Origin: Pseudomonadota bacterium | GTDB taxonomy: Bacteria > Pseudomonadota > Gammaproteobacteria > RBG-16-57-12 | Direction of reading: 5' to 3' | Length of the DNA stretch: 64,000 nt | Assembly: GCA_040752855.1 (NCBI GenBank) | Contig: JBFMHP010000046.1 | Location: forward strand, 9,349-73,348 | Shown: positions 1 through 64,000 of the stretch, in pieces | Position numbering within the stretch: position 1 is the stretch's first letter | How the letters are laid out: each line of letters opens with the position of its first letter | The notes under the pieces: model-generated | What the model was told of the DNA's origin: nothing | What the model saw: only the letters and a program-made list of their open reading frames with translations | The model's database searches: none | Program-made: the position numbers and the translations under genes

Positions 1-68
1 ATAAATTTACTCCAGCCCTACAAATAAAATGACAGGCGGGCACACACCCGGCCTGTCCGAGTCGCGGA

Positions 69-97
69 ATTCTAGATGTTCGTCATCCAAGTGTCAA
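69..97 (-). promoter_or_regulatory. sigma70 promoter downstream of rpoC, probably for the str (rpsL) operon
   Basis: Minus strand reads TTGACA(97-92)-17 nt-TAGAAT(74-69) with a GC-rich discriminator. GGAG SD followed by AT at positions 2-1 suggests an ATG straddling the edge. rpsL identity is inferred from the usual rpoC-rpsL order. Confidence 0.75.
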
Positions 98-135
98 GCG
101 TGCCGCCGAGCTAAATGTGCTCGGCGGCTGGCTGA

Positions 136-4335
<4,200 letters not shown>

Positions 4336-4413
4336 GGTCGTATCTCCTGCTGCGCGATACTGAAATCTGTTGTGTGCCGGCGGGCGCGGCCCGCCGGCTT
4401 CCCCGTCTTAGCC

Positions 4414-7400
4414 TTAGTCCAGATGCTCCAGCTCGATGTCGATGCCGAGCGCGCGGATTTCCTTCAACAGTACATTGAAGGACTCCGGCATGCCGGGCTC
4501 GATGCGATGATCGCCGTCGACGATGTTCTTGTACATCTTGGTACGACCGTTGACGTCGTCGGACTTGACCGTGAGCATCTCCTGCAGGGTGTAGGAGGCG
4601 CCATAGGCCTGCAGCGCCCACACTTCCATCTCCCCGAAGCGCTGACCACCGAACTGCGCCTTACCGCCCAGCGGCTGCTGGGTAACCAGGCTGTACGGAC
4701 CGGTGGAACGGGCATGCATCTTGTCATCGACCAGGTGGTTCAGCTTGAGCATGTACATATAACCGACGGTCACCGGCTGGTCGAACGCCTCGCCGGTGCG
4801 GCCATCGTACAGGACCGACTGACCGGAGGTCGGCAGGCCGGCGAGTTCCAGCATGGACTTGATCTCACTTTCATGCGCCCCTTCGAACACCGGCGTGGCC
4901 ATCGGCACGCCCTTGCGCAGATTGCCCGCCAACTCGATGACTTCATCATTGGTGAGCGCGCCCAGGCCTTCCTTCTGCTGCTTGTTGGTGTAGATCTTCT
5001 CCAGGAAGCCGCGCACCTCGGCGGCTGAGCGCTGCTCCTCGAGCATGGCGTTGATCTTGTGGCCAAGACCGCGTGCCGCCCAACCCAGGTGGGTCTCCAG
5101 TACCTGACCCACGTTCATACGCGAAGGTACGCCGAGCGGATTCAACACGATGTCGACCGGCGTGCCATTGGCCAGATACGGCATGTCTTCGAGCGGAACG
5201 ATGGTGGAGATAACACCCTTGTTACCGTGACGTCCGGCCATCTTGTCACCCGGCTGGACGCGGCGTTTGACCGCCAGATAGACCTTGACCATCTTGAGCA
5301 CGCCCGGCACCAGGTCGTCGCCGGCCATGATCTTGCCCTTCTTCTCTTCGTACTCGGCGTCGAGGTCGGCGCGCATCTGCTTGAGCTGCTCAGTGGCGCG
5401 CTCGAGCTGCTCGTTGGCAGTTTCTTCGCTCAGACGAATCTCGAACCACTTCTCGCGCGGGATGCCGGCCAGATAGTCCTTGGTGACCTTGTTGCCGGAC
5501 TTCAGGCCCTTCGGACCGCCAGCAGCGGTCTTGCCGATCAGCATCTTCTCGATACGCTGATAGGTGTCATCTTCCACGATACGGAAGGCCTCGTTGAGGT
5601 CCTTTTTGACCTGCGCCAGCTGCGCGTTTTGGATCTGCACGGCGCGTGAGTCGCGCTCTACGCCATCACGAGTGAAGACCTGCACGTCGATGACGGTGCC
5701 GTTCATGCCGGAAGGCACGCGCAGCGAGGTGTCCTTCACATCGGAGGCCTTCTCGCCGAAGATCGCACGCAGCAGTTTCTCTTCCGGAGTCAGCTGGGTT
5801 TCGCCCTTGGGCGTGACCTTACCGACCATGATGTCACCGGCCTTCACTTCGGCGCCGATGTAGACGATGCCTGCCTCATCCAGCTTGGCCAGCGCGCTCT
5901 CACCGACGTTCGGGATATCCGAGGTGATTTCCTCGGGACCGAGCTTGGTGTCGCGCGCCACGCAGGTGAGTTCTTCGATGTGGATCGAGGTGTAACGATC
6001 CTCTTCTGCCACACGCTCGGAGAGGAGGATCGAGTCTTCGAAGTTGAAGCCGTTCCACGGCATGAAGGCGACCAGCAGGTTCTGACCCAGGGCCAGCTCG
6101 CCCATATCGGTGGACGGACCGTCGGCCAAGGCGTCGCCACGGGCGATCACATCACCCTTCTTCACCAGCGGACGCTGATTGATACAGGTGTTCTGGTTGG
6201 AGCGGGTGTACTTCACCATGTTGTAGATGTCTACACCCGGCTCGCCCGCGGCGGTCTCGTCATCGTTGACACGTACGACGATACGGCCGGCGTCGACCGA
6301 GTCGACCACGCCACCGCGCTTGGCAACAACAGTTACGCCGGAGTCGATGGCCACTACACGCTCGATACCGGTACCAACCAGCGGCTTGTCGGCGCGCAAT
6401 GTCGGAACGGCTTGGCGTTGCATGTTCGAACCCATCAAGGCGCGGTTGGCGTCATCGTGTTCCAGGAACGGAATCAGTGACGCGGCCACGGAAACGATCT
6501 GCTTCGGCGAGATGTCCATGTAATTCACGCGGTCAGGTGTCGACATGGTGAATTCATTCTGATGACGCACCGATACCAGCTCATCGGTCAGCTTGTTGTG
6601 GCTGTCCAGGGTCGCATTCGCCTGGGCGATCGTGTACTGCGCCTCTTCGATGGCCGACAGGTAATCGATCTGGTTGGTCACCTTGCCGTCGACCACGCGA
6701 CGATACGGCGTTTCGAGGAAACCGTACTCGTTGGTGCGCGCGTAGACGGACAACGAGTTGATCAGACCGATGTTCGGACCTTCCGGGGTCTCGATCGGGC
6801 AGACGCGGCCGTAGTGGGTCGGATGTACGTCGCGCACCTCGAAACCGGCGCGCTCACGCGTCAGGCCGCCGGGGCCCAGGGCTGAAACACGGCGCTTGTG
6901 CGTGATCTCGGAGAGCGGATTGTTCTGGTCCATGAATTGCGAGAGCTGGCTGGAGCCGAAGAACTCCTTCACCGCCGCCGACACCGGCTTGGCGTTGATC
7001 AGCTCCTGCGGCATCATGGTCTCGGCCTCGCTCAGGCTCAGGCGTTCCTTCACGGCGCGCTCCACGCGCACCAGACCGGCGCGGAATTGGTTCTCGACCA
7101 TTTCACCCACGCTGCGGATGCGGCGGTTGCCCAGGTGATCGATGTCATCGACCACGCCCTTGCCGTTGCGGATATCCAGCAAGGTCTTCAGTACGTCGAC
7201 GATGTCCTGCTTGCTCAGCGTACCCTCGCCGACGATCTCCTCACGGCCGACGCGGCGGTTGAACTTCATGCGGCCGACCGCCGAAAGGTCGTAACGGTCG
7301 AGACTGAAAAACAGGTTGTCGAACAGGCTCTCGGCGGCTTCCTTGGTCGGCGGCTCGCCGGGGCGCATCATGCGGTAGATTTCCACCAGCGCCTCGAGTT

Positions 7401-8496
7401 GCGTGGTGGTGGAGTCCAGACGCAAGGTGTCGGAGACGTACGGACCATGATCGAGGTCGTTCACGTACAAGGTCTTGATCTCGGAGAATCCCGCCTCGAC
7501 CAGCTTTTCCAGCACGACCTCGGTGATCTCGTCATTGGCGTTGGCCACGAGCTCGCCGGTCATTTCATCGACCATGTTCTTGGCCAGGATCTTGCCGATC
7601 AGATAATCGCGCGGCACATCCAGCTTGGTCACGCCATCGGTCTCGAGCGATTTGATGGTGCGCGCCGTCACACGACGTCCCTTCTCCACGTACACATTCT
7701 TGCCGGACTTGATATCAAACAGTGCGGTTTCACCGCGCAGACGTTCGGGCACGAGCTTCAGGGTAAACTCGCCCTTCTTGTCGATATTGAAGGTATTGGT
7801 CTCGAAGAAGCTCGCGAGCATCTCTTCGTTGTCGAAGCCCAGCGCGCGCAGCACGACCGTGGCCGGCAGCTTGCGGCGGCGGTCGATACGGACGAAGACG
7901 TTGTCCTTGGGATCGAACTCGAACTCCAACCAGGAGCCACGATAAGGAATGATGACAGCGTTATACAGCAGCTTGCCCGAGGAATGGGTCTTACCGCGGT
8001 CGTGATCGAAGAATACGCCGGGTGAGCGATGCAACTGGGAGACGATCACGCGCTCGGTGCCGTTGATGACGAAGGTGCCGGTATCAGTCATGAGCGGAAT
8101 CTCGCCCATGTAGATCTCTTGTTCCTTCACGTCCTTGATGGACTTAGTGCCGGCCGGAGCCTCTTTGTCGAAGATAACCAGGCGAACCTTGACGCGCAGG
8201 GGTGCTGCATAGGTCGTACCGCGCAGTTTACATTCCTTAACATCAAAGACCGGCTTGCCGAGACGGAAGTCGACATACTCAAGCGAGGCGTACCCCGAAT
8301 AACTCGTGATCGGAAACACGGACTTGAAGGCCGCGTGCAAGCCGCGCTCTGCGCGCTCGCTTGGAGGGGTGTCCAGCTGCAAAAACTCGCGGTAGGAGTC
8401 CTTCTGAATCGCCAGCAGATAGGGAACCCCTAATATGCTGGGGCGTTTACCAAAATCCTTACGGATGCGTTTCTTCTCAGTGAAAGAGTAAGCCAT
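4414..8496 (-). CDS. rpoB: RNA polymerase beta subunit
   Basis: 1360 aa; [13 protein letters not shown] start, [21 protein letters not shown]. Confidence 0.99.
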
Positions 8497-8765
8497 CAGA
8501 ATTCCTCAGCAAATCACTAACGTTGGGTACACACCACGCCAACAGCAGGTCGAGCGGCGTCACAAAAAAACCAAAGAGACAACCTTAAGCGCAAAAAGGC
8601 CGGCAGCTCGATCGCTACCAGCCACACGCCACGGTTATCTCAACAACCTTGTTTCAAAATGGTGTTATGCCTCCGGGCATAATTATATCGGGAAAATCCA
8701 GATACGCACGCCTTCCTTGGCATTTTTTTTGCTGCATCGGCAAAAAAGCGTATCGTTTTGTCGAA

Positions 8766-9152
8766 TTACTTCAGTTCGACAGTCGCACCGGCTTCAACCA
8801 GTTCCTTTTTGATCTTCTCGGCGTCGGCCTTAGATACACCTTCCTTCACAGCGGCGGGTGCACCCTCAACCAGGTCCTTGGCCTCTTTCAGGCCCAGACC
8901 GGTGACAGCGCGTACGACCTTGATTACACCAACCTTGTTGGCGCCGGCAGAAGCCAGCACAACGTTGAACTCGGTCTTCTCTTCAGCAGCCGGGGCAGCG
9001 CCGCCGGCAGCAGGACCTGCAGCTACCGCAACGGCGGCGGCAGAAACACCGAACTTCTTCTCCATTGCTTCAACCAGCTCAACAACTTCCATCACGGACA
9101 TGTTGGCGATGGTTTCCAGGATATCGTCTTTAGATACGGCCATGGTTTTCAC
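8766..9152 (-). CDS. rplL: 50S ribosomal protein L7/L12
   Basis: [22 protein letters not shown]; operon position. Confidence 0.98.
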
Positions 9153-9197
9153 TCCAATAAAATAAAAGATTTATGCTAAAAATGAGATTTGTAACGT

Positions 9198-9725
9198 TTA
9201 AGCTGACTGTTTCTGATCGCGCACTGCCGCGACAGTGCGAACCAACTTGCCAGGAACTTCGTTGAGCGTGCGCGCCAGCTTTTCGACCGGCTGCTTCATT
9301 ACACCCATCAACATCGCGATTGCCTGATCCTTCGTCGGCATCTTCGCCAGGCGGTCGATTTCTTTCGCCTGGAGCATTTTGCCGCCGATGGAAACAACTC
9401 TGACAATCAGTTTGTCGTTACCTTTGGCAAATTCAGAGATGACACGCGCCGCAGCGCCCGGGTCCTCTTGCGAGAACGCCAGCACCAGCGGGCCCACCAG
9501 ACCGGGCTGCATGCACTCGAAGCTCGTGCCCTGAACCGCGCGACGCGCCAGGGTGTTCTTCACTACGCGCACATAGACCCCGGACTCGCGCGCCTTCTTG
9601 CGCAGAGCCGTCATCTCACCAACAGTCAGCCCTCGATACTCGGCTGCAATCGCAGACAATGCGCTTGCCGCCACCTCAGCCACTTCAGCAACTACTTGCT
9701 TTTTAGCTTCGATATTGAGAGCCAC
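9198..9725 (-). CDS. rplJ: 50S ribosomal protein L10
   Basis: GTG start at 9725 after AGGAGG; ALNIEAKK, VVKNTLARRA. Confidence 0.97.
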   Translation of the reverse strand: MALNIEAKKQVVAEVAEVAASALSAIAAEYRGLTVGEMTALRKKARESGVYVRVVKNTLARRAVQGTSFECMQPGLVGPLVLAFSQEDPGAAARVISEFAKGNDKLIVRVVSIGGKMLQAKEIDRLAKMPTKDQAIAMLMGVMKQPVEKLARTLNEVPGKLVRTVAAVRDQKQSA

Positions 9726-9840
9726 TTCTTTACCTCCTCGCAATGCGGCCTGCTTGTACAGACCCGCATCTTGCTCCACATCGAGCACCATGGTTGGCGC
9801 TCAACCCTTACGGTGAGCTGCCAGAGCATCCTTCTGGGCT

Positions 9841-9905
9841 ACACCGTCTACGTAGGCCGGACACAACCGCGTCCGATTAAACCGAAGTGCCTACGGTCTT
9901 TGACG
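9841..9905 (-). promoter_or_regulatory. rplJ (L10) leader, autogenous control element
   Basis: AAAGACCGTAGG...TTAA...CCTACGTAGACGGTG pattern typical of proteobacterial rplJ leaders; lies between rplA and rplJ. Confidence 0.75.
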
Positions 9906-9976
9906 ATCGCATCTCCGACTGCGACCCAAAGTCAAAGAGGGCGCCACCCGCAAACGGGCCGCGCCCCAACATTCGA

Positions 9977-10672
9977 TTAGATACCGAGGGTACCTTTATC
10001 GATCTGCACGCCCGCACCCATGGTGGTGGATACGGTGACGCGCTTGAAATAAATCCCCTTGGACGTGCTGGGCTTCATCTTGTTCAGATCCGCCAGCAGG
10101 GCGTCCAAGTTGCCACGCAGGGCGGCAGCATCGAAGTTGATCTTGCCGATAGTGCAGTGGATGATACCGTTCTTGTCGGTACGATAACGCACCTGACCCG
10201 CCTTGGCGTTTTTCACCGCGCCGGCGACATCGGGCGTAACCGTGCCAACCTTCGGGTTCGGCATCAGGCCGCGCGGACCCAACACCTGACCGAGCTGACC
10301 GACGATGCGCATGGCATCCGGGCTCGCGATGACGACATCGAAATCCATCATGCCCTTCTTGACCTGCTCGGCCAGATCCTCGAAACCGACGATATCGGCG
10401 CCCGCAGCCTTGGCGGCTTCGGCGTTCGCACCTTGGGCAAACACCGCCACGCGCACAGATTTGCCCGTGCCGTTCGGCAGTACGGTGGAACCGCGCACCG
10501 CTTGATCGGATTTACGCGGATCGACCCCGAGGTTGATCGCCACATCGACCGACTCGACAAACTTCGCCGCCGGCAGCTCCTTCAGGATCTTGAAGGCCTC
10601 ATCGATGCCGTAGAGCTTGGTCGGATCGACCTTGGCGCGAATCGCTTGTTGACGCTTTGAAATCTTAGCCAT
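9977..10672 (-). CDS. rplA: 50S ribosomal protein L1
   Basis: [28 protein letters not shown]. Confidence 0.98.
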
Positions 10673-10675
10673 GAC

Positions 10676-11107
10676 TTACACCCCCTCCACATCGATACCC
10701 ATGCTGCGCGCAGTGCCGGCGATGGTACGCACCGCCGCATCTATGCTCGCCGCCGTGATATCGGGCATCTTGACCTTGGCGATGTCTTCGAGCTGCTTAC
10801 GCGTAACCTTGCCGACCTTGTCGCGGTTCGGCACAGCGCTGCCGCTCTGAATACCGATCGCCTTCTTCAACAGAATGGAGGCCGGCGGGGTCTTGACGAT
10901 GAATGTAAAGCTGCGGTCGCTGTAGACGGTGATGACTACCGGAACCGGCAGACCGGGTTCCAGGCTCTGAGTCTGGGCATTGAACGCCTTGCAGAACTCC
11001 ATGATGTTGACACCGCGCTGACCCAGCGCCGGACCGACCGGCGGGCTCGGGTTAGCTTGACCGGCCTTGACCTGCAACTTGATGTAGGCTTCGATCTTCT
11101 TAGCCAT
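10676..11107 (-). CDS. rplK: 50S ribosomal protein L11
   Basis: [23 protein letters not shown]. Confidence 0.98.
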
Positions 11108-11122
11108 GACTTACTCCTATGT

Positions 11123-11152
11123 TTGGGTGCAAACGCCTCGCGGCTCCCCGTG
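11123..11152 (-). promoter_or_regulatory. rplK leader (L1-binding site)
   Basis: CACGGGGAGCC...GGCG...ACCCA just upstream of the rplK SD, resembling the E. coli rplK leader. Confidence 0.7.
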
Positions 11153-11168
11153 ATACCAATCTTGTGTC

Positions 11169-11702
11169 TCAGCCCTTTTCGACTTGGCTGAACTCAAGAT
11201 CAACCGGTGTCGAGCGACCGAAAATCGTCACCTCGACACGCAACCGGCTCTTGTCGTAGTCGATCTCCTCGACCACGCCATTGAAATCCTTGAACGGGCC
11301 ATCGATGATGCGCACCACTTCGCCCACCTCGAACAGCACCTTCGGACGCGGCTTCTCCGCCCCCTCTTCCACACGCTGCAGAATCGCCTGAGCCTCTTTC
11401 TCGGTGATCGGGGCCGGCTTGTCGCCGGTGCCGCCGATGAAACCCATCACACGCGGGACTTCCTTCACCAAGTGCCAGGTCTCGTCGTCCATCTCCATCT
11501 GGACCAGGACATAGCCGGGGAAGAATTTGCGATCACTCTTCCGCTTCTGACCGTCCTTCATTTCGACCACTTCCTCGGTCGGCACCAGAACCTGGCCGAA
11601 CTTGTGCTCCAAGCCCTTGCGGCGCACGCGCTCTTCGAGGGAGCGCTTCACCTGGCTTTCAAAACCGGAAAAGGCATGTACTACATACCAGCGCATCGCC
11701 AT
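11169..11702 (-). CDS. nusG: Transcription termination/antitermination factor NusG
   Basis: [20 protein letters not shown] domain GPFKDFNG. Confidence 0.98.
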
Positions 11703-11705
11703 ATC

Positions 11706-12053
11706 TTAGCTCCCTTGACCGGTGAGCAGTTGCACCGCCCACAACAGAAACATATCCAGCAGCCAGAGCAGTATACCCACGATGACGACAACCACCATCA
11801 CGATCATGGTCGTCTGCACCGTTTCCTTGCGCGTCGGCCACACCACCTTGCGTACCTCGGTGCGCGACTCTTTGACGAACGACAACGCCGCACGCCCCGG
11901 TTCGGATTGCGCAGCCACGATGATCGCCAAGACCAACGCCACTATCACGCCAAGGACACGGATCCAGGTTGCTTGATCCGCAAAAACATAAAAACCGACG
12001 ACACCGCCCGCCAGTATCAGGAGCGATACGATCAGTTTGATTTTATCCGCCAT
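11706..12053 (-). CDS. secE: Preprotein translocase subunit SecE
   Basis: MADKIK start; EVRKVVWPTRKET motif; 3 TM segments. Confidence 0.95.
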   Translation of the reverse strand: MADKIKLIVSLLILAGGVVGFYVFADQATWIRVLGVIVALVLAIIVAAQSEPGRAALSFVKESRTEVRKVVWPTRKETVQTTMIVMVVVVIVGILLWLLDMFLLWAVQLLTGQGS

Positions 12054-12077
12054 TCGGACGTTAACTCCCGAATTAAA

Positions 12078-12153
12078 TGGCAGGCCAGGAGGGAATCGAA
12101 CCCCCAACCTGCGGTTTTGGAGACCGCCGCTCTGCCAATTGAGCTACTGGCCT
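12078..12153 (-). tRNA. tRNA-Trp (CCA)
   Basis: 76 nt cloverleaf, anticodon CCA, encoded 3' CCA. Confidence 0.97.
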
Positions 12154-12219
12154 AAACTCATATGACGAAGGGGTAGATGTCACCCACCTACCCCTGCGCC
12201 GTCATTTTGTACCGAATGA

Positions 12220-13410
<1,191 letters not shown>

Positions 13411-13468
13411 CTGCAGATCCCCTTAATTTTAAGATTAGTTAACCTTAAACCAATAAATAAACAGAATG

Positions 13469-13544
<76 letters not shown>

Positions 13545-13570
13545 GAATCCTGATCACATCACGCACAACC

Positions 13571-13644
<74 letters not shown>

Positions 13645-13673
13645 AAGCATCTCTGGTACACGCGCAAATAAAC

Positions 13674-13758
13674 TGGTGGAGGGGGGTGGATTCGAACCAC
13701 CGAAGGCAGAGCCGTCAGATTTACAGTCTGATCCCTTTGGCCGCTCGGGAACCCCTCC
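13674..13758 (-). tRNA. tRNA-Tyr (GTA)
   Basis: 85 nt with long variable arm, anticodon GTA. Confidence 0.96.
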
Positions 13759-13778
13759 GGCGCCACAACAAGGCGCGT

Positions 13779-13807
13779 ATTCTGATGGAGTTGCCCAGCC
13801 GTGTCAA
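13779..13807 (-). promoter_or_regulatory. sigma70 promoter of the tRNA-tuf operon
   Basis: TTGACA-17 nt-CAGAAT followed by GC-rich discriminator ACGCGCC. Confidence 0.75.
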
Positions 13808-13980
13808 CATTAAAACAATGAAATTTCTTTGACTTGCCCGCACCGCACGCGGCTGGCGCGAGGGCGCGAAACTTAGCGTGGTACAAGCGTATTTTGACGG
13901 GAAACTCGCTTAGATTTATGCTTTCGACTCCGCGATCGGACTCCGTCAAAACACGGCCAAGAGGCCAAGGCCCGCATAGT

Positions 13981-15507
13981 ATGCCCATAATCCGCAACGA
14001 AGACATCATCCAAAGCATCGGCGACGCGTTTCAATATATCTCGTATTACCATCCGCTCGACTTCATCCAGAGCCTCGACCAAGCCTACCGGCTGGAACAA
14101 TCGCCCGCCGCCCGCGATGCCATCGCCCAAATTCTGATCAACTCCCGCATGTGCGCCGAGGGGCATCGGCCGATCTGCCAGGATACCGGGAGCGCCGTGG
14201 TGTTTCTCAAGATCGGGATGAATGTGCGCTTTGAGGGCAACACCGGTCTCGATGATCTCATCGATGCGGGCGTACGCCGCGCCTACACCGACCCGGCCAA
14301 TCCGCTGCGCGCCTCTATCGTGGCCGACCCGGCGGGTCGGCGCATCAACACCCGCGACAACACCCCGGCGGTGATCCACACCGAACTCGTTCCCGGCGAC
14401 ACCCTCGAAGTCACCTGCGCCGCCAAGGGCGGGGGTTCGGAGAACAAGGCGCGCTTTACCGTGCTCAATCCGAGCGACAGCCTCGTCGACTGGGTTCTCA
14501 AGACCATCACCACCCTCGGGGCCGGCTGGTGCCCGCCCGGTATTCTGGGCGTGGGCATCGGCGGCACGCCGGAAAAGGCAATGCTGCTGGCCAAGGAAGC
14601 CCTGATGCAGCCCATTGATATCCAAGCACTGATCGCGCGCGGCCCGGCCACCCGCGCCGAGGAACTGCGCCTCGAACTCTATGACAAGATCAACCGCCTT
14701 GGCGTCGGCGCCCAGGGGCTGGGGGGGCTGACCACAGTGCTGGATGTGAAGGTGCTGGACTTCCCCTGTCACGCCGCCTCGCTGCCGGTAGCCATCATCC
14801 CCAACTGTGCGGCCACGAGACACATCCACTTCACCCTCGATGGGCGCGGACCGGCGGAGCTGACGCCACCCCGGCTGGAGGAGTGGCCCGTTATCAGTGA
14901 GACCGGCGCCGCACAGGCCCGGCGCGTGAATCTCGATACCCTGACCGCGCAGGACATCAAACAGTGGCAACCCGGCGAAACCCTGCTGCTGTCGGGCAAG
15001 ATGCTGACCGGGCGGGACGCCGCGCACAAGCGCATCGCCGACCTGCTGGCCCGCGGCGAGGCGCTGCCGGCGGGTGTCGATTTCACCAATCGATTCATTT
15101 ATTACGTCGGTCCGGTGGATGCCGTCGGCGGCGAGGCCGTGGGACCGGCCGGCCCGACCACCGCCACGCGCATGGACAAGTTCACGGAGATGATGCTGGG
15201 ACAGACCGGCCTGATCGGCATGATCGGCAAGGCCGAACGGGGGCCGCAGGCGATCGAGGTCATCAAGAAATACGGTGCCGTCTACCTGATCGCCACCGGC
15301 GGGGCGGCCTATCTGATCTCCAAGGCGATTCGCTCGGCCAAGGTCGTGGCCTTCGCGGATCTCGGCATGGAGGCGATCTATGAGTTCGGGGTCGAAGACA
15401 TGCCGGTGACGGTGGCCGTCGACAGCCGGGGCAATTCCGTGCACCAAAGTGGTCCGGCGGAGTGGAAGGTGAAGATCGAGGAGATCAGGAAGGGCGGCAG
15501 GCCCTGA
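13981..15507 (+). CDS. fumA: Class I (Fe-S) fumarate hydratase
   Basis: RPICQDTG, AKGGGSENK, GWCPPG, AGPTTATRMDKF; start taken at MPIIRNED. Confidence 0.9.
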   Translation: MPIIRNEDIIQSIGDAFQYISYYHPLDFIQSLDQAYRLEQSPAARDAIAQILINSRMCAEGHRPICQDTGSAVVFLKIGMNVRFEGNTGLDDLIDAGVRRAYTDPANPLRASIVADPAGRRINTRDNTPAVIHTELVPGDTLEVTCAAKGGGSENKARFTVLNPSDSLVDWVLKTITTLGAGWCPPGILGVGIGGTPEKAMLLAKEALMQPIDIQALIARGPATRAEELRLELYDKINRLGVGAQGLGGLTTVLDVKVLDFPCHAASLPVAIIPNCAATRHIHFTLDGRGPAELTPPRLEEWPVISETGAAQARRVNLDTLTAQDIKQWQPGETLLLSGKMLTGRDAAHKRIADLLARGEALPAGVDFTNRFIYYVGPVDAVGGEAVGPAGPTTATRMDKFTEMMLGQTGLIGMIGKAERGPQAIEVIKKYGAVYLIATGGAAYLISKAIRSAKVVAFADLGMEAIYEFGVEDMPVTVAVDSRGNSVHQSGPAEWKVKIEEIRKGGRP

Positions 15508-15513
15508 GCAGAA

Positions 15514-15846
15514 TCATTCAGCGGGCTTGACCGTCTCTTTCCTGGCCTGGATGGCCGCATCACGCGCCTGCACGGCCTCGGTGCGCGCCGCATCATAGTC
15601 ACGCGACTTGAGACGTTGCTCGGCGGATTTCAGGTGCTCCTCCGCCTCGCGCAGCGCCGGATCGTTCGCCTGCACGCCCGACTCACGCGCGGCCTGCACC
15701 GCCTGGCGCGCATCGCTCATTTCCTGGATCGGCGCTGCCGCGCAGGCGGCAAGCAGTATCGAGGTGGTCACGCAGATGGCGAGGTTTCGAAGAGCACACA
15801 ACCCTGAAGGCGGGTTTACAGCAGGAATAAAAGGAAAGGGGTTCAT
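15514..15846 (-). CDS. DUF4398-type small lipoprotein
   Basis: LLAAC lipobox then APIQEMSDARQAVQAA helical domain; start uncertain. Confidence 0.65.
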   Translation of the reverse strand: MNPFPFIPAVNPPSGLCALRNLAICVTTSILLAACAAAPIQEMSDARQAVQAARESGVQANDPALREAEEHLKSAEQRLKSRDYDAARTEAVQARDAAIQARKETVKPAE

Positions 15847-15948
15847 ATGCCGGAGAAACTAGCATCGGGGTCATAGGCTGTCAAGGCAGCCCCACCACGC
15901 GCGTGGTGCTAGAATGGCCGCCTCGCGATAGACGAAAGGCCAGCCATC

Positions 15949-16889
<941 letters not shown>

Positions 16890-16903
16890 CAACTTGCAGT
16901 CTT

Positions 16904-16976
16904 GTAAGCCGGCATAAGCGCAGCGTTGTCGGCGAGCGATCTGCCGGGAACGGCCAAGGGCCTTATCCCGGCCTAC
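16904..16976. repeat. GTAG-family REP dimer (family A)
   Basis: GTAAGCCGGCATAAG...CTTATCCCGGCCTAC; near-identical to 30584-30656 and 30721-30792; between convergent genes. Confidence 0.85.
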
Positions 16977-16978
16977 TA

Positions 16979-17692
16979 CTACGGAGAGCCTTGATCGCTG
17001 AGAACCTCGCGCACGAAGGGCACTGTCAACCGGCGCTGCGCGGCCAGCGAGGCGTGGTCGAGACGGTCCAGCAGGGCAAACAGGGCATTCATGTCACGCG
17101 GGCAGCGCCGCAGCAGGTAAGCGCCTACTTCCAGCGGCATCTCCATGCCGCGCTGCGCGGCGCGCTGGCGCAGAGCGGCGAGTTTGTCGGCATCATCGAG
17201 CGGCTTGAGATGATAGATAATGCCCGCACACAAGCGCGACTTCAGATCCGGGAGCCGAATGTCCAACCCCGCCGGCGCCGTCTCACCCGTGATTACCAGA
17301 CACCCGCCCGCCGCCTGCAGGCGATTGTAGAAATGAAACAGCGCCTCTTCCCACTGCGGCAGGCCGGCAATCGCTTCGATATCATCGAGACATACCAAGC
17401 GCAGCGTTTCCATGCCATGCAGGATCTCCGGGGCAAACGTCGCGTGCTCGCTCAACGGCAGGTACATCAACGGCAGCCCTGCATCGGCCGCCGCGTGGCA
17501 GAGCGCCGAGAGCAGATGGGTCTTGCCGCATCCTGCCCCACCCCAGAGATAGAGATAACCCGGACCCGAACGGTCCAGGCACGCGGCCAACCCGCCCACA
17601 ACCTCCTGGTTGGCGCCGGCGTGAAAATTCTCGAAACTGGCATCGTCACGCAGACGAATGCCCAAGGGCAGCTGTACGTGTTTATTGGGCAT
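16979..17692 (-). CDS. hda: DnaA regulatory inactivator Hda
   Basis: QLPL clamp-binding motif, GCGKTHLL, PDLKSRL. Confidence 0.93.
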   Translation of the reverse strand: MPNKHVQLPLGIRLRDDASFENFHAGANQEVVGGLAACLDRSGPGYLYLWGGAGCGKTHLLSALCHAAADAGLPLMYLPLSEHATFAPEILHGMETLRLVCLDDIEAIAGLPQWEEALFHFYNRLQAAGGCLVITGETAPAGLDIRLPDLKSRLCAGIIYHLKPLDDADKLAALRQRAAQRGMEMPLEVGAYLLRRCPRDMNALFALLDRLDHASLAAQRRLTVPFVREVLSDQGSP

Positions 17693-18785
17693 AGAGACGG
17701 CTGCGCAGGTAGCGCTCATGGGTGTGGCGCAGGATCACCATGATCACCGCCGCCACCGGCAGCGCACACAAGACGCCGATGAGTCCGAATAGCTGCCCCC
17801 CGGCCATGACGGCGAAGATCACCGCCACCGGATGCAACCCGATCCGGTCGCCGACGAGCTTGGGCGTCAACACCAGACTCTCAGCAAGCTGGCCCACGCC
17901 GAAGACCGCCAGCACGCCGAGCAGGGGCATCAGTTCCTGGAATTGCATGTACGCAGCCACGCCCGCCAGCAGCATCCCCACGATGAAACCGAGATAGGGC
18001 ACGAAGCTGACCAGGCCGGCGATCATGCCCAGCAGCAGGGCGAATTCCAGTCCGATGATCCACAGGCCAACGGTATAAAGCACTCCGAGGGCGAGCATCA
18101 CCAGCAACTGGCCGCGGAAGAAGGCGCCGAGCACCTCGTCGGCACTGCCCGCGAGCATCACCACCTCGGGCTCCCAGCGGCGCGGGATCAGCTCGCGCAC
18201 GCGCGTCATGAATACATCCCAATCGCGCATCAAATAAAAGGCGACCACCGGGATCAGCACCAGATTCGCCAGCCACGCCATCATCGCCACACCCGAGTGG
18301 AACACCGAACCCAGCACCTGACCCGCAATATCGCCCACCTGGGACCAGCGCTCGGTCAACAAGGCCTTGAGATGGGCCAGATCGAGCAACCCCGGATCGA
18401 GCCCGAGTTGCGCGGCCACCCAGGGCAGCGCACGCTGCTGCACGAACTCAAGATACTGCGGCAGACGCGCAATCAAGGCCGAGACCTGCTGCTCCAGCAT
18501 CGGCACGACCACCAACAGCACCACGAGCAGCACCAGGGACAGCAGGAAAAAGATCAGCGTCACGCCCAGGGTGCGCGAGAGTTTCTTCGCCTCCAACCGA
18601 TCGACCAGCGGATCGCCCATATAGGCCAGCAGCGCCGCAATGACAAAGGGCGTGAGGATCGGGGCGAGCAGATACAGCAGGGCGCCGAACAGCACCGCCG
18701 CGCCCACCAGCGACCACTTCTCGCCCAGCGACAACTCAGCCGCCGCGCGCGGCGGCTCTGGCCTTTCTTCCCCAGTGCCAGACAT
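17682..18785 (-). CDS. AI-2E family transporter (PerM-like)
   Basis: LAPILTPF, FFRGQL, PKLVGDRIGLHPV; true start may be nearer 18735, which would avoid overlap with the upstream gene. Confidence 0.88.
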   Translation of the reverse strand: MSGTGEERPEPPRAAAELSLGEKWSLVGAAVLFGALLYLLAPILTPFVIAALLAYMGDPLVDRLEAKKLSRTLGVTLIFFLLSLVLLVVLLVVVPMLEQQVSALIARLPQYLEFVQQRALPWVAAQLGLDPGLLDLAHLKALLTERWSQVGDIAGQVLGSVFHSGVAMMAWLANLVLIPVVAFYLMRDWDVFMTRVRELIPRRWEPEVVMLAGSADEVLGAFFRGQLLVMLALGVLYTVGLWIIGLEFALLLGMIAGLVSFVPYLGFIVGMLLAGVAAYMQFQELMPLLGVLAVFGVGQLAESLVLTPKLVGDRIGLHPVAVIFAVMAGGQLFGLIGVLCALPVAAVIMVILRHTHERYLRSRLYAQ

Positions 18786-19290
18786 AGTGGCCTCCACTCA
18801 ACAAGGTTGTTAGTGTCACGGCCGCGACCAGCGCCGAAATCACCGAAGGCGGCACGGACAGGATGGTGCGCTCCAGCAACACCAGCGCGGGCAGCGCCAG
18901 CTGGAACACGGTATTGAGCTTGCTCGCCAGGCTCGGGGCCATCTCGTAGCGGCCGACCAAAAAGTAAAAGGCCGCCGCCCCGCTGACGATGACCAGATCG
19001 CGCAGCACCACCAGTGCGGCCAACCACAGCGGGAGCAGCTCCAGCAACGCAAGGCAGACGTAGGTGGAGACGAGCAGCAGCTTGTCACCGATCGGATCGA
19101 GGATGCCGCCCAGCGCGCTGGTCCAGGCATTGCGGCGCGCCAGGTAACCGTCCAGCGCATCGCTGGCCGCCGCCACCGCGTAGATCGCGAACGCCTCCAC
19201 GTAGCGTTGCTGCATCAACAGAAACACCAGCGGGATGACCAGCAGGATGCGGAGGATGCTGATGAAGTTCGGGAGGTGGCGAAGCTTCAC
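18736..19290 (-). CDS. CDP-alcohol phosphatidyltransferase family protein
   Basis: LPNFISILR, SDALDGYLARR, LDPIGDK. Confidence 0.9.
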   Translation of the reverse strand: MKLRHLPNFISILRILLVIPLVFLLMQQRYVEAFAIYAVAAASDALDGYLARRNAWTSALGGILDPIGDKLLLVSTYVCLALLELLPLWLAALVVLRDLVIVSGAAAFYFLVGRYEMAPSLASKLNTVFQLALPALVLLERTILSVPPSVISALVAAVTLTTLLSGGHYVWHWGRKARAAARGG

Positions 19291-20339
19291 GGCTGGAGCT
19301 GATAGACATATTCGGACTGGCCGGACTCCGCGGACGCCCCCGGCTGGGGTGCGAGCACCTGCCCCAAGCGGATCAACTGCGCCAGTTGCTGGTAATCGCC
19401 GAGCAGCGACAGCTCCGCCACCAGACTGTCGCCGTGCGCCTCGCGCAGCGCGACCTGCTGCACGTGGTCGAGCGACTTCAGATAGCCCATCACCCGGGCA
19501 TAGGCCTTGACGCCGGTGACGCCCTCGATGCGCAGGCGCACGAAACTCGCCTGCCCGGGCGTCACCACGCGGGCATAGCGCGCGGCGAGCATATCCGCCA
19601 CCGTGGCGACTGCCTGGGAGATCAGCTCATCGAGCGAACCGGCGCTGTTCTGCCAAGACTGGCGTTCCAGGACGTCGGAGCGTGACCAATGTGCCGTCCA
19701 GCGCGAACCGCTCGGATAGACCCGCCCGACCAGGATTTCATCGGCCTGATAGCGCCGCGAGGCCTCCCCAATGCGCTCGTCGAAACCGCCCCACAGATCG
19801 GCAACATTGAGCCGGCGCTGCTCCTCGAGATCGCGCACCGGCAGCAGCAGCGGCACGCCGCGCGCCTGCGCCGCGCTATTGAGCATGGCCTGCAATTCCT
19901 TCCCCTCCTCACCGCCGACGATGAGGCGCGCGCCTTTATCCTCCACCGCCAGCCAGACCAACAGCGAAGGGCGCACACTCCCCCACACCGGCAGCCCGAA
20001 CTCCTGGAGCAATTGATTGACCTCGGACTCGCCAAAACGCGCCCACAACTGAGGGCGCGACCCGCTGCCCGCAGCCGATTGATGCCGGAACTGCAACACC
20101 AAGCGCTCGGCGCGTTGCGCAGCCGCCGCACGCACCGCCGGGGAAAGATTGGCCTGCCCGGAAACCTTGGTGATCACGCGAAGCAAGGCGGCTTGTATCG
20201 CCTGGGAGCGTGTCGCCGTCTGATCGGTCACGGGCACTTCGGCTTCATACAAATCCTTGACCTCGGCGGCCTGCGCGCCGGATACAAATATCCACCACGC
20301 AAGAATACAAAATAGGTAAAATACGTTTTTCATGAACAA
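19287..20339 (-). CDS. DUF2066 domain exported protein
   Basis: Signal peptide, LYEAEVPV, PVWGSVRPSLLVWL; typical position divergent from purM. Confidence 0.75.
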   Translation of the reverse strand: MFMKNVFYLFCILAWWIFVSGAQAAEVKDLYEAEVPVTDQTATRSQAIQAALLRVITKVSGQANLSPAVRAAAAQRAERLVLQFRHQSAAGSGSRPQLWARFGESEVNQLLQEFGLPVWGSVRPSLLVWLAVEDKGARLIVGGEEGKELQAMLNSAAQARGVPLLLPVRDLEEQRRLNVADLWGGFDERIGEASRRYQADEILVGRVYPSGSRWTAHWSRSDVLERQSWQNSAGSLDELISQAVATVADMLAARYARVVTPGQASFVRLRIEGVTGVKAYARVMGYLKSLDHVQQVALREAHGDSLVAELSLLGDYQQLAQLIRLGQVLAPQPGASAESGQSEYVYQLQP

Positions 20340-20431
20340 GCACGCTATGCAAGCCGCGCCCCCAAGTCAAGGTTTGCATATGAACAGAGCGAACTATACC
20401 ATTGCGGGCGTTTAAAACAGGAGCAGCCTCG

Positions 20432-21484
20432 GTGACTTCCAAAGACCCTTCATCCATCTCATTGAGCTACCGCGACGCCGGCGTGGACATCGACGCCGGC
20501 GGCGAGCTGGTCGACCGCATCAAACCCGCCGTGGCCAAGACCACGCGACGCGAGGTCATCGGCGGCCTGGGCGGATTCGGCGCACTGTTCGAGATCCCGC
20601 TCGACCGCTATCGTCAACCGGTGCTGGTCTCGGGCACCGACGGGGTGGGCACCAAGTTGCGCCTGGCGATGAACATGAACAAGCACGACACCATCGGGAT
20701 CGACCTGGTGGCCATGTGCGCCAATGATCTCGTCGTGCAAGGCGCCGAGCCGCTGTTTTTCCTCGATTACTACGCCACCGGCAAGCTCGATGTGGACACC
20801 GCCGCGGCGGTCATCCAGGGCATCGCCGCGGGCTGCGCGCAGGCCGGGGCCGCGCTGGTCGGCGGCGAGACCGCCGAGATGCCGGGCATGTATCACGGCG
20901 AAGACTATGACCTGGCCGGCTTCTGCGTCGGCGTGGTGGAAAAATCGCGCATCATCGACGGCAGCAAGGTCAAGGTCGGCGACGTATTGATCGGCCTGGC
21001 CTCCAGCGGCCCGCACTCCAACGGCTATTCGCTGATCCGCAAGATCCTGGAAGTCAGCAACACCCCGCTCGACCTGCCCTTCGAGGGCTCGACCATCGGC
21101 GCCGTGCTGCTGGAGCCGACCCGTCTGTACATCAAGCCGCTGCTCAAGCTCTTCGAGCAGGTCGAGGTACACGCCCTGGCGCACATCACCGGCGGCGGAC
21201 TGCTGGAAAACATCCCGCGCGTGCTGCCCGAGGGCTGCAATGCGCACATCGACGCCAAGAGCTGGAAGCGTCCGCCGATCTTCACGTGGCTGCAGCAGAA
21301 GGGCAACGTCGCCGAGATGGAGATGTACCGCACCTTCAACTGCGGCGTGGGCATGGTGGTCTGCGTCAGCGCCGCCGATGCAGACAAGACCCTCAAGCTG
21401 CTCAATGCTGCCGGCGAGACGGCTTGGCGCCTGGGCGAGATCCGCGCCGGGGGCGCTAACAGCCCCGAGGTCATGATCGGCTGA
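20432..21484 (+). CDS. purM: Phosphoribosylaminoimidazole synthetase
   Basis: [25 protein letters not shown]; GTG start after AGGAG. Confidence 0.97.
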
Positions 21485-21487
21485 TCC

Positions 21488-22183
21488 ATGAGCGACGCCC
21501 GCGTAACGCCCTTGCCGGTGGTCATCCTGCTCTCCGGCAACGGCAGCAATCTGCAGGCCATCATCGATGCCACCGGCTCCGAGGCCCTGCCGATCGAGAT
21601 CAAGGCGGTGATCAGCAACAAGCCGCAGGCCTTTGGCTTGGAGCGCGCCAAGCGCGCAGGCATCGCCACCGCCGTCCTCGAACACACCGCCTTCGCCGAT
21701 CGTGCAGGCTTCGATCAGGCATTGATGACTCTGATTGACCGCCACCAGCCGCGGCTGGTGATCCTGGCCGGTTTCATGCGCATCCTCACGCCGGAATTCG
21801 TGCGCCACTATCACGGGCGCCTGCTCAACATCCACCCCTCGCTGCTGCCGAAATACACGGGGCTCGACACCCACCGCCGCGCCCTGGCGGCCGGCGAGCC
21901 TGAACATGGGGCAAGCGTGCATTTCGTCACCGAGGAACTCGACGGGGGGCCGGTGATCATCCAGGGTCGTGTGCCGGTGCAGGCTGGTGACACGCCGGAG
22001 ACACTGGCCAAACGCGTGCTGGTGCTAGAGCACCGCATCTATCCGCTGGCCATCCGCTGGTTCGCCGAAGGCCGCGTGCGCCTGGAGGGCTCAAGCCTCT
22101 GGTTCGACAACCGGCCGCTGGTGCGGCCCATCACGTTGGATCAAGGCCAGGCGCATCCCGCGTTCCCCACATCTCATGAATGA
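21488..22183 (+). CDS. purN: Phosphoribosylglycinamide formyltransferase
   Basis: LSGNGSNLQA, NIHPSLLP, GASVHFV. Confidence 0.97.
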   Translation: MSDARVTPLPVVILLSGNGSNLQAIIDATGSEALPIEIKAVISNKPQAFGLERAKRAGIATAVLEHTAFADRAGFDQALMTLIDRHQPRLVILAGFMRILTPEFVRHYHGRLLNIHPSLLPKYTGLDTHRRALAAGEPEHGASVHFVTEELDGGPVIIQGRVPVQAGDTPETLAKRVLVLEHRIYPLAIRWFAEGRVRLEGSSLWFDNRPLVRPITLDQGQAHPAFPTSHE

Positions 22184-22220
22184 ACCGCCGCCCAAATTGA
22201 CGAGGAGACCGATCGGGACC

Positions 22221-22958
22221 ATGATCAATGCCATGCCGATGATTTACTGGATGCTTCTTTGCCTCGCCACCGCCCATGCCGCCCTTGCCGGTGAGCCGGC
22301 GATACCTGACTTCGCCGCGACCTACCAGCTCCAGCGCGGCAGCCTGACCCTGGGCGAAACCGTGCGCTCGCTGAAAGCGGAAGGCGACGGCGGCGCCTAT
22401 GCCTTCGAATCGGAAATCCACAGCACCGGTTTCGCGGCCATCTTCCTCAAAGACAAGGTCATCGAACGCAGCATGTTCAAGCTGCAAGACCAGCGCGTGA
22501 TCCCTTTGGAATACCTCTACGATCGCCGCGGCGGGAAGAAGGAACGCCAAACGCACCAGAAGTTCGATTGGGAGAACCGGCAGGTCACCGATCTACAGGA
22601 CCCGCAGGCAGCCGCCGTGGCAGTGCCGGAGGCTACCCTCGATAAACACGTCTATCAGATCCAGGTCATGCTCGACTTGGCCGCAGGCAAACGCGACCTG
22701 GAGTATGCGATCCTCGACCGGGCGAAGGTAAAGACCTATCGGGTCGAGATCATCGGCGAGGAGACATTGGACACCAAGCTGGGCAAGCTGGACACCGTGA
22801 TCGTCCAGCGGAAGAAGGATGGCGTGGCCACCACCCTCTGGTGCGCCAAGGAGCTGTATTTCCTGCCGGTGCAGATCGCGCAGGTGGAAAAGGACGGCAG
22901 CAGCTACAAGGCGAGGATCAAGGCCTTGACCGGCATGACCGTCCCGAAAAAGCAGTGA
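22221..22958 (+). CDS. DUF3108 domain exported protein
   Basis: Signal peptide, G.E.L.T.LG.LDT, WCAKELYFLPVQI; typically follows purN; start uncertain (22176-22239). Confidence 0.75.
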   Translation: MINAMPMIYWMLLCLATAHAALAGEPAIPDFAATYQLQRGSLTLGETVRSLKAEGDGGAYAFESEIHSTGFAAIFLKDKVIERSMFKLQDQRVIPLEYLYDRRGGKKERQTHQKFDWENRQVTDLQDPQAAAVAVPEATLDKHVYQIQVMLDLAAGKRDLEYAILDRAKVKTYRVEIIGEETLDTKLGKLDTVIVQRKKDGVATTLWCAKELYFLPVQIAQVEKDGSSYKARIKALTGMTVPKKQ

Positions 22959-25220
22959 TCAGCGCCCAGGCCGCAGCAACCCGCCCAGCCCCGCCGCGTC
23001 CAGCGCATCATTGAGCCGCTGGCGGATCTCCTCCGCCGCGAGCATCGTGAGCACCTCGCCGAGCAATTCCTTGGCCTTGGCCTGAGTAAAATTGCGGATC
23101 ACCCATTTCACCCGCGGCAGGCTCGCGGCGTTCATACTCAGACTGTCCACCCCCATCCCGAGCAGCACCAGCGCCGCCGCCGGATCGCCGGCCATCTCAC
23201 CGCAGACACTAACCGGCTTGCGGTGCTTGTGCGCCGCCTTGATCACCTGCATCAGCGCCTGCAGCACGGCCGGATGCAGGCCATCGAAGAGATGCGCCAC
23301 GCTGGAGTTGTTGCGATCCACCGCCAAGAGATATTGGGTGAGGTCATTGGTGCCGACCGAGAGGAAATCCACGCGCTTGGCCAGCGCCTCGGCCTGGTAG
23401 ACCGCCGCGGGCACCTCGATCATCACCCCGAGGCGCGGCATGTCCACCGCCCGCCCCTCCTCGCGCAACTCCTCCACGGCGCGCACCAGGAGTTCCTTGG
23501 CCGCCTCGACCTCGGCGACATTGGTGATCATGGGCAACAGGATGTTGAGGTTGTCGATGCCCTCGCTGGCGCGCAGGATGGCACGCATCTGCACCAGAAA
23601 AATCTCCGGATGGTCCAATGTGATACGAATGCCGCGCCAGCCGAGGAAGGGATTTTCCTCCTGGATGGGGAAGTAGCTCAGGGCCTTGTCCCCGCCGATG
23701 TCCAGGGTGCGCACCACCACCGGCTTGCCGGGGAAGGCGAGCATCACCTGGCGGTAGATGCGAAACTGTTCTTCCTCGCCGGGGAAACGGTCACGGATGA
23801 TGAAGGGAAATTCGGTGCGGTAGAGCCCCACACCCTCGGCGCCGCATTTGAGCGACGGCGCGATATCGGCGAGCAGGCCGGTGTTGGCGTAGAGCGGGAT
23901 GCGCACGCCGTCGGGGGTCAGCGCGGGCTCGTCGATCAAGGTATCGAGCTCGGCGGACAAGGCCGACGCCTCCTGGATCAGCCGTTTGTACTCGGCCCGC
24001 ACCGCCGCCGACGGGCGGATGAAGACCTTGCCCTGATAGCCGTCGACGATAACCCGCTGGCTGTCGATGCGATGCACCGGCAGGTCTGCCACGCCCATCA
24101 CCGCCGGAATGCCCATCGATCGGGCGAGGATCGCGACGTGGGAATTGCTTGAACCGCGCACCGAAATCACACCCGCCAGCCGCGAGGCCGGCACCTCCGC
24201 CAGCATTGTGGCAGAGATCTCCTCACCCACCAGGATGGTGTGACGCGGATAATAGGATTTCTTGGCCGGGGCGCTTTGCAGATACGACAGGATGCGGATA
24301 CCCAGATCGCGCACGTCGCTGGCCCGCTCGCTCAGGTAGGGGTCTTCCATCGACTCGAACACCTTGACGTGTTCCTCCACGGCGCGCTTCAAGGCGCCGG
24401 AGGCCCAGCTGCCCGCGCGGATGTACTCGATCACCTTGTCGATCATCCCGCCGCTGTCGAGCATCATCAGATAGACCTCGAACAGTGCGCGATCTTCCAT
24501 CGGCAGCTTTTGCTCCTCGAGCCGCACCAGGATGTCCTGGATGTCGCGGCGCACCTCGGCCACCGCCTGATTGAGCGCGTTGATTTCGGCCTTGGGGTCA
24601 TCGACCTGACGGTCGGGAATGGCATCGAGATCGGCCTGGGGATATTGGACGATGGCCGTGCCCATCGCCACGCCGGAGGAGCCGGCCAGCCCGATCAGCG
24701 GGAGATCCTTGCCCGTGCGCTTACCGAGCAAGTCGTTGATGCCGCCGGTGACCTCGGCGTGGGCGATGGCCGCGGCAAGCTGCGAGGCCACGGTCACGAG
24801 AAAGCTGACACTGTCCTCATCAAAGCGTTCCGAGGTCGTTCGCTGAGCGGTAAGCACACCCACCACCTCGCTGTGGCGGATGATCGGCACGCCGAGGAAG
24901 CTGTGGAAGGCCTCTTCGCCGGTCTCGGGGAAATATTGGTAGCGCGGATGGGAGGAGGCCTCTTCCAGATTCAGCGGTTCGGCGCGCTCACAGACCAGTC
25001 CGATCAGGCCCTGGTCCAGATCGAGCCGCACTTCACCGACCGATTCGGGTTTCAGCCCACGCGTGGCCATCAACACCTGATGGCCGTCGTCGCGCAGATA
25101 GATCGAGCAGACGTCCACCGCGATGGCCGCTTGCACGCGCTCGACGATGATCTCGAGGGCCGCCGCCAGGCTGCTGGCAGCGTTGACCTCCTGCACCAGG
25201 CGGCGCAGGAGCGACAACAT
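22959..25220 (-). CDS. ptsP: Nitrogen PTS enzyme I (GAF-EI)
   Basis: N-terminal GAF domain, SNSHVAILARS phospho-His, GVGLYRTEF. Confidence 0.96.
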   Translation of the reverse strand: MLSLLRRLVQEVNAASSLAAALEIIVERVQAAIAVDVCSIYLRDDGHQVLMATRGLKPESVGEVRLDLDQGLIGLVCERAEPLNLEEASSHPRYQYFPETGEEAFHSFLGVPIIRHSEVVGVLTAQRTTSERFDEDSVSFLVTVASQLAAAIAHAEVTGGINDLLGKRTGKDLPLIGLAGSSGVAMGTAIVQYPQADLDAIPDRQVDDPKAEINALNQAVAEVRRDIQDILVRLEEQKLPMEDRALFEVYLMMLDSGGMIDKVIEYIRAGSWASGALKRAVEEHVKVFESMEDPYLSERASDVRDLGIRILSYLQSAPAKKSYYPRHTILVGEEISATMLAEVPASRLAGVISVRGSSNSHVAILARSMGIPAVMGVADLPVHRIDSQRVIVDGYQGKVFIRPSAAVRAEYKRLIQEASALSAELDTLIDEPALTPDGVRIPLYANTGLLADIAPSLKCGAEGVGLYRTEFPFIIRDRFPGEEEQFRIYRQVMLAFPGKPVVVRTLDIGGDKALSYFPIQEENPFLGWRGIRITLDHPEIFLVQMRAILRASEGIDNLNILLPMITNVAEVEAAKELLVRAVEELREEGRAVDMPRLGVMIEVPAAVYQAEALAKRVDFLSVGTNDLTQYLLAVDRNNSSVAHLFDGLHPAVLQALMQVIKAAHKHRKPVSVCGEMAGDPAAALVLLGMGVDSLSMNAASLPRVKWVIRNFTQAKAKELLGEVLTMLAAEEIRQRLNDALDAAGLGGLLRPGR

Positions 25221-25249
25221 CGTGCTGCCTTTGCCCTGCCTAGGCATAC

Positions 25250-25789
25250 TCAGCCCCTGACACAGGGATAGCGCCGGCGCCGTGGCGCCCGCGGGAAGTC
25301 GGGAACATTGCCCTCGCCGCCGAACAACAGCGGCGCCAGCTCGGTGAGCGCCGCGCGGTAGACCTTGCGCTTGAAGGAGATGACTTGGAAGACCGGCGAC
25401 CAGTAATCGGTCCAGCGCCAGAAGTCGAATTCCGGCCGCTCGGAGCAGGTGAGACAGACGTGGTCGGCAGTCACATTGAGCCTTAACAAGTACCAGATTT
25501 GTTTCTGGCCGATGCACACCGGCTGGCGCTCGCGGCGCACCAGGTGGCTCGGCAAGTGATAACGCAGCCAGTCCGAGGTGCAGCCCAGCACCTCGACATG
25601 CTCCGGTTTGAGGCCCACCTCTTCCCACAGCTCACGAAACAGTGCCTCTTGCGGCGTTTCGTGTTCCTTGATGCCGCCTTGCGGAAACTGCCAGGACTGT
25701 TGCCCGATGCGTTTGGCCCAAAACAGCTTGCCTTGGCGGTTGGCGAGGATGATGCCTACATTCGCTCTGTAACCCTCGGAATCAATCAC
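25250..25789 (-). CDS. rppH: RNA pyrophosphohydrolase
   Basis: [22 protein letters not shown], Nudix box, GQKQIW. Confidence 0.97.
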
Positions 25790-25962
25790 TTGTACTCGAT
25801 TTCAAATCATTCAATGATGGGTTGATTCTTCCACAAAAGACGCGGTTCCAGCAAATCAAATCTGGCGGCGTATTCTGAAACCAATCTCCGCTTGCCAAAC
25901 GCTGCCGCGGCCGCCGCGATTCGCTGTATGATACGCCCCACAATCAATTGAAGGAGCCGATC

Positions 25963-26658
25963 TTGAGCATCGCGATTTTTGATCTCGACAACACCCTGCT
26001 CGGCGGGGACAGCGATTATCTGTGGGGGCAATTCCTGGTGGAACAGGGGCTGGTCGACCGCGAGCACTACACCCGCGAGAATCACCGCTTCTACGAGGAA
26101 TACAAGGCCGGCACGCTGGATATCCACGAGTTTCTCAATTTCAGCCTCAAACCGCTCTCCGAACACGACATGGACGCCCTGAACAAGCTGCATCAGGAAT
26201 TCATGGCCGAGAAGATCGCCCCGATCATGCTCCCGGCGGCACAGCATCTGCTACGCTCCCACCGCGAACAAGGGCATCTGCTGATGATCATCACCGCCAC
26301 CAACCGCTTCGTCACCGCGCCGATCGCCGAGGCCCTGGGTGTGGACGTGCTGCTCGCCACCGAGGCCGAGATCCGCGATCACCGCTACACCGGCCGCACC
26401 TTCGACGTGCCCTGTTTTCAGGCGGGCAAGGTCCAACGCCTCAACAACTGGCTGGCGGCCAATGGCAAGACGCTCTCGACCAGCTGGTTCTACAGCGACT
26501 CGCGCAACGACCTGCCGCTGCTGGAGATGGTCGACCACCCCGTCGCGGTCGATCCCGACGACACCTTGGCCGAACACGCCGAGATGCGCGGCTGGCCGAT
26601 CATCACGCTGCGCGCCGGACTCGCGCCGAAACCGTTCATCCCGGGACTGAAGGATTGA
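25963..26658 (+). CDS. HAD-IB hydrolase (probable histidinol-phosphatase type)
   Basis: IFDLDNTLL, ITATN, YSDSRNDLPLL; TTG start after AAGGAG; divergent from rppH as for P. aeruginosa PA0335. Confidence 0.85.
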   Translation: MSIAIFDLDNTLLGGDSDYLWGQFLVEQGLVDREHYTRENHRFYEEYKAGTLDIHEFLNFSLKPLSEHDMDALNKLHQEFMAEKIAPIMLPAAQHLLRSHREQGHLLMIITATNRFVTAPIAEALGVDVLLATEAEIRDHRYTGRTFDVPCFQAGKVQRLNNWLAANGKTLSTSWFYSDSRNDLPLLEMVDHPVAVDPDDTLAEHAEMRGWPIITLRAGLAPKPFIPGLKD

Positions 26659-27623
26659 AACCCGGCCGGGTCTTGATCGGACTTGCGGCCGCCAGCGTGG
26701 TGCTGCTGGCGCTGGCCCTGGCCGTCGGCAGCGTTCCCCTGAGTCTGCCCGAGGTGCTTTCCGCCCTCGCGGGCCAGGGCGACCCCCTGCAGCAAAGCCT
26801 GGTGTGGGAACTGCGCCTGCCGCGCGCGGCCAGCGCGTTTATCATCGGCGCGCAGCTCGCCCTGGCCGGGGCCCTGATGCAGGTCCTGCTGCGCAATCCC
26901 CTGGCCGATCCTTACATCCTCGGCGTCTCCGGCGGCGCAGGCGTGGCCGCGCTGTGCGCCATGCTGCTCGGCCTCGCCGGGCTGCTGCTCACCGCGAGCG
27001 CCTTCGTCGGCGCGCTCCTCTCCACGTTGTTGGTCTTCGGCTTGGCACACTCGCGCATCGACTGGACCCCCACCCGCTTGCTGCTCACCGGCGTGGTGGT
27101 CGCCATGGGCTGGGGTGCGCTGATCAGCTTCATCCTGGCCATCGCCCCCGAGGCGCAGCTGCGCGGCATGTTGTTCTGGCTGATGGGCGATCTGAGCTAC
27201 AGCCAGTTCCCGGCGCTCGGCACTGTCATCCTCCTACTGACATCGGCGTTGATCTGGCCGCAGGCGCGCGACCTCAACGTGCTCGCGCGCGGCGAATGGC
27301 AGGCCGCCGCCCTCGGCGTGGAGATCCAGCGGCTGCGCTGGCGGCTGTATTTTATCGCCGCCCTGCTGACCGCCAGCGCCGTGGTGCAGGCCGGCAGCAT
27401 CGGCTTCATTGGCCTGGTGGTACCCCATCTGCTGCGCCTGCTCGGCTGTCATGATCATCGTTATTTATTGCCCGCTGCGGTGCTCTGCGGCGGGAGCCTG
27501 TTGCTGCTGGGCGACACCCTGGCCCGCAGCATGATCGCGCCCCAACAACTGCCCGTCGGCATCATCACCGCCTTCATCGGCGTGCCGCTGTTCCTCTATT
27601 TGTTGAACAGGCGGGTGCAATGA
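26655..27623 (+). CDS. FecCD/BtuC-family ABC permease
   Basis: LRLPRA, LRNPLADPYILGVSGGA, GSIGFIGLVVPH. Confidence 0.9.
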   Translation: MKPGRVLIGLAAASVVLLALALAVGSVPLSLPEVLSALAGQGDPLQQSLVWELRLPRAASAFIIGAQLALAGALMQVLLRNPLADPYILGVSGGAGVAALCAMLLGLAGLLLTASAFVGALLSTLLVFGLAHSRIDWTPTRLLLTGVVVAMGWGALISFILAIAPEAQLRGMLFWLMGDLSYSQFPALGTVILLLTSALIWPQARDLNVLARGEWQAAALGVEIQRLRWRLYFIAALLTASAVVQAGSIGFIGLVVPHLLRLLGCHDHRYLLPAAVLCGGSLLLLGDTLARSMIAPQQLPVGIITAFIGVPLFLYLLNRRVQ

Positions 27624-28393
27624 GTCAAACCATCCTCCGCACCGAGAACCTGTATGTCAGCATCGCCGGGCTGCCGATCTGCCGCGCGCTCGATCTCACC
27701 ATCGAGTCCGGACAATGCTGGGCCATCCTTGGAAGAAACGGCGCGGGTAAAACCACCCTGCTGCACACGCTGGCGGGGTTGCGCTCACCCGATGCCGGAC
27801 GAATCCTGCTCGAAGACACGCCGCTTGCAACGCTTCCCCGGCGCGCGATCGCGCAGCGCATCGGCGTGCTGTTCCAGGAGACCGATGCCACCTTCCCCGG
27901 CACCGTGCTGGAACAGGCGCTGCTCGGCCGTCACCCCTGGCTGGGGCGCTGGCAGTGGGAAGGACCAAGCGATCACGCGCTCGCCGTGGAGGCCCTGCGC
28001 CAAGTCGATTTGAGCGCACTCCAAGATCGCCAAGTCGGCACCCTCTCCGGCGGCGAACGCCAACGCCTCGCGCTCGCCACGCTGATCACCCAGGTCCCAC
28101 GTCTCCTGCTGCTCGATGAGCCGAACAACCACCTCGATCTCCATCATCAAATCACACTGCTGGACTTACTGTGCCGGCAAGCCCGACAACACAAAACCGC
28201 CGTGATGATGATCGTGCACGACGTGAACCTCGCGCTGCGCTTTTGCAGCCACCTGCTCCTGCTGTTCGGCGACGGGGAGACACAACAAGGGCCGGCACTC
28301 CAAGTCGCCACCTCCGAGACCTTGAGCCGACTCTACCGCCAGCCCATCACGCGCCTGGACGGTCCGCATGGACCGGTGTTCGTGCCGCAATGA
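27620..28393 (+). CDS. FecE/BtuD-family ABC ATPase
   Basis: GRNGAGKTT, LSGGERQR, LLLDEP. Confidence 0.92.
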   Translation: MSQTILRTENLYVSIAGLPICRALDLTIESGQCWAILGRNGAGKTTLLHTLAGLRSPDAGRILLEDTPLATLPRRAIAQRIGVLFQETDATFPGTVLEQALLGRHPWLGRWQWEGPSDHALAVEALRQVDLSALQDRQVGTLSGGERQRLALATLITQVPRLLLLDEPNNHLDLHHQITLLDLLCRQARQHKTAVMMIVHDVNLALRFCSHLLLLFGDGETQQGPALQVATSETLSRLYRQPITRLDGPHGPVFVPQ

Positions 28394-28974
28394 AATCTCG
28401 CTCAACGACAAACGGCAGCCAACAATGGCCTGTGCTTTTTCGGTATGGGAACACGCTCTTTCTTGCGCTACTCGCACTCCCTTCCATGGGATGCGACAGA
28501 TCGTTCAAGCACATACAGATCGACCCGATTCAACCATCCCGTCTCGACGTATTCGTTGGCAAGGGAAACACCATCGCGCTGGAATTCCACAACGAGAACC
28601 CAAATCCGGCAGTGGACGTCTTTCCAGAACCCCCTCTGACCGTGCGACACATCCCATCAGGGCACAGCTGCGAAATCGATGGCGGGGTTTGGGTAAGGCG
28701 CTCGGTTTATCTAAGCGCGGATGAAGCGACCCTTCTTGTGCAGGAATATAGCGGCTCCAACGATCACTTGGTTTTCTACCGTACCCGGAGCTGCAAAAAG
28801 ATCCATGAAATCGAGGTGTCCGGTGCGTTATGGAAAATATCGGGGAATGAACTCGCGATCGGGCACCAATGTTCAGGCGAAGAGATCAAGACATGCAAGT
28901 CGCAGCAGCGCTTGGCGATCGACGCAATTTGCGACGATGAACAAACATCCCGCCGCCTGTTTATCGACAATTGA
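28390..28974 (+). CDS. Periplasmic Tsi1/Tai1-like T6SS amidase immunity protein (orphan)
   Basis: Hydrophobic leader; F.NENP...D.FPEPP, C.IDGGVW.R..VYLS.D, QEYSGS, CSGE...C; six Cys spaced as I recall for P. aeruginosa Tsi1. Confidence 0.7.
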   Translation: MKSRSTTNGSQQWPVLFRYGNTLFLALLALPSMGCDRSFKHIQIDPIQPSRLDVFVGKGNTIALEFHNENPNPAVDVFPEPPLTVRHIPSGHSCEIDGGVWVRRSVYLSADEATLLVQEYSGSNDHLVFYRTRSCKKIHEIEVSGALWKISGNELAIGHQCSGEEIKTCKSQQRLAIDAICDDEQTSRRLFIDN

Positions 28975-29056
28975 AGAACGGGCCTTCCGGTGAAAACACG
29001 CCGCTCCCTGTGCCGCACGGAACCTCGGTTCCTTACACTCAGCCACTATTGATTGC

Positions 29057-29085
29057 TTGACCTCACCGCCCCCGCTCATTACAGT
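29057..29085 (+). promoter_or_regulatory. sigma70 promoter upstream of the riboswitch
   Basis: TTGACC-17 nt-TACAGT. Confidence 0.6.
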
Positions 29086-29094
29086 AAGCGCCAG

Positions 29095-29250
29095 TTTCAG
29101 GTGTTCCCCATGGGAATGAAACGGGAAGTCGGTCCAACGCCGACGCTGCCCCCGCAACGGTAGGTGAGAACCGCTGGCAACAGGCCACTGTGCAATACGC
29201 ATGGGAAGGCGCCAGCTGATGTCAACTCACGAGCCCGGAGACCGGCCTGG
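29095..29250 (+). ncRNA. Cobalamin riboswitch
   Basis: CAGGTG...GAAACGGGAAGTCGGT...CTGCCCCCGCAACGGT...GCCACTG...GGGAAGGC...GAGCCCGGAGACCGGCCTG (B12 box). Confidence 0.93.
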
Positions 29251-29363
29251 AACCCACAGGATCTATTCCTGCACCGGTGTTGCGGCGGGCGACACGAGGT
29301 TGGTACGCCTTCCTCTCCTCCAGCCCATCACCAATCGATTTCCTGCACGGGGTGATGCGCGCC

Positions 29364-30047
29364 ATGGGATACACCAACACATCTACGCACAAGCTGTTCG
29401 GCTTCATCGTCTTCTCGGTGCTCGCGCACGGACTGTTGCTGCTCCCCTGGCTCTCGATGCCCACGCCGAGCGCCACTCCCTTCGCCTTTGAGCTGACCGA
29501 TATCAATGTGCTTCCAGCGGTGGCGCCAACGCCGATACAGGAGCCGCCGCGCCCTCAACGTACCGCGACAAATCCCGAACCACAGCCCTTGCCTCAGCCA
29601 CTGAAGCGCGCACCCGATGACGTATCCACCGTCGGCATTCCTCCCGTCGTTGCCGACACCGCCGAGCCGCAAGGGTCCCCGCAAGAAACGACCCTCGCCT
29701 CCGCATCGGAGCCTGACGCTGCAACGCAAAATGACGCCGAGCGCCAAGCAATGGCAAAGGAGCAATTGCGCACGCGCCTGATTCGCCTGCTCGATGCGCA
29801 CTTCACCTATCCGCATCTGGCGCGCAAACACGGCTGGGAGGGCGAGGTGCTGCTCAGTTTTCAGGTCACCCACTCTGGCGTGATCGAACACATCCAGATC
29901 AGCCGCAGCTCCGGGCACGGCGTGCTGGACAAGGCGGCGATGGCCGCGCTCGGCAAGATCCAGCAGGTGGATACCGGACAGCTACACTTGACTTGGGAAA
30001 CGCTGGAAATGGATTTGCCGGTGATCTACCGCTTAACGGAGGGTTGA
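29364..30047 (+). CDS. tonB: Energy transducer TonB
   Basis: N-terminal TM with SVLAHG, Pro-rich linker, YPHLARKHGWEGEV, SSGHGVLDKAA; start may be 29355. Confidence 0.9.
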   Translation: MGYTNTSTHKLFGFIVFSVLAHGLLLLPWLSMPTPSATPFAFELTDINVLPAVAPTPIQEPPRPQRTATNPEPQPLPQPLKRAPDDVSTVGIPPVVADTAEPQGSPQETTLASASEPDAATQNDAERQAMAKEQLRTRLIRLLDAHFTYPHLARKHGWEGEVLLSFQVTHSGVIEHIQISRSSGHGVLDKAAMAALGKIQQVDTGQLHLTWETLEMDLPVIYRLTEG

Positions 30048-30587
30048 ATGGGTTACCGCCTATCGAAGATCTACACACGCACCGGGGACAAGGGCACCAC
30101 GGGACTCGGCGATGGCAGCCGCATCAGCAAGGACGATGCGCGGGTGATGGCCATGGGCGAGGTCGACGAGCTCAATGCCTGTCTCGGGAAGCTGCTCACC
30201 CTGCCCTGCCCGCCGGAGGTGAGCGCCATGCTCACGCGCATTCAGCATGAGCTGTTCAACCTGGGCGGTGAACTCTGCCTGCCGGGACAACAGTTCATAC
30301 AAACAACTCATGTGGAATGGCTGGAGCAACAACTCGACGGCCTCAATGCCCACCTCACACCGCTTGCCGAGTTCATCCTGCCGGGCGGCACGGCGGCGGC
30401 CGCCGAGTGCCATCTCGCGCGCACCGTGTGCCGGCGCGCCGAGCGCAGCGTGATCACGCTGGGCAAAGACGCGGCGGTAAACGAACCGCTGCTCGCCTAT
30501 CTCAATCGTCTGTCGGACCTGTTGTTCGTAACGGCGCGTTATTTGAATAAATCCGCCGGCCATGCGGATGTGTTGTGGCAGAGGTAG
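30048..30587 (+). CDS. pduO: PduO-type corrinoid adenosyltransferase
   Basis: KIYTRTGDKGTT, RTVCRRAER, YLNRLSDLLF. Confidence 0.95.
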   Translation: MGYRLSKIYTRTGDKGTTGLGDGSRISKDDARVMAMGEVDELNACLGKLLTLPCPPEVSAMLTRIQHELFNLGGELCLPGQQFIQTTHVEWLEQQLDGLNAHLTPLAEFILPGGTAAAAECHLARTVCRRAERSVITLGKDAAVNEPLLAYLNRLSDLLFVTARYLNKSAGHADVLWQR

Positions 30588-30656
30588 GCCGGCATAAGCG
30601 TCAGCGTTGCCGGCAACCCCCGCTGCCGGGAACGGCTACGCCTTATCCCGGCCTAC
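30584..30656. repeat. GTAG-family REP dimer (family A); its GTAG includes the pduO stop codon
   Basis: GTAGGCCGGCATAAG...CTTATCCCGGCCTAC. Confidence 0.88.
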
Positions 30657-30720
30657 GGGCTGACGGATCTGTGGACGTGCGTTATTTGAACAAAAAATTG
30701 CCTGCGGCGCAGTGGCAGAG

Positions 30721-30792
30721 GTAGGCCGGCATAAGCGCTAGCGTTGCCGGCAAACCCGCTGCCGGGAACGGCTACGCCTTATCCCGGCCTAC
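30721..30792. repeat. GTAG-family REP dimer (family A), second tandem copy
   Basis: Near-identical to 30584-30656. Confidence 0.88.
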
Positions 30793-30805
30793 GGTGGCAT
30801 CGAAT

Positions 30806-30848
30806 GTAGGATGATGGTATGAAGCGCAGCGTAACCTATCATCGGATG
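30806..30848 (+). repeat. Single GTAG REP (family B)
   Basis: GTAGGATGATGGTATGAAGCGCAGCGTAACCTATCATC resembles 50436-50466. Confidence 0.6.
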
Positions 30849-32900
30849 TTAGCGCCGCAAGGTCACCACGCCCTCGGCGCTGACCTCGATCAAATCGCCA
30901 TCGCGCAGCGTAGTGCTGGCCCCCGCAAGCACCAGCACCGGATAGTCGAGTTCGCGCGCGACGATCGCCGCATGCGAGAGGGCCCCGCCCATATCACTGA
31001 TACAGCCCACCGAGGCGGAATAATGGCCCACGAGTTCGGGGGTAAGATGCGGCGTGATCAGCACCTCATTGCCGCTGAGTGGCTTGTCCGCAATCCCCGC
31101 GACCTGGCGCGCCACGCCGCTGAAGCCCTTGCGCACCGAGACCATCCTGCCGTGCAGGCCCGGGGCGGCCGCGCCGGGATCGGTAAGCCGTTCGATGGAC
31201 TCCAGGGTGATTTCATCGCCGAGTTGCAGCGCCGCCCAGTGTGACTCCTGGTTCAAGCGCATCTCGCAGACCGCGCGCACGTCGTGGAGATCGAACTCGC
31301 CGGCGGCGATAGCCTCGATATCCTCGAGCCCGAGAAAGAAGACCTGCCCGGGATCAAGCCCGAGCACCCGCTCCAGCGTTAGCACATTGACGCGCAGATC
31401 ATACAGCCAGCGTATGGCGCGATCCTTCGCCAGTTCCTTGAAATGGGTGAAGCTGCGGCCAGCTTCCACCGCACCCCAGGGGAAGTTGGCGAACCGGCCG
31501 GCGTATGTCACCGCCGCGGCGGGGGCCTCGCAGAAGCGCGGCTCGGCCAGTTCATAATCATTGGCGCTGCGCCGTCCCCACTTCTCCAGAAACTCGCCTT
31601 GCTCACCGGTGTGATGCAGCCGCGAGAGATCGCGCATCAGCTGCGAGGTGAGCGAGGCCGCCGCGTCTTCCTCGCCGGCGAGCTGTGCGAGCAGCGTCGC
31701 AGCATAGGCGATGGGATAGACCTGCTCGATGAAGGTGCGCGCCCCGGCCGCCACGGCCCGCGCCGCATCATCGGCGTGGGTGTAGTGCGTGTGCGCATCG
31801 ACCGGATAGGCAGGAAAGCTCGCGATGGCCTCGTCCAGCCAGCCCAGCAATTCCTCCGGCCGTTGCTGAATGCGTTTTTTCAGTTTGTGCGTAGCCCAAA
31901 GGCTCTTGACCCCGGGACCGAACAGCGTGCGCTCCACCTCGGCGTTGGCATAGAGCCGGCCGAAGACCGAAACTATGTACGGCTGCGTGAGCGCGGGACA
32001 CGGCAGTTGCAATAGTTGCAGCGCGCGTCCCAGGGCGCCGCTGGGCGCATACAGGCGCTCGATCATCGAACGGGTCAGCCGTGTCGGCGCGGCGACCACC
32101 TCGCGCACCGCGGAATTCTGAAATACCGGCAAACCCTTCTGTGCGTACTTGCCCGCCAGGGCCAGTTCGGCCACGCGCTCCTGCTCGCTAGCGATGCCCG
32201 GTTCGTAGAGATGGGAGGTGATGTCGCGCGATTGCAGGATATAAAGCCGCGCGCGCTTGGCATCATACGCCCACTCGATGTCCTGCGCGGCGCCCATCTT
32301 CTCTTCGATGACCATGCCGGCCAGGAAGACCAGCGACAGCATCGGCTCATGGCGGGACGCCGCGCCGTACAGCGTGCCGGTCCAGCGACCATAGTCAACG
32401 CGCACCGGCTCGACCTTGCCGGAGACCACGGCATCGGCGGTGCCCGAGCCGAATTCGCAACTGGCCAGCCCGTGATTCTCCGGCGAGCGGGTGAACAGCA
32501 CGCCGGCGAAATCCGGTTCGATCATCGGTTGGATCAGCACTGCGCTGGTAGCGAGCGCTTCGCCAAAGGAGGCGCGCACCTGGTCGATCGCCACCGGCAA
32601 TGCATCGCCCGCCACATGCAACTCGGTATAAAACTTACCGGCCATGCTCTCGTTGATGCCGTCTTCGTTCAGCCCGCAGGAACGCACCGCATACGGGCCG
32701 GGACCGAGCGTCTGCAAGCGCGCTTTAAGCGCCGCTGAATGTTGCGCATGATCGTAAGCCGGCAGCAGCACCAAGCCCTCGGGGACATGAAACAGCTGCG
32801 GCCGGAGCTGATGCAGGCGCGCGAGATGACGGGCCTTGTTGCCGATGCCATCGCGATCGGCCTCTGCGAAATCGAGTATCACTTGATCTGGATTATTCAT
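30849..32900 (-). CDS. PEP/pyruvate-binding (ATP-grasp) plus His-swivel phosphotransferase of rifampin-phosphotransferase-like architecture
   Basis: GIGNKA, AVRS...ED...SMAGKF, IQPMI, GVLFT, DIEWA, YILQSRDIT; C-terminal GALSHAAIVARE phospho-His motif. Confidence 0.88.
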   Translation of the reverse strand: MNNPDQVILDFAEADRDGIGNKARHLARLHQLRPQLFHVPEGLVLLPAYDHAQHSAALKARLQTLGPGPYAVRSCGLNEDGINESMAGKFYTELHVAGDALPVAIDQVRASFGEALATSAVLIQPMIEPDFAGVLFTRSPENHGLASCEFGSGTADAVVSGKVEPVRVDYGRWTGTLYGAASRHEPMLSLVFLAGMVIEEKMGAAQDIEWAYDAKRARLYILQSRDITSHLYEPGIASEQERVAELALAGKYAQKGLPVFQNSAVREVVAAPTRLTRSMIERLYAPSGALGRALQLLQLPCPALTQPYIVSVFGRLYANAEVERTLFGPGVKSLWATHKLKKRIQQRPEELLGWLDEAIASFPAYPVDAHTHYTHADDAARAVAAGARTFIEQVYPIAYAATLLAQLAGEEDAAASLTSQLMRDLSRLHHTGEQGEFLEKWGRRSANDYELAEPRFCEAPAAAVTYAGRFANFPWGAVEAGRSFTHFKELAKDRAIRWLYDLRVNVLTLERVLGLDPGQVFFLGLEDIEAIAAGEFDLHDVRAVCEMRLNQESHWAALQLGDEITLESIERLTDPGAAAPGLHGRMVSVRKGFSGVARQVAGIADKPLSGNEVLITPHLTPELVGHYSASVGCISDMGGALSHAAIVARELDYPVLVLAGASTTLRDGDLIEVSAEGVVTLRR

Positions 32901-34762
32901 GCCGCCCTCATCACTGCGCGCGCGAACCGGCGGTTGGCATGACGGCGGGCCAGCAATTCCTGCAGTGTGGTCACCAGCAATACGCCGGTTACATACAACA
33001 TCAGGCTGGCGGGCAGATAGAGCAACAGGATGGCGAAGGCCACGGTGATCAGCAGGGCCGTCAGCGGTTTGAGCGTCATCCCCGACAGGCGCATCTTGAG
33101 ATAGACCATCGCCGCCACGACCAGGCTCAGCGCCACATCCGGCTGCGTGAGTTTGTCGATCCATAAAAAGCCGGCGGCTGAGAACTCCGCCGGCGGCTTG
33201 GAGAGGATCGCATAGGCTGGCAGGATCAAGGCGAGCATCACGGCGGTGCCGAGCAGTTCCCACCCGCCGCGCACGCCGAGGTGATGCATCATCGCCTGGC
33301 TCGATCCCGCCCAGGCGGGGCGCGGCGTTGACGCGATCGCCTGTTTGATCCGGGCGCGCATCATGCGCGAACGCGCCTCAAAGATGCCGATCGGGAAAAA
33401 CACCAGCCGCAGCAGCATTGCCACGATCAGGATGCCGAAACCGGTGACGATGCCGAGTCCGTCTTCCAGGATATCCACGGCCTTCCAGAACGGATAATGC
33501 AGCGCATCGACGATGCCTTTGGAGTTCTGCGCGTCCCAGCGGATGGCGGCGGCCTCAGGCAGCCGCGCGGTGAAGCCGAGCAGCTTAAAGCGCTCGGGGT
33601 CGTGGCCGAGCCGCTCCCACATCTCGAAGGCCACGTCGAGACCGTCGTACACCCAATCGTATTTGGTCAGGCCGATCACCATGAAGGGCTTGCCGTCGAG
33701 CCGGGTGGCGAGCTGCTCGACGATCACCGAGGTCCACTCCCCGCCCATGTCGATGTTTAAGACGCGGCTCTTGTCGACACCGGTGAGCAGCACATCCATG
33801 TATTCGACATCGTGGGTGTATTGGGAACGGTGAAAGCTGTTATAGGGGGCAATCAGCATCACCTCCTCGTTATCGAGCAACTCCGCCACCTCGTCATCCG
33901 GCAGCAGGGTGAGCATTTCGGGAAAGCGCGCGCGCGCATCGTCGATGATCCAAGCCTCGTCCCGCACCGGCCAGTCGATCAGGGATTGCTCGGCATTGGC
34001 GGGGCGCAGCTTTTCGTCCCGCTCCCGCACATAACGATGTTCATTCTGCACATCCACCACGACGTAGATGTTCTCGAATTTGCGGAAGACCTCCAGCGCG
34101 GCCGGGTCCGACGCGAATTTATCCGGCGTGCGCTCGAAGTGCATCTGGAAGTCGTCCAGATAGAGATCCTTGGTATTGATCTCGCGCAGGCGGCGCGTCA
34201 ATTCCGTGGGGCGCACATAGGTGAACGGCCGCAGTTGACCGCCGACTTCGACCGCCGGAAAACCGGAGTGGTATTGAATCGAGCGGCGATAGGTCGAGAT
34301 CAATGCGCCATCCGGCTGAGCCATCAACTGGTATGGCAGCACTTCCATCCGCACCTGCTTGAAATTCCCGTAGGCCCGCCATTTCTCTTCGGCGTTTACG
34401 TTGTTGGTGTTCCATTCCAGGAAGGCCTCGTGCGCCGGAATATCGCAGCGCAAGTACATGGCGAGATGGTCAAGCCGCTCCTGCCGCTGGTCCTGATACC
34501 AGGCATAGGCCCCGAGCAGGATGAGTCCCACGAGCACGATGAACCCGCCGAACACCCCGCCGATGATCAGGCCGCCGGCCTGCGGCCCGAGCCAGCGCCG
34601 GACCCAGAGATAGACGCCGCCCAGCGCCGTGGCGATCGCGCCGGTGATGATGGGCACCACATTGGCCACGCTGACCAGGGCATCCGGCGTTGGCAGGGCA
34701 TGGGCTTGCGCGGGCAGCGCCATCCACCCCAGCATCATCAAGTATCGAATCAATAACCCCAT
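32897..34762 (-). CDS. Membrane protein with a large extracytoplasmic region and a C-terminal YidC/Oxa1-like insertase core
   Basis: Signal peptide (AQAHA), two TMs, about 330 aa soluble region, then GILIVAMLLRLVFFP, FLWIDKLTQPD, LPASLMLY...TLQ YidC-like motifs. Confidence 0.72.
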   Translation of the reverse strand: MGLLIRYLMMLGWMALPAQAHALPTPDALVSVANVVPIITGAIATALGGVYLWVRRWLGPQAGGLIIGGVFGGFIVLVGLILLGAYAWYQDQRQERLDHLAMYLRCDIPAHEAFLEWNTNNVNAEEKWRAYGNFKQVRMEVLPYQLMAQPDGALISTYRRSIQYHSGFPAVEVGGQLRPFTYVRPTELTRRLREINTKDLYLDDFQMHFERTPDKFASDPAALEVFRKFENIYVVVDVQNEHRYVRERDEKLRPANAEQSLIDWPVRDEAWIIDDARARFPEMLTLLPDDEVAELLDNEEVMLIAPYNSFHRSQYTHDVEYMDVLLTGVDKSRVLNIDMGGEWTSVIVEQLATRLDGKPFMVIGLTKYDWVYDGLDVAFEMWERLGHDPERFKLLGFTARLPEAAAIRWDAQNSKGIVDALHYPFWKAVDILEDGLGIVTGFGILIVAMLLRLVFFPIGIFEARSRMMRARIKQAIASTPRPAWAGSSQAMMHHLGVRGGWELLGTAVMLALILPAYAILSKPPAEFSAAGFLWIDKLTQPDVALSLVVAAMVYLKMRLSGMTLKPLTALLITVAFAILLLYLPASLMLYVTGVLLVTTLQELLARRHANRRFARAVMRAA

Positions 34763-35022
34763 GCCGAAACCACCACTGCTTGCGTACGCCCCGCCGCACC
34801 CTCGTTCGAGCGTATCGATCAACAAAAGAAACATCCGCCATCAAAAGGAGGGAGCCAAAAAGACCAGTCAGGCATGCCGGGAATTGTGATGCCTCACCCC
34901 ATTGATTGACAAAAGCAATTTGCGACTCGCCCCCCCGAGGCAGCCATCACCCTACCACACGGCATGGTTTGCACCAAGCCCGGCCCGGCTGTGAACCTGT
35001 CCGCTCTTTCCATCTTTTTAAC

Positions 35023-35050
35023 TAATGAATAGGGGGTCACCCGCCGATAA
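35023..35050 (+). promoter_or_regulatory. Putative sigma28 (FliA) promoter
   Basis: Exact -10 GCCGATAA (35043-35050); imperfect TAAT -35 16 nt upstream; 31 nt before the ATG. Confidence 0.55.
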
Positions 35051-35081
35051 TACTGACACCTACATCCTCCGGAGACGATCC

Positions 35082-35360
35082 ATGAGCGGAATCTCGGCAC
35101 TCGGCAGCGGCCTCGCGGGCATCCAGACCGGCTTAAAGCGCCTCCGGGAGGACGCACACGACATCGCCACGGCCAACATCAAGGAACGCCCGCACGACGC
35201 CGGCGGCCCCACGGACACCCCCCCGGCCGGCCACGATCTTACCGACCTCGCCCGGCCTTTGGTGGGACTGATAGAAGACCGTACCCAGGTGGCGGTCTCC
35301 GCCCAGGTGATCAAGACGGCCGACGAAGTCCTCGGCACCCTGATCGATATCAAGGCGTGA
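35082..35360 (+). CDS. Small flagellar basal-body rod/hook terminal-domain-like protein
   Basis: 92 aa; SALGSGLAGI...AHDIATAN N-terminus and SAQVIKTADEVLGTLIDIKA C-terminus resemble the D0 helices of axial proteins. Confidence 0.7.
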   Translation: MSGISALGSGLAGIQTGLKRLREDAHDIATANIKERPHDAGGPTDTPPAGHDLTDLARPLVGLIEDRTQVAVSAQVIKTADEVLGTLIDIKA

Positions 35361-35427
35361 TGCTGCGCGGGCTGAGCGCCTTCTCCGGCGTTGCGGCCCG
35401 TCCGTCCTGAGCCGCCAGCAGGTCGCC

Positions 35428-35793
35428 TCAGCGCTGCAACACCTCCTCCACCGCACCGAGCAGCTCATCGCGCGTAAAGGGTTTCTTGAGGATCTTGAGC
35501 GCGCCGATCAATTTGGCGACCGCCAGATAATAATCCGCCGACTGATTGGCGCCGGAGATGGCGATGGCGCGCAGCCCTGGATACTCCCGGCCCAGCGCGC
35601 AGATGAAATCGATGCCGTTCATCCCTCCCATCATCATGTCGGTCACCACCAGATCGGGCGCCTCCTGCTTGCAGAGCGCCAGCGCCGCGGCGCCGTTTTC
35701 CGCCAGCACGATTTGATGATTGGCGCGCAGGAGGATTTGCTGCACCAGGTTTCTGATCTGAGGATCGTCGTCTACCACTAATATCCGCGCCAT
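35428..35793 (-). CDS. Single-domain response regulator
   Basis: ILVVDDD, DLVVTDMMM, KKPF. Confidence 0.93.
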   Translation of the reverse strand: MARILVVDDDPQIRNLVQQILLRANHQIVLAENGAAALALCKQEAPDLVVTDMMMGGMNGIDFICALGREYPGLRAIAISGANQSADYYLAVAKLIGALKILKKPFTRDELLGAVEEVLQR

Positions 35794-35796
35794 ATT

Positions 35797-38700
35797 TTAC
35801 TCCGTTGTCTTGGTATGATCGCTTTGCAACATTTCCGCCACGCTCTTCGCCAAGTCACCCAAGGCGAAGGGTTTGGGGATGAATTTGGCCGGGCAAAGCT
35901 CGGCCAGCATCTGGGACACATGCGCATCGGTGAAACCGCTGCACAGAATGACCGGCAGCCCGGGGCGCTGTCGTCTGATTTCGCGCAACAGCTCGGCGCC
36001 GGTCATCCCCGGCATCATCTGATCGGTGATCGCCAGATCAAACCGGGCGGGATTCCGCTGGAACAGCGCGAGCGCGCGGCGCGGATCGCTTTCGATCTCA
36101 ACCTTATACCCCGCGCGTTCCAGCCCGCGCTTGACCATCGCGCCCAGCGCCGCCTCGTCGTCGACAAACAGCAGGCGCCCGGCGTGGACCGGCGGCGCGG
36201 CCGGCGATGCGACCTGATCCGCGCTGGTGCCGTGCGGGGCGGCGAGCGGCAGGTAGATTTCAAATCGCGCGCCGCCGGCCGCGCGATTCTCCACCCGGAT
36301 GCACCCGTGGGCCGCGGTGACCACCCCGTGCACCACCGCCAGCCCCATGCCGGTGCCCTCGCCCACGCCTTTGGTGGTGAAGAAGGGTTCGAAGATGCGT
36401 TCCCGGATCGCCTCGGGCACGCCCGGCCCGGTGTCTTCGACCACCAGCGCGAGATATTCCTCCGCACCCGCTCCCGCGCACGACGGCGGGAAAGGCACGT
36501 CGCCCGCGGCAACGCGCTCGAGCGACACATACAACTCACCTTGCTGCCCCATCGCCTGCGCCGCGTTGATCGCCAGGTTCATCACCACCTGATCGAGCTG
36601 AACCGGGTCCATCTCCACCCACAGCTCAGTGGCGTTGATGCGCGTTTCGATGCCGACCGAAACGGGCAAGGTGGCGCGGATCATGCGCAGACATTCCTTC
36701 ACCACCGTCTCGGCCTGGAAATGCCGCTTTTCGTGCTGGGTGCGCCGGCTGAAGGCCAGGATCTGCTTGACCAGTTCCTTGGCGCGCTGGCCCGCGGCCA
36801 TCACTTCCTTCAGATGGTCACGCGCCTGACTGGCGGCGGGAAGATCATCGAGCGCCAAATCAGAGTAGCCGATGATCGCGGTGAGAATATTGTTGAAGTC
36901 ATGCGCGATCCCGCCGGCCAGACGGCCGATCGCCTCCATTTTTTGCGACTGCAGTCCGCGCTCCTGGCGCAGGATCTCATCGGTGATATCGCGCGCCACG
37001 CCGACATAGTGCCGGCCTTTTTCCGTGTCGATGGGCGAGATACTCAAAAAGAATGTGCGCTCTTCATTGTGCAGCGTCACCCCGAGCCGGCCGCTCCAGC
37101 CGCCGCCCTCTCCCAGCCGCTCCCAGACATCCTTGCAGTGATCCGGCGCACGTTTAAGCGCCACAAACAGATCGGCCTCGCGGTCGAGCACCTCCGCCAT
37201 CTCTTTGCGCACCAACACGGCGTAGGACGGATTGGCGTACTCGATCACGCCATCGGTCGTGGTAATGAAGATCCCTTCGCTCGACTGAGCGACGGCGGAG
37301 GCAAGGACCTGGTTTTCCTCCTCAACCTTCACCCGCTCCGTGACATCGCGCGCAACCATCAGCACACCTTTGCGCGCGCCATCGTCGTGCAAGATCGGCA
37401 CGTACAGCAGATCGAACAGCGCGCGCCCGTAAACCGTGGCAAATTCCACGCCATAATGGCTGACGCCGCCCTCTTCCCAGAGCTTGCCGGGCAACTCATA
37501 GTGCGGGAGGCGTTCGCGCAGGATTTCGCTACAATCGGCCAGCTCTCGCAACGTTCGTTCACGATAATCGACATTCAGCATGTCGAGATTGCGCAACAGC
37601 ACCTTGTTGGCGATCAGCCAGCGGCCCTCGGCATCGAGCAGGCACACCTCGGCCGGCAGCGCGTGCACCAGGGTGTTGAGCCAATGCTCGTGTTCGCACA
37701 GCGCCTGTTCGGTTTCCTTGATACGCGTGATATCGGTGCGCAAGGCAAGATAGCGCTCGGGCCGGCCCTGGACATCGAGAAACGGCACGATGGTGGTGGC
37801 GACCCAGTAGAAGCGGCCGTCCTTGCGCCGGTTGCAAACCTCGCCATGCCAGACCTCGCCGCGCGCAATGACCCGCCACAGCTCATGGAAAAATGTCCGC
37901 GGATGGTGGCCGGAATTGACGATGCGGTGATCCCGCCCCAGCAGCTCCGCGCGCGAGTATTGCGATATCTCGCAGAACTTGTCGTTGACATAGGTGATGC
38001 GGCCGGCGGCATCCGTCATCGCTACGATGGCGTGCTGATCGAAGGCATACTTCAGGCGGTGCAGCTCGGCGACGGTCTGCTGCATATCGGTGTTGATGGC
38101 CTCGATCTCGCGCTGACGCCTACGCATGATGGTAAACACCCCGCCCACGAACACGATGAACCAGAAAACGTCCACCGCCACGAACGTCATCCGGTGCTCG
38201 CGCTCCAGCGCCCGCCAGTCGGCCAGGATGTCATCGGTCAAGGCCCAGGTCCGGTCATGGAGATCCTGCAGGCCGGCGCGCACCTGGGCCGTTTCACCGC
38301 CGGAGACGGTTGCGCTGAGCCCCAGCAGCTCGCTCCATTGCCGCAGCGACGTGGCGATCGCCTGGAGATCCGCGATGTAATGCTCGGCATCGAGCATCTT
38401 ATGATCCCAACCGGCTTCCAGCGCCTCATCCACCTGCCGCCGCGCCTGGCGCAGACCTTGGATCGCCTGCGCCAAGTCGGCGTCATCGCCATCGCGATAC
38501 TCCGCATAAAGCAGGTGCGCGCGCGTCATTTCGTGCCGCACCTCGTACATCAGCTGCGTCAGCACGGCGTTGGCGTGCGACAACCGCCCGCTGGTCCAGT
38601 GGGAAAAGTACACCAGCAGCAAACCGCTCATACCGAGACAGATCAACCATTGCAGAAACAGGGTCGCCTCGCGCCCGGCCGCAGCCCCCATCGGCCGCGC

Positions 38701-39447
38701 GGCGCCATCGGCCGGCGCGCTGCGCAGCAGAAACGGCACGATGCCCGCCGCCAGCGTCACCATGAGGATGACGAGGTAGAACAATACTGTGCCGGAGACG
38801 CCGGAGGCCGCGGGCGCGGTTCCCGGCGCGCCCGCGGGGCCCATGAACATCAGGCCGGACATCGCGGTGTAGTGCACCGCGCCGATGCCGAGGCCCAGCA
38901 TCGCGGCGGCGATGACGTGATAGCGCCGCTTGACGGCCGGCGCATCGCTTTCGATGAACTTGAGCGAAAAGCTCATGACCAGGTGACTGACGACGATCCC
39001 GACCAGCAATGCCAGCCCGATGACCCAGGGATCGTGATGCATGTCGTGCATCGTCCGGAGGGCGAGCATCCCGCTGTAATGCATCCCGGCGATGGTCAGC
39101 GCCAGGGCCAGGCTGCCGCCCATCCATTGCAACACCCCGAGCCGGCGCCGGCTGAGCAGATACACCGTGAGCACCGCGCCCAGGATCGCCACCAGCAGCG
39201 AAAGCAAGGTCGCGCCCACCGCGTAGGTCGCCAGCACCGGGAGCTCGTAGGCCACCATGCCAATGAAGTGCATCATCCAGATCGACAACCCCAGGGTAAT
39301 GGCGCTGGCCAACACCCCTCCATAGCTCCCCGCCGCGGTTCTCTGCAGGCCCCGCTGCAGCAGGCTCAGGGCAAAATACGCGCCGGTCACCGCTATCAGC
39401 AATGACAGGGCGACGAGCAGCGGATCGTAGGTACCATGAATCGGCAT
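35797..39447 (-). CDS. Hybrid histidine kinase MHYT-helical sensor-PAS x3-HisKA-HATPase-REC
   Basis: MHFIGM/MHYSGM/VHYTAM repeats, PAS motifs, GGIAHDFNNILT, FFTTKGVGEGTGMGL, FVDDE...ITDQMMP. Confidence 0.92.
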   Translation of the reverse strand: MPIHGTYDPLLVALSLLIAVTGAYFALSLLQRGLQRTAAGSYGGVLASAITLGLSIWMMHFIGMVAYELPVLATYAVGATLLSLLVAILGAVLTVYLLSRRRLGVLQWMGGSLALALTIAGMHYSGMLALRTMHDMHHDPWVIGLALLVGIVVSHLVMSFSLKFIESDAPAVKRRYHVIAAAMLGLGIGAVHYTAMSGLMFMGPAGAPGTAPAASGVSGTVLFYLVILMVTLAAGIVPFLLRSAPADGAARPMGAAAGREATLFLQWLICLGMSGLLLVYFSHWTSGRLSHANAVLTQLMYEVRHEMTRAHLLYAEYRDGDDADLAQAIQGLRQARRQVDEALEAGWDHKMLDAEHYIADLQAIATSLRQWSELLGLSATVSGGETAQVRAGLQDLHDRTWALTDDILADWRALEREHRMTFVAVDVFWFIVFVGGVFTIMRRRQREIEAINTDMQQTVAELHRLKYAFDQHAIVAMTDAAGRITYVNDKFCEISQYSRAELLGRDHRIVNSGHHPRTFFHELWRVIARGEVWHGEVCNRRKDGRFYWVATTIVPFLDVQGRPERYLALRTDITRIKETEQALCEHEHWLNTLVHALPAEVCLLDAEGRWLIANKVLLRNLDMLNVDYRERTLRELADCSEILRERLPHYELPGKLWEEGGVSHYGVEFATVYGRALFDLLYVPILHDDGARKGVLMVARDVTERVKVEEENQVLASAVAQSSEGIFITTTDGVIEYANPSYAVLVRKEMAEVLDREADLFVALKRAPDHCKDVWERLGEGGGWSGRLGVTLHNEERTFFLSISPIDTEKGRHYVGVARDITDEILRQERGLQSQKMEAIGRLAGGIAHDFNNILTAIIGYSDLALDDLPAASQARDHLKEVMAAGQRAKELVKQILAFSRRTQHEKRHFQAETVVKECLRMIRATLPVSVGIETRINATELWVEMDPVQLDQVVMNLAINAAQAMGQQGELYVSLERVAAGDVPFPPSCAGAGAEEYLALVVEDTGPGVPEAIRERIFEPFFTTKGVGEGTGMGLAVVHGVVTAAHGCIRVENRAAGGARFEIYLPLAAPHGTSADQVASPAAPPVHAGRLLFVDDEAALGAMVKRGLERAGYKVEIESDPRRALALFQRNPARFDLAITDQMMPGMTGAELLREIRRQRPGLPVILCSGFTDAHVSQMLAELCPAKFIPKPFALGDLAKSVAEMLQSDHTKTTE

Positions 39448-39562
39448 TTTGACTGAGTGAATGGCAAGGGTTTACTATTTCGCTAAGTTATCGGCAGACG
39501 GGGAGACAATCTGACCCCCTCATGCCCGCTCAATAGAACTCAAGCCCCGAACCCACATTGCA

Positions 39563-40126
39563 ATGTTGACTATCTCCCCCGCGACCGGCCTGATCCTGGG
39601 CACCCCCTTCATCGAATCACCCAATTGCGACGCACGCCCGGAAGGCGCCCCGATCGATTTGCTGGTGATCCACAATATCAGCCTCCCGCCGGGCGAATTC
39701 GGGGGCGAGCATATCAGCGCGCTGTTTACCAATTGTCTCGACCCGCAGGCGCACCCCTATTTCACCGGGATCTGCGGGCTGCGCGTCTCGGCCCATGCCT
39801 TGATCCGGCGCGACGGGCAGATCATCCAGTACGTGCCGTTTCACAAACGGGCCTGGCACGCGGGCGTATCCTGTTTCGAGGACCGCACGGCCTGTAACGA
39901 TTTTTCCATCGGCATCGAGCTGGAGGGCACCGACACCGCCCCCTACAGCGAGGTGCAATACGCCCGCCTGATCGAACTCACCGCGGCCCTGATGCGCGCC
40001 TATCCGGGGATCAACCCGCAGCGCATCACCGGCCACGAGCACATCGCGCCGGGGCGCAAGACCGATCCCGGACCGGCTTTTGATTGGGCGCGCTATCTCG
40101 GTGCGATAAAATCGGAGTACGTCTGA
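39563..40126 (+). CDS. ampD: 1,6-anhydro-N-acetylmuramyl-L-alanine amidase
   Basis: SPNCDARP, VIHNISLPPG, AWHAG, GHEHIAPGRKTDPG. Confidence 0.96.
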   Translation: MLTISPATGLILGTPFIESPNCDARPEGAPIDLLVIHNISLPPGEFGGEHISALFTNCLDPQAHPYFTGICGLRVSAHALIRRDGQIIQYVPFHKRAWHAGVSCFEDRTACNDFSIGIELEGTDTAPYSEVQYARLIELTAALMRAYPGINPQRITGHEHIAPGRKTDPGPAFDWARYLGAIKSEYV

Positions 40127-40184
40127 CCCCCCAAACCCCGTGACCGGCAGGCTAAAATAATACGAACAATGCCTTGGACCCCCC

Positions 40185-41036
40185 ATGAACCTGATCATCA
40201 TCCTCATCAGCATTGCCATCGACAAATTCAGCCGCGACATCCAGAACCTGCGCCGCTTCGAGTGGTTCCGCCGCTATCAACGCCAGTGCCTGGCGATGCT
40301 GCCACAGGACTGGTCCGGCACGCTCCGCCTGGTGTTGCTGCTCGCCCTCCCGCTGATCCTGCTGGAGCTGATCCTCGCCGCCCTGCCGGGGTTGTTCGAT
40401 TTCCTGCTCGCCGTTGCGGTGCTGGTGCTCTGCCTGGGGCCGCGCGATCTCACCGAGCAGGTGCAGGAGTATCTCGATGCCTGCGAGCGCGAGGATCAGG
40501 AGGCCGCCGCGCGCCATGCCGCGGAGCTGTGCGGCACGCCCACGGCCGAGGGGCCGGCGCAGATCAGCCAGGTGATCGACCGGATCCTGATCGAGATCAA
40601 CGAGCGCTACCTCGCCGTCATCTTCTGGTTCGTCGTGCTCGGGCCGTTCGGCGCCCTGCTCTACCGGCTGACCGCCCTGGCGCGCCGCGCGCCGGATGCC
40701 GCAGAGTTCGACACAGCCCTCCTCGAGGCCGCCCGCGGCCTGCACGCCATCCTGGCCTGGCTTCCCGCGCGCATCTGCGCCCTGAGCTATGCCTTGGCCG
40801 GCAGCATGACTGACGCCCTGCACAATTGGCGCGAATACGACACCGAGCACGCCCGCTATTTCGCCGACCGCAGCACCGGACTGCTGATCATGGCCGGCCG
40901 CGGGGCCTTGTCCGTCGACACCGTATACACCCTCGATACCGACACCGTCGCTCAGACACTCGAACTGGGTAACCGCGCGCTGCTCATCTGGATCATCCTT
41001 ATCGCCCTGCTGACCTTGTTCAGCCTTGCCTTCTGA
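40185..41036 (+). CDS. ampE: AmpE (CobD/CbiB-related) membrane protein
   Basis: LCLGPR, NERYLAVIFWF..LG..GALLYRL, WLPAR; follows ampD. Confidence 0.85.
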   Translation: MNLIIILISIAIDKFSRDIQNLRRFEWFRRYQRQCLAMLPQDWSGTLRLVLLLALPLILLELILAALPGLFDFLLAVAVLVLCLGPRDLTEQVQEYLDACEREDQEAAARHAAELCGTPTAEGPAQISQVIDRILIEINERYLAVIFWFVVLGPFGALLYRLTALARRAPDAAEFDTALLEAARGLHAILAWLPARICALSYALAGSMTDALHNWREYDTEHARYFADRSTGLLIMAGRGALSVDTVYTLDTDTVAQTLELGNRALLIWIILIALLTLFSLAF

Positions 41037-41044
41037 GAACGCTT

Positions 41045-41656
41045 ATGACCGACAGCTTCACCACCACCATCGACCTGATCCGCCACGGCGAGCCCGTCGG
41101 CGGCAAGAAATATCGCGGCCAGATCGACGACCCGTTGAGCGAAAAAGGCTGGCGCCAGATGCGCGAGGCGGTGGGCGATCATTGCCCGTGGGAGGTGATT
41201 ATCAGCTCCCCGCTGACGCGCTGCGCGGCCTTCGCCGAGGAACTCGCCAGCCGGCACCACCGCCCGCTGGAGCTCGATGACCGTCTGATGGAGATCGGCT
41301 TCGGCGCCTGGGAGGGGCGCACCGCCGCCGAATTGAAAGAAGCAGACCCGCAGCGCCTGCTGCGCTTCTGGTCGGACCCGCTGAACAACACCCCGCCGGG
41401 CGCCGAGACGCTCCCGGCCTTTCGCGAGCGCGTGATCGCGGGGTGGAACGCGGCGCAGCAACGCCACACAGGCAAGCATTTATTGATGGTCGGCCACGCC
41501 GGGATGATGCGGATGATCATCCGCGAGGTGCTGGCGATGCCGCTCGACAAGCTGTTTCACATCCAGGTGGAAAACGCCTGCATCACCCGCATCACCGTCG
41601 ATCACTACGATGGCGAGGACTTCCCACGCCTGCATTTCCATCACGGGCGCTTATAG
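41045..41656 (+). CDS. Histidine phosphatase family protein (CobC-like)
   Basis: LIRHGE, RLMEIGFGAWEG, VGHAG. Confidence 0.85.
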   Translation: MTDSFTTTIDLIRHGEPVGGKKYRGQIDDPLSEKGWRQMREAVGDHCPWEVIISSPLTRCAAFAEELASRHHRPLELDDRLMEIGFGAWEGRTAAELKEADPQRLLRFWSDPLNNTPPGAETLPAFRERVIAGWNAAQQRHTGKHLLMVGHAGMMRMIIREVLAMPLDKLFHIQVENACITRITVDHYDGEDFPRLHFHHGRL

Positions 41657-41684
41657 AAGCCTCCCATAATCCGCGATCACACTT

Positions 41685-44048
41685 TTAAGGCAACTGCCCG
41701 CATGCATCGTCCATGCTGATGCCGCCACCTTCGCAGTTGCTCGCCTGCCAGTTACCGCTGGTGGCAAAGCTGTAGATCGCCAATGAGGCCCCGTAATAAT
41801 AGGGCGGCGCGACAAGCGGCGCCCGGCCATCATTAGTCGCCGGAAGACCATTCGAGCCACGCACCAGAGTGATTCGGCTGCCTATCGGATAAGGCACGCC
41901 GCTCGGTTGCAGCGCCTCCGGGCCAATGTCGTTCAGGTTGACCAGCAGCGCCTTGTTCTTCCAGCCGTGCGGCACCGCGACATGGCACCACATGCAGCGC
42001 ATATTGCCCATCTTGTCCACATGCAGGGCATGCAGATTATCCCCGCCGCCGCTGAACCCCGTCGTGGTGGGGCTGTTCCGGTAGGTGGTAGTGGCGTACA
42101 CATCATAGTTGTGACACTTGAAACACAGGTCATCCTGCTGATTCTGGCCGGTGCTCGGGGTCCAATCGCCCTTGAGGATGAAGGGTTTGGTCGAACCGTG
42201 CGGACCCCAGTTATCCCCCGCGCCGGGAGTGCTCGTGCCGTTGGCCGTGGCCACCCCGTGGCAGTCGGAACAGTACATGGTCTGGGTACCGACGTCGGTC
42301 GTGCCGTTCCACGGAGCGAGGAAGGAGTTGACGGTGGCGTGGGTCATGGTACGCGTGGTCTTGTTGCGGCCGGTCGCGCCAATCACCGGATGCCAGCTGC
42401 GGTGATTGTTGGCCTGGTTGGTATACATGGCGCTGGCGCCGGTGTTGCCCACCGAGTTCACGGGCGCAAATTCCTTGGCTTGGTCGGTATACGTTGTGAC
42501 GCCGCTCAAAATTCCGTTGTTCTCCCCCGAACCTCCGATGGTGTTGCCAAAAAGCGGGGGCGTCGTGCCGAAGGCATAGGACGAGTGGCACTTCAGGCAC
42601 ACTTGATACTCCTTGGAGACGGCATCCGCCCCCAGCCCCTTCTTCACCGTGTAACCGCTGGCCTGATCCAGCACCGTATCAAAGGCCATGCTGCCGCCAT
42701 AAATCGGCTCCACCCCCCAGGACCCACGCAGCACGCCGGAGGCCTCATTGGTATGGCCGGCGGCATGGTTGTGGGTGGCGCTGGTATTCAAGCCACCCAG
42801 ATCGGCCTGGGTGTTGTTGGCCACGCGGTGCGGATTGTGGCAATCGGTGCACTCGGCGTGACGCATGCTGCTGTCATTGTTTGGCCCGGAAAGCGTGTTG
42901 TTCACGCCCGCGTTGGATTCGGTGAGATCGGCATTTCGCACGTTGTGATGCTCGGGATCACTTGCCCCGAGTCCCTGATCGCTGTTACTGATCGGCATGC
43001 GGTAGGCGAGCGAAAAATCCTTTTGCATGTTCGGCACTTGGCTCACATCGGTCAACACCGTGGTAGAGCTGTTGCCATGGCACTGGTAGCAGGTGTTCTC
43101 CGTCCCCGCCTGGCGCTGCAGGCGCTGAGCGCCCTGCACGGTGTGCGGATCATGGCAGTTCAGGCAGGCGGCGCGGTAGACCGGAAGTCCCCGGGGAAAT
43201 CCACGCGCATCCGCGGCGGCATCGGTATAGGTTTCGGTAGCGATTGCGCTCGAGGCATGCGACGAACCCACCCAGCCGTTCTTGTCGTGGCAGGCGATGC
43301 AGATGATGTCATTGCTCGTATTGAATGCGCCGTCCGACGGGGCCACCGTGCTCTGGAAGCGGTTGAGGCGCAGGAACTTGATGTCCTCGCCGCTGCTGTC
43401 GCGGATATGCGGATCGTGGCAGGAGGCGCACTCGACCTTGCCGTTGTTGAGCGGCACGGTCAACACGCTGCGGTCGTGGCCGGGGGTGGGATCGCCGATA
43501 TGCGCGGCCGTCGCCGGATCGAACAGCTCGCCATCGCTGGCGGCCAGCGCGCTGTCGAAGGTGATCGAGATGGGATGATCGTTGGTCAGATCGGTCCCCA
43601 GCATGGCGTTGCCGGTGAGCTTGTCGACACCGCCCGCCATGGTGATGCCGCTGCCGGTGCCGCTGCCGGGCGCATTGTTCACTGCGCCGAGGGCCTGGGT
43701 GCCGTCATGACAGGTCAGGCACAGCTTGGAGGGGTTGGCGATATCGGTGATCGTGCCGGCCTGCATCGACCCCGAGCCATAGATGGCATAGGTGCCGGAG
43801 GCTGGGATCGTCCGGTTCCACAGCGGTGCGCCCTCGGCCGTCGCCGCCCCGTGCGGGGTGTGGCAGAACACGCAGATACCGGATTCGCCGGCCGCCTTGA
43901 ATGAAGTGGTGGTGCTGCCGGCCGACAGGTTATGTTTGGTATTGGTGATATCCGAGATGCGGGCGGCCTGGGCTGGATGGCAAAGGGCCAGCGTAGCTAA
44001 CACCGCGCAAACGATCGACCTCCGCCCCGTAATCACCCCACTGCGCAT
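41685..44048 (-). CDS. Secreted 11-heme c-type cytochrome with OmcE-like N-terminal tetraheme module
   Basis: Signal peptide ending AQA; 11 CxxCH motifs counted; ATG at 44048 preceded by GAGG. Confidence 0.9.
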   Translation of the reverse strand: MRSGVITGRRSIVCAVLATLALCHPAQAARISDITNTKHNLSAGSTTTSFKAAGESGICVFCHTPHGAATAEGAPLWNRTIPASGTYAIYGSGSMQAGTITDIANPSKLCLTCHDGTQALGAVNNAPGSGTGSGITMAGGVDKLTGNAMLGTDLTNDHPISITFDSALAASDGELFDPATAAHIGDPTPGHDRSVLTVPLNNGKVECASCHDPHIRDSSGEDIKFLRLNRFQSTVAPSDGAFNTSNDIICIACHDKNGWVGSSHASSAIATETYTDAAADARGFPRGLPVYRAACLNCHDPHTVQGAQRLQRQAGTENTCYQCHGNSSTTVLTDVSQVPNMQKDFSLAYRMPISNSDQGLGASDPEHHNVRNADLTESNAGVNNTLSGPNNDSSMRHAECTDCHNPHRVANNTQADLGGLNTSATHNHAAGHTNEASGVLRGSWGVEPIYGGSMAFDTVLDQASGYTVKKGLGADAVSKEYQVCLKCHSSYAFGTTPPLFGNTIGGSGENNGILSGVTTYTDQAKEFAPVNSVGNTGASAMYTNQANNHRSWHPVIGATGRNKTTRTMTHATVNSFLAPWNGTTDVGTQTMYCSDCHGVATANGTSTPGAGDNWGPHGSTKPFILKGDWTPSTGQNQQDDLCFKCHNYDVYATTTYRNSPTTTGFSGGGDNLHALHVDKMGNMRCMWCHVAVPHGWKNKALLVNLNDIGPEALQPSGVPYPIGSRITLVRGSNGLPATNDGRAPLVAPPYYYGASLAIYSFATSGNWQASNCEGGGISMDDACGQLP

Positions 44049-44103
44049 CACTTTTACCTCAAAAATCAATCAAATAAAAACATTTGCGCACGGTCGCGCA
44101 AGT

Positions 44104-44124
44104 TTTATCACAATTAGTGATAAA
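44104..44124. promoter_or_regulatory. Perfect palindromic operator candidate
   Basis: TTTATCAC-AATTA-GTGATAAA between divergent genes. Confidence 0.55.
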
Positions 44125-44239
44125 TAGATCGGCATCACGGATGAAAGATTGAGCCGGAGCGTCCAAAGGGGTGAATGGTAGTGGCCAATGGCGGTAGTCG
44201 TGTAACATAACCCTCCCGTTTTGACTGGATAACCGCTTC

Positions 44240-45559
44240 ATGGAAATTCTGCTTCTCGCCGCCCTGATCCTGTTGAATGGCGTTTTCGCCATGTCCGAGA
44301 TCGCCCTGATCGCCGCCCGCCGCTTGCGCCTCGCCCGCCTGGCGGAAGAAGGTGACCGCGCCGCGGCGACGGCCATCAAGCTGGGCGAGGACCCCACCCG
44401 CTTCCTCTCCACGGTCCAGATCGGCATCACCTCCATCGGCATCCTCAACGGCATGGTCGGCGAGGCCGTGCTGGCCGAACCCCTGGCGATCTGGCTGCAA
44501 GGCCACGGTTTCGAACAGCAATCGAGCGAGATCGGTGCCACGGTGCTGGTGGTCACGGTGATCACCTATGTCTCGATTGTGGTGGGTGAGCTGGTGCCCA
44601 AGCGCATCGGCCAGATGAACCCCGAGCGCATCGCCCGGCTGGTGGCGCGCCCCATGAACGCCCTGGCCGCCATCTCGCGCCCCTTCGTCTGGCTGCTGAT
44701 GCGCTCGACTTCGGTGATGCTGCGCCTGTTCGGCATGCGCGACAGAGGCGTGCAGACGGTGACCGAGGAGGAGATTCACGCGATGCTCGAGGAGGGCTCG
44801 GAGTCGGGCATCATCGAGAAGACCGAGCACGAGATGGTGCGCAATGTCTTCCGCCTCGACGACCGCCAGATCGGCACCCTGATGGTGCCGCGCGGGGACA
44901 TCGTCTGGCTCGACCTCACCCGGCCGCTGGCGGAGAACCTGGCGCGCATGGCCGAGGCCGAGCATTCCCGCTTCCCGGTCTGCCGTGGCAGCCTGGACGA
45001 GATCGTCGGCATCATCTCCGCCAAGCAGCTCCTGAACCAGACCCTCAAGGGTGAGACGGCCGACCTCAGCCTCCAGTTGCAGCCGGCGGTCTATGTGCCG
45101 GAATCCCTCACCGGCATGGAGCTGCTCAGCCAGTTCCGCGCTTCGAGCACCCACATGGTCTTCGTGATCGACGAGTATGGCGACGTACAAGGGATGGTGT
45201 CCCTCCACGACGTGCTTGAGGCGGTCACCGGCGAGTTCAAACCGCACCGCATCGAGGACTCCTGGGCGGTGCAGCGCGAGGATGGTTCGTGGCTGCTCGA
45301 CGGACTGATCCCGATCCCGGAACTGAAAGATCGCCTGGAGCTGAAGAGCGTGCCCGAAGAAGATCGCGGGCGCTACCACACCTTGAGCGGCATGATCATG
45401 TGGCTGCTCGGCAGCCTGCCGCGCACCGGCGACATCGTGACCTGGGAGGGATGGCGGCTGGAGGTGGTGGATCTCGATGGCAAGCGCATCGACAAGGTGC
45501 TGGCCAGCCTCATGCCCGAATCGGATGACAGCGAGGCCGCGCCGGGGCAGCGCGGCTGA
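44240..45559 (+). CDS. CNNM/CorC (HlyC) family protein, DUF21-CBS-CorC
   Basis: NGVFAMSEIAL, FLSTVQIGIT, GELVPKRI, HSRFPV, IDEYG. Confidence 0.93.
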   Translation: MEILLLAALILLNGVFAMSEIALIAARRLRLARLAEEGDRAAATAIKLGEDPTRFLSTVQIGITSIGILNGMVGEAVLAEPLAIWLQGHGFEQQSSEIGATVLVVTVITYVSIVVGELVPKRIGQMNPERIARLVARPMNALAAISRPFVWLLMRSTSVMLRLFGMRDRGVQTVTEEEIHAMLEEGSESGIIEKTEHEMVRNVFRLDDRQIGTLMVPRGDIVWLDLTRPLAENLARMAEAEHSRFPVCRGSLDEIVGIISAKQLLNQTLKGETADLSLQLQPAVYVPESLTGMELLSQFRASSTHMVFVIDEYGDVQGMVSLHDVLEAVTGEFKPHRIEDSWAVQREDGSWLLDGLIPIPELKDRLELKSVPEEDRGRYHTLSGMIMWLLGSLPRTGDIVTWEGWRLEVVDLDGKRIDKVLASLMPESDDSEAAPGQRG

Positions 45560-45568
45560 TCGACGCGA

Positions 45569-46972
45569 TCAGGCGCGCGCGTTGGCCCGCAGCCAGCCCT
45601 GCCCGCGCTCGATGGCCTGTTTGACCTGGCGCGGGGCGGTGCCGCCGAGATGGTCGCGGGCGGCGATCGAGCCCTCCAGCGTCAACACGTTGAACACATC
45701 CTGTTCGATCACGCTGGAGAACTGCTGCAGCTCGGCCAGCGTCATCTCGGCCAGATCCCTGCCCTGCTCCACGCCGTAACGCACCGACTTGCCGACGATC
45801 TCGTGGGCATCGCGAAACGGGACACCCTTGCGCACCAGATAATCCGCCAGGTCGGTGGCAGTGGAGAAACCGCGCAGCGCGGCCTCGCGCATCACCGCGC
45901 GATTGACGCGCAGCGCCGGGATCATGTCGGCGAACACCTTGAGGCAGCCGCGCAGGTTGTCGATGGCGTCGAACAGCGGCTCCTTGTCTTCCTGGTTGTC
46001 CTTGTTATAGGCCAGCGGCTGGCCCTTCATCAGGGTAAGCAGGGCGACCAGGTGGCCGTTGATGCGCCCGGTCTTGCCGCGCACCAGCTCGGGCACGTCC
46101 GGATTCTTCTTCTGCGGCATGATCGAGGAGCCGGTGCAGAAGCGATCGCCGATGTCGACGAAACGAAACTGCGCCGAGGCCCACAGGATCAGCTCTTCGG
46201 AGAAGCGCGAGAGGTGCGTCATGATCAAGGCCGCGCAGGCGACGAATTCGATCGCGAAATCGCGGTCGGAGACCGCATCGAGCGAGTTCTCGCAGATCGC
46301 CTCAAAGCCCAGCTCGCGCGCGGTGAACGCGCGGTCGATCGGATAAGTGGTGCCGGCCAGTGCCGCCGCGCCGAGCGGCATGGAGTTGACGCGCTTGCGG
46401 CAGTCCTGCAGGCGCGCGAAGTCGCGCTTCAACATCTCGAAGTAGGCGAGCAGGTGATGGCCGAAGGTGACCGGCTGCGCGGTCTGCAAGTGGGTGAAGC
46501 CCGGCATGATGGTCTCGGCCTCTTGCGCGGCCAGGGTGAGCAAATTCTGCTGCAGGCGCAGCAGCTCGGCGCCGATCTGGTCGATCTCATCGCGCAGGTA
46601 CAGGCGCACATCGGTGGCCACCTGATCATTGCGCGAACGGCCGGTGTGCAGCGTCTTGCCGACATCGCCGATCTTCTGGGTCAGACGCGCCTCGATGTTC
46701 ATGTGCACGTCTTCCAGCGATACCGACCAGGCGAACTGCCCGGCCTCGATGTCGGCGAGGATCTCATCGAGCCCCTTGACGATCTTCTCGGCCTCGGCCG
46801 CGGTCAGCACGCCGACATGCGCCAGCATGCGCGCATGGGCCTTGGAGCCGGCGATGTCGTGCCGATAGAGGCGTTTGTCGAAACCCACCGAGGCGGTGAA
46901 GGCCTCGACGAAGGCATCGGTGGGTTCATTGAAACGCCCGCCCCAGGGCTTGTCGATGGATTGGTTGCTCAC
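45569..46972 (-). CDS. argH: Argininosuccinate lyase
   Basis: [27 protein letters not shown]. Confidence 0.98.
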
Positions 46973-47057
46973 GGTGCTGACCCTGCTATTTAAAAAAGCG
47001 CTAGTATAGGCGATAACCTATAAAAAATCCCAGGGCTCAGGAACCGCGACCACCCGC

Positions 47058-48119
47058 ATGCCAGACCAACAGCCACCGTCCACACCAGGGAGATTCTTCA
47101 TCCCCGATCTGTGCACCCTTCCGATGGTGTTCTACCTCGTCATCATCGGCGAGCTGCTGGCGTTCATCCTCACCTTGAGCCCGGTCAACCCGAGCGCCGA
47201 CCGCTGGACCACGCTCAGCCTGCTGTCGTTTTTCATTCAATGGATCGGGTTGTCGAGCGCGGGCCTGCTGTGCCTGCTGCGCGGCCAGTTGAGCCATCTT
47301 TCCGACACGCGCGCCGGCATCCTGAGTTACCTGATCCTGCTGGTCAACACCCTGATCTTCGCCGAGCTGGCCTATCAAGGCATCCTCCAATTCCGGCTGC
47401 TCGAGGGCCCCGAGCAGCTCGACCACACGATGTTCCTGCTGCGCACGGTGGCGATCGGCGCGATCATCTATGCGGTAGCCCTGCGGTATTTCTACATGCG
47501 CCATCAGTGGCGATTGCAGGTCGAGGCCGAGTCCAAGGCGCGCCTGGAGGCGCTGCAAGCCAAGATCCGGCCGCATTTCCTGTTCAACACCATGAACACC
47601 ATCGCCAGCCTGATCCGCGAAAATCCCACGCAGGCCGAAGAGGCCGTAGAGGATTTTTCCGACCTGCTGCGCATGAGCCTGCACGAGCAGGATCGGTTCA
47701 TCAGCCTCGCCGAAGAGATCACCCTCTGCGAGCACTACCTCAATATCGAGAAGCTGCGCCTGGGCACGCGCTTGAACGTGACCTGGGAGGCCGGCACGCC
47801 TGACATCAGCATCCGGGTTCCGCCGCTGCTGTTACAACCGCTGCTGGAGAACGCCATTTATCACGGCATCGAACCCGCGCCCGAAGGCGGCGCGATCCAT
47901 GTCAAAATCCAACAGCAACCGCACGCGCTGCACATCACCATCCGCAATCCGCTGCCCGACAAACAGATACTCAAGCGCGCCGGCAACCGACTCGCCATCG
48001 ACAACATCCGCCAGCGCCTCGACCTCGCCTATCAAGGCCGCGCGCGGCTCGAACTCACGCCAGAGAACGCTCACTATCGCGTCGACCTGCACCTGCCGAT
48101 CGACGGGGGCGCCCCATGA
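47058..48119 (+). CDS. algZ: AlgZ/FimS-type (LytS-like) sensor kinase
   Basis: LQAKIRPHFLFNTMN, LQPLLENAIYHG; divergent from argH. Confidence 0.88.
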   Translation: MPDQQPPSTPGRFFIPDLCTLPMVFYLVIIGELLAFILTLSPVNPSADRWTTLSLLSFFIQWIGLSSAGLLCLLRGQLSHLSDTRAGILSYLILLVNTLIFAELAYQGILQFRLLEGPEQLDHTMFLLRTVAIGAIIYAVALRYFYMRHQWRLQVEAESKARLEALQAKIRPHFLFNTMNTIASLIRENPTQAEEAVEDFSDLLRMSLHEQDRFISLAEEITLCEHYLNIEKLRLGTRLNVTWEAGTPDISIRVPPLLLQPLLENAIYHGIEPAPEGGAIHVKIQQQPHALHITIRNPLPDKQILKRAGNRLAIDNIRQRLDLAYQGRARLELTPENAHYRVDLHLPIDGGAP

Positions 48120-48850
48120 AGATTCTGATCGTCGACGACGAAGCCCTTGCGCGCAGCCGCCTGCGCCGCATGCTGGAAGAACTGGGCAACGTCGAGGTGA
48201 TCGGCGAGGCCGACAACGGCGTCGATGCGCTGACGCTGATCTGCCAGCAGCACCCGGACATCGCCTTGCTCGACATCCGCATGCCCGCCATGGGCGGCCT
48301 GGAACTGGCGCGCCACCTCACCGCCCTCGATCACCCGCCGGCCGTCATCTTCACCACCGCCTTCGACAATCACGCGCTGGCGGCCTTCGAGACCCAGGCC
48401 ATCGGCTACCTGCTCAAACCCGTGCGCAAGGAACTGCTGAAAAGCGCCCTCGACGCCGCCAGACGTCTCAACCGCGCCCAGCTCTCCGGCCTGGAAAAAA
48501 CCCACGAGACCGGCACCGCGCGCAGCCATATCAGCGCCTGTATCGGCGCCCACATCGAACTGATCGCCGTGGCCGACATCTACTACTTTCAGGCCGAACA
48601 GAAGTACACCAGCGTGCACCACAAAGGCGGCGAGACCGTGATCGAGGAGCCCTTGAAGGATCTGGAAGAGGAATTCGGCGAGCGTTTCCTGCGCATCCAC
48701 CGCAACGCCCTGGTCGCCAAGCACTACATCAGCGGCATGCACAAAGACGAGAATGGACAATACACGCTCACGCTCAACGGCTGCGACCAGCAACTCGAGG
48801 TGAGCCGGCGCATGGCCTCAAGTGTGAAGGAAGCGATCAAGAAAGGTTAG
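48116..48850 (+). CDS. algR: LytTR response regulator AlgR
   Basis: IVDDEALAR, LLDIRMP, FQAEQKY, FLRIHRNALV. Confidence 0.9.
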   Translation: MKILIVDDEALARSRLRRMLEELGNVEVIGEADNGVDALTLICQQHPDIALLDIRMPAMGGLELARHLTALDHPPAVIFTTAFDNHALAAFETQAIGYLLKPVRKELLKSALDAARRLNRAQLSGLEKTHETGTARSHISACIGAHIELIAVADIYYFQAEQKYTSVHHKGGETVIEEPLKDLEEEFGERFLRIHRNALVAKHYISGMHKDENGQYTLTLNGCDQQLEVSRRMASSVKEAIKKG

Positions 48851-48851
48851 T

Positions 48852-48880
48852 GCAGGTTGGGGTGACGCAGGACGCCCAAC
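48852..48880 (+). repeat. Degenerate REP (family B)
   Basis: GCAGGTTGGG...CCCAAC resembles the right half of 50436-50521. Confidence 0.45.
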
Positions 48881-48945
48881 ATATCTGCATGGTATGAAAA
48901 TGCTGGACTTCATACCCTCAGAACCGCGCCCATACCCCGGCGCAA

Positions 48946-50397
48946 TCACCGCCGCCAGAACGCCGGGGTCAACAGCACCAGCAACGGGAACAGTTCGAGA
49001 CGGCCGATCAGCATGGCGAAACTCAGCGCCCATTTGGCCACAGGCGTGACGTCAGCGAAATGCATGGTCACCGTGCCCAGAGCGGGACCGGCGTTGTTCA
49101 TGCAGGTGGCCACCGCCGACCAGGCGCTGACTTGATCCATGCCGGTGGCCAGCAGCACCATCATGAGTATCAGAAAGCTGCCCACGTACAGCGAGAAGAA
49201 GCCCCACACCGCCTGCGACACCCGCGGCGGTATCACCCGCTTGTTCACCATGACCGGGATCTGGGCATTGGGATGGACCAGGAGCTTGATCTCGCGCAAG
49301 CCCTGCTTGACCAGCAACACGAAACGGATGACCTTGAGCCCGCCGCCCGTGGAACCGGCGCAGCCGCCGACGAAGCTGACCATCAACACCAGCACCGGCA
49401 GAAAGGCCGGCCAATGAGCAAAGCCCTCGGTGAGGAATCCCGTGGTCGTGGCCACGGAGACGACTTGAAAGGTCGCGTTGCGCAGCGCGGTCAGCGGCTC
49501 ACCGTAGGTGCCGATGATATAGAGGTAAACAGCGCAGATCAGCGAGACACTTCCTATGACTACTAGAAAGGTGTACAGCTCGCTGTCTTGATACGGGCGC
49601 AGGCTGAGGCTGCGCCACGCCAGGAAATGCAGGGCGAAGTTGAAGCCGCAGAGCACCATGAAAAATATCGCGATGCACTCCAGCACCGGGCTGTCGAAGT
49701 ACGCGAAGCTGGCGTCGTGCCCGGAGAACCCCCCCAGCGAGACCGTCGTATAACTGTGGGTAAGGGCATCGAAGGCGCTCATCCCCGCCATGAAATAAGC
49801 GATGGCGCAGGCAACGGTGATCCCCAAATAGACATACCACAAGCTCTTCGCCGTCTCGGTGATGCGAGGCGTGAGCTTATCGTCCTTCATCGGCCCCGGC
49901 GTTTCGGCGCGAAACAGCTGCATGCCGCCCACGCCCAACATCGGCAGCACCGCCACCGCCAGCACGATGATACCCATGCCACCCAGCCATTGCAGTTGCG
50001 CGCGGTGATAAATGATGGAGCGCGGCAGGGTGTCCAGGCCCGAGGCGATGATGGTCGCACCGGTCGTAGTAAACCCCGACACCGATTCGAACACCGCATC
50101 GGTAAAACTCAGATGCGGACGCTCAGCCAGCATAAACGGCAGCGCGCCGTACAAACTCAGCACCGTCCAAAACGCAGCCACGATCACAAACCCATCGCGC
50201 AGCCGTAATTCACGCCGCACCTTGCGCACCGGCAGCCAGAACAGCAGCCCTGTGCCAAGGGTGATGAGAAAGGACATGATAAAGGTCTGCGCGGTACCGT
50301 CGGCATACAGCCACGACACCATGAGCGGCGGCAGCATGCTCAGACTGAACACCGCGATCAGCAAACCGAGGATGTGTTGAATAGCGACGAATTGCAT
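48946..50397 (-). CDS. trkH: Trk potassium uptake permease
   Basis: ESVSGFTTTGAT, QWLGGMG, GGCAGSTGGG, GRLELF. Confidence 0.96.
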   Translation of the reverse strand: MQFVAIQHILGLLIAVFSLSMLPPLMVSWLYADGTAQTFIMSFLITLGTGLLFWLPVRKVRRELRLRDGFVIVAAFWTVLSLYGALPFMLAERPHLSFTDAVFESVSGFTTTGATIIASGLDTLPRSIIYHRAQLQWLGGMGIIVLAVAVLPMLGVGGMQLFRAETPGPMKDDKLTPRITETAKSLWYVYLGITVACAIAYFMAGMSAFDALTHSYTTVSLGGFSGHDASFAYFDSPVLECIAIFFMVLCGFNFALHFLAWRSLSLRPYQDSELYTFLVVIGSVSLICAVYLYIIGTYGEPLTALRNATFQVVSVATTTGFLTEGFAHWPAFLPVLVLMVSFVGGCAGSTGGGLKVIRFVLLVKQGLREIKLLVHPNAQIPVMVNKRVIPPRVSQAVWGFFSLYVGSFLILMMVLLATGMDQVSAWSAVATCMNNAGPALGTVTMHFADVTPVAKWALSFAMLIGRLELFPLLVLLTPAFWRR

Positions 50398-50435
50398 GGG
50401 CTCAGGAGCTTATACGTGTTTTTTTCTGAAGTACA

Positions 50436-50521
50436 GTAGGATGGGTGCAGCGCAGCGAAACCCATCATCCCCCAACCGCCGACCCGTCATGTTGGGTTGC
50501 ACTTCGTTCCACCCAACCTAC
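50436..50521. repeat. GTAG-family REP dimer (family B)
   Basis: GTAG-GATGGG...CCCATC facing inverted GTAG-GTTGGG...CCCAAC. Confidence 0.8.
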
Positions 50522-50532
50522 AAAAAAATCAT

Positions 50533-52548
50533 TTACGTCCCTGACTTCAACATATCCTTGAGATTTGCCAGATGGGCCTTGCCCCGCTGCTGACGTTGTT
50601 CGGGGCATTGTTCTTCGCCGCGACCTTCCCAGCTCAGATCATCCTGCGGCAGCTCCTGCAGGAAGCGGCTGGGTTCGCACTCGCTGACCTCGCCGTATTT
50701 CTTGCGCCGCACGGCGTAACTCAAGGTGAGCGTCTGCTGCGCGCGGGTGATGCCGACGTAGGCGAGGCGGCGTTCTTCTTCGATGAAGTCCTCGTCGATG
50801 CTGTTGCGGTGCGGCAGGATCTCCTCTTCCACCCCGACCAGGAACACGTGCGGAAACTCCAAGCCCTTGGCCGCGTGCAGGGTCATCAAACAAACCGCAT
50901 CGCCCGCCTCTTCCTCGTTCTGGCGGTCGAGGATGTCGATCAGGGCCAGATTGGCGATGACATCGGCGAGCGATTTCTCCTCCGAGTCCTCCATCATGCG
51001 CTGAACCCAGTCGAGCAGGTCCTGCACATTCTGCATGCGCCGCTCGGCCTGGCCGGCGTCGTTGCTGGTCTCGAGCAACCAGTCGGCGTAATTGATCTCG
51101 GCGACCAGACCTTTGACGACGGCCATGGCATCGCCGCGCCGGATGTTGTCGGCGTGCAGATTGATCCAATGGCCGAACTGGCGCAGCCGCTCCACGCGAT
51201 GGGCCGCCAGATGCTGCTCGAGCCCCAGTTCGAAGATCGCCTCGAACATGCTGATCCCGCGCGCGGTGGCGTAGGCGCCGAGCTGCTCCAGGGTACTCGG
51301 GCCGATCTCGCGGCGCGGCACGTTGATGATGCGCAGCAGGGCGTTGTCGTCATCCTGATTTACCAGCAGGCGCAGGTAGGCCATGATGTCCTTCACTTCG
51401 GTCTTGGCGAAAAACGAGGTGCCGCCGCTCAGGTAATACGGGATGCGGTGTTCGCGCAGCACGCGCTCGAACAGGCGCGATTGATGATTGCTGCGGTAGA
51501 GGATGGCGTAATCGCGGTTTTCGGTGCGATGCGTAAACTTGTGATGCAACAGCTCGGAGACCACCCGCTCGGCCTCGTGTTCTTCGTTGCGACAATGCAG
51601 CACGCGGATCGGATCGCCGTAACCCTTGTCACTCCACAGGGTCTTTTCGAATACGTGCGGATTATTGCCGATGACCTGATTGGCCGCCTTGAGGATGCGC
51701 CCCATGGAGCGGTAGTTCTGCTCCAGCTTGATCACCTTGAGGCCGGGGAAATCCTGTTGCAGCAGGGCCATGTTCTCCGGCTGCGCGCCGCGCCAGGCGT
51801 AGATCGACTGGTCGTCATCGCCGACCACGGTCATCTTGCCGCGCATGCCCACCAGCTGACGCACCAGTTGATACTGGCTGGTGTTGGTATCCTGATATTC
51901 ATCGACCAGCAGATAGCGGATCTTGTTCTGCCACTGTTCCAGGATCTCCGGGTGTTCGGCGAACAGCTTGCCCGGCAGATAGATCAGGTCATCGAAATCC
52001 ACGGCGTTATAGGCGCGCAGGTGGCGATTGTATTGTTCATACAGGGCGCTGGCGGCGACCAGATGCGCATCGCCATTGGCCTCCTGCTGGGCCTGTTCAG
52101 GATTGGTCATGGCGTTCTTCCAGCGCGAGATCTGCCATTGGATCTTCTGGATCATCTCCCCGTCGCCGCTAAAGGACTTGTGCATCAGGTCCTTGAGCAG
52201 CGCGGCGCTGTCGGAAGCATCGAAGATGGTGAAGCCGGGTTTGTAATTGAGCGCCTTGTGCTCGCGCTTGATGATGTTCAGCCCCAGGGTGTGGAAGGTC
52301 GAGACCTTGAGCCCGCGCGACTCCTTCCCCTCCAACAACCCGGAGACGCGCTCCTTCATCTCGCGCGCCGCCTTGTTGGTGAAGGTCACCGCCGCAATAT
52401 GCGTCGGGCTCAGGCCGCATTCCTGGATCAGATAGGCGATCTTCTGGGTGATCACGCGCGTCTTGCCGCTGCCGGCGCCGGCCAGCACCAAGAGGGGGCC
52501 GTCGATATAACGGACCGCTTCGAGTTGACGGGGATTCAATCCAGACAT
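50533..52548 (-). CDS. rep: ATP-dependent DNA helicase Rep
   Basis: LNPRQ, GAGSGKTRVI, DEYQDTN, MTLHAAKGLEF, EEERRLAYVGITRA. Confidence 0.96.
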   Translation of the reverse strand: MSGLNPRQLEAVRYIDGPLLVLAGAGSGKTRVITQKIAYLIQECGLSPTHIAAVTFTNKAAREMKERVSGLLEGKESRGLKVSTFHTLGLNIIKREHKALNYKPGFTIFDASDSAALLKDLMHKSFSGDGEMIQKIQWQISRWKNAMTNPEQAQQEANGDAHLVAASALYEQYNRHLRAYNAVDFDDLIYLPGKLFAEHPEILEQWQNKIRYLLVDEYQDTNTSQYQLVRQLVGMRGKMTVVGDDDQSIYAWRGAQPENMALLQQDFPGLKVIKLEQNYRSMGRILKAANQVIGNNPHVFEKTLWSDKGYGDPIRVLHCRNEEHEAERVVSELLHHKFTHRTENRDYAILYRSNHQSRLFERVLREHRIPYYLSGGTSFFAKTEVKDIMAYLRLLVNQDDDNALLRIINVPRREIGPSTLEQLGAYATARGISMFEAIFELGLEQHLAAHRVERLRQFGHWINLHADNIRRGDAMAVVKGLVAEINYADWLLETSNDAGQAERRMQNVQDLLDWVQRMMEDSEEKSLADVIANLALIDILDRQNEEEAGDAVCLMTLHAAKGLEFPHVFLVGVEEEILPHRNSIDEDFIEEERRLAYVGITRAQQTLTLSYAVRRKKYGEVSECEPSRFLQELPQDDLSWEGRGEEQCPEQRQQRGKAHLANLKDMLKSGT

Positions 52549-52679
52549 GCCAGGCCTTCTCACTTCAAGGCCGGTCATTATAACTTGGCCGCCCGGCGTG
52601 AGCACCGCCAATTTTACGCCCGCCACCGGGTCGAGACTCCCCGGGCAGACCCAAAACAGGCGATTGATTATGAAAGAAT

Positions 52680-53054
52680 TTATTCGTTATTCAGCGCCAG
52701 GATGAAATCGACCATCTGCTCAATCTCGTTATCCTGCACCTTGCCGTCGCTGCCGGGCATGGGCAGTTCGCCCCAGGCATCGCTGCTGCCGTATTTCACG
52801 CTGTCGATCAATTTGGCCTTCGCGTGCCTGTCATCATGATAGCGGACGGCCACGTCGGTCCAAGCCGGCCCGGCGGCGCTGGAATCGATACCATGACACT
52901 CGAAACAACCGCTGGTCTTGGCCAGGCTCAGGACCATGGCCTTCTTAACCAGGGGATCTTCCTCGGGCGCGGCCATGTTCGACGAGGTGTTCGAGCAGGC
53001 GCTCAGGGTGACTGCGAAGGGCAAGGCGGTGACCAACAGGGTTCGGGTATCCAT
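52680..53054 (-). CDS. Monoheme c551/c552-type cytochrome, predicted lipoprotein
   Basis: LSAC lipobox, CFECH, GPAW.DVA, WGELPMP (distal Met). Confidence 0.85.
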   Translation of the reverse strand: MDTRTLLVTALPFAVTLSACSNTSSNMAAPEEDPLVKKAMVLSLAKTSGCFECHGIDSSAAGPAWTDVAVRYHDDRHAKAKLIDSVKYGSSDAWGELPMPGSDGKVQDNEIEQMVDFILALNNE

Positions 53055-53160
53055 ATCGTGCTCCTTAATTGAGTAATCTTTTAATCGGGCACTGCTGATA
53101 CAACCTACTGGATAAGTATAGATTAGGAACTCCGGCACAAGTTCCTGCGCCATAAATAGC

Positions 53161-53200
53161 AAAAAAAATGGCGCATTACCCTGTTCGGGCACGCGCCATT
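53161..53200 (-). terminator. Intrinsic terminator after the dienelactone hydrolase gene
   Basis: AATGGCGC/GCGCCATT stem followed by a T run on the minus strand. Confidence 0.6.
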
Positions 53201-53224
53201 CCTCAGAACGATCCGCGGAATCGA

Positions 53225-54016
53225 TTACTTGGCGAAGGCCTCCGCGAACAGCTTTTTCATCCCATCCCACGATTGCTTGTCGGCCGCTTCGTTGTACTCC
53301 AGCGGGAGGTTGAACTTTTTGCCGTACTCCGTCGCCTCGGGATTGGTGAATGAATGCTTGGCGCCGGCCAGTGAGACGAACTGATAGTCCACCTTGGCAT
53401 TATTCATTTCCTTCTTGAAGGCCTCGATCGACTCCGCGGATACAAACGGATCATCGGCGCCGTTCATCACCAGCACCTTCGCCTTGACCTTGCCCGGTTC
53501 AGCGGGAAGCGAGGTGCCCAGGCTGCCGTGAAAGCTTGCCACCGCATCCAAGTCGACGCCGGCGCGCGCCATCTGCAACACCACCGCGCCGCCAAAGCAG
53601 TAACCGATGGCCGCGATCTTGTTTTTGTCCACCGTCTTCTGGCCTTGCAGCAGCTGCATCGCCGCCATGAAGCGGCTCATGCCCAGATCGAGATTCTTCG
53701 CGATCTCCGAGGAAAACTTCCCGGCGTCCTCCGGGTGTGCCGCCTGCTTGCCGTTACCGTACATATCCACGGCCAGCGCTGTATAGCCGAGCTCCGCGAG
53801 CATGCGCGCCCGCTTGCGGGCATATTCATTGTGGCCCCACCACTCGTGCACCACCAGCACCCCGGGGCGCTTGCCCTTCTTGGCATCGTCATAGGCGAGA
53901 TAGCCCTTCATCACGGTATCACCGGCCTTGTATTCCACCTCTTCGCCTTTGACGGCGGCCTGCGCCAGCGGCAGATAAATCAACAAAGCCAGCGCCGAAA
54001 TCCATACTCTCTTCAT
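53225..54016 (-). CDS. Exported dienelactone hydrolase family protein
   Basis: Signal peptide, VHEWWG, IGYCFGG, AKHSF. Confidence 0.92.
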   Translation of the reverse strand: MKRVWISALALLIYLPLAQAAVKGEEVEYKAGDTVMKGYLAYDDAKKGKRPGVLVVHEWWGHNEYARKRARMLAELGYTALAVDMYGNGKQAAHPEDAGKFSSEIAKNLDLGMSRFMAAMQLLQGQKTVDKNKIAAIGYCFGGAVVLQMARAGVDLDAVASFHGSLGTSLPAEPGKVKAKVLVMNGADDPFVSAESIEAFKKEMNNAKVDYQFVSLAGAKHSFTNPEATEYGKKFNLPLEYNEAADKQSWDGMKKLFAEAFAK

Positions 54017-54127
54017 ACCCTCTCCTCATGTGTTTGGTGTTCTGCAATTTTGAGGTACTAGTTATACTGCATAATCCGCAGACTCGCCATGTGCGTATCA
54101 ACCACCAATCAGACACAAGGCCTCGGC

Positions 54128-55174
54128 ATGAAAGACTCCGTGAAAGATTACTACGGCAAAGTGTTACAGGGATCGAGCGATCTCAAAACCAATGCCTGCT
54201 GCACCGCAACCGCGCTGCCTGACTACATCAAGCGCGCCCTCGCCACGATCCACGACGAGGTGATGCTGCGTTACTACGGCTGCGGCCTGGTCGCGCCGCA
54301 ACAGCTCGCGGGCATGCGCATCCTGGATCTCGGATCGGGTTCGGGGCGCGATTGCTATCTGCTCGCGCAACTGGTCGGTGAAAACGGTTACGTGCTCGGC
54401 GTCGACATGACCGATGAACAACTGGCGGTGGCCAATAAACACATCGCCTATCACATGGCCGCGTTCGGCTATCGCGCGCCCAACGTCGAATTCCGCAAGG
54501 GTTACATCGAAGCACTGGATGAGCTCGGCCTGCCCGACAATCACTTCGACATCATCATCTCCAACTGCGTCATCAATCTGTCGCCGGATAAAGCTGCCGT
54601 GCTGCGCGAGGCCCACCGCCTGCTCAAGCCCGGCGGTGAGATGTACTTCTCCGATGTCTACGCCGACCGGCGCGTACCGCAGACACTGGTCAACGATCCG
54701 GTGTTGTATGGTGAATGTCTGAGCGGCGCGCTGTATTGGAACGATTTTCACCATCTCGCCAAACAGGCCGGCTTTGCCGATCCGCGCCTGGTCGAGGATC
54801 ACCCGATCACCATCGAGCACAGCGAGGTGCAGGAGAAGATCGGCCACATCCGCTTTTATTCGGCCACCTATCGCCTGTTTAAGATCGCCGACCTCGAACC
54901 GGCCTGCGAGGACTACGGCCAGGCCGTGCGCTACAAGGGCACGATCGCCCACCACCCGCGCGCCTTCGTGCTGGACAAGCATCACATCATCGACACCGGC
55001 CGCATCTTCCCGGTATGCGGCAACACCTATCGCATGTTGCACGAATCACGCTTCAAGGAGCACTTCGACTTCTTCGGCGATTGGAGCACACACTACGGCA
55101 TCTTCGCCGGGTGCGGGACGAGCGTGCCTTATGATGATGTGGTGATTGAATCCGACAGTGGCGGTTGTTGTTAG
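54128..55174 (+). CDS. arsM: ArsM/AS3MT-type SAM-dependent arsenite methyltransferase
   Basis: NACC, YYGCG, LDLGSGSGRD, SNCVINL, GECLSGA. Confidence 0.8.
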   Translation: MKDSVKDYYGKVLQGSSDLKTNACCTATALPDYIKRALATIHDEVMLRYYGCGLVAPQQLAGMRILDLGSGSGRDCYLLAQLVGENGYVLGVDMTDEQLAVANKHIAYHMAAFGYRAPNVEFRKGYIEALDELGLPDNHFDIIISNCVINLSPDKAAVLREAHRLLKPGGEMYFSDVYADRRVPQTLVNDPVLYGECLSGALYWNDFHHLAKQAGFADPRLVEDHPITIEHSEVQEKIGHIRFYSATYRLFKIADLEPACEDYGQAVRYKGTIAHHPRAFVLDKHHIIDTGRIFPVCGNTYRMLHESRFKEHFDFFGDWSTHYGIFAGCGTSVPYDDVVIESDSGGCC

Positions 55175-55180
55175 ACGCAC

Positions 55181-55320
55181 GATGCGGTTCGTGCCTCACC
55201 GCATCCTACACCCCACCCCAATCCCCCGTAGGAGCCTGCCCTGCAGGCGATTGTCGTTTGTTCTCGAGCAGGGCTCGTCCTGCAGCCTTTGGTACAGCCG
55301 ATTCCCGCAAGCTCGCCCCA
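55181..55320. repeat. Mosaic cluster of GTAG REP-like hairpins
   Basis: Minus GTAG-GATGCGG...CCGCATC at 55181-55209; plus GTAGGAGCCTGCC... from 55228. Confidence 0.6.
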
Positions 55321-55389
55321 TGCAGTCATCCCCCTAGAGAAGGTGTTTTGCAGCTAACTCTCAAATATTGACAAACGAGCCCGCTATAA

Positions 55390-55409
55390 GTAAGTATTTA
55401 ATTACTTAC
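55390..55409. promoter_or_regulatory. Putative TetR operator
   Basis: GTAAGTA-6 nt-TACTTAC palindrome just downstream of TTGACA (55368) and 22 nt before tetR. Confidence 0.6.
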
Positions 55410-55431
55410 ATACAGCAATCGAGGGCCATCC

Positions 55432-56049
55432 ATGCCGGAAACCGAACCACGCAAGCGTCTGAGCTCCGACGCGCGTCAGCGCGAGATCGTCGCCGCCGTC
55501 GTGGAGCTGGCGCAACTGCACGGGCCTGACGCGATTACCACCCAGGCCATCGCGGAGCATATCGGGCTTACCCAAGGCGCGATCTTTCGCCATTTCTCCA
55601 CCAAGGAAGCGATCTGGTTGGCAGTCTTCGCCTGGGTGCGCGAGGCGCTGGGAACCCTCCTGGACGAGGCCAGCGCCGGCCCCGCCACCCCGGTTGAGCA
55701 GCTCGAACGGATCTTTCTCGCCCACACCGCGTTCATCGCCCGCCACCCCGGGGTGCCGCGTATCCTGTTCCATGAACTGCAAACGCCCGGCGGCTCTCCG
55801 GTGCGCCAGGCGGTACGCGCCATGGTCATGGGCTATCGCCAGCGGGTGAGCGAGATACTGGCGCGCGGCAAGGCCGACGGCACATTGTGCGCAAGCCTCG
55901 ATGAGGCCAAGGCCGCCGGCTTGCTCATCGGCGCGGTGCAAGGCCTGGTGATCCAATCCGCACTGCGCGAGGACCCGGAGGTCCTGACCCGCGACGCCGA
56001 GGCGGTATTCGCCATCCTGCTCCATGGATTCAAGGGGAGATGCCCATGA
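55432..56049 (+). CDS. TetR/AcrR family regulator
   Basis: ITTQAIAEHIGLTQGAIFRHFSTK HTH. Confidence 0.93.
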   Translation: MPETEPRKRLSSDARQREIVAAVVELAQLHGPDAITTQAIAEHIGLTQGAIFRHFSTKEAIWLAVFAWVREALGTLLDEASAGPATPVEQLERIFLAHTAFIARHPGVPRILFHELQTPGGSPVRQAVRAMVMGYRQRVSEILARGKADGTLCASLDEAKAAGLLIGAVQGLVIQSALREDPEVLTRDAEAVFAILLHGFKGRCP

Positions 56050-57230
56050 AAATACGCCTCAACCGCACACTGGGACTGACGCTGCTGCTGTTCAGCGCGC
56101 TGCTGGCCTTTGGCTGGGTGGTGGCCACCCAGGGGCCGCTGGCGCCGATCCGGGTCTCGGTGACCGAGCTGCAAAACGGCGCGCTTTCCAACGCAGTATT
56201 CGGCATCGGCACGGTCGAGGCCCGGCGCCGCTACGCCCTGGGGCCTACCCTCCCGGCGCGGGTGGCGCAGGTGCTGGCGGACGAAGGTGACACCGTGGCG
56301 GCCGGACAGGCATTGGCGGTGATGGACAGCATCGATCTTGAAGACCGGCTGGAAAGCGCCCGCCTCGCCGCGCAGCGGGCCGCTCAGGCGGTAGTGAGCG
56401 CCGAGGCCCTGCGCTCCGAGGCCGACAGCCGCCTGCGCCTGGCTCAGGCCAATCTGGCCCGCTATCACGAGCTGCGCGCCCAGGCCCTGGTCAGCCCCGA
56501 GCAGTTGGAGACCCGTCAGCATGAGGCCGACGCCGCCACGGCGGCGCAACAGGCGGCACAGGCCGCGCTGGAGGCGGCGCGGCGCGATCAGGCGCGCGCC
56601 CGTTCCGACATCGACGGACTACGTAAGCAGCTTGCACAGATGACGCTGCACGCCCCGGTCGATGGCATCATCATCGCCCGCCATGTCGAGCCGGGCACCA
56701 CGGTGGTGGCCGGGGCGCCCGTCATCGAGCTGATCGACCCGGACAGCCTGTGGGTCGAGGCGCGCATCAACCAGCGGCTGGCCGGCGAACTGCGCGTGGA
56801 TCAGCCGGCCGAGATCGTGCTGCGCTCACGCCCGGACACGCCGCTGCCAGGGCGCGTGGCGCGCATCGACTGGCTGAGCGATGCGGTCACCGAAGAGCGC
56901 ATCGTGCATCTGCGTTTCGACGGCCGGCCCGAAGGAATCAGCGTCGGCGAACTGGCGGAGGTGACCATCCAACTGGCGGAGTCCCGCAACGCCGGCTGGC
57001 TGCCCGCGGCCGCGATCCAGCGCCACGGCCAGCAGAGCGGGGTCTGGGTCGTGGGCGCCGACGGTCTGACCTTCCAACCGGTGACCACCGGGATGACCAG
57101 CCTGGACGGGCGCACCGAGATCCGCGACGGCGTGGCGCCGGGCGTTGCCGTGGTCGTTTATGCCGAAAAGGCGCTCTCCCCGAACGCCAAGATCCGCGTG
57201 GTCCCCGCCTTGGACGGGGGCGCCCGATGA
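56046..57230 (+). CDS. Efflux periplasmic adaptor (MFP) subunit
   Basis: GIGTVEAR, lipoyl-like and long helical hairpin, LHAPVDGII. Confidence 0.9.
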   Translation: MKIRLNRTLGLTLLLFSALLAFGWVVATQGPLAPIRVSVTELQNGALSNAVFGIGTVEARRRYALGPTLPARVAQVLADEGDTVAAGQALAVMDSIDLEDRLESARLAAQRAAQAVVSAEALRSEADSRLRLAQANLARYHELRAQALVSPEQLETRQHEADAATAAQQAAQAALEAARRDQARARSDIDGLRKQLAQMTLHAPVDGIIIARHVEPGTTVVAGAPVIELIDPDSLWVEARINQRLAGELRVDQPAEIVLRSRPDTPLPGRVARIDWLSDAVTEERIVHLRFDGRPEGISVGELAEVTIQLAESRNAGWLPAAAIQRHGQQSGVWVVGADGLTFQPVTTGMTSLDGRTEIRDGVAPGVAVVVYAEKALSPNAKIRVVPALDGGAR

Positions 57231-58420
57231 TCAACCTCGCCGGACGCGACATCCTCGACGGCTGGGGCAAGTTCGTGTTCACCGGCCTCGGTCTGGGACT
57301 GCTGATCGGTGTCACCCTGTCGATGGCCGGCATCTATCGCGGCATGGTGGAGGACGCCAAGGTGCTCATCGACAACGGCGGGGCGGACCTCTGGGTAGTA
57401 CAACAGGACACCCTCGGTCCCTACGCCGAGCCCTCCAGTGTGCGCGACGATCTCTATCGCAGTCTGCTCGGCATCCCCGGGGTCGCCGCCGCCGGCAACG
57501 TGACCTATCTGACCATGCAGATCGCCCATGCCGGGACGGAGCGGCGCGTGATGCTGGTGGGATTCGAGCTGGGCCAGCCGGGCGGGCCGCCGCGTCTGAT
57601 CGCCGGGCGGCCGATCACGCGCGACCACTACGAGGCCCTGGCCGACATCAAGGCGGGCTTTGCGCTCGGCGAACGGGTGCAGATCCGCCGCCATCAGTAC
57701 ACCATCGTGGGGCTGACGCGGCGCACCGTCTCCTCCAACGGCGATCCGATGGTGTTCGTCCCGCTCAAGGACGCCCAGGAATTGCAGTTTCTCAAAGACA
57801 ATGAGGCCTTGCGCAACGAGCGCGCCCGCACCGCGGCCAACCCCGTCTACAACCGCCCCAACGTGCCGGGCCTGCTCTCGCAGGTGCAGGCCGGCCAGGC
57901 CTCCAGCCACTTCGTCAACGCCGTCCTGCTGCGCCTCGCTCCCTGGGCCGACGCCGGCGCCGTCGCCGAAGAGGTCCGGCGCTGGAAGTATCTCCAGGCC
58001 TACACCCGGAGCGACATGGAGGAGATCCTGGTCGCCAAGCTGATCGCGACCTCGGCCAAGCAGATCCTGATGTTCCTGGTGATCCTGGCGGTGGTCAGCG
58101 CCGCCATCGTGGCCTTCATCATCTACACCATGACGCTCAACAAGATCCGCGAGATCGCCGTGCTCAAACTGATCGGGGCGCGCAACCGCACCATCGCCGC
58201 GATGATCATGCAACAGGCCCTCGGTCTGGGGCTGATCGGCTTTATCGTCGGCAAGACCGCCGCCACATTCTGGGCGCCGATCTTCCCCAAGTACGTGCTG
58301 CTGCTCCCCGAGGATGCACTGCGCGGCCTGCTCATCGTGCTGGCCATCTGCGCCGTCGCCAGTACCATCGCCATCCGCGCCGCGCTGCGCGTCGACCCGG
58401 CCACCGCCATCGGAGGATAG
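57227..58420 (+). CDS. MacB/FtsX-like ABC permease
   Basis: ADLWVVQ, KIREIAVLKLIGA, ALRVDPA. Confidence 0.9.
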   Translation: MINLAGRDILDGWGKFVFTGLGLGLLIGVTLSMAGIYRGMVEDAKVLIDNGGADLWVVQQDTLGPYAEPSSVRDDLYRSLLGIPGVAAAGNVTYLTMQIAHAGTERRVMLVGFELGQPGGPPRLIAGRPITRDHYEALADIKAGFALGERVQIRRHQYTIVGLTRRTVSSNGDPMVFVPLKDAQELQFLKDNEALRNERARTAANPVYNRPNVPGLLSQVQAGQASSHFVNAVLLRLAPWADAGAVAEEVRRWKYLQAYTRSDMEEILVAKLIATSAKQILMFLVILAVVSAAIVAFIIYTMTLNKIREIAVLKLIGARNRTIAAMIMQQALGLGLIGFIVGKTAATFWAPIFPKYVLLLPEDALRGLLIVLAICAVASTIAIRAALRVDPATAIGG

Positions 58421-59131
<711 letters not shown>

Positions 59132-59160
59132 CCGTTCGTTCCCCGACGTATCCTGGGCGT

Positions 59161-60669
59161 CTATATCGATGTTCGATCCAGGCGCCGGTAGGAAATCGCC
59201 TCGGCGAGATGCGCGGTTTGGATGGTCTCTGATTCGGAGAGATCCGCGATGGTGCGCGCGACCTTGAGGATGCGGTGATAAGCGCGCGCGGAAAGTCCCA
59301 GGCGATCGATGGCCTGCATCAACAACTGTTGATCGGCATCCGCGATGCGACAGTGCTGTTCGATTTGGCGATTGTTGAGCGCGCTGTTGGCCACGCCGGC
59401 GCGGGCCTGCTGGCGCTGGCGCGCGCTGACCACGCGCGTGCGCACCGCGGCGCTGGTCTCCACCTCCGCCTTGTTCCCCAACTGCGCCGGCGGCACGGCG
59501 GGCACCTCGATGTGCATATCCAGCCGGTCGAGCAGCGGGCCGGAGACGCGATTGCGGTAGCGCTGAATCTGTTCGGCGGTGCATTGGCAGCGGCCGTTGT
59601 AGTGGCCGTGATAGCCGCACGGGCAGGGATTCATCGCGGCGACCAATTGAAAACGCGCGGGGAATTCCGACTGGCGCGCGGCGCGCGAGATGGTGATGGA
59701 ACCGGATTCCAGCGGCTCACGCAGCACCTCCAGCACCTTGCGGTCGAACTCCGGCAGCTCATCCAAAAACAACACGCCGTTGTGCGCCAGCGAGATCTCG
59801 CCGGGACGCGGATGACTGCCGCCACCGACCAGCGCCACGCCCGAGGCGGTGTGATGCGGCGCGCGAAACGGGCGTACGCGCCATGGAAATTTCTCCAAGC
59901 CCGCGTGACTGATCGATGCGATCGCCGCGCTCTCCAGCGACTCGTCTTCGCTCATCGGCGGCAGGATGCCCGGCAGGCGCGTGGCGAGCATGGTCTTGCC
60001 GGTGCCGGGCGGGCCGATCAGCAACAGGCTGTGGCCGCCCGCGGCGGCGATCTCCAGCGCGCGCTTGGCGTGCTGCTGGCCGCGCACTTCGGCGAGATCG
60101 GCCGCAGATTCTGCATTCATAATTACCGCCGACGCCCCTTCAACCATCGGCAAAAGCTCCTGGCCGCCGAGGTGCGCGCACAGCTCCAGCAGATGACCGA
60201 CGGCCAGCACCCGGCACCCACTGACCAGCGCGGCCTCGTGGGCATTCTCCCTGGGCACCACCAAGACACGATTGGCATCGCGCGCGGCAAGCGCCACTGG
60301 GATCACGCCCCGCACGGGGCGCAGCTCGCCGGAGAGCGCCAGCTCGCCGATGAACTCGTAATTGGACAAGGCGTCTTGCGGGATCTGGTTTGAGGCGGCG
60401 AGGATGCCGATGGCGATCGGCAGATCGAAGCGCCCGCCTTCCTTCGGCAGATCGGCCGGCGCGAGGTTGATGGTGATGCGCCGCAGCGGAAATTCAAAGC
60501 GCGCATTGAGCAGCGCGCCGCGCACGCGGTCCTTGCTCTCTTTCACCGCCGCTTCGGGTAAACCAACGATCGATAGACTGGGCAGGCCATTGGCCAGATG
60601 CACCTCGACGCTCACCAGCGGTGCGTGGATGCCGACTTGGGCGCGACTGTAGACGATGGCGAGCGACAT
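59161..60669 (-). CDS. comM: YifB/ComM Mg-chelatase-like AAA+ ATPase
   Basis: [39 protein letters not shown]. Confidence 0.95.
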
Positions 60670-60709
60670 GGATTCCTTTCCAGCGAGATTTTAATTTATC
60701 GAATAACCT

Positions 60710-60964
60710 TCATTGATTCTTCAGGCGCGTCTCGAGTTCGGCAACTTGCTTCTCGAGCTGCTCCAATTTGGCGCGGGTGCGGGCCAGCACGGCGGTCTGC
60801 ACATCGAACTCCTCGCGCGTGACCAGATCCATGCGCGTGAACGCACCCTGCAATACGGCGCGCATATTTTTTTCCACATCCTGTTGCAAGTCCTTCACGC
60901 CCGGCGGCACCAGGCCGGAGAGCTTTTGCGCCAACTCGTCGATGAATTTGCCGTCGATCGCCAT
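60710..60964 (-). CDS. ubiK: Ubiquinone biosynthesis accessory factor UbiK (YqiC)
   Basis: MDLVTREEFDVQTAVL.RTR.KLE.LE. Confidence 0.9.
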   Translation of the reverse strand: MAIDGKFIDELAQKLSGLVPPGVKDLQQDVEKNMRAVLQGAFTRMDLVTREEFDVQTAVLARTRAKLEQLEKQVAELETRLKNQ

Positions 60965-61035
60965 GTGCGTATCCCGAAATAATTTTTGATGAGGTAAGTG
61001 TACGCCATCCTGGGCCGCGGAGCTCGCCGCAGACG

Positions 61036-61083
61036 CGCACCGTCATGGTGCAGCCTCGGCCACCACACGCCCATCCTAGTGCA
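61036..61083. promoter_or_regulatory. Tandem NtrC-type enhancer sites
   Basis: CGCACC-N5-GGTGCA (61036-61052) and ACGCCC-N5-AGTGCA (61067-61083), 31 bp apart. Confidence 0.75.
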
Positions 61084-61115
61084 GGCAATGCGGCGCACAC
61101 GTTGCGTCTGCATGC

Positions 61116-61136
61116 TAACACGTTGATTTAAATCAA
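61116..61136. promoter_or_regulatory. Overlapping IHF consensus and FNR-type box
   Basis: Minus AATCAA-CGTG-TTA (61128-61116); plus TTGAT-TTAA-ATCAA (61123-61136). Confidence 0.6.
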
Positions 61137-61147
61137 AACAAGCAATC

Positions 61148-61563
<416 letters not shown>

Positions 61564-61578
61564 TCAGGAGCTGTAACG

Positions 61579-63021
61579 ATGAAAACCCTAATCAAATGTC
61601 TTACGTTGATGACGCTGTTGCTGGTCACACCGCTGACCTTGGCCGATGAAACGACCACCCTGGCCACCGAGGGCGCCGAAACTCAAGCGCTTGTCGCCGA
61701 AACCCCGGCGGAAGCGGCCCCCGCCGCGCCCGTTCCCGAGAAGGGCGACACGGCCTGGATGATCATGGCTACCGTGCTGGTGATCCTGATGACCATCCCC
61801 GGCCTCGCGCTGTTCTACGGCGGTCTGGTGCGGTCGAAGAACGTGCTGTCGGTGCTCACTCAGGTCTTCGTGATCTTCGCCATGATCGCCGTGTTGTGGG
61901 TGATTTACGGTTACAGCCTGGCCTTCACCGCCGGCGGCGGACTCAACAGCTTCATCGGCGGCCTGAGCAAGATGTTCCTCGGCGGCGTGACGCCGGAGTC
62001 GGTGGTAGAGACCTTCAGCAAGGGTGTGGTGATCCCGGAATACGTCTTCGCCATGTTCCAGCTCACCTTCGCCGCCATCACCGTGGCGCTGATCGTCGGC
62101 GCCTTCGCCGAGCGCATCAAGTTCTCAGCACTCCTGGTCTTCTCCATCCTGTGGTTCACCTTCTCGTATCTGCCCATCGCGCACATGGTGTGGTTCTGGG
62201 GCGGCCCGTCGGCCTACGCCGATCCCTCCGGCTTCATCTTCGGCAAGGGCGCGCTGGACTTCGCGGGCGGCACCGTGGTGCACATCAACGCCGGGATCGC
62301 CGCCTTGGTCGGCGCCTTGGTGATCGGCAAGCGCATCGGTTACGGCCGTGAGGCGATGGCCCCGCATAACCTGACCATGACCATGATCGGCGCGGCCCTG
62401 CTCTGGGTGGGCTGGTTCGGGTTCAATGTCGGCTCCAACCTGGAGGTCAACGGTGTGGCCGCCCTGGCGCTGGTCAACACGCTGCTGGCCACGGCCGCTG
62501 CCACCATGTCGTGGCTGCTGGCGGAGTGGATGCTGAAGGGCAAGCCCTCGCTGCTCGGCGCCGCCTCCGGCGCGGTGGCGGGTCTGGTCGCCATCACCCC
62601 GGCCTGCGGCTTCGTCGGCCCGATGGGCGCGCTGATCCTCGGCCTGGTTGCGGGCGTGGTCTGCCTGTGGGGCGTCACCGGTCTGAAACGGATGCTCGGC
62701 TATGACGACTCGCTCGATGTCTTCGGCATCCATGGCATCGGCGGTATCCTCGGCGCCATCGGTACCGGCATCTTCGCCAACCCGGCCCTGGGTGGTCTGG
62801 GTGTGTTCGACTACGGCGCGATGCAAGTGGCCGAGTTCTCCGCCTCCGGCCAGATCATCAGCCAGTTGTGGGGCGTCGGCGTGACCATCTTGTGGTCCGG
62901 CATCGTCAGCTTCGTGCTCTTCAAGCTGGTGGACATGACCATCGGCCTGCGTGTGAGCGAAGAGGCCGAGCGCGAAGGTCTGGACACCACCTCGCACAAC
63001 GAACGCGGCTACAACCTGTAA
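61579..63021 (+). CDS. amtB: Ammonium transporter
   Basis: ALFYGGLVRSKN, DFAGGTVVH, WFGFN, DDSLDVFGIHG. Confidence 0.97.
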   Translation: MKTLIKCLTLMTLLLVTPLTLADETTTLATEGAETQALVAETPAEAAPAAPVPEKGDTAWMIMATVLVILMTIPGLALFYGGLVRSKNVLSVLTQVFVIFAMIAVLWVIYGYSLAFTAGGGLNSFIGGLSKMFLGGVTPESVVETFSKGVVIPEYVFAMFQLTFAAITVALIVGAFAERIKFSALLVFSILWFTFSYLPIAHMVWFWGGPSAYADPSGFIFGKGALDFAGGTVVHINAGIAALVGALVIGKRIGYGREAMAPHNLTMTMIGAALLWVGWFGFNVGSNLEVNGVAALALVNTLLATAAATMSWLLAEWMLKGKPSLLGAASGAVAGLVAITPACGFVGPMGALILGLVAGVVCLWGVTGLKRMLGYDDSLDVFGIHGIGGILGAIGTGIFANPALGGLGVFDYGAMQVAEFSASGQIISQLWGVGVTILWSGIVSFVLFKLVDMTIGLRVSEEAEREGLDTTSHNERGYNL

Positions 63022-63055
63022 CTAAACGCCTCCCTCCCCCCGCCGAGGTGTTTGG

Positions 63056-63084
63056 CGCCCGGGCTTTGTCCCGGGCGTTTTTTT
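63056..63084 (+). terminator. Intrinsic terminator after amtB
   Basis: CGCCCGGG/CCCGGGCG stem followed by a T run. Confidence 0.85.
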
Positions 63085-63227
63085 GCGCCATCTCCGGAAC
63101 GGATCTGCGGCATGGGCCGCACGATGACCTTCTTTTACACTGCCTCCCCTTGAAAACACGTATTAGGCGCAACTATATTCCACACGAGTCATTCATTCGG
63201 CTGCGGCCTTTTTGGAGGAGATACTCT

Positions 63228-64000
63228 GTGAAGTTTGCTCGAATACAATATGCGCTCGTCCTCGTTTTCACCGCCCTGCTGCTCTTTACGTCCAGCGCGC
63301 AGTCGGCGATTCCGTTGTTCGGCGGGCAGCAGGAAAAACAAAGCCTGGCCCCGATGCTGAAGGGCGTGATGCCCGCGGTTGTGAACATCTCCACCAAATC
63401 GCGCGTCCAGGTACAGGAAAATCCGCTGTTCAACGATCCGTTCTTCCGCCGCTTCTTCGACATTCCCAACATGCCGCGCGAGCGCGAATCCCAAAGCCTG
63501 GGCTCCGGGGTGATCATCGATGCCAAACAAGGCCACATCATCACCAATCACCACGTGATCAAGGGCGCCGATGAAATCACCGTCACCCTGCGCGACCGGC
63601 GCGAGTTCGAGGCCAAGCTGATCGGCTCCGATCCGGAGGCCGACCTGGCCGTCATCCAGATCAAGGCCGACAAACTCACCGAGCTGCCGCTCTCCGACTC
63701 CGAGCAATTGGAGGTCGGCGATTTCGTGGTCGCCATCGGCAACCCTTTCGGCCTGGGCCAAACCGTGACCTCCGGCATCGTCAGCGCCCTGGGCCGCTCC
63801 GGCCTGGGGATCGAAGGCTATGAAGACTTCATCCAGACCGATGCCTCGATCAATCCCGGCAACTCCGGCGGCGCCCTGGTCACGCTGGACGGCAAGCTGA
63901 TCGGCATCAACACCGCCATCGTCGCCCCCAGCGGCGGCAACGTCGGCATCGGCTTCGCCATCCCCGCGAACATGGCGCGCAGCATCAAGGACCAGCTGAT
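63228..64000 (+). CDS. degQ: Do/DegQ family periplasmic serine protease (3' truncated by the window)
   Basis: GTG after GGAGG; PAVVNI, TNHHV, D..ADLAV, IQTDASINPGNSGG; no stop before the edge. Confidence 0.93.
   Translation, partial: MKFARIQYALVLVFTALLLFTSSAQSAIPLFGGQQEKQSLAPMLKGVMPAVVNISTKSRVQVQENPLFNDPFFRRFFDIPNMPRERESQSLGSGVIIDAKQGHIITNHHVIKGADEITVTLRDRREFEAKLIGSDPEADLAVIQIKADKLTELPLSDSEQLEVGDFVVAIGNPFGLGQTVTSGIVSALGRSGLGIEGYEDFIQTDASINPGNSGGALVTLDGKLIGINTAIVAPSGGNVGIGFAIPANMARSIKDQL

Follow-up and report, generated by a model that had tools for sequence, protein, structure and literature searches.

The closest described counterpart of the gene considered here is Tsi1 (PA1845) of Pseudomonas aeruginosa, which confers immunity to the H1-T6SS amidase Tse1/Tae1 (PDB entries 3vpj, 4eqa, 4fgi, and 4fqb). 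In its fold, three antiparallel sheets make up a partial beta-propeller, a generic binding scaffold, and a short C-terminal helix follows; two disulfides (Cys79-Cys121 and Cys147-Cys155) are present in the crystal structure, and Ser109 of the beta9-beta10 loop enters the active site of Tse1, forming a hydrogen bond with the catalytic His91 (PMC3391265). Immunity genes of type VI secretion systems (T6SS) also exist as orphans: examples are cited in PMC12483513, and immunity arrays of Vibrio cholerae (PMC5361080) and acquired interbacterial defence genes of Bacteroidales (PMC10470768, PMC12247911) are of this kind. In our literature searches, orphan copies of the Tai1 (amidase) immunity family did not emerge as the subject of any paper. 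Here, we describe such a copy, situated between housekeeping genes of a gammaproteobacterium, and address if it may be considered as an acquired means of defence. All positions refer to the window, i.e., the whole 64,000-nucleotide stretch of DNA that was analysed, and are collected in Table 1.

Table 1. Features of the tsi1 locus and its surroundings, in window coordinates.
Feature	Position	Strand	Basis
HAD-IB histidinol-phosphatase (Pseudomonas type), hisN-like, first operon gene	25948..26658	+	Pfam HAD, E=5.9e-39
BtuC-like FecCD-family ABC permease	26655..27623	+	Pfam FecCD, E=3.7e-86
BtuD-like ABC ATPase, TGA stop at 28391-28393	27620..28393	+	Pfam ABC_tran, E=4.7e-33
ATGA start/stop overlap of btuD and tsi1	28390..28393	+	Read from sequence
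Orphan tsi1 (Tai1 family), partial beta-propeller immunity protein of 194 aa, predicted to be exported	28390..28974	+	PF21565, match to PDB Tsi1, AF2/Foldseek
Putative N-terminal export signal, residues 1-34	28390..28491	+	Inspection, alignment with signal peptides of homologues
Codons of E119-Y-S-G-S123, beta9-beta10 "knob" loop	28744..28758	+	Alignment to Tsi1 chains
3' flank of inserted tsi1	28975..29056	+	No tse1 remnant, terminator, or same-genus homology found
Sigma-70-like promoter (TTGACC, 17 nt spacer, TACAGT), right-hand limit of insertion	29057..29085	+	-10 box position shared with relatives
Cobalamin riboswitch aptamer	29082..29264	+	Rfam RF00174, 121.2 bits, E=1.7e-30
TonB-like protein, alternative start GTG 29277	29337..30047	+	Pfam TonB_C, E=3.9e-15
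PduO-type ATP:cob(I)alamin adenosyltransferase	30048..30587	+	Pfam Cob_adeno_trans, E=9.8e-60

A preliminary description of this DNA had recognized an open reading frame overlapping the stop codon of a btuD-like gene and had likened its product to Tsi1. The coordinates proved exact, and the likeness lies far beyond chance, as shown by profile search, by comparison with Tsi1 chains of known structure, and by fold prediction. The protein scores 147 bits against the Pfam family PF21565 (cut-off 27, E=4.5e-43), aligning with model positions 3-146 of 146, and the scan of the entire genome with this profile returned the identical match; NCBIfam, which lacks a Tsi1 model, gave no matching family. P. 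aeruginosa Tsi1 chains 3vpj_E, 4fqb_B, 4eqa_C, and 4fgi_B were retrieved with E-values from 2e-28 to 1.5e-26 (2.1e-28 for 3vpj_E), identity amounting to 34% over 155 aligned residues. Peptide stretches quoted in the preliminary description are all found in the translation, and the P. aeruginosa motifs it gave (FSNEDPN..DAFPEPP, SGNDCRIEDGGIWSRGGVFLSQD, HEFSGS, and GQKCSGE) coincide exactly with those of the PDB chains in the alignment. The AF2 model (pLDDT 83, pTM 0.73) comprises 13 strands and a helix at residues 177-181. In the Foldseek comparison of this model with PDB, Tsi1 chains account for every one of the best seven matches (target-normalised TM 0.86-0.91, rmsd 1.8-2.1 Å, E about 1e-15), with E=3e-3 for the next one; by model and structural match, the three sheets, the partial beta-propeller, and the C-terminal helix typical of Tsi1 are all present. 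The gene product is a genuine and clear member of the Tsi1/Tai1 family.

Conservation extends to the elements engaged in the contact with the toxin. S123 of the window protein aligns with Ser109, and the loop E119-Y-S-G-S123 corresponds to E-F-S-G-S109 of P. aeruginosa; its E, S, G, and S show no variation across the alignment of 18 homologues, and in the larger set of 28 rows the last serine is replaced, by glutamate, solely in one long-branch sequence. All family-invariant positions of the 18-sequence alignment, those of the active-site loop included, are kept in the window protein. The six cysteines reported earlier as fitting the disulfides of Tsi1 were found in the mature protein, and both pairs bridged in the crystal structure are retained (C94/C135 for Cys79-Cys121 and C161/C169 for Cys147-Cys155), so that the same bonds may be expected to form. 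The fit is incomplete at the N-terminus: five cysteines align exactly with those of P. aeruginosa Tsi1, but the sixth, Cys35, is displaced two residues upstream of the Cys22 position, which is occupied by Arg37, and a putative disulfide linking the N- and C-termini may thereby be missing or involve Cys35 instead. The N-terminus aligns with signal peptides of homologues and of P. aeruginosa Tsi1, combining a basic n-region (K2, R4, and R18) and the hydrophobic core LFLALLALPS followed by SMG|C35, a composition which by eye may fit a Sec signal or else a lipobox of non-canonical type; AF2 places there a lone helix (residues 16-28, low pLDDT) ahead of the Tsi1 fold. Export to the periplasm may be predicted, by Sec or lipoprotein cleavage.

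The genomic surroundings of tsi1 had been labelled as a B12-uptake cluster, which is reasonable given the BtuC-like permease, the ABC ATPase, the cobalamin riboswitch, the TonB-like protein, and the PduO-type adenosyltransferase. The hisN-like gene and the adenosyltransferase gene exceed NCBIfam cut-offs (NF052360, 341.7 bits at a cut-off of 280; TIGR00636, 206 bits); BtuC is the best NCBIfam match of the FecCD permease, but scores for BtuC and BtuD fall below the equivalog cut-offs, and these genes are more safely called "BtuCD-like". Genes of the operon are tightly packed: the probable TTG start of the btuC-like gene overlaps the preceding stop (TTGA), and the ATG of tsi1 (28390-28392) shares bases with the TGA of btuD in a junction resembling the others. 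Neither a promoter-like site within 25700-29056 nor a Shine-Dalgarno-like sequence upstream of this ATG was found, and expression of tsi1 would consequently depend on translational coupling to btuD. Thus the co-expression with the ABC genes proposed in the preliminary description from the ATGA overlap appears probable on sequence grounds. On the other side of the gene, the distance of about 80 bp to the next promoter is correct as described (stop at 28974, TTGACC -35 box at 29057); no terminator-like site was found in the 3' flank, and the spacer has a fold z-score of 0.01. The -10 box directly preceding the riboswitch occupies the same place in two genomes of the same family, being TACAGT in G002 and TATAAT in G006, and orthologous cobalamin riboswitches are present in both of them and in the same-genus genome G001.

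The gene is found in a single copy in the host genome, which is estimated as 99.9% complete. The absence of an adjacent tse1/tae1, noticed at the outset, holds: none lies beside tsi1, and the Tse1 profile revealed no remnant in three forward frames of 28940-29100, a stretch that includes the 107-bp 3' spacer. This lack of the adjoining toxin gene defines the orphan state and is compatible with membership of the family. Genome-wide search for the cognate toxin relied on seven tse1 genes adjoining tsi1 homologues, which were validated against PDB Tse1 (E=1e-59), and the resulting profile recovered Tse1 in all six paired genomes. Applied to the host by two methods, it detected no Tse1/Tae1 homologue, six-frame hmmsearch --max giving nothing better than E=5, and control loci were returned at 1e-82 or better. 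The genome also lacks TssC and Hcp, the genes of the T6SS sheath and tube, respectively. Thus the immunity homologue is present and its cognate effector is missing, in agreement with the orphan status proposed earlier, and since the host possesses neither the toxin nor the secretion system, tsi1 would serve defence alone.

Comparison with relatives supports the previously suggested acquisition of tsi1 in this lineage. No Tsi1 was found in any of 80 related genomes. In G006, the same block of hisN-like, btuC, btuD, riboswitch, tonB, and cobO genes, with the hisN-like gene likewise preceding btuC, is present without tsi1, and only about 12 bp separate btuD from the riboswitch promoter; in G002, the empty site measures 157 bp from btuD to the riboswitch. 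The respective btuD orthologues, 53% and 60% identical to that of the window, stand directly before the cobalamin riboswitch, and homology with G001 begins only at position 29047, none being found in the 3' flank of tsi1 before this point. With a G+C content of 0.53, tsi1 falls below its flanking genes (0.62-0.68) and ranks at about the 3rd percentile among long ORFs. Patchy distribution, empty sites, and atypical composition are thus combined in favour of horizontal gain. No integrase, IS element, recombinase island, or array was found near tsi1, and a 13-nt direct repeat around the gene (28382-28394 and 29010-29022, 11/13 identical) is at chance level, with five repeats of similar size in the same 1 kb, and gives no evidence of an insertion scar. 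Joint arrival of tsi1 and btuCD was considered and rejected, as synteny of btuCD extends to other genera of the family and its G+C resembles that of the host. Gain of a tsi1-tse1 pair with subsequent clean loss of tse1 may fit as well as the gain of tsi1 alone. T6SS are present in neighbouring lineages (G001 and the same-family G003), making a defensive role ecologically plausible.

Orphan genes of this family are not rare. Among 23 species loci, 13 contain intact tsi1 without adjoining tse1 and nine are tse1-paired, one being cut by a contig end; one pseudogene is also encountered. Homologues are located in amgK-murU/lptD, Ivy/GtrA, or M28 peptidase/NAD-GDH contexts or beside tse1/T6SS genes, none of them being linked to B12; in one close homologue, the distance to the Ivy gene is two genes. 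The 13 include a T6SS-less clade of Undibacterium, where tsi1 was found in ten species and the flanking genes are common to nine or ten of them, which suggests vertical inheritance. None of six Undibacterium genomes contains TssC or clear Tse1, a weak match to the latter (E=5e-5) being found in one; pairwise dN/dS of 0.10-0.28 indicates purifying selection, and all functional motifs are kept, but the C161-C169 disulfide loop is missing. The window gene is a recent singleton insertion from another subclade. Since its protein is represented by one record and the closest homologue is 62% identical, selection is not measurable on this copy itself.

Taken together, these data make it probable that the tsi1 gene of the Tai1 family at 28390-28974 was acquired horizontally and, standing alone, confers immunity to T6SS amidases of neighbours. 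The protein would be exported to the periplasm, fold there as a disulfide-stabilised partial beta-propeller, and, by analogy with P. aeruginosa Tsi1, bind gamma-D-Glu-mDAP peptidoglycan amidases of Tae1/Tse1 type injected by surrounding bacteria. Entry of the E-Y-S-G-S123 loop into the active site, with the serine forming a hydrogen bond with the catalytic histidine, would then block cleavage of the cell wall. An immunity protein may act on its cognate effector alone, and both the binding of Tae1 and the ensuing protection are presumed here from this analogy. As to expression, the point of insertion of tsi1 lies exactly between the btuD-like stop codon and the promoter of the riboswitch unit. 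Termination-reinitiation at ATGA is the most likely mode of its translation, and tsi1 would then be expressed from the hisN-like/btuC/btuD operon, having no riboswitch.

The same observations have to be weighed against a less favourable view, according to which a tsi1-tse1 cassette, or tsi1 alone, was gained, the toxin, if any, was lost, and the immunity gene persists as an intact leftover without current benefit. Such decay has been caught in progress in a homologue 59% identical to the window protein (P0003), where an intact tsi1 precedes a tse1 remnant of 58 aa that has lost the region of the catalytic Cys by an in-frame deletion, and tsi1 itself is frameshifted in a Limnobacter MAG. Being a singleton absent from all examined relatives, the window gene offers no demonstration of long-term retention, and the substitution of the conserved N-terminal Cys by Arg would also be in line with this view. 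Nevertheless, the reading frame is intact with every family-invariant position kept, the spacer preserves no trace of tse1, the start codon matches the btuD stop to the base, as at the other junctions of the operon, and tsi1 of T6SS-less Undibacterium is under purifying selection, so we regard neutral persistence as unlikely. Quite improbable is the recruitment of the Tsi1 fold for a new periplasmic task, such as that of a B12-uptake accessory or an inhibitor of the cell's own NlpC/P60 hydrolase. The ATGA coupling to btuD inside a B12-related cluster, the lack of btuF there, and the generic binding capacity of the partial beta-propeller (PMC3391265) would be in line with it, but relatives G006 and G002 run the same btuCD-riboswitch arrangement without tsi1, contexts of homologues are unrelated, the genome contains no Tse1-like enzyme to be regulated, and the Tse1-binding loop is unchanged. 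The more particular idea of Tsi1 as a stand-in for BtuF was rejected, since a BtuF-like Peripla_BP_2 gene is located on contig C19 (138111-138785) and the cluster of relatives works without tsi1. That assembly or binning joined a piece of another organism into the contig, as its lower G+C and the 46-contig state of the draft might insinuate, is hardly credible for a gene lying deep inside contig C46 (the window spans its positions 9349-73348, and the longest contig on record for the protein is 110,835 bp), with both flanks syntenic with relatives, the start codon sharing bases with the btuD stop, and contamination estimated at 0.38%.

With acquired immunity as the preferred reading, it may be tentatively supposed that Tsi1-family genes have an ecology of their own, in which they shield unarmed bacteria as stand-alone genes, a possibility suggested by the numerical excess of tse1-less intact loci over toxin-linked ones, by the maintenance of tsi1 under purifying selection in T6SS-less Undibacterium, and by the wiring of the freshly captured window gene, via exact start/stop overlap, into a housekeeping operon without a riboswitch. 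The latter would provide always-on periplasmic protection. If orphans neutralise a broad range of Tae1 variants, they would constitute, for freshwater and sediment communities, a simple and transferable innate immunity against one of the major classes of cell-wall toxins delivered by T6SS. Orphan immunity genes shape the survival of contact-dependent killing in microbial communities, and most of those documented belong to enterics, Vibrio, and Bacteroidales of the gut, and to bacteria with arms of their own; the window gene and the Undibacterium copies represent the Tai1 amidase-immunity family as stand-alone genes in T6SS-less environmental bacteria, the former being fixed into a core operon. 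As a single gene facing one known family of toxins, with structures already solved, the system is small and tractable and is well suited for the question of how broad cross-protection may be.

The window gene may be compared with the described systems as follows. PF21565 membership, the three-sheet partial beta-propeller with its C-terminal helix, the E-[FY]-S-G-S loop, and two pairs of disulfide cysteines are features in common with P. aeruginosa Tsi1, to which an N-terminal export signal may be added as a putative one; P. aeruginosa Tsi1 differs in the N-terminal cysteine and in the tail of the loop (S-S-A-E instead of S-N-D-H). Unlike the tsi1-tse1 bicistron of P. aeruginosa, tsi1 of the window has no tse1 partner anywhere in a host devoid of T6SS and is embedded in, and probably coupled to, a housekeeping ABC-transporter operon. 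With orphans of V. cholerae and Bacteroidales it shares the lack of a cognate effector, horizontal gain, and the supposed role of shielding from non-kin attackers, but it is a single gene rather than an array, is accompanied by no recombinase or mobile element, resides in a host without T6SS, and belongs to the Tai1 (amidase) family. Undibacterium orphans resemble it in the absence of tse1 and TssC, in the position between housekeeping genes, and in the retention of functional motifs, whereas their copy occupies one chromosomal neighbourhood in most of the ten species and the window gene, a recent singleton insertion, represents another Tsi1 subclade and retains C161-C169. A functional parallel may also be drawn to the lysozyme inhibitors Ivy and PliC/MliC, to which no homology of the window protein was found: by analogy, it too would be exported, stand alone, and plug the active site when a peptidoglycan hydrolase arrives from outside, but fold and target are unrelated, as those proteins inhibit muramidases and not gamma-D-Glu-mDAP amidases. 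Current understanding of T6SS immunity is unchanged by this gene, whose arrangement, most likely that of a borrowed shield, is of a known type and not new.

The Tsi1-like nature of the protein (P0001) proposed in the preliminary description is borne out by family, sequence and structure comparison. PF21565 (Tsi1; Pfam) is matched over the entire model (147 bits, E=4.5e-43), the PDB sequences matching best are the four depositions of P. aeruginosa Tsi1 (E=2e-28 to 1.5e-26), and the best seven Foldseek matches in PDB, found with an AlphaFold2 model built from 18 homologues (mean pLDDT 83), are all Tsi1 chains (E ~1e-15; target-normalised TM 0.86-0.91 and rmsd 1.8-2.1 A for this predicted model), the first non-Tsi1 match appearing at E=3e-3. 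Tsi1 is a partial beta-propeller stabilised by disulfides Cys79-Cys121 and Cys147-Cys155, its beta9-beta10 loop putting Ser109 into the active site of Tse1 with a hydrogen bond to His91 (Benz et al., PMC3391265). In the alignment these pairs correspond to C94/C135 and C161/C169, respectively, and Ser109 to S123 inside E-Y-S-G-S; the loop residues are invariant in 18/18 homologues, the sole departure in the wider 28-row set being the last serine of the loop in the long-branch sequence L025. The protein deviates at the conserved N-terminal cysteine (Cys22 in P. aeruginosa), replaced by Arg37, with Cys35 two residues earlier; by eye, its N-terminus resembles an export signal, and Cys35 may either belong to a lipobox or begin the mature protein. 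Among homologues, proteins of 315-602 aa (P0042, P0038, P0083, P0109, P0110, P0133, P0145, P0159 and P0166) carry the Tsi1 domain C-terminally or as two matched stretches (P0042) and may represent tandem or fused immunity proteins.

Within the assembly (3.52 Mb, 46 contigs, 99.9% complete) Tsi1 has a single match. A Tse1 profile derived from seven of the tse1 genes which in other genomes immediately follow a tsi1 homologue, matching PDB Tse1 at E=1e-59, gave no match in the whole genome; filter-free six-frame hmmsearch was negative as well (best E of 5, control loci being at 1e-82 or better), and the same search recovered Tse1 in 6/6 paired genomes. This profile detects no tse1 remnant in the 107-bp spacer past tsi1, and both TssC (VipB) and Hcp, the sheath and tube proteins of T6SS, are missing from the genome. 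Thus the suggested lack of an adjacent tse1/tae1 and the orphan status of the gene hold at the levels of locus and genome, respectively.

The start codon of tsi1 overlaps the stop codon (TGA) of the ABC ATPase gene preceding it (caATGAaa), as had been pointed out, and the next promoter, expected at about 80 bp, begins 82 bp past the tsi1 stop. Four-base start/stop overlaps (TTGA, ATGA, ATGA) form all junctions of the unit comprising Pseudomonas-type histidinol-phosphatase, FecCD permease (best match BtuC), ABC ATPase (btuD) and tsi1. No riboswitch lies ahead of this unit, unlike the downstream unit, where it is followed by TonB-like and PduO-type adenosyltransferase (cobO) genes. The histidinol-phosphatase gene heads the former unit (window 25948-28974), and the hisN-like/btuC/btuD order also occurs in G006, a genome from another genus of the same family. 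As for the riboswitch unit, comparison of window 29264-29337 with L040:1124-3034 reveals that in G002, another relative from this family, the riboswitch controls btuB-tonB-cobO, while btuB is missing from this unit in the window, G006 and the same-genus genome G001, the TonB-like gene there directly following the riboswitch; two BtuB-like receptor genes (32-34% identity) are found elsewhere in the window's genome (contigs C9 and C39). On the minus strand (30849-34834), the gene for a YidC-like membrane protein overlaps that for an RPH-like PEP-utilising dikinase.

Coordinates of features at the tsi1 locus and at loci of its homologues (L-numbers, loci from other genomes)
Feature	Position	Strand	Details
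tsi1 ORF	window:28390-28974	+	194 aa translated
Promoter, sigma-70-like	window:29057-29085		TTGACC, 17-nt spacer, TACAGT
Cobalamin riboswitch, driven by this promoter	window:29082-29264		121 bits
tse1 remnant by P0003	L002:8554-8730; L003:8194-8370; L004:1358-1534		58 aa, MANLDQ/NGHVAIVV...
Undibacterium orphan tsi1	L005-L007, L010, L013, L017-L019, L022, L026; about 7900-8550 each

Examination of this locus in relatives supported the assumption of horizontal gain. Tsi1 is found in 0/80 related genomes, including the genus's only other species and five more of the family, and G006 retains ptsP, rppH, histidinol-phosphatase, btuC, btuD, riboswitch, tonB and cobO in the order of the window and without tsi1, its btuD stop lying ~12 bp from the -10 box of the riboswitch promoter. 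In G002 the btuD-riboswitch gap is 157 bp. In G001, the closest relative, homology starts exactly at the riboswitch promoter (window 29047 vs L046:4703) with another gene on the left side, and the btuD/riboswitch spacer is therefore a point of rearrangement or recombination in the genus. The G+C content of tsi1 is 53% versus 62-68% in its neighbours (about the 3rd percentile among long ORFs of the genome). Taken together, these data show that tsi1 is a lineage-specific insertion of ~0.66 kb. Neither a mobile-element gene nor a convincing target duplication marks it, and tsi1 may have arrived alone or with tse1 that was later cleanly deleted. G001 has no btuD orthologue, and the gene left of its riboswitch has a homologue on contig C21 of the window's genome.

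The protein groups with metagenomic sequences in a subclade of poor resolution; this subclade displays all stages of the process: paired genes, a damaged toxin gene and a clean orphan. The tsi1-tse1 pair of P0007 (L042:262-5958) directly adjoins two IS91/Y2-transposase genes and one for a large serine recombinase, by which the cassette might be spread. P0003, which shares 59% identity with the protein of the window, is encoded by intact tsi1 adjoining tse1 with ~85 residues deleted in frame, the catalytic cysteine motif included, as if the toxin had been disarmed and its antidote retained; the pair is flanked by amgK-murU, of peptidoglycan recycling, with no T6SS-related genes otherwise beside it. 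P0004 (56% identity) comes from a clean orphan gene, with a gene for the lysozyme inhibitor Ivy two genes upstream (L041:274-1923), and the locus may represent a small group of periplasmic proteins inhibiting foreign cell-wall hydrolases.

With 174 clusters at 50% identity in a set of 1.84 billion representative proteins, the whole family is a small one. Genome scanning yielded 23 tsi1 loci, one per species: in 9 of them tse1 directly follows tsi1, TssC being present in 6/6 checked genomes of such loci, and 13 have intact tsi1 without neighbouring tse1 within the locus sequence examined. One locus is ended by a contig edge and one is frameshifted; the latter, from a Limnobacter MAG, has tsi1 split over two overlapping frames (L027:7048-7565), either as a pseudogene or through sequencing error. 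Ten unpaired loci belong to Undibacterium, where all ten species recovered have orphan tsi1, placed in nine or ten cases between M28 peptidase and NAD-glutamate dehydrogenase genes, with an M13 peptidase gene equally shared by the flanks. Six Undibacterium genomes checked contain neither TssC nor clear Tse1 (one weak match, E=5e-5), and pairwise dN/dS among the Undibacterium tsi1 copies is 0.10-0.28, which argues that selection can keep orphan Tsi1 genes in unarmed bacteria.

We consider it probable that tsi1 is a functional stand-alone shield: expressed by coupling to btuD, its product would be exported and would plug amidases of the Tae1 type that neighbouring cells inject. T6SS-positive bacteria are found even inside the same genus. 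The main rival, that the gene is a relic, still intact but useless, appears unlikely. That the protein was co-opted for housekeeping or a function related to B12 is highly improbable, since relatives have the same cluster without tsi1, a BtuF-like gene sits elsewhere in the genome, none of the homologues is linked to B12 and the loop that binds the toxin has not changed. An assembly artefact deserves hardly any credence. The shield reading agrees with the overall interpretation in the preliminary description, judged correct, of a horizontally gained stand-alone immunity gene of the Tsi1 family. Because literature searches turned up no work dedicated to orphan Tai1/Tsi1 genes, the Undibacterium orphans and the operon-embedded copy are modest additions to what is known of T6SS orphan immunity genes, an established phenomenon.

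Follow-up and report, generated by a model that had tools for sequence, protein, structure and literature searches.

The window analyzed here, a 64,000-nucleotide stretch of DNA from a Pseudomonadota bacterium, carries on its minus strand a gene for an undecaheme cytochrome of the UetJ family. The gene, the parts of its product, and the elements upstream of it are as follows.

41685..44048, minus strand: uetJ-family undecaheme cytochrome gene, orphan copy; 787 amino acids plus stop, an open frame with eleven CxxCH motifs.
43965..44048, minus strand: Sec signal peptide, residues 1 to 28, cleavage site between AQA and A; assigned by inspection, and the OmcE signal peptide aligns with it.
43263..43964, minus strand: OmcE-like tetraheme module, residues 29 to 262, hemes 1 to 4; from phmmer, BLASTP, and invariant columns.
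41688..43262, minus strand: seven-heme extension, residues 263 to 787, hemes 5 to 11, with ten further invariant His residues and C772/C783.
Residues of the module, hemes 1 to 4: CVFCH 59-63, CLTCH 110-114, CASCH 207-211, CIACH 250-254.
Residues of the extension, hemes 5 to 8: CLNCH 295-299, CYQCH 320-324, CTDCH 400-404, CLKCH 484-488.
Residues of the extension, hemes 9 to 11: CSDCH 593-597, CFKCH 642-646, CMWCH 685-689.
44049..44239, minus strand: 5' intergenic region, divergent from the CNNM/CorC gene.
44057-44060: GAGG upstream of uetJ.
44084-44101: hairpin TTGCGCGACCGTGCGCAA plus T-run upstream of uetJ.
44105-44123: palindrome TTATCAC-N5-GTGATAA upstream of uetJ.

Translation of the minus-strand frame at 41685-44048 gave 787 codons with no internal stop, and the GAGG, a Shine-Dalgarno sequence, stands 9 nucleotides before the ATG. 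A first-pass annotation of this DNA had listed eleven CxxCH motifs; all were found, and all (11/11) are invariant in a 150-sequence family alignment, which places them far above chance. Besides the His residues of these motifs, at least 14 His residues are invariant in the same alignment, enough for bis-His ligation of all eleven hemes. Every family-invariant residue is kept in the window protein, indicating that this copy is under selection. The N terminus reads MRSGVITGRRSIVCAVLATLALCHPAQA, with AR following the cleavage site; its basic n-region and hydrophobic core appear, by inspection only, Sec/SPase I-like, which fits the earlier description of a Sec signal without a lipobox. Also as described in that annotation, a seven-heme extension (hemes 5 to 11) follows the OmcE-like module and a Cys pair lies at the C-terminal end, where C772 and C783 are invariant or near-invariant in the family.

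The neighbors of uetJ encode an Amidase_2 (AmpD-like) protein, AmpE, a His_Phos_1 phosphatase, a CNNM/CorC transporter, ArgH, and a LytS-type kinase, confirming that no porin or maturation gene is adjacent. The set of genes typical of OmcE loci (propellers, cytochromes, barrel, and resB/ccsB) is therefore absent here, its equivalent being found in trans on contig 7 of the same genome. The orphan order, LytS-ArgH-CNNM-uetJ-His_Phos-AmpE-AmpD-MHYT kinase, is conserved at locus L014 and partly kept at locus L075 (a Thiohalomonadales metagenome-assembled genome [MAG]), as far as that contig extends. The upstream palindromes are not conserved before the L014 ortholog; a sigma-70 scan of the upstream region found no promoter, and a comparison of the region with Rfam gave no match.

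Relatives of the window protein are numerous. At 46 to 50% identity, the protein has more than 2592 homologs that cover its full length, each of about 800 amino acids, and full-length UetJ homologs overall span 46 to 73% identity. The homologs form 288 clusters at 50% identity (E <= 1e-30), and a pattern scan placed UetJ relatives in 454 GTDB species. Carriers belong to the Gamma-, Beta-, and Alphaproteobacteria and include Sedimenticola, "Ca. Thiodiazotropha," Woeseiaceae, Thiohalobacter, Rubrivivax, Hydrogenophaga, Piscinibacter, and Magnetovibrio. Among cultured bacteria, Sedimenticola hydrogenitrophicus, Inmirania thermothiophila, Rubrivivax sp. A210, Hydrogenophaga sp. RWCD_12, and Piscinibacter caeni MQ-18 have uetJ inside the cluster. 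To place these genes in context, the flanking open reading frames (ORFs) of 80 loci were clustered, and one representative was annotated with Pfam. In 70 of the 80 loci, the homolog lies between one or more NHL-propeller genes and ccsB, in an order that is nearly fixed. It starts with a SurA-like peptidyl-prolyl isomerase (PPIase), a protein of about 600 amino acids without a Pfam match, and two c7 trihemes; next come one or two unknown proteins of about 280 amino acids, another two c7 trihemes, one or two NHL proteins, the undecaheme, and ResB-like and CcsA-like proteins. A sigma-54 regulator and a kinase are often encoded downstream of the ResB/CcsA-like genes. This order matches the published uetA-J/ccsAB order (Eddie et al. 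2022, 10.1101/2022.05.06.490989).

UetJ, named for undecaheme electron transfer, is the undecaheme of the uetABCDEFGHIJ-ccsAB-nrfG-batABD cluster of "Ca. Tenderia electrophaga" and the Tenderiales, a cluster predicted to mediate extracellular electron transfer (EET) in Tenderia and many Proteobacteria (Eddie et al. 2022, 10.1101/2022.05.06.490989); it is known also from Gallionella (PMC10734462) and Leptothrix (PMC13386937). Eleven CxxCH motifs, a length of about 800 amino acids, and a Sec signal are common to Tenderia UetJ and the window protein. Each complete ORF in the UetJ slot among the 80 loci has 11 CxxCH motifs, and the window protein is 41 to 49% identical to the in-cluster undecahemes over 94 to 99% of its length and is nested inside the family tree. 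Judged from these relatives, the window protein is a member of the UetJ family and not a new kind of protein, an assignment that rests on synteny with the published uet gene order. The published uet clusters hold uetJ, whereas the window copy, its paralog, and all copies in this bacterial family sit outside.

The UetJ family is probably the same as OccP, which we liken to it by the description of OccP: an undecaheme encoded in the 19-gene occA-S cluster of "Ca. Dechloromonas occultata" (bioRxiv 10.1101/695007), predicted to be extracellular, found in a cytochrome-rich cluster with NHL-repeat proteins, and proposed as a terminal EET component. Proteomics of cultures reducing Mn(III) revealed proteins of the occ cluster (10.1101/695007). 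OccP differs in its length of 922 amino acids and in being a proposed Mn(III) reductase, which implies the opposite electron direction; the family match rests on description. OccP's proposed reductase role counts against a fixed uptake direction for UetJ. The Shewanella UndA/MtrC family invites comparison as well, since UndA also has eleven hemes and a presumed extracellular electron transfer role. However, the only sequence likeness is a 36.7-bit local Pfam match to MtrC/F domain II/IV, UetJ has no lipobox, and neither UndA nor MtrC was among the PDB matches to UetJ in phmmer and profile searches. Hundreds of sulfur-, iron-, and electrode-oxidizing Proteobacteria carry Uet/Occ clusters, whose components are uncharacterized; to our knowledge, no UetJ or OccP has been purified, knocked out, or studied biochemically.

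The first-pass annotation called the undecaheme solitary, a description that stands locally but fails for the genome as a whole (3.52 Mb in 46 contigs were searched). A second uetJ lies on contig 22 (C22:49431-51863), with 68% identity over residues 11 to 665 and 58% over the full length by tblastn, and the genome also encodes four shorter OmcE-like cytochromes (4, 5, 5, and 6 hemes) and a uet cluster that is complete apart from uetJ. The porin-cytochrome conduits, type II secretion system, and paralogs that had been suggested as search targets thus have counterparts here, in the form of the uet cluster with its porin, the type II secretion protein GspD, and the second uetJ. In all, 32 ORFs of the genome have at least three CxxCH motifs, three of the encoded cytochromes are MtrA-size decahemes, and two genes encode RuBisCO large subunits. 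The uet cluster on contig 7 is arranged as follows.

C7:93383-107016: uet cluster, uetJ slot empty.
C7 93383-94429: NHL lipoprotein.
C7 94758-95588: UetA, OmcE-like tetraheme.
C7 95675-96694: PPIase.
C7 96783-98540: UetC, 585 amino acids, porin/barrel.
C7, at 98562, 99033, and 101358: c7 trihemes.
C7 99707-101323: UetF-like protein.
C7 101882-104398: NHL proteins UetH and UetI.
C7 104543-105541: CcsB.
C7 105551-106405: CcsA.

ORFs downstream of this CcsA are System I ccm-like, as named by inspection.

Only 145 bp separate the end of UetI (104398) from the start of CcsB (104543), so the UetJ slot on contig 7 is empty. The same gap, of 155 to 176 bp and without uetJ, is present in five further genomes of the bacterial family, which are all those in which the cluster was found, and two outgroup genomes (G001 and G003) have uetJ between UetI and CcsB. 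Dispersed uetJ genes, in one to five copies, occur in 7 of 7 family genomes; elsewhere in the class, the figure is 2 of 34 genomes. The tree groups the window copy with L014 and the contig 22 copy with L015, two loci from one "uncultured Chromatiales" MAG, and the four copies make up one clade with 100% support. This pairing of paralogs within a fully supported clade indicates that the duplication of uetJ predates these two species. We conclude that uetJ has left its cluster slot in this bacterial family and that the window gene is one of two copies in this genome. What is new is local, namely, the orphan position, the family-wide empty slot, and the expansion of paralogs; the UetJ family itself has already been named, and as a protein, the window UetJ adds one member to it. 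The relocation and multiplication of uetJ across the family amount to a natural experiment suggesting that the cluster can obtain its undecaheme in trans, and the sets of paralogs provide material for tests of partner specificity.

The N-terminal part of UetJ had been recognized in the first-pass annotation as resembling Geobacter OmcE (GSU0618), and database comparison bears this out. In a phmmer search of all PDB chains, UetJ residues 11 to 227 matched the Geobacter sulfurreducens OmcE filament (7tfs_A) at E = 4.7e-35, and the Desulfuromonas soudanensis OmcE bundle (9yuq_N) was matched at E = 1.2e-23. Pairwise BLASTP gave 39.8% identity over 251 columns, an alignment that extends as far as OmcE itself does. 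Between the two solved OmcE proteins, identity is 41% (PMC13712944), so the UetJ head is about as near to OmcE as these two are mutually. The OmcE proteins (GSU0618, 7TFS; 9YUQ, PMC13712944) have four CxxCH motifs and four distal His residues in the same order as UetJ residues 29 to 262; the distal His residues of OmcE (in TKH, CHTPH, NDHP, and CHxxH) correspond to H39, H66, H158, and H214 of UetJ, all of which are invariant; the last of these motifs reads CHDPH in UetJ. By homology, then, the first ∼230 mature residues of UetJ are a complete counterpart of the OmcE nanowire subunit.

Beyond this head the two proteins part. OmcE, of about 230 amino acids, ends two residues past heme site 4, whereas UetJ adds 525 residues and seven hemes; the extension begins exactly at the C-terminal end of OmcE and of UetA. 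With 787 amino acids and eleven hemes, UetJ falls outside the class of stand-alone OmcE-type tetrahemes of about 220 to 280 amino acids. No relative of the extension was found in the PDB by sequence profile, the profile search giving only OmcE. A first AF2 model, built from a 40-sequence alignment, reached a pLDDT of 40.6, and a second, built from 150 sequences, reached a pLDDT of 72.3 and a pTM of 0.79. The second model is confident in the extension (pLDDT 80 to 91 in most blocks) and poor in the OmcE-like module (pLDDT 41 to 57 for residues 60 to 160); Foldseek comparison of this model with the PDB gave zero matches. We also considered whether hemes 5 to 8 form a second OmcE unit arising by internal duplication. 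Although hhalign related them to the OmcE unit (Prob 90.7%, E = 1.2e-6) and a relaxed alignment was collinear, unrelated cytochromes of the same genome scored similarly (81.8% and E = 1.1e-5 for an MtrA-size decaheme), and the extension as a single sequence gave 75.7%; a duplication is thus unproven.

Taken together, we think it probable that the window protein, a UetJ-family undecaheme, is a long extracellular or outer membrane heme wire acting in trans with the uet cluster of contig 7. UetJ would be exported by Sec and acquire its hemes in the periplasm, through either the CcsBA encoded in the cluster or the ccm-like (System I) genes next to it. The contig 7 UetC barrel or type II secretion would then deliver it to or through the outer membrane, where it would form a roughly linear eleven-heme wire connecting the periplasmic c7-type trihemes (UetD/E/G) with a redox partner outside the cell, for example a mineral, Fe(II), a cathode, or UetA. 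Electron uptake would be the likely direction for an autotroph with RuBisCO, and it is favored by the two RuBisCO genes together with the data from cathode-grown Tenderia. There, expression of the undecaheme gene on cathodes falls into one cluster with that of ACIII, NUOR, and Cyc1. The Tenderia undecaheme has also been described as highly expressed (Eddie et al. 2022, 10.1101/2022.05.06.490989). The function proposed here for UetJ is inferred from genomic context and from expression in other organisms, and its cooperation with the uet cluster, to which the window copy is unlinked, is the most likely arrangement. An electron conduit, possibly for uptake, had been put forward in the first-pass annotation, and this agrees with the literature prediction for the UetJ family.

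A more specific possibility, which we regard as tentative and rather unlikely, is that UetJ is a dedicated end-piece (an anchor, base, or cap) of an OmcE-type filament made of UetA. The OmcE-like head would join the last UetA through the His-heme bond that links subunits in this family, and from there the seven-heme extension would lead on to the UetC porin and to the c7 cytochromes of the periplasm. The dispersed uetJ paralogs would then be interchangeable end-pieces. UetA of contig 7 aligns with OmcE over the full length of both proteins (E = 3.3e-26), has exactly 8 His residues for 4 hemes as OmcE does, and shares with it a C terminus of the form C-L-x-C-H-x-K. A UetA ortholog was present in 12 of 12 genomes tested; in those with uetJ inside the cluster, it precedes uetJ by about 9 kb. 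At the OmcE interface, one heme needs a His from the next subunit, such that an ideal anchor would have nine His residues for four hemes (mBio 2026). UetJ residues 1 to 265 have nine conserved His residues (39, 63, 66, 114, 158, 211, 214, 254, and 264), and it is this number, with the extension starting at the OmcE C terminus, that suggests UetJ could end a UetA filament. The parts of uet recur in the Desulfuromonadia omcE cluster, which encodes ResB, CcsB, two multiheme cytochromes, two propeller lipoproteins, OmcE, and a big barrel (PMC13712944). Against this, the argument is one of sequence logic alone, H264 may simply ligate heme 5, and a UetA filament has never been observed.

Extended to the whole system, the same comparison would make uet the equivalent, in Proteobacteria, of the machine that builds OmcE nanowires in Geobacter, with a UetA filament, a UetJ anchor, and an anchor gene that has been uncoupled and multiplied; we hold this broader view to be doubtful. 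If it is true, one porin/filament machine could take alternative end-pieces for different redox partners or conditions. The OmcE module in UetJ, the homology of UetA to OmcE, and the common parts list together link an uptake-type conduit found in aerobic autotrophs with OmcE, the cytochrome nanowire that is understood best. Among the papers searched, none links Uet with OmcE, and the Uet/UetJ papers examined make no mention of OmcE. How OmcE-type wires start or end is an open question in the 2026 OmcE-bundle paper (PMC13712944), and UetJ and UetA together offer a concrete structural hypothesis for it.

That UetJ itself might polymerize head to tail into a nanowire with eleven hemes per subunit, as the first-pass annotation suggested and as Eddie et al. 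(2022, 10.1101/2022.05.06.490989) raised, is in our view very unlikely. In favor of such a polymer are the intact OmcE-like module, in which none of the four distal His residues is missing, and three or more spare invariant His residues. In OmcE and UetA, however, the interface heme is C terminal, and in UetJ this end is occupied by a covalent 525-residue extension whose start exactly at the OmcE end argues against simple OmcE-type polymerization. The extension moreover ends in a different, disulfide-bearing domain, and no solved filament with the UetJ architecture was found by PDB profile search or Foldseek.

Least probable of all is that UetJ serves in the periplasm as a multiheme wire or electron store without any part in Uet, or that it is an enzyme whose heme is catalytic: the gene is unlinked to any porin, the protein lacks a lipobox, and weak Pfam/NCBIfam matches point to NrfB and DmsE-type periplasmic cytochromes, but these matches are far under the family cutoffs (e.g., 51 versus 192 bits), the eleven CxxCH motifs are canonical and the conserved His residues ample, Pfam and PDB searches showed no similarity to NrfA, HAO, MccA, or OTR folds, and the orthologs lie inside the porin cluster in 70 of the 80 loci. 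The enzyme reading was rejected on the same absence of NrfA, HAO, and MccA similarity and abundance of conserved His residues, together with the absence of a CxxCK motif from UetJ.

Copy number of uetJ, which encodes an 11-heme cytochrome, varied among the genomes compared.

L068, 7926-13082, and L089, 5175-10337: nearly identical tandem uetJ duplicates
C22:49431-51863: paralogous uetJ in the genome of the window's organism (G000), 810 aa, outside the window
C22:48241-48942: OmpR-type response regulator gene, divergent from and adjoining contig-22 uetJ

The tandem duplicates of L068 and L089, loci from two other genomes, lie within or adjoin the uet cluster, and we therefore conclude that change in uetJ copy number is recurrent across genomes. 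The uet cluster was also found on a contig labeled as a "Chitinophaga pinensis" metagenome-assembled genome (L065), which was nested among Burkholderiales sequences in the tree and is probably mis-binned or mislabeled. The contig-22 paralog has an insert rich in Gly and Met (GMGMGMC...GGMGGGGGGMGGGGGGGQ) immediately ahead of heme 11, and conservation in its upstream region is shared with its ortholog at L015. Further homologs (P0219, P0236, P0245, and P0265) represent a shorter subfamily of about 620 to 750 aa, with 35 to 40% identity, that retains the OmcE-like N-terminal head. In several members, a long C-x(11-15)-CH stretch (e.g., CFKGAAGQSNVAPCH), which may be an unusual heme-binding motif, takes the place of the sixth site, CYQCH.

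Two elements were recognized 5' of window uetJ.

44084-44123 (-): the two elements, 36 to 75 nt upstream of the uetJ ATG
35797-39447 (-): MHYT-PAS-PAS hybrid histidine kinase with receiver domain, 1,216 aa

The elements are TTATCAC-N5-GTGATAA, a perfect palindrome of 7-5-7 layout, and TTGCGCGACCGTGCGCAA, a hairpin that resembles a terminator and precedes a T-run. Palindrome and hairpin were not conserved upstream of the L014 ortholog, and an Rfam search of this 5' region returned no match. The kinase gene lies four genes from window uetJ; the linkage of uetJ, phosphatase, AmpE, AmpD, and kinase genes is kept in L014 and L075.

G000 encodes additional multiheme cytochromes.

C7:120182-121024 (-): OmcE-like, 5 CxxCH
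C21:169290-170402 (-): OmcE-like, 5 CxxCH
C19:104244-105260 (+): OmcE-like, 6 CxxCH
C19:106984-109832 (-): neighboring 12-heme (390 aa) and 23-heme (559 aa) cytochromes
C6:24509, C9:134324, C42:100337: three decahemes

The three OmcE-like proteins aligned to the UetJ head with hhalign probabilities of 99.5 to 99.9% and fit the "5-heme OmcE-like" class, proposed as a possible new nanowire family (2026 mBio paper). An NHL lipoprotein gene adjoins the contig-7 member. The 12-heme/23-heme pair, encoded beside a 601-aa open reading frame and the 6-heme OmcE-like gene, may constitute with these neighbors a PCC3-type porin-cytochrome set. The decahemes, at ∼300 aa, are of MtrA/DmsE size.
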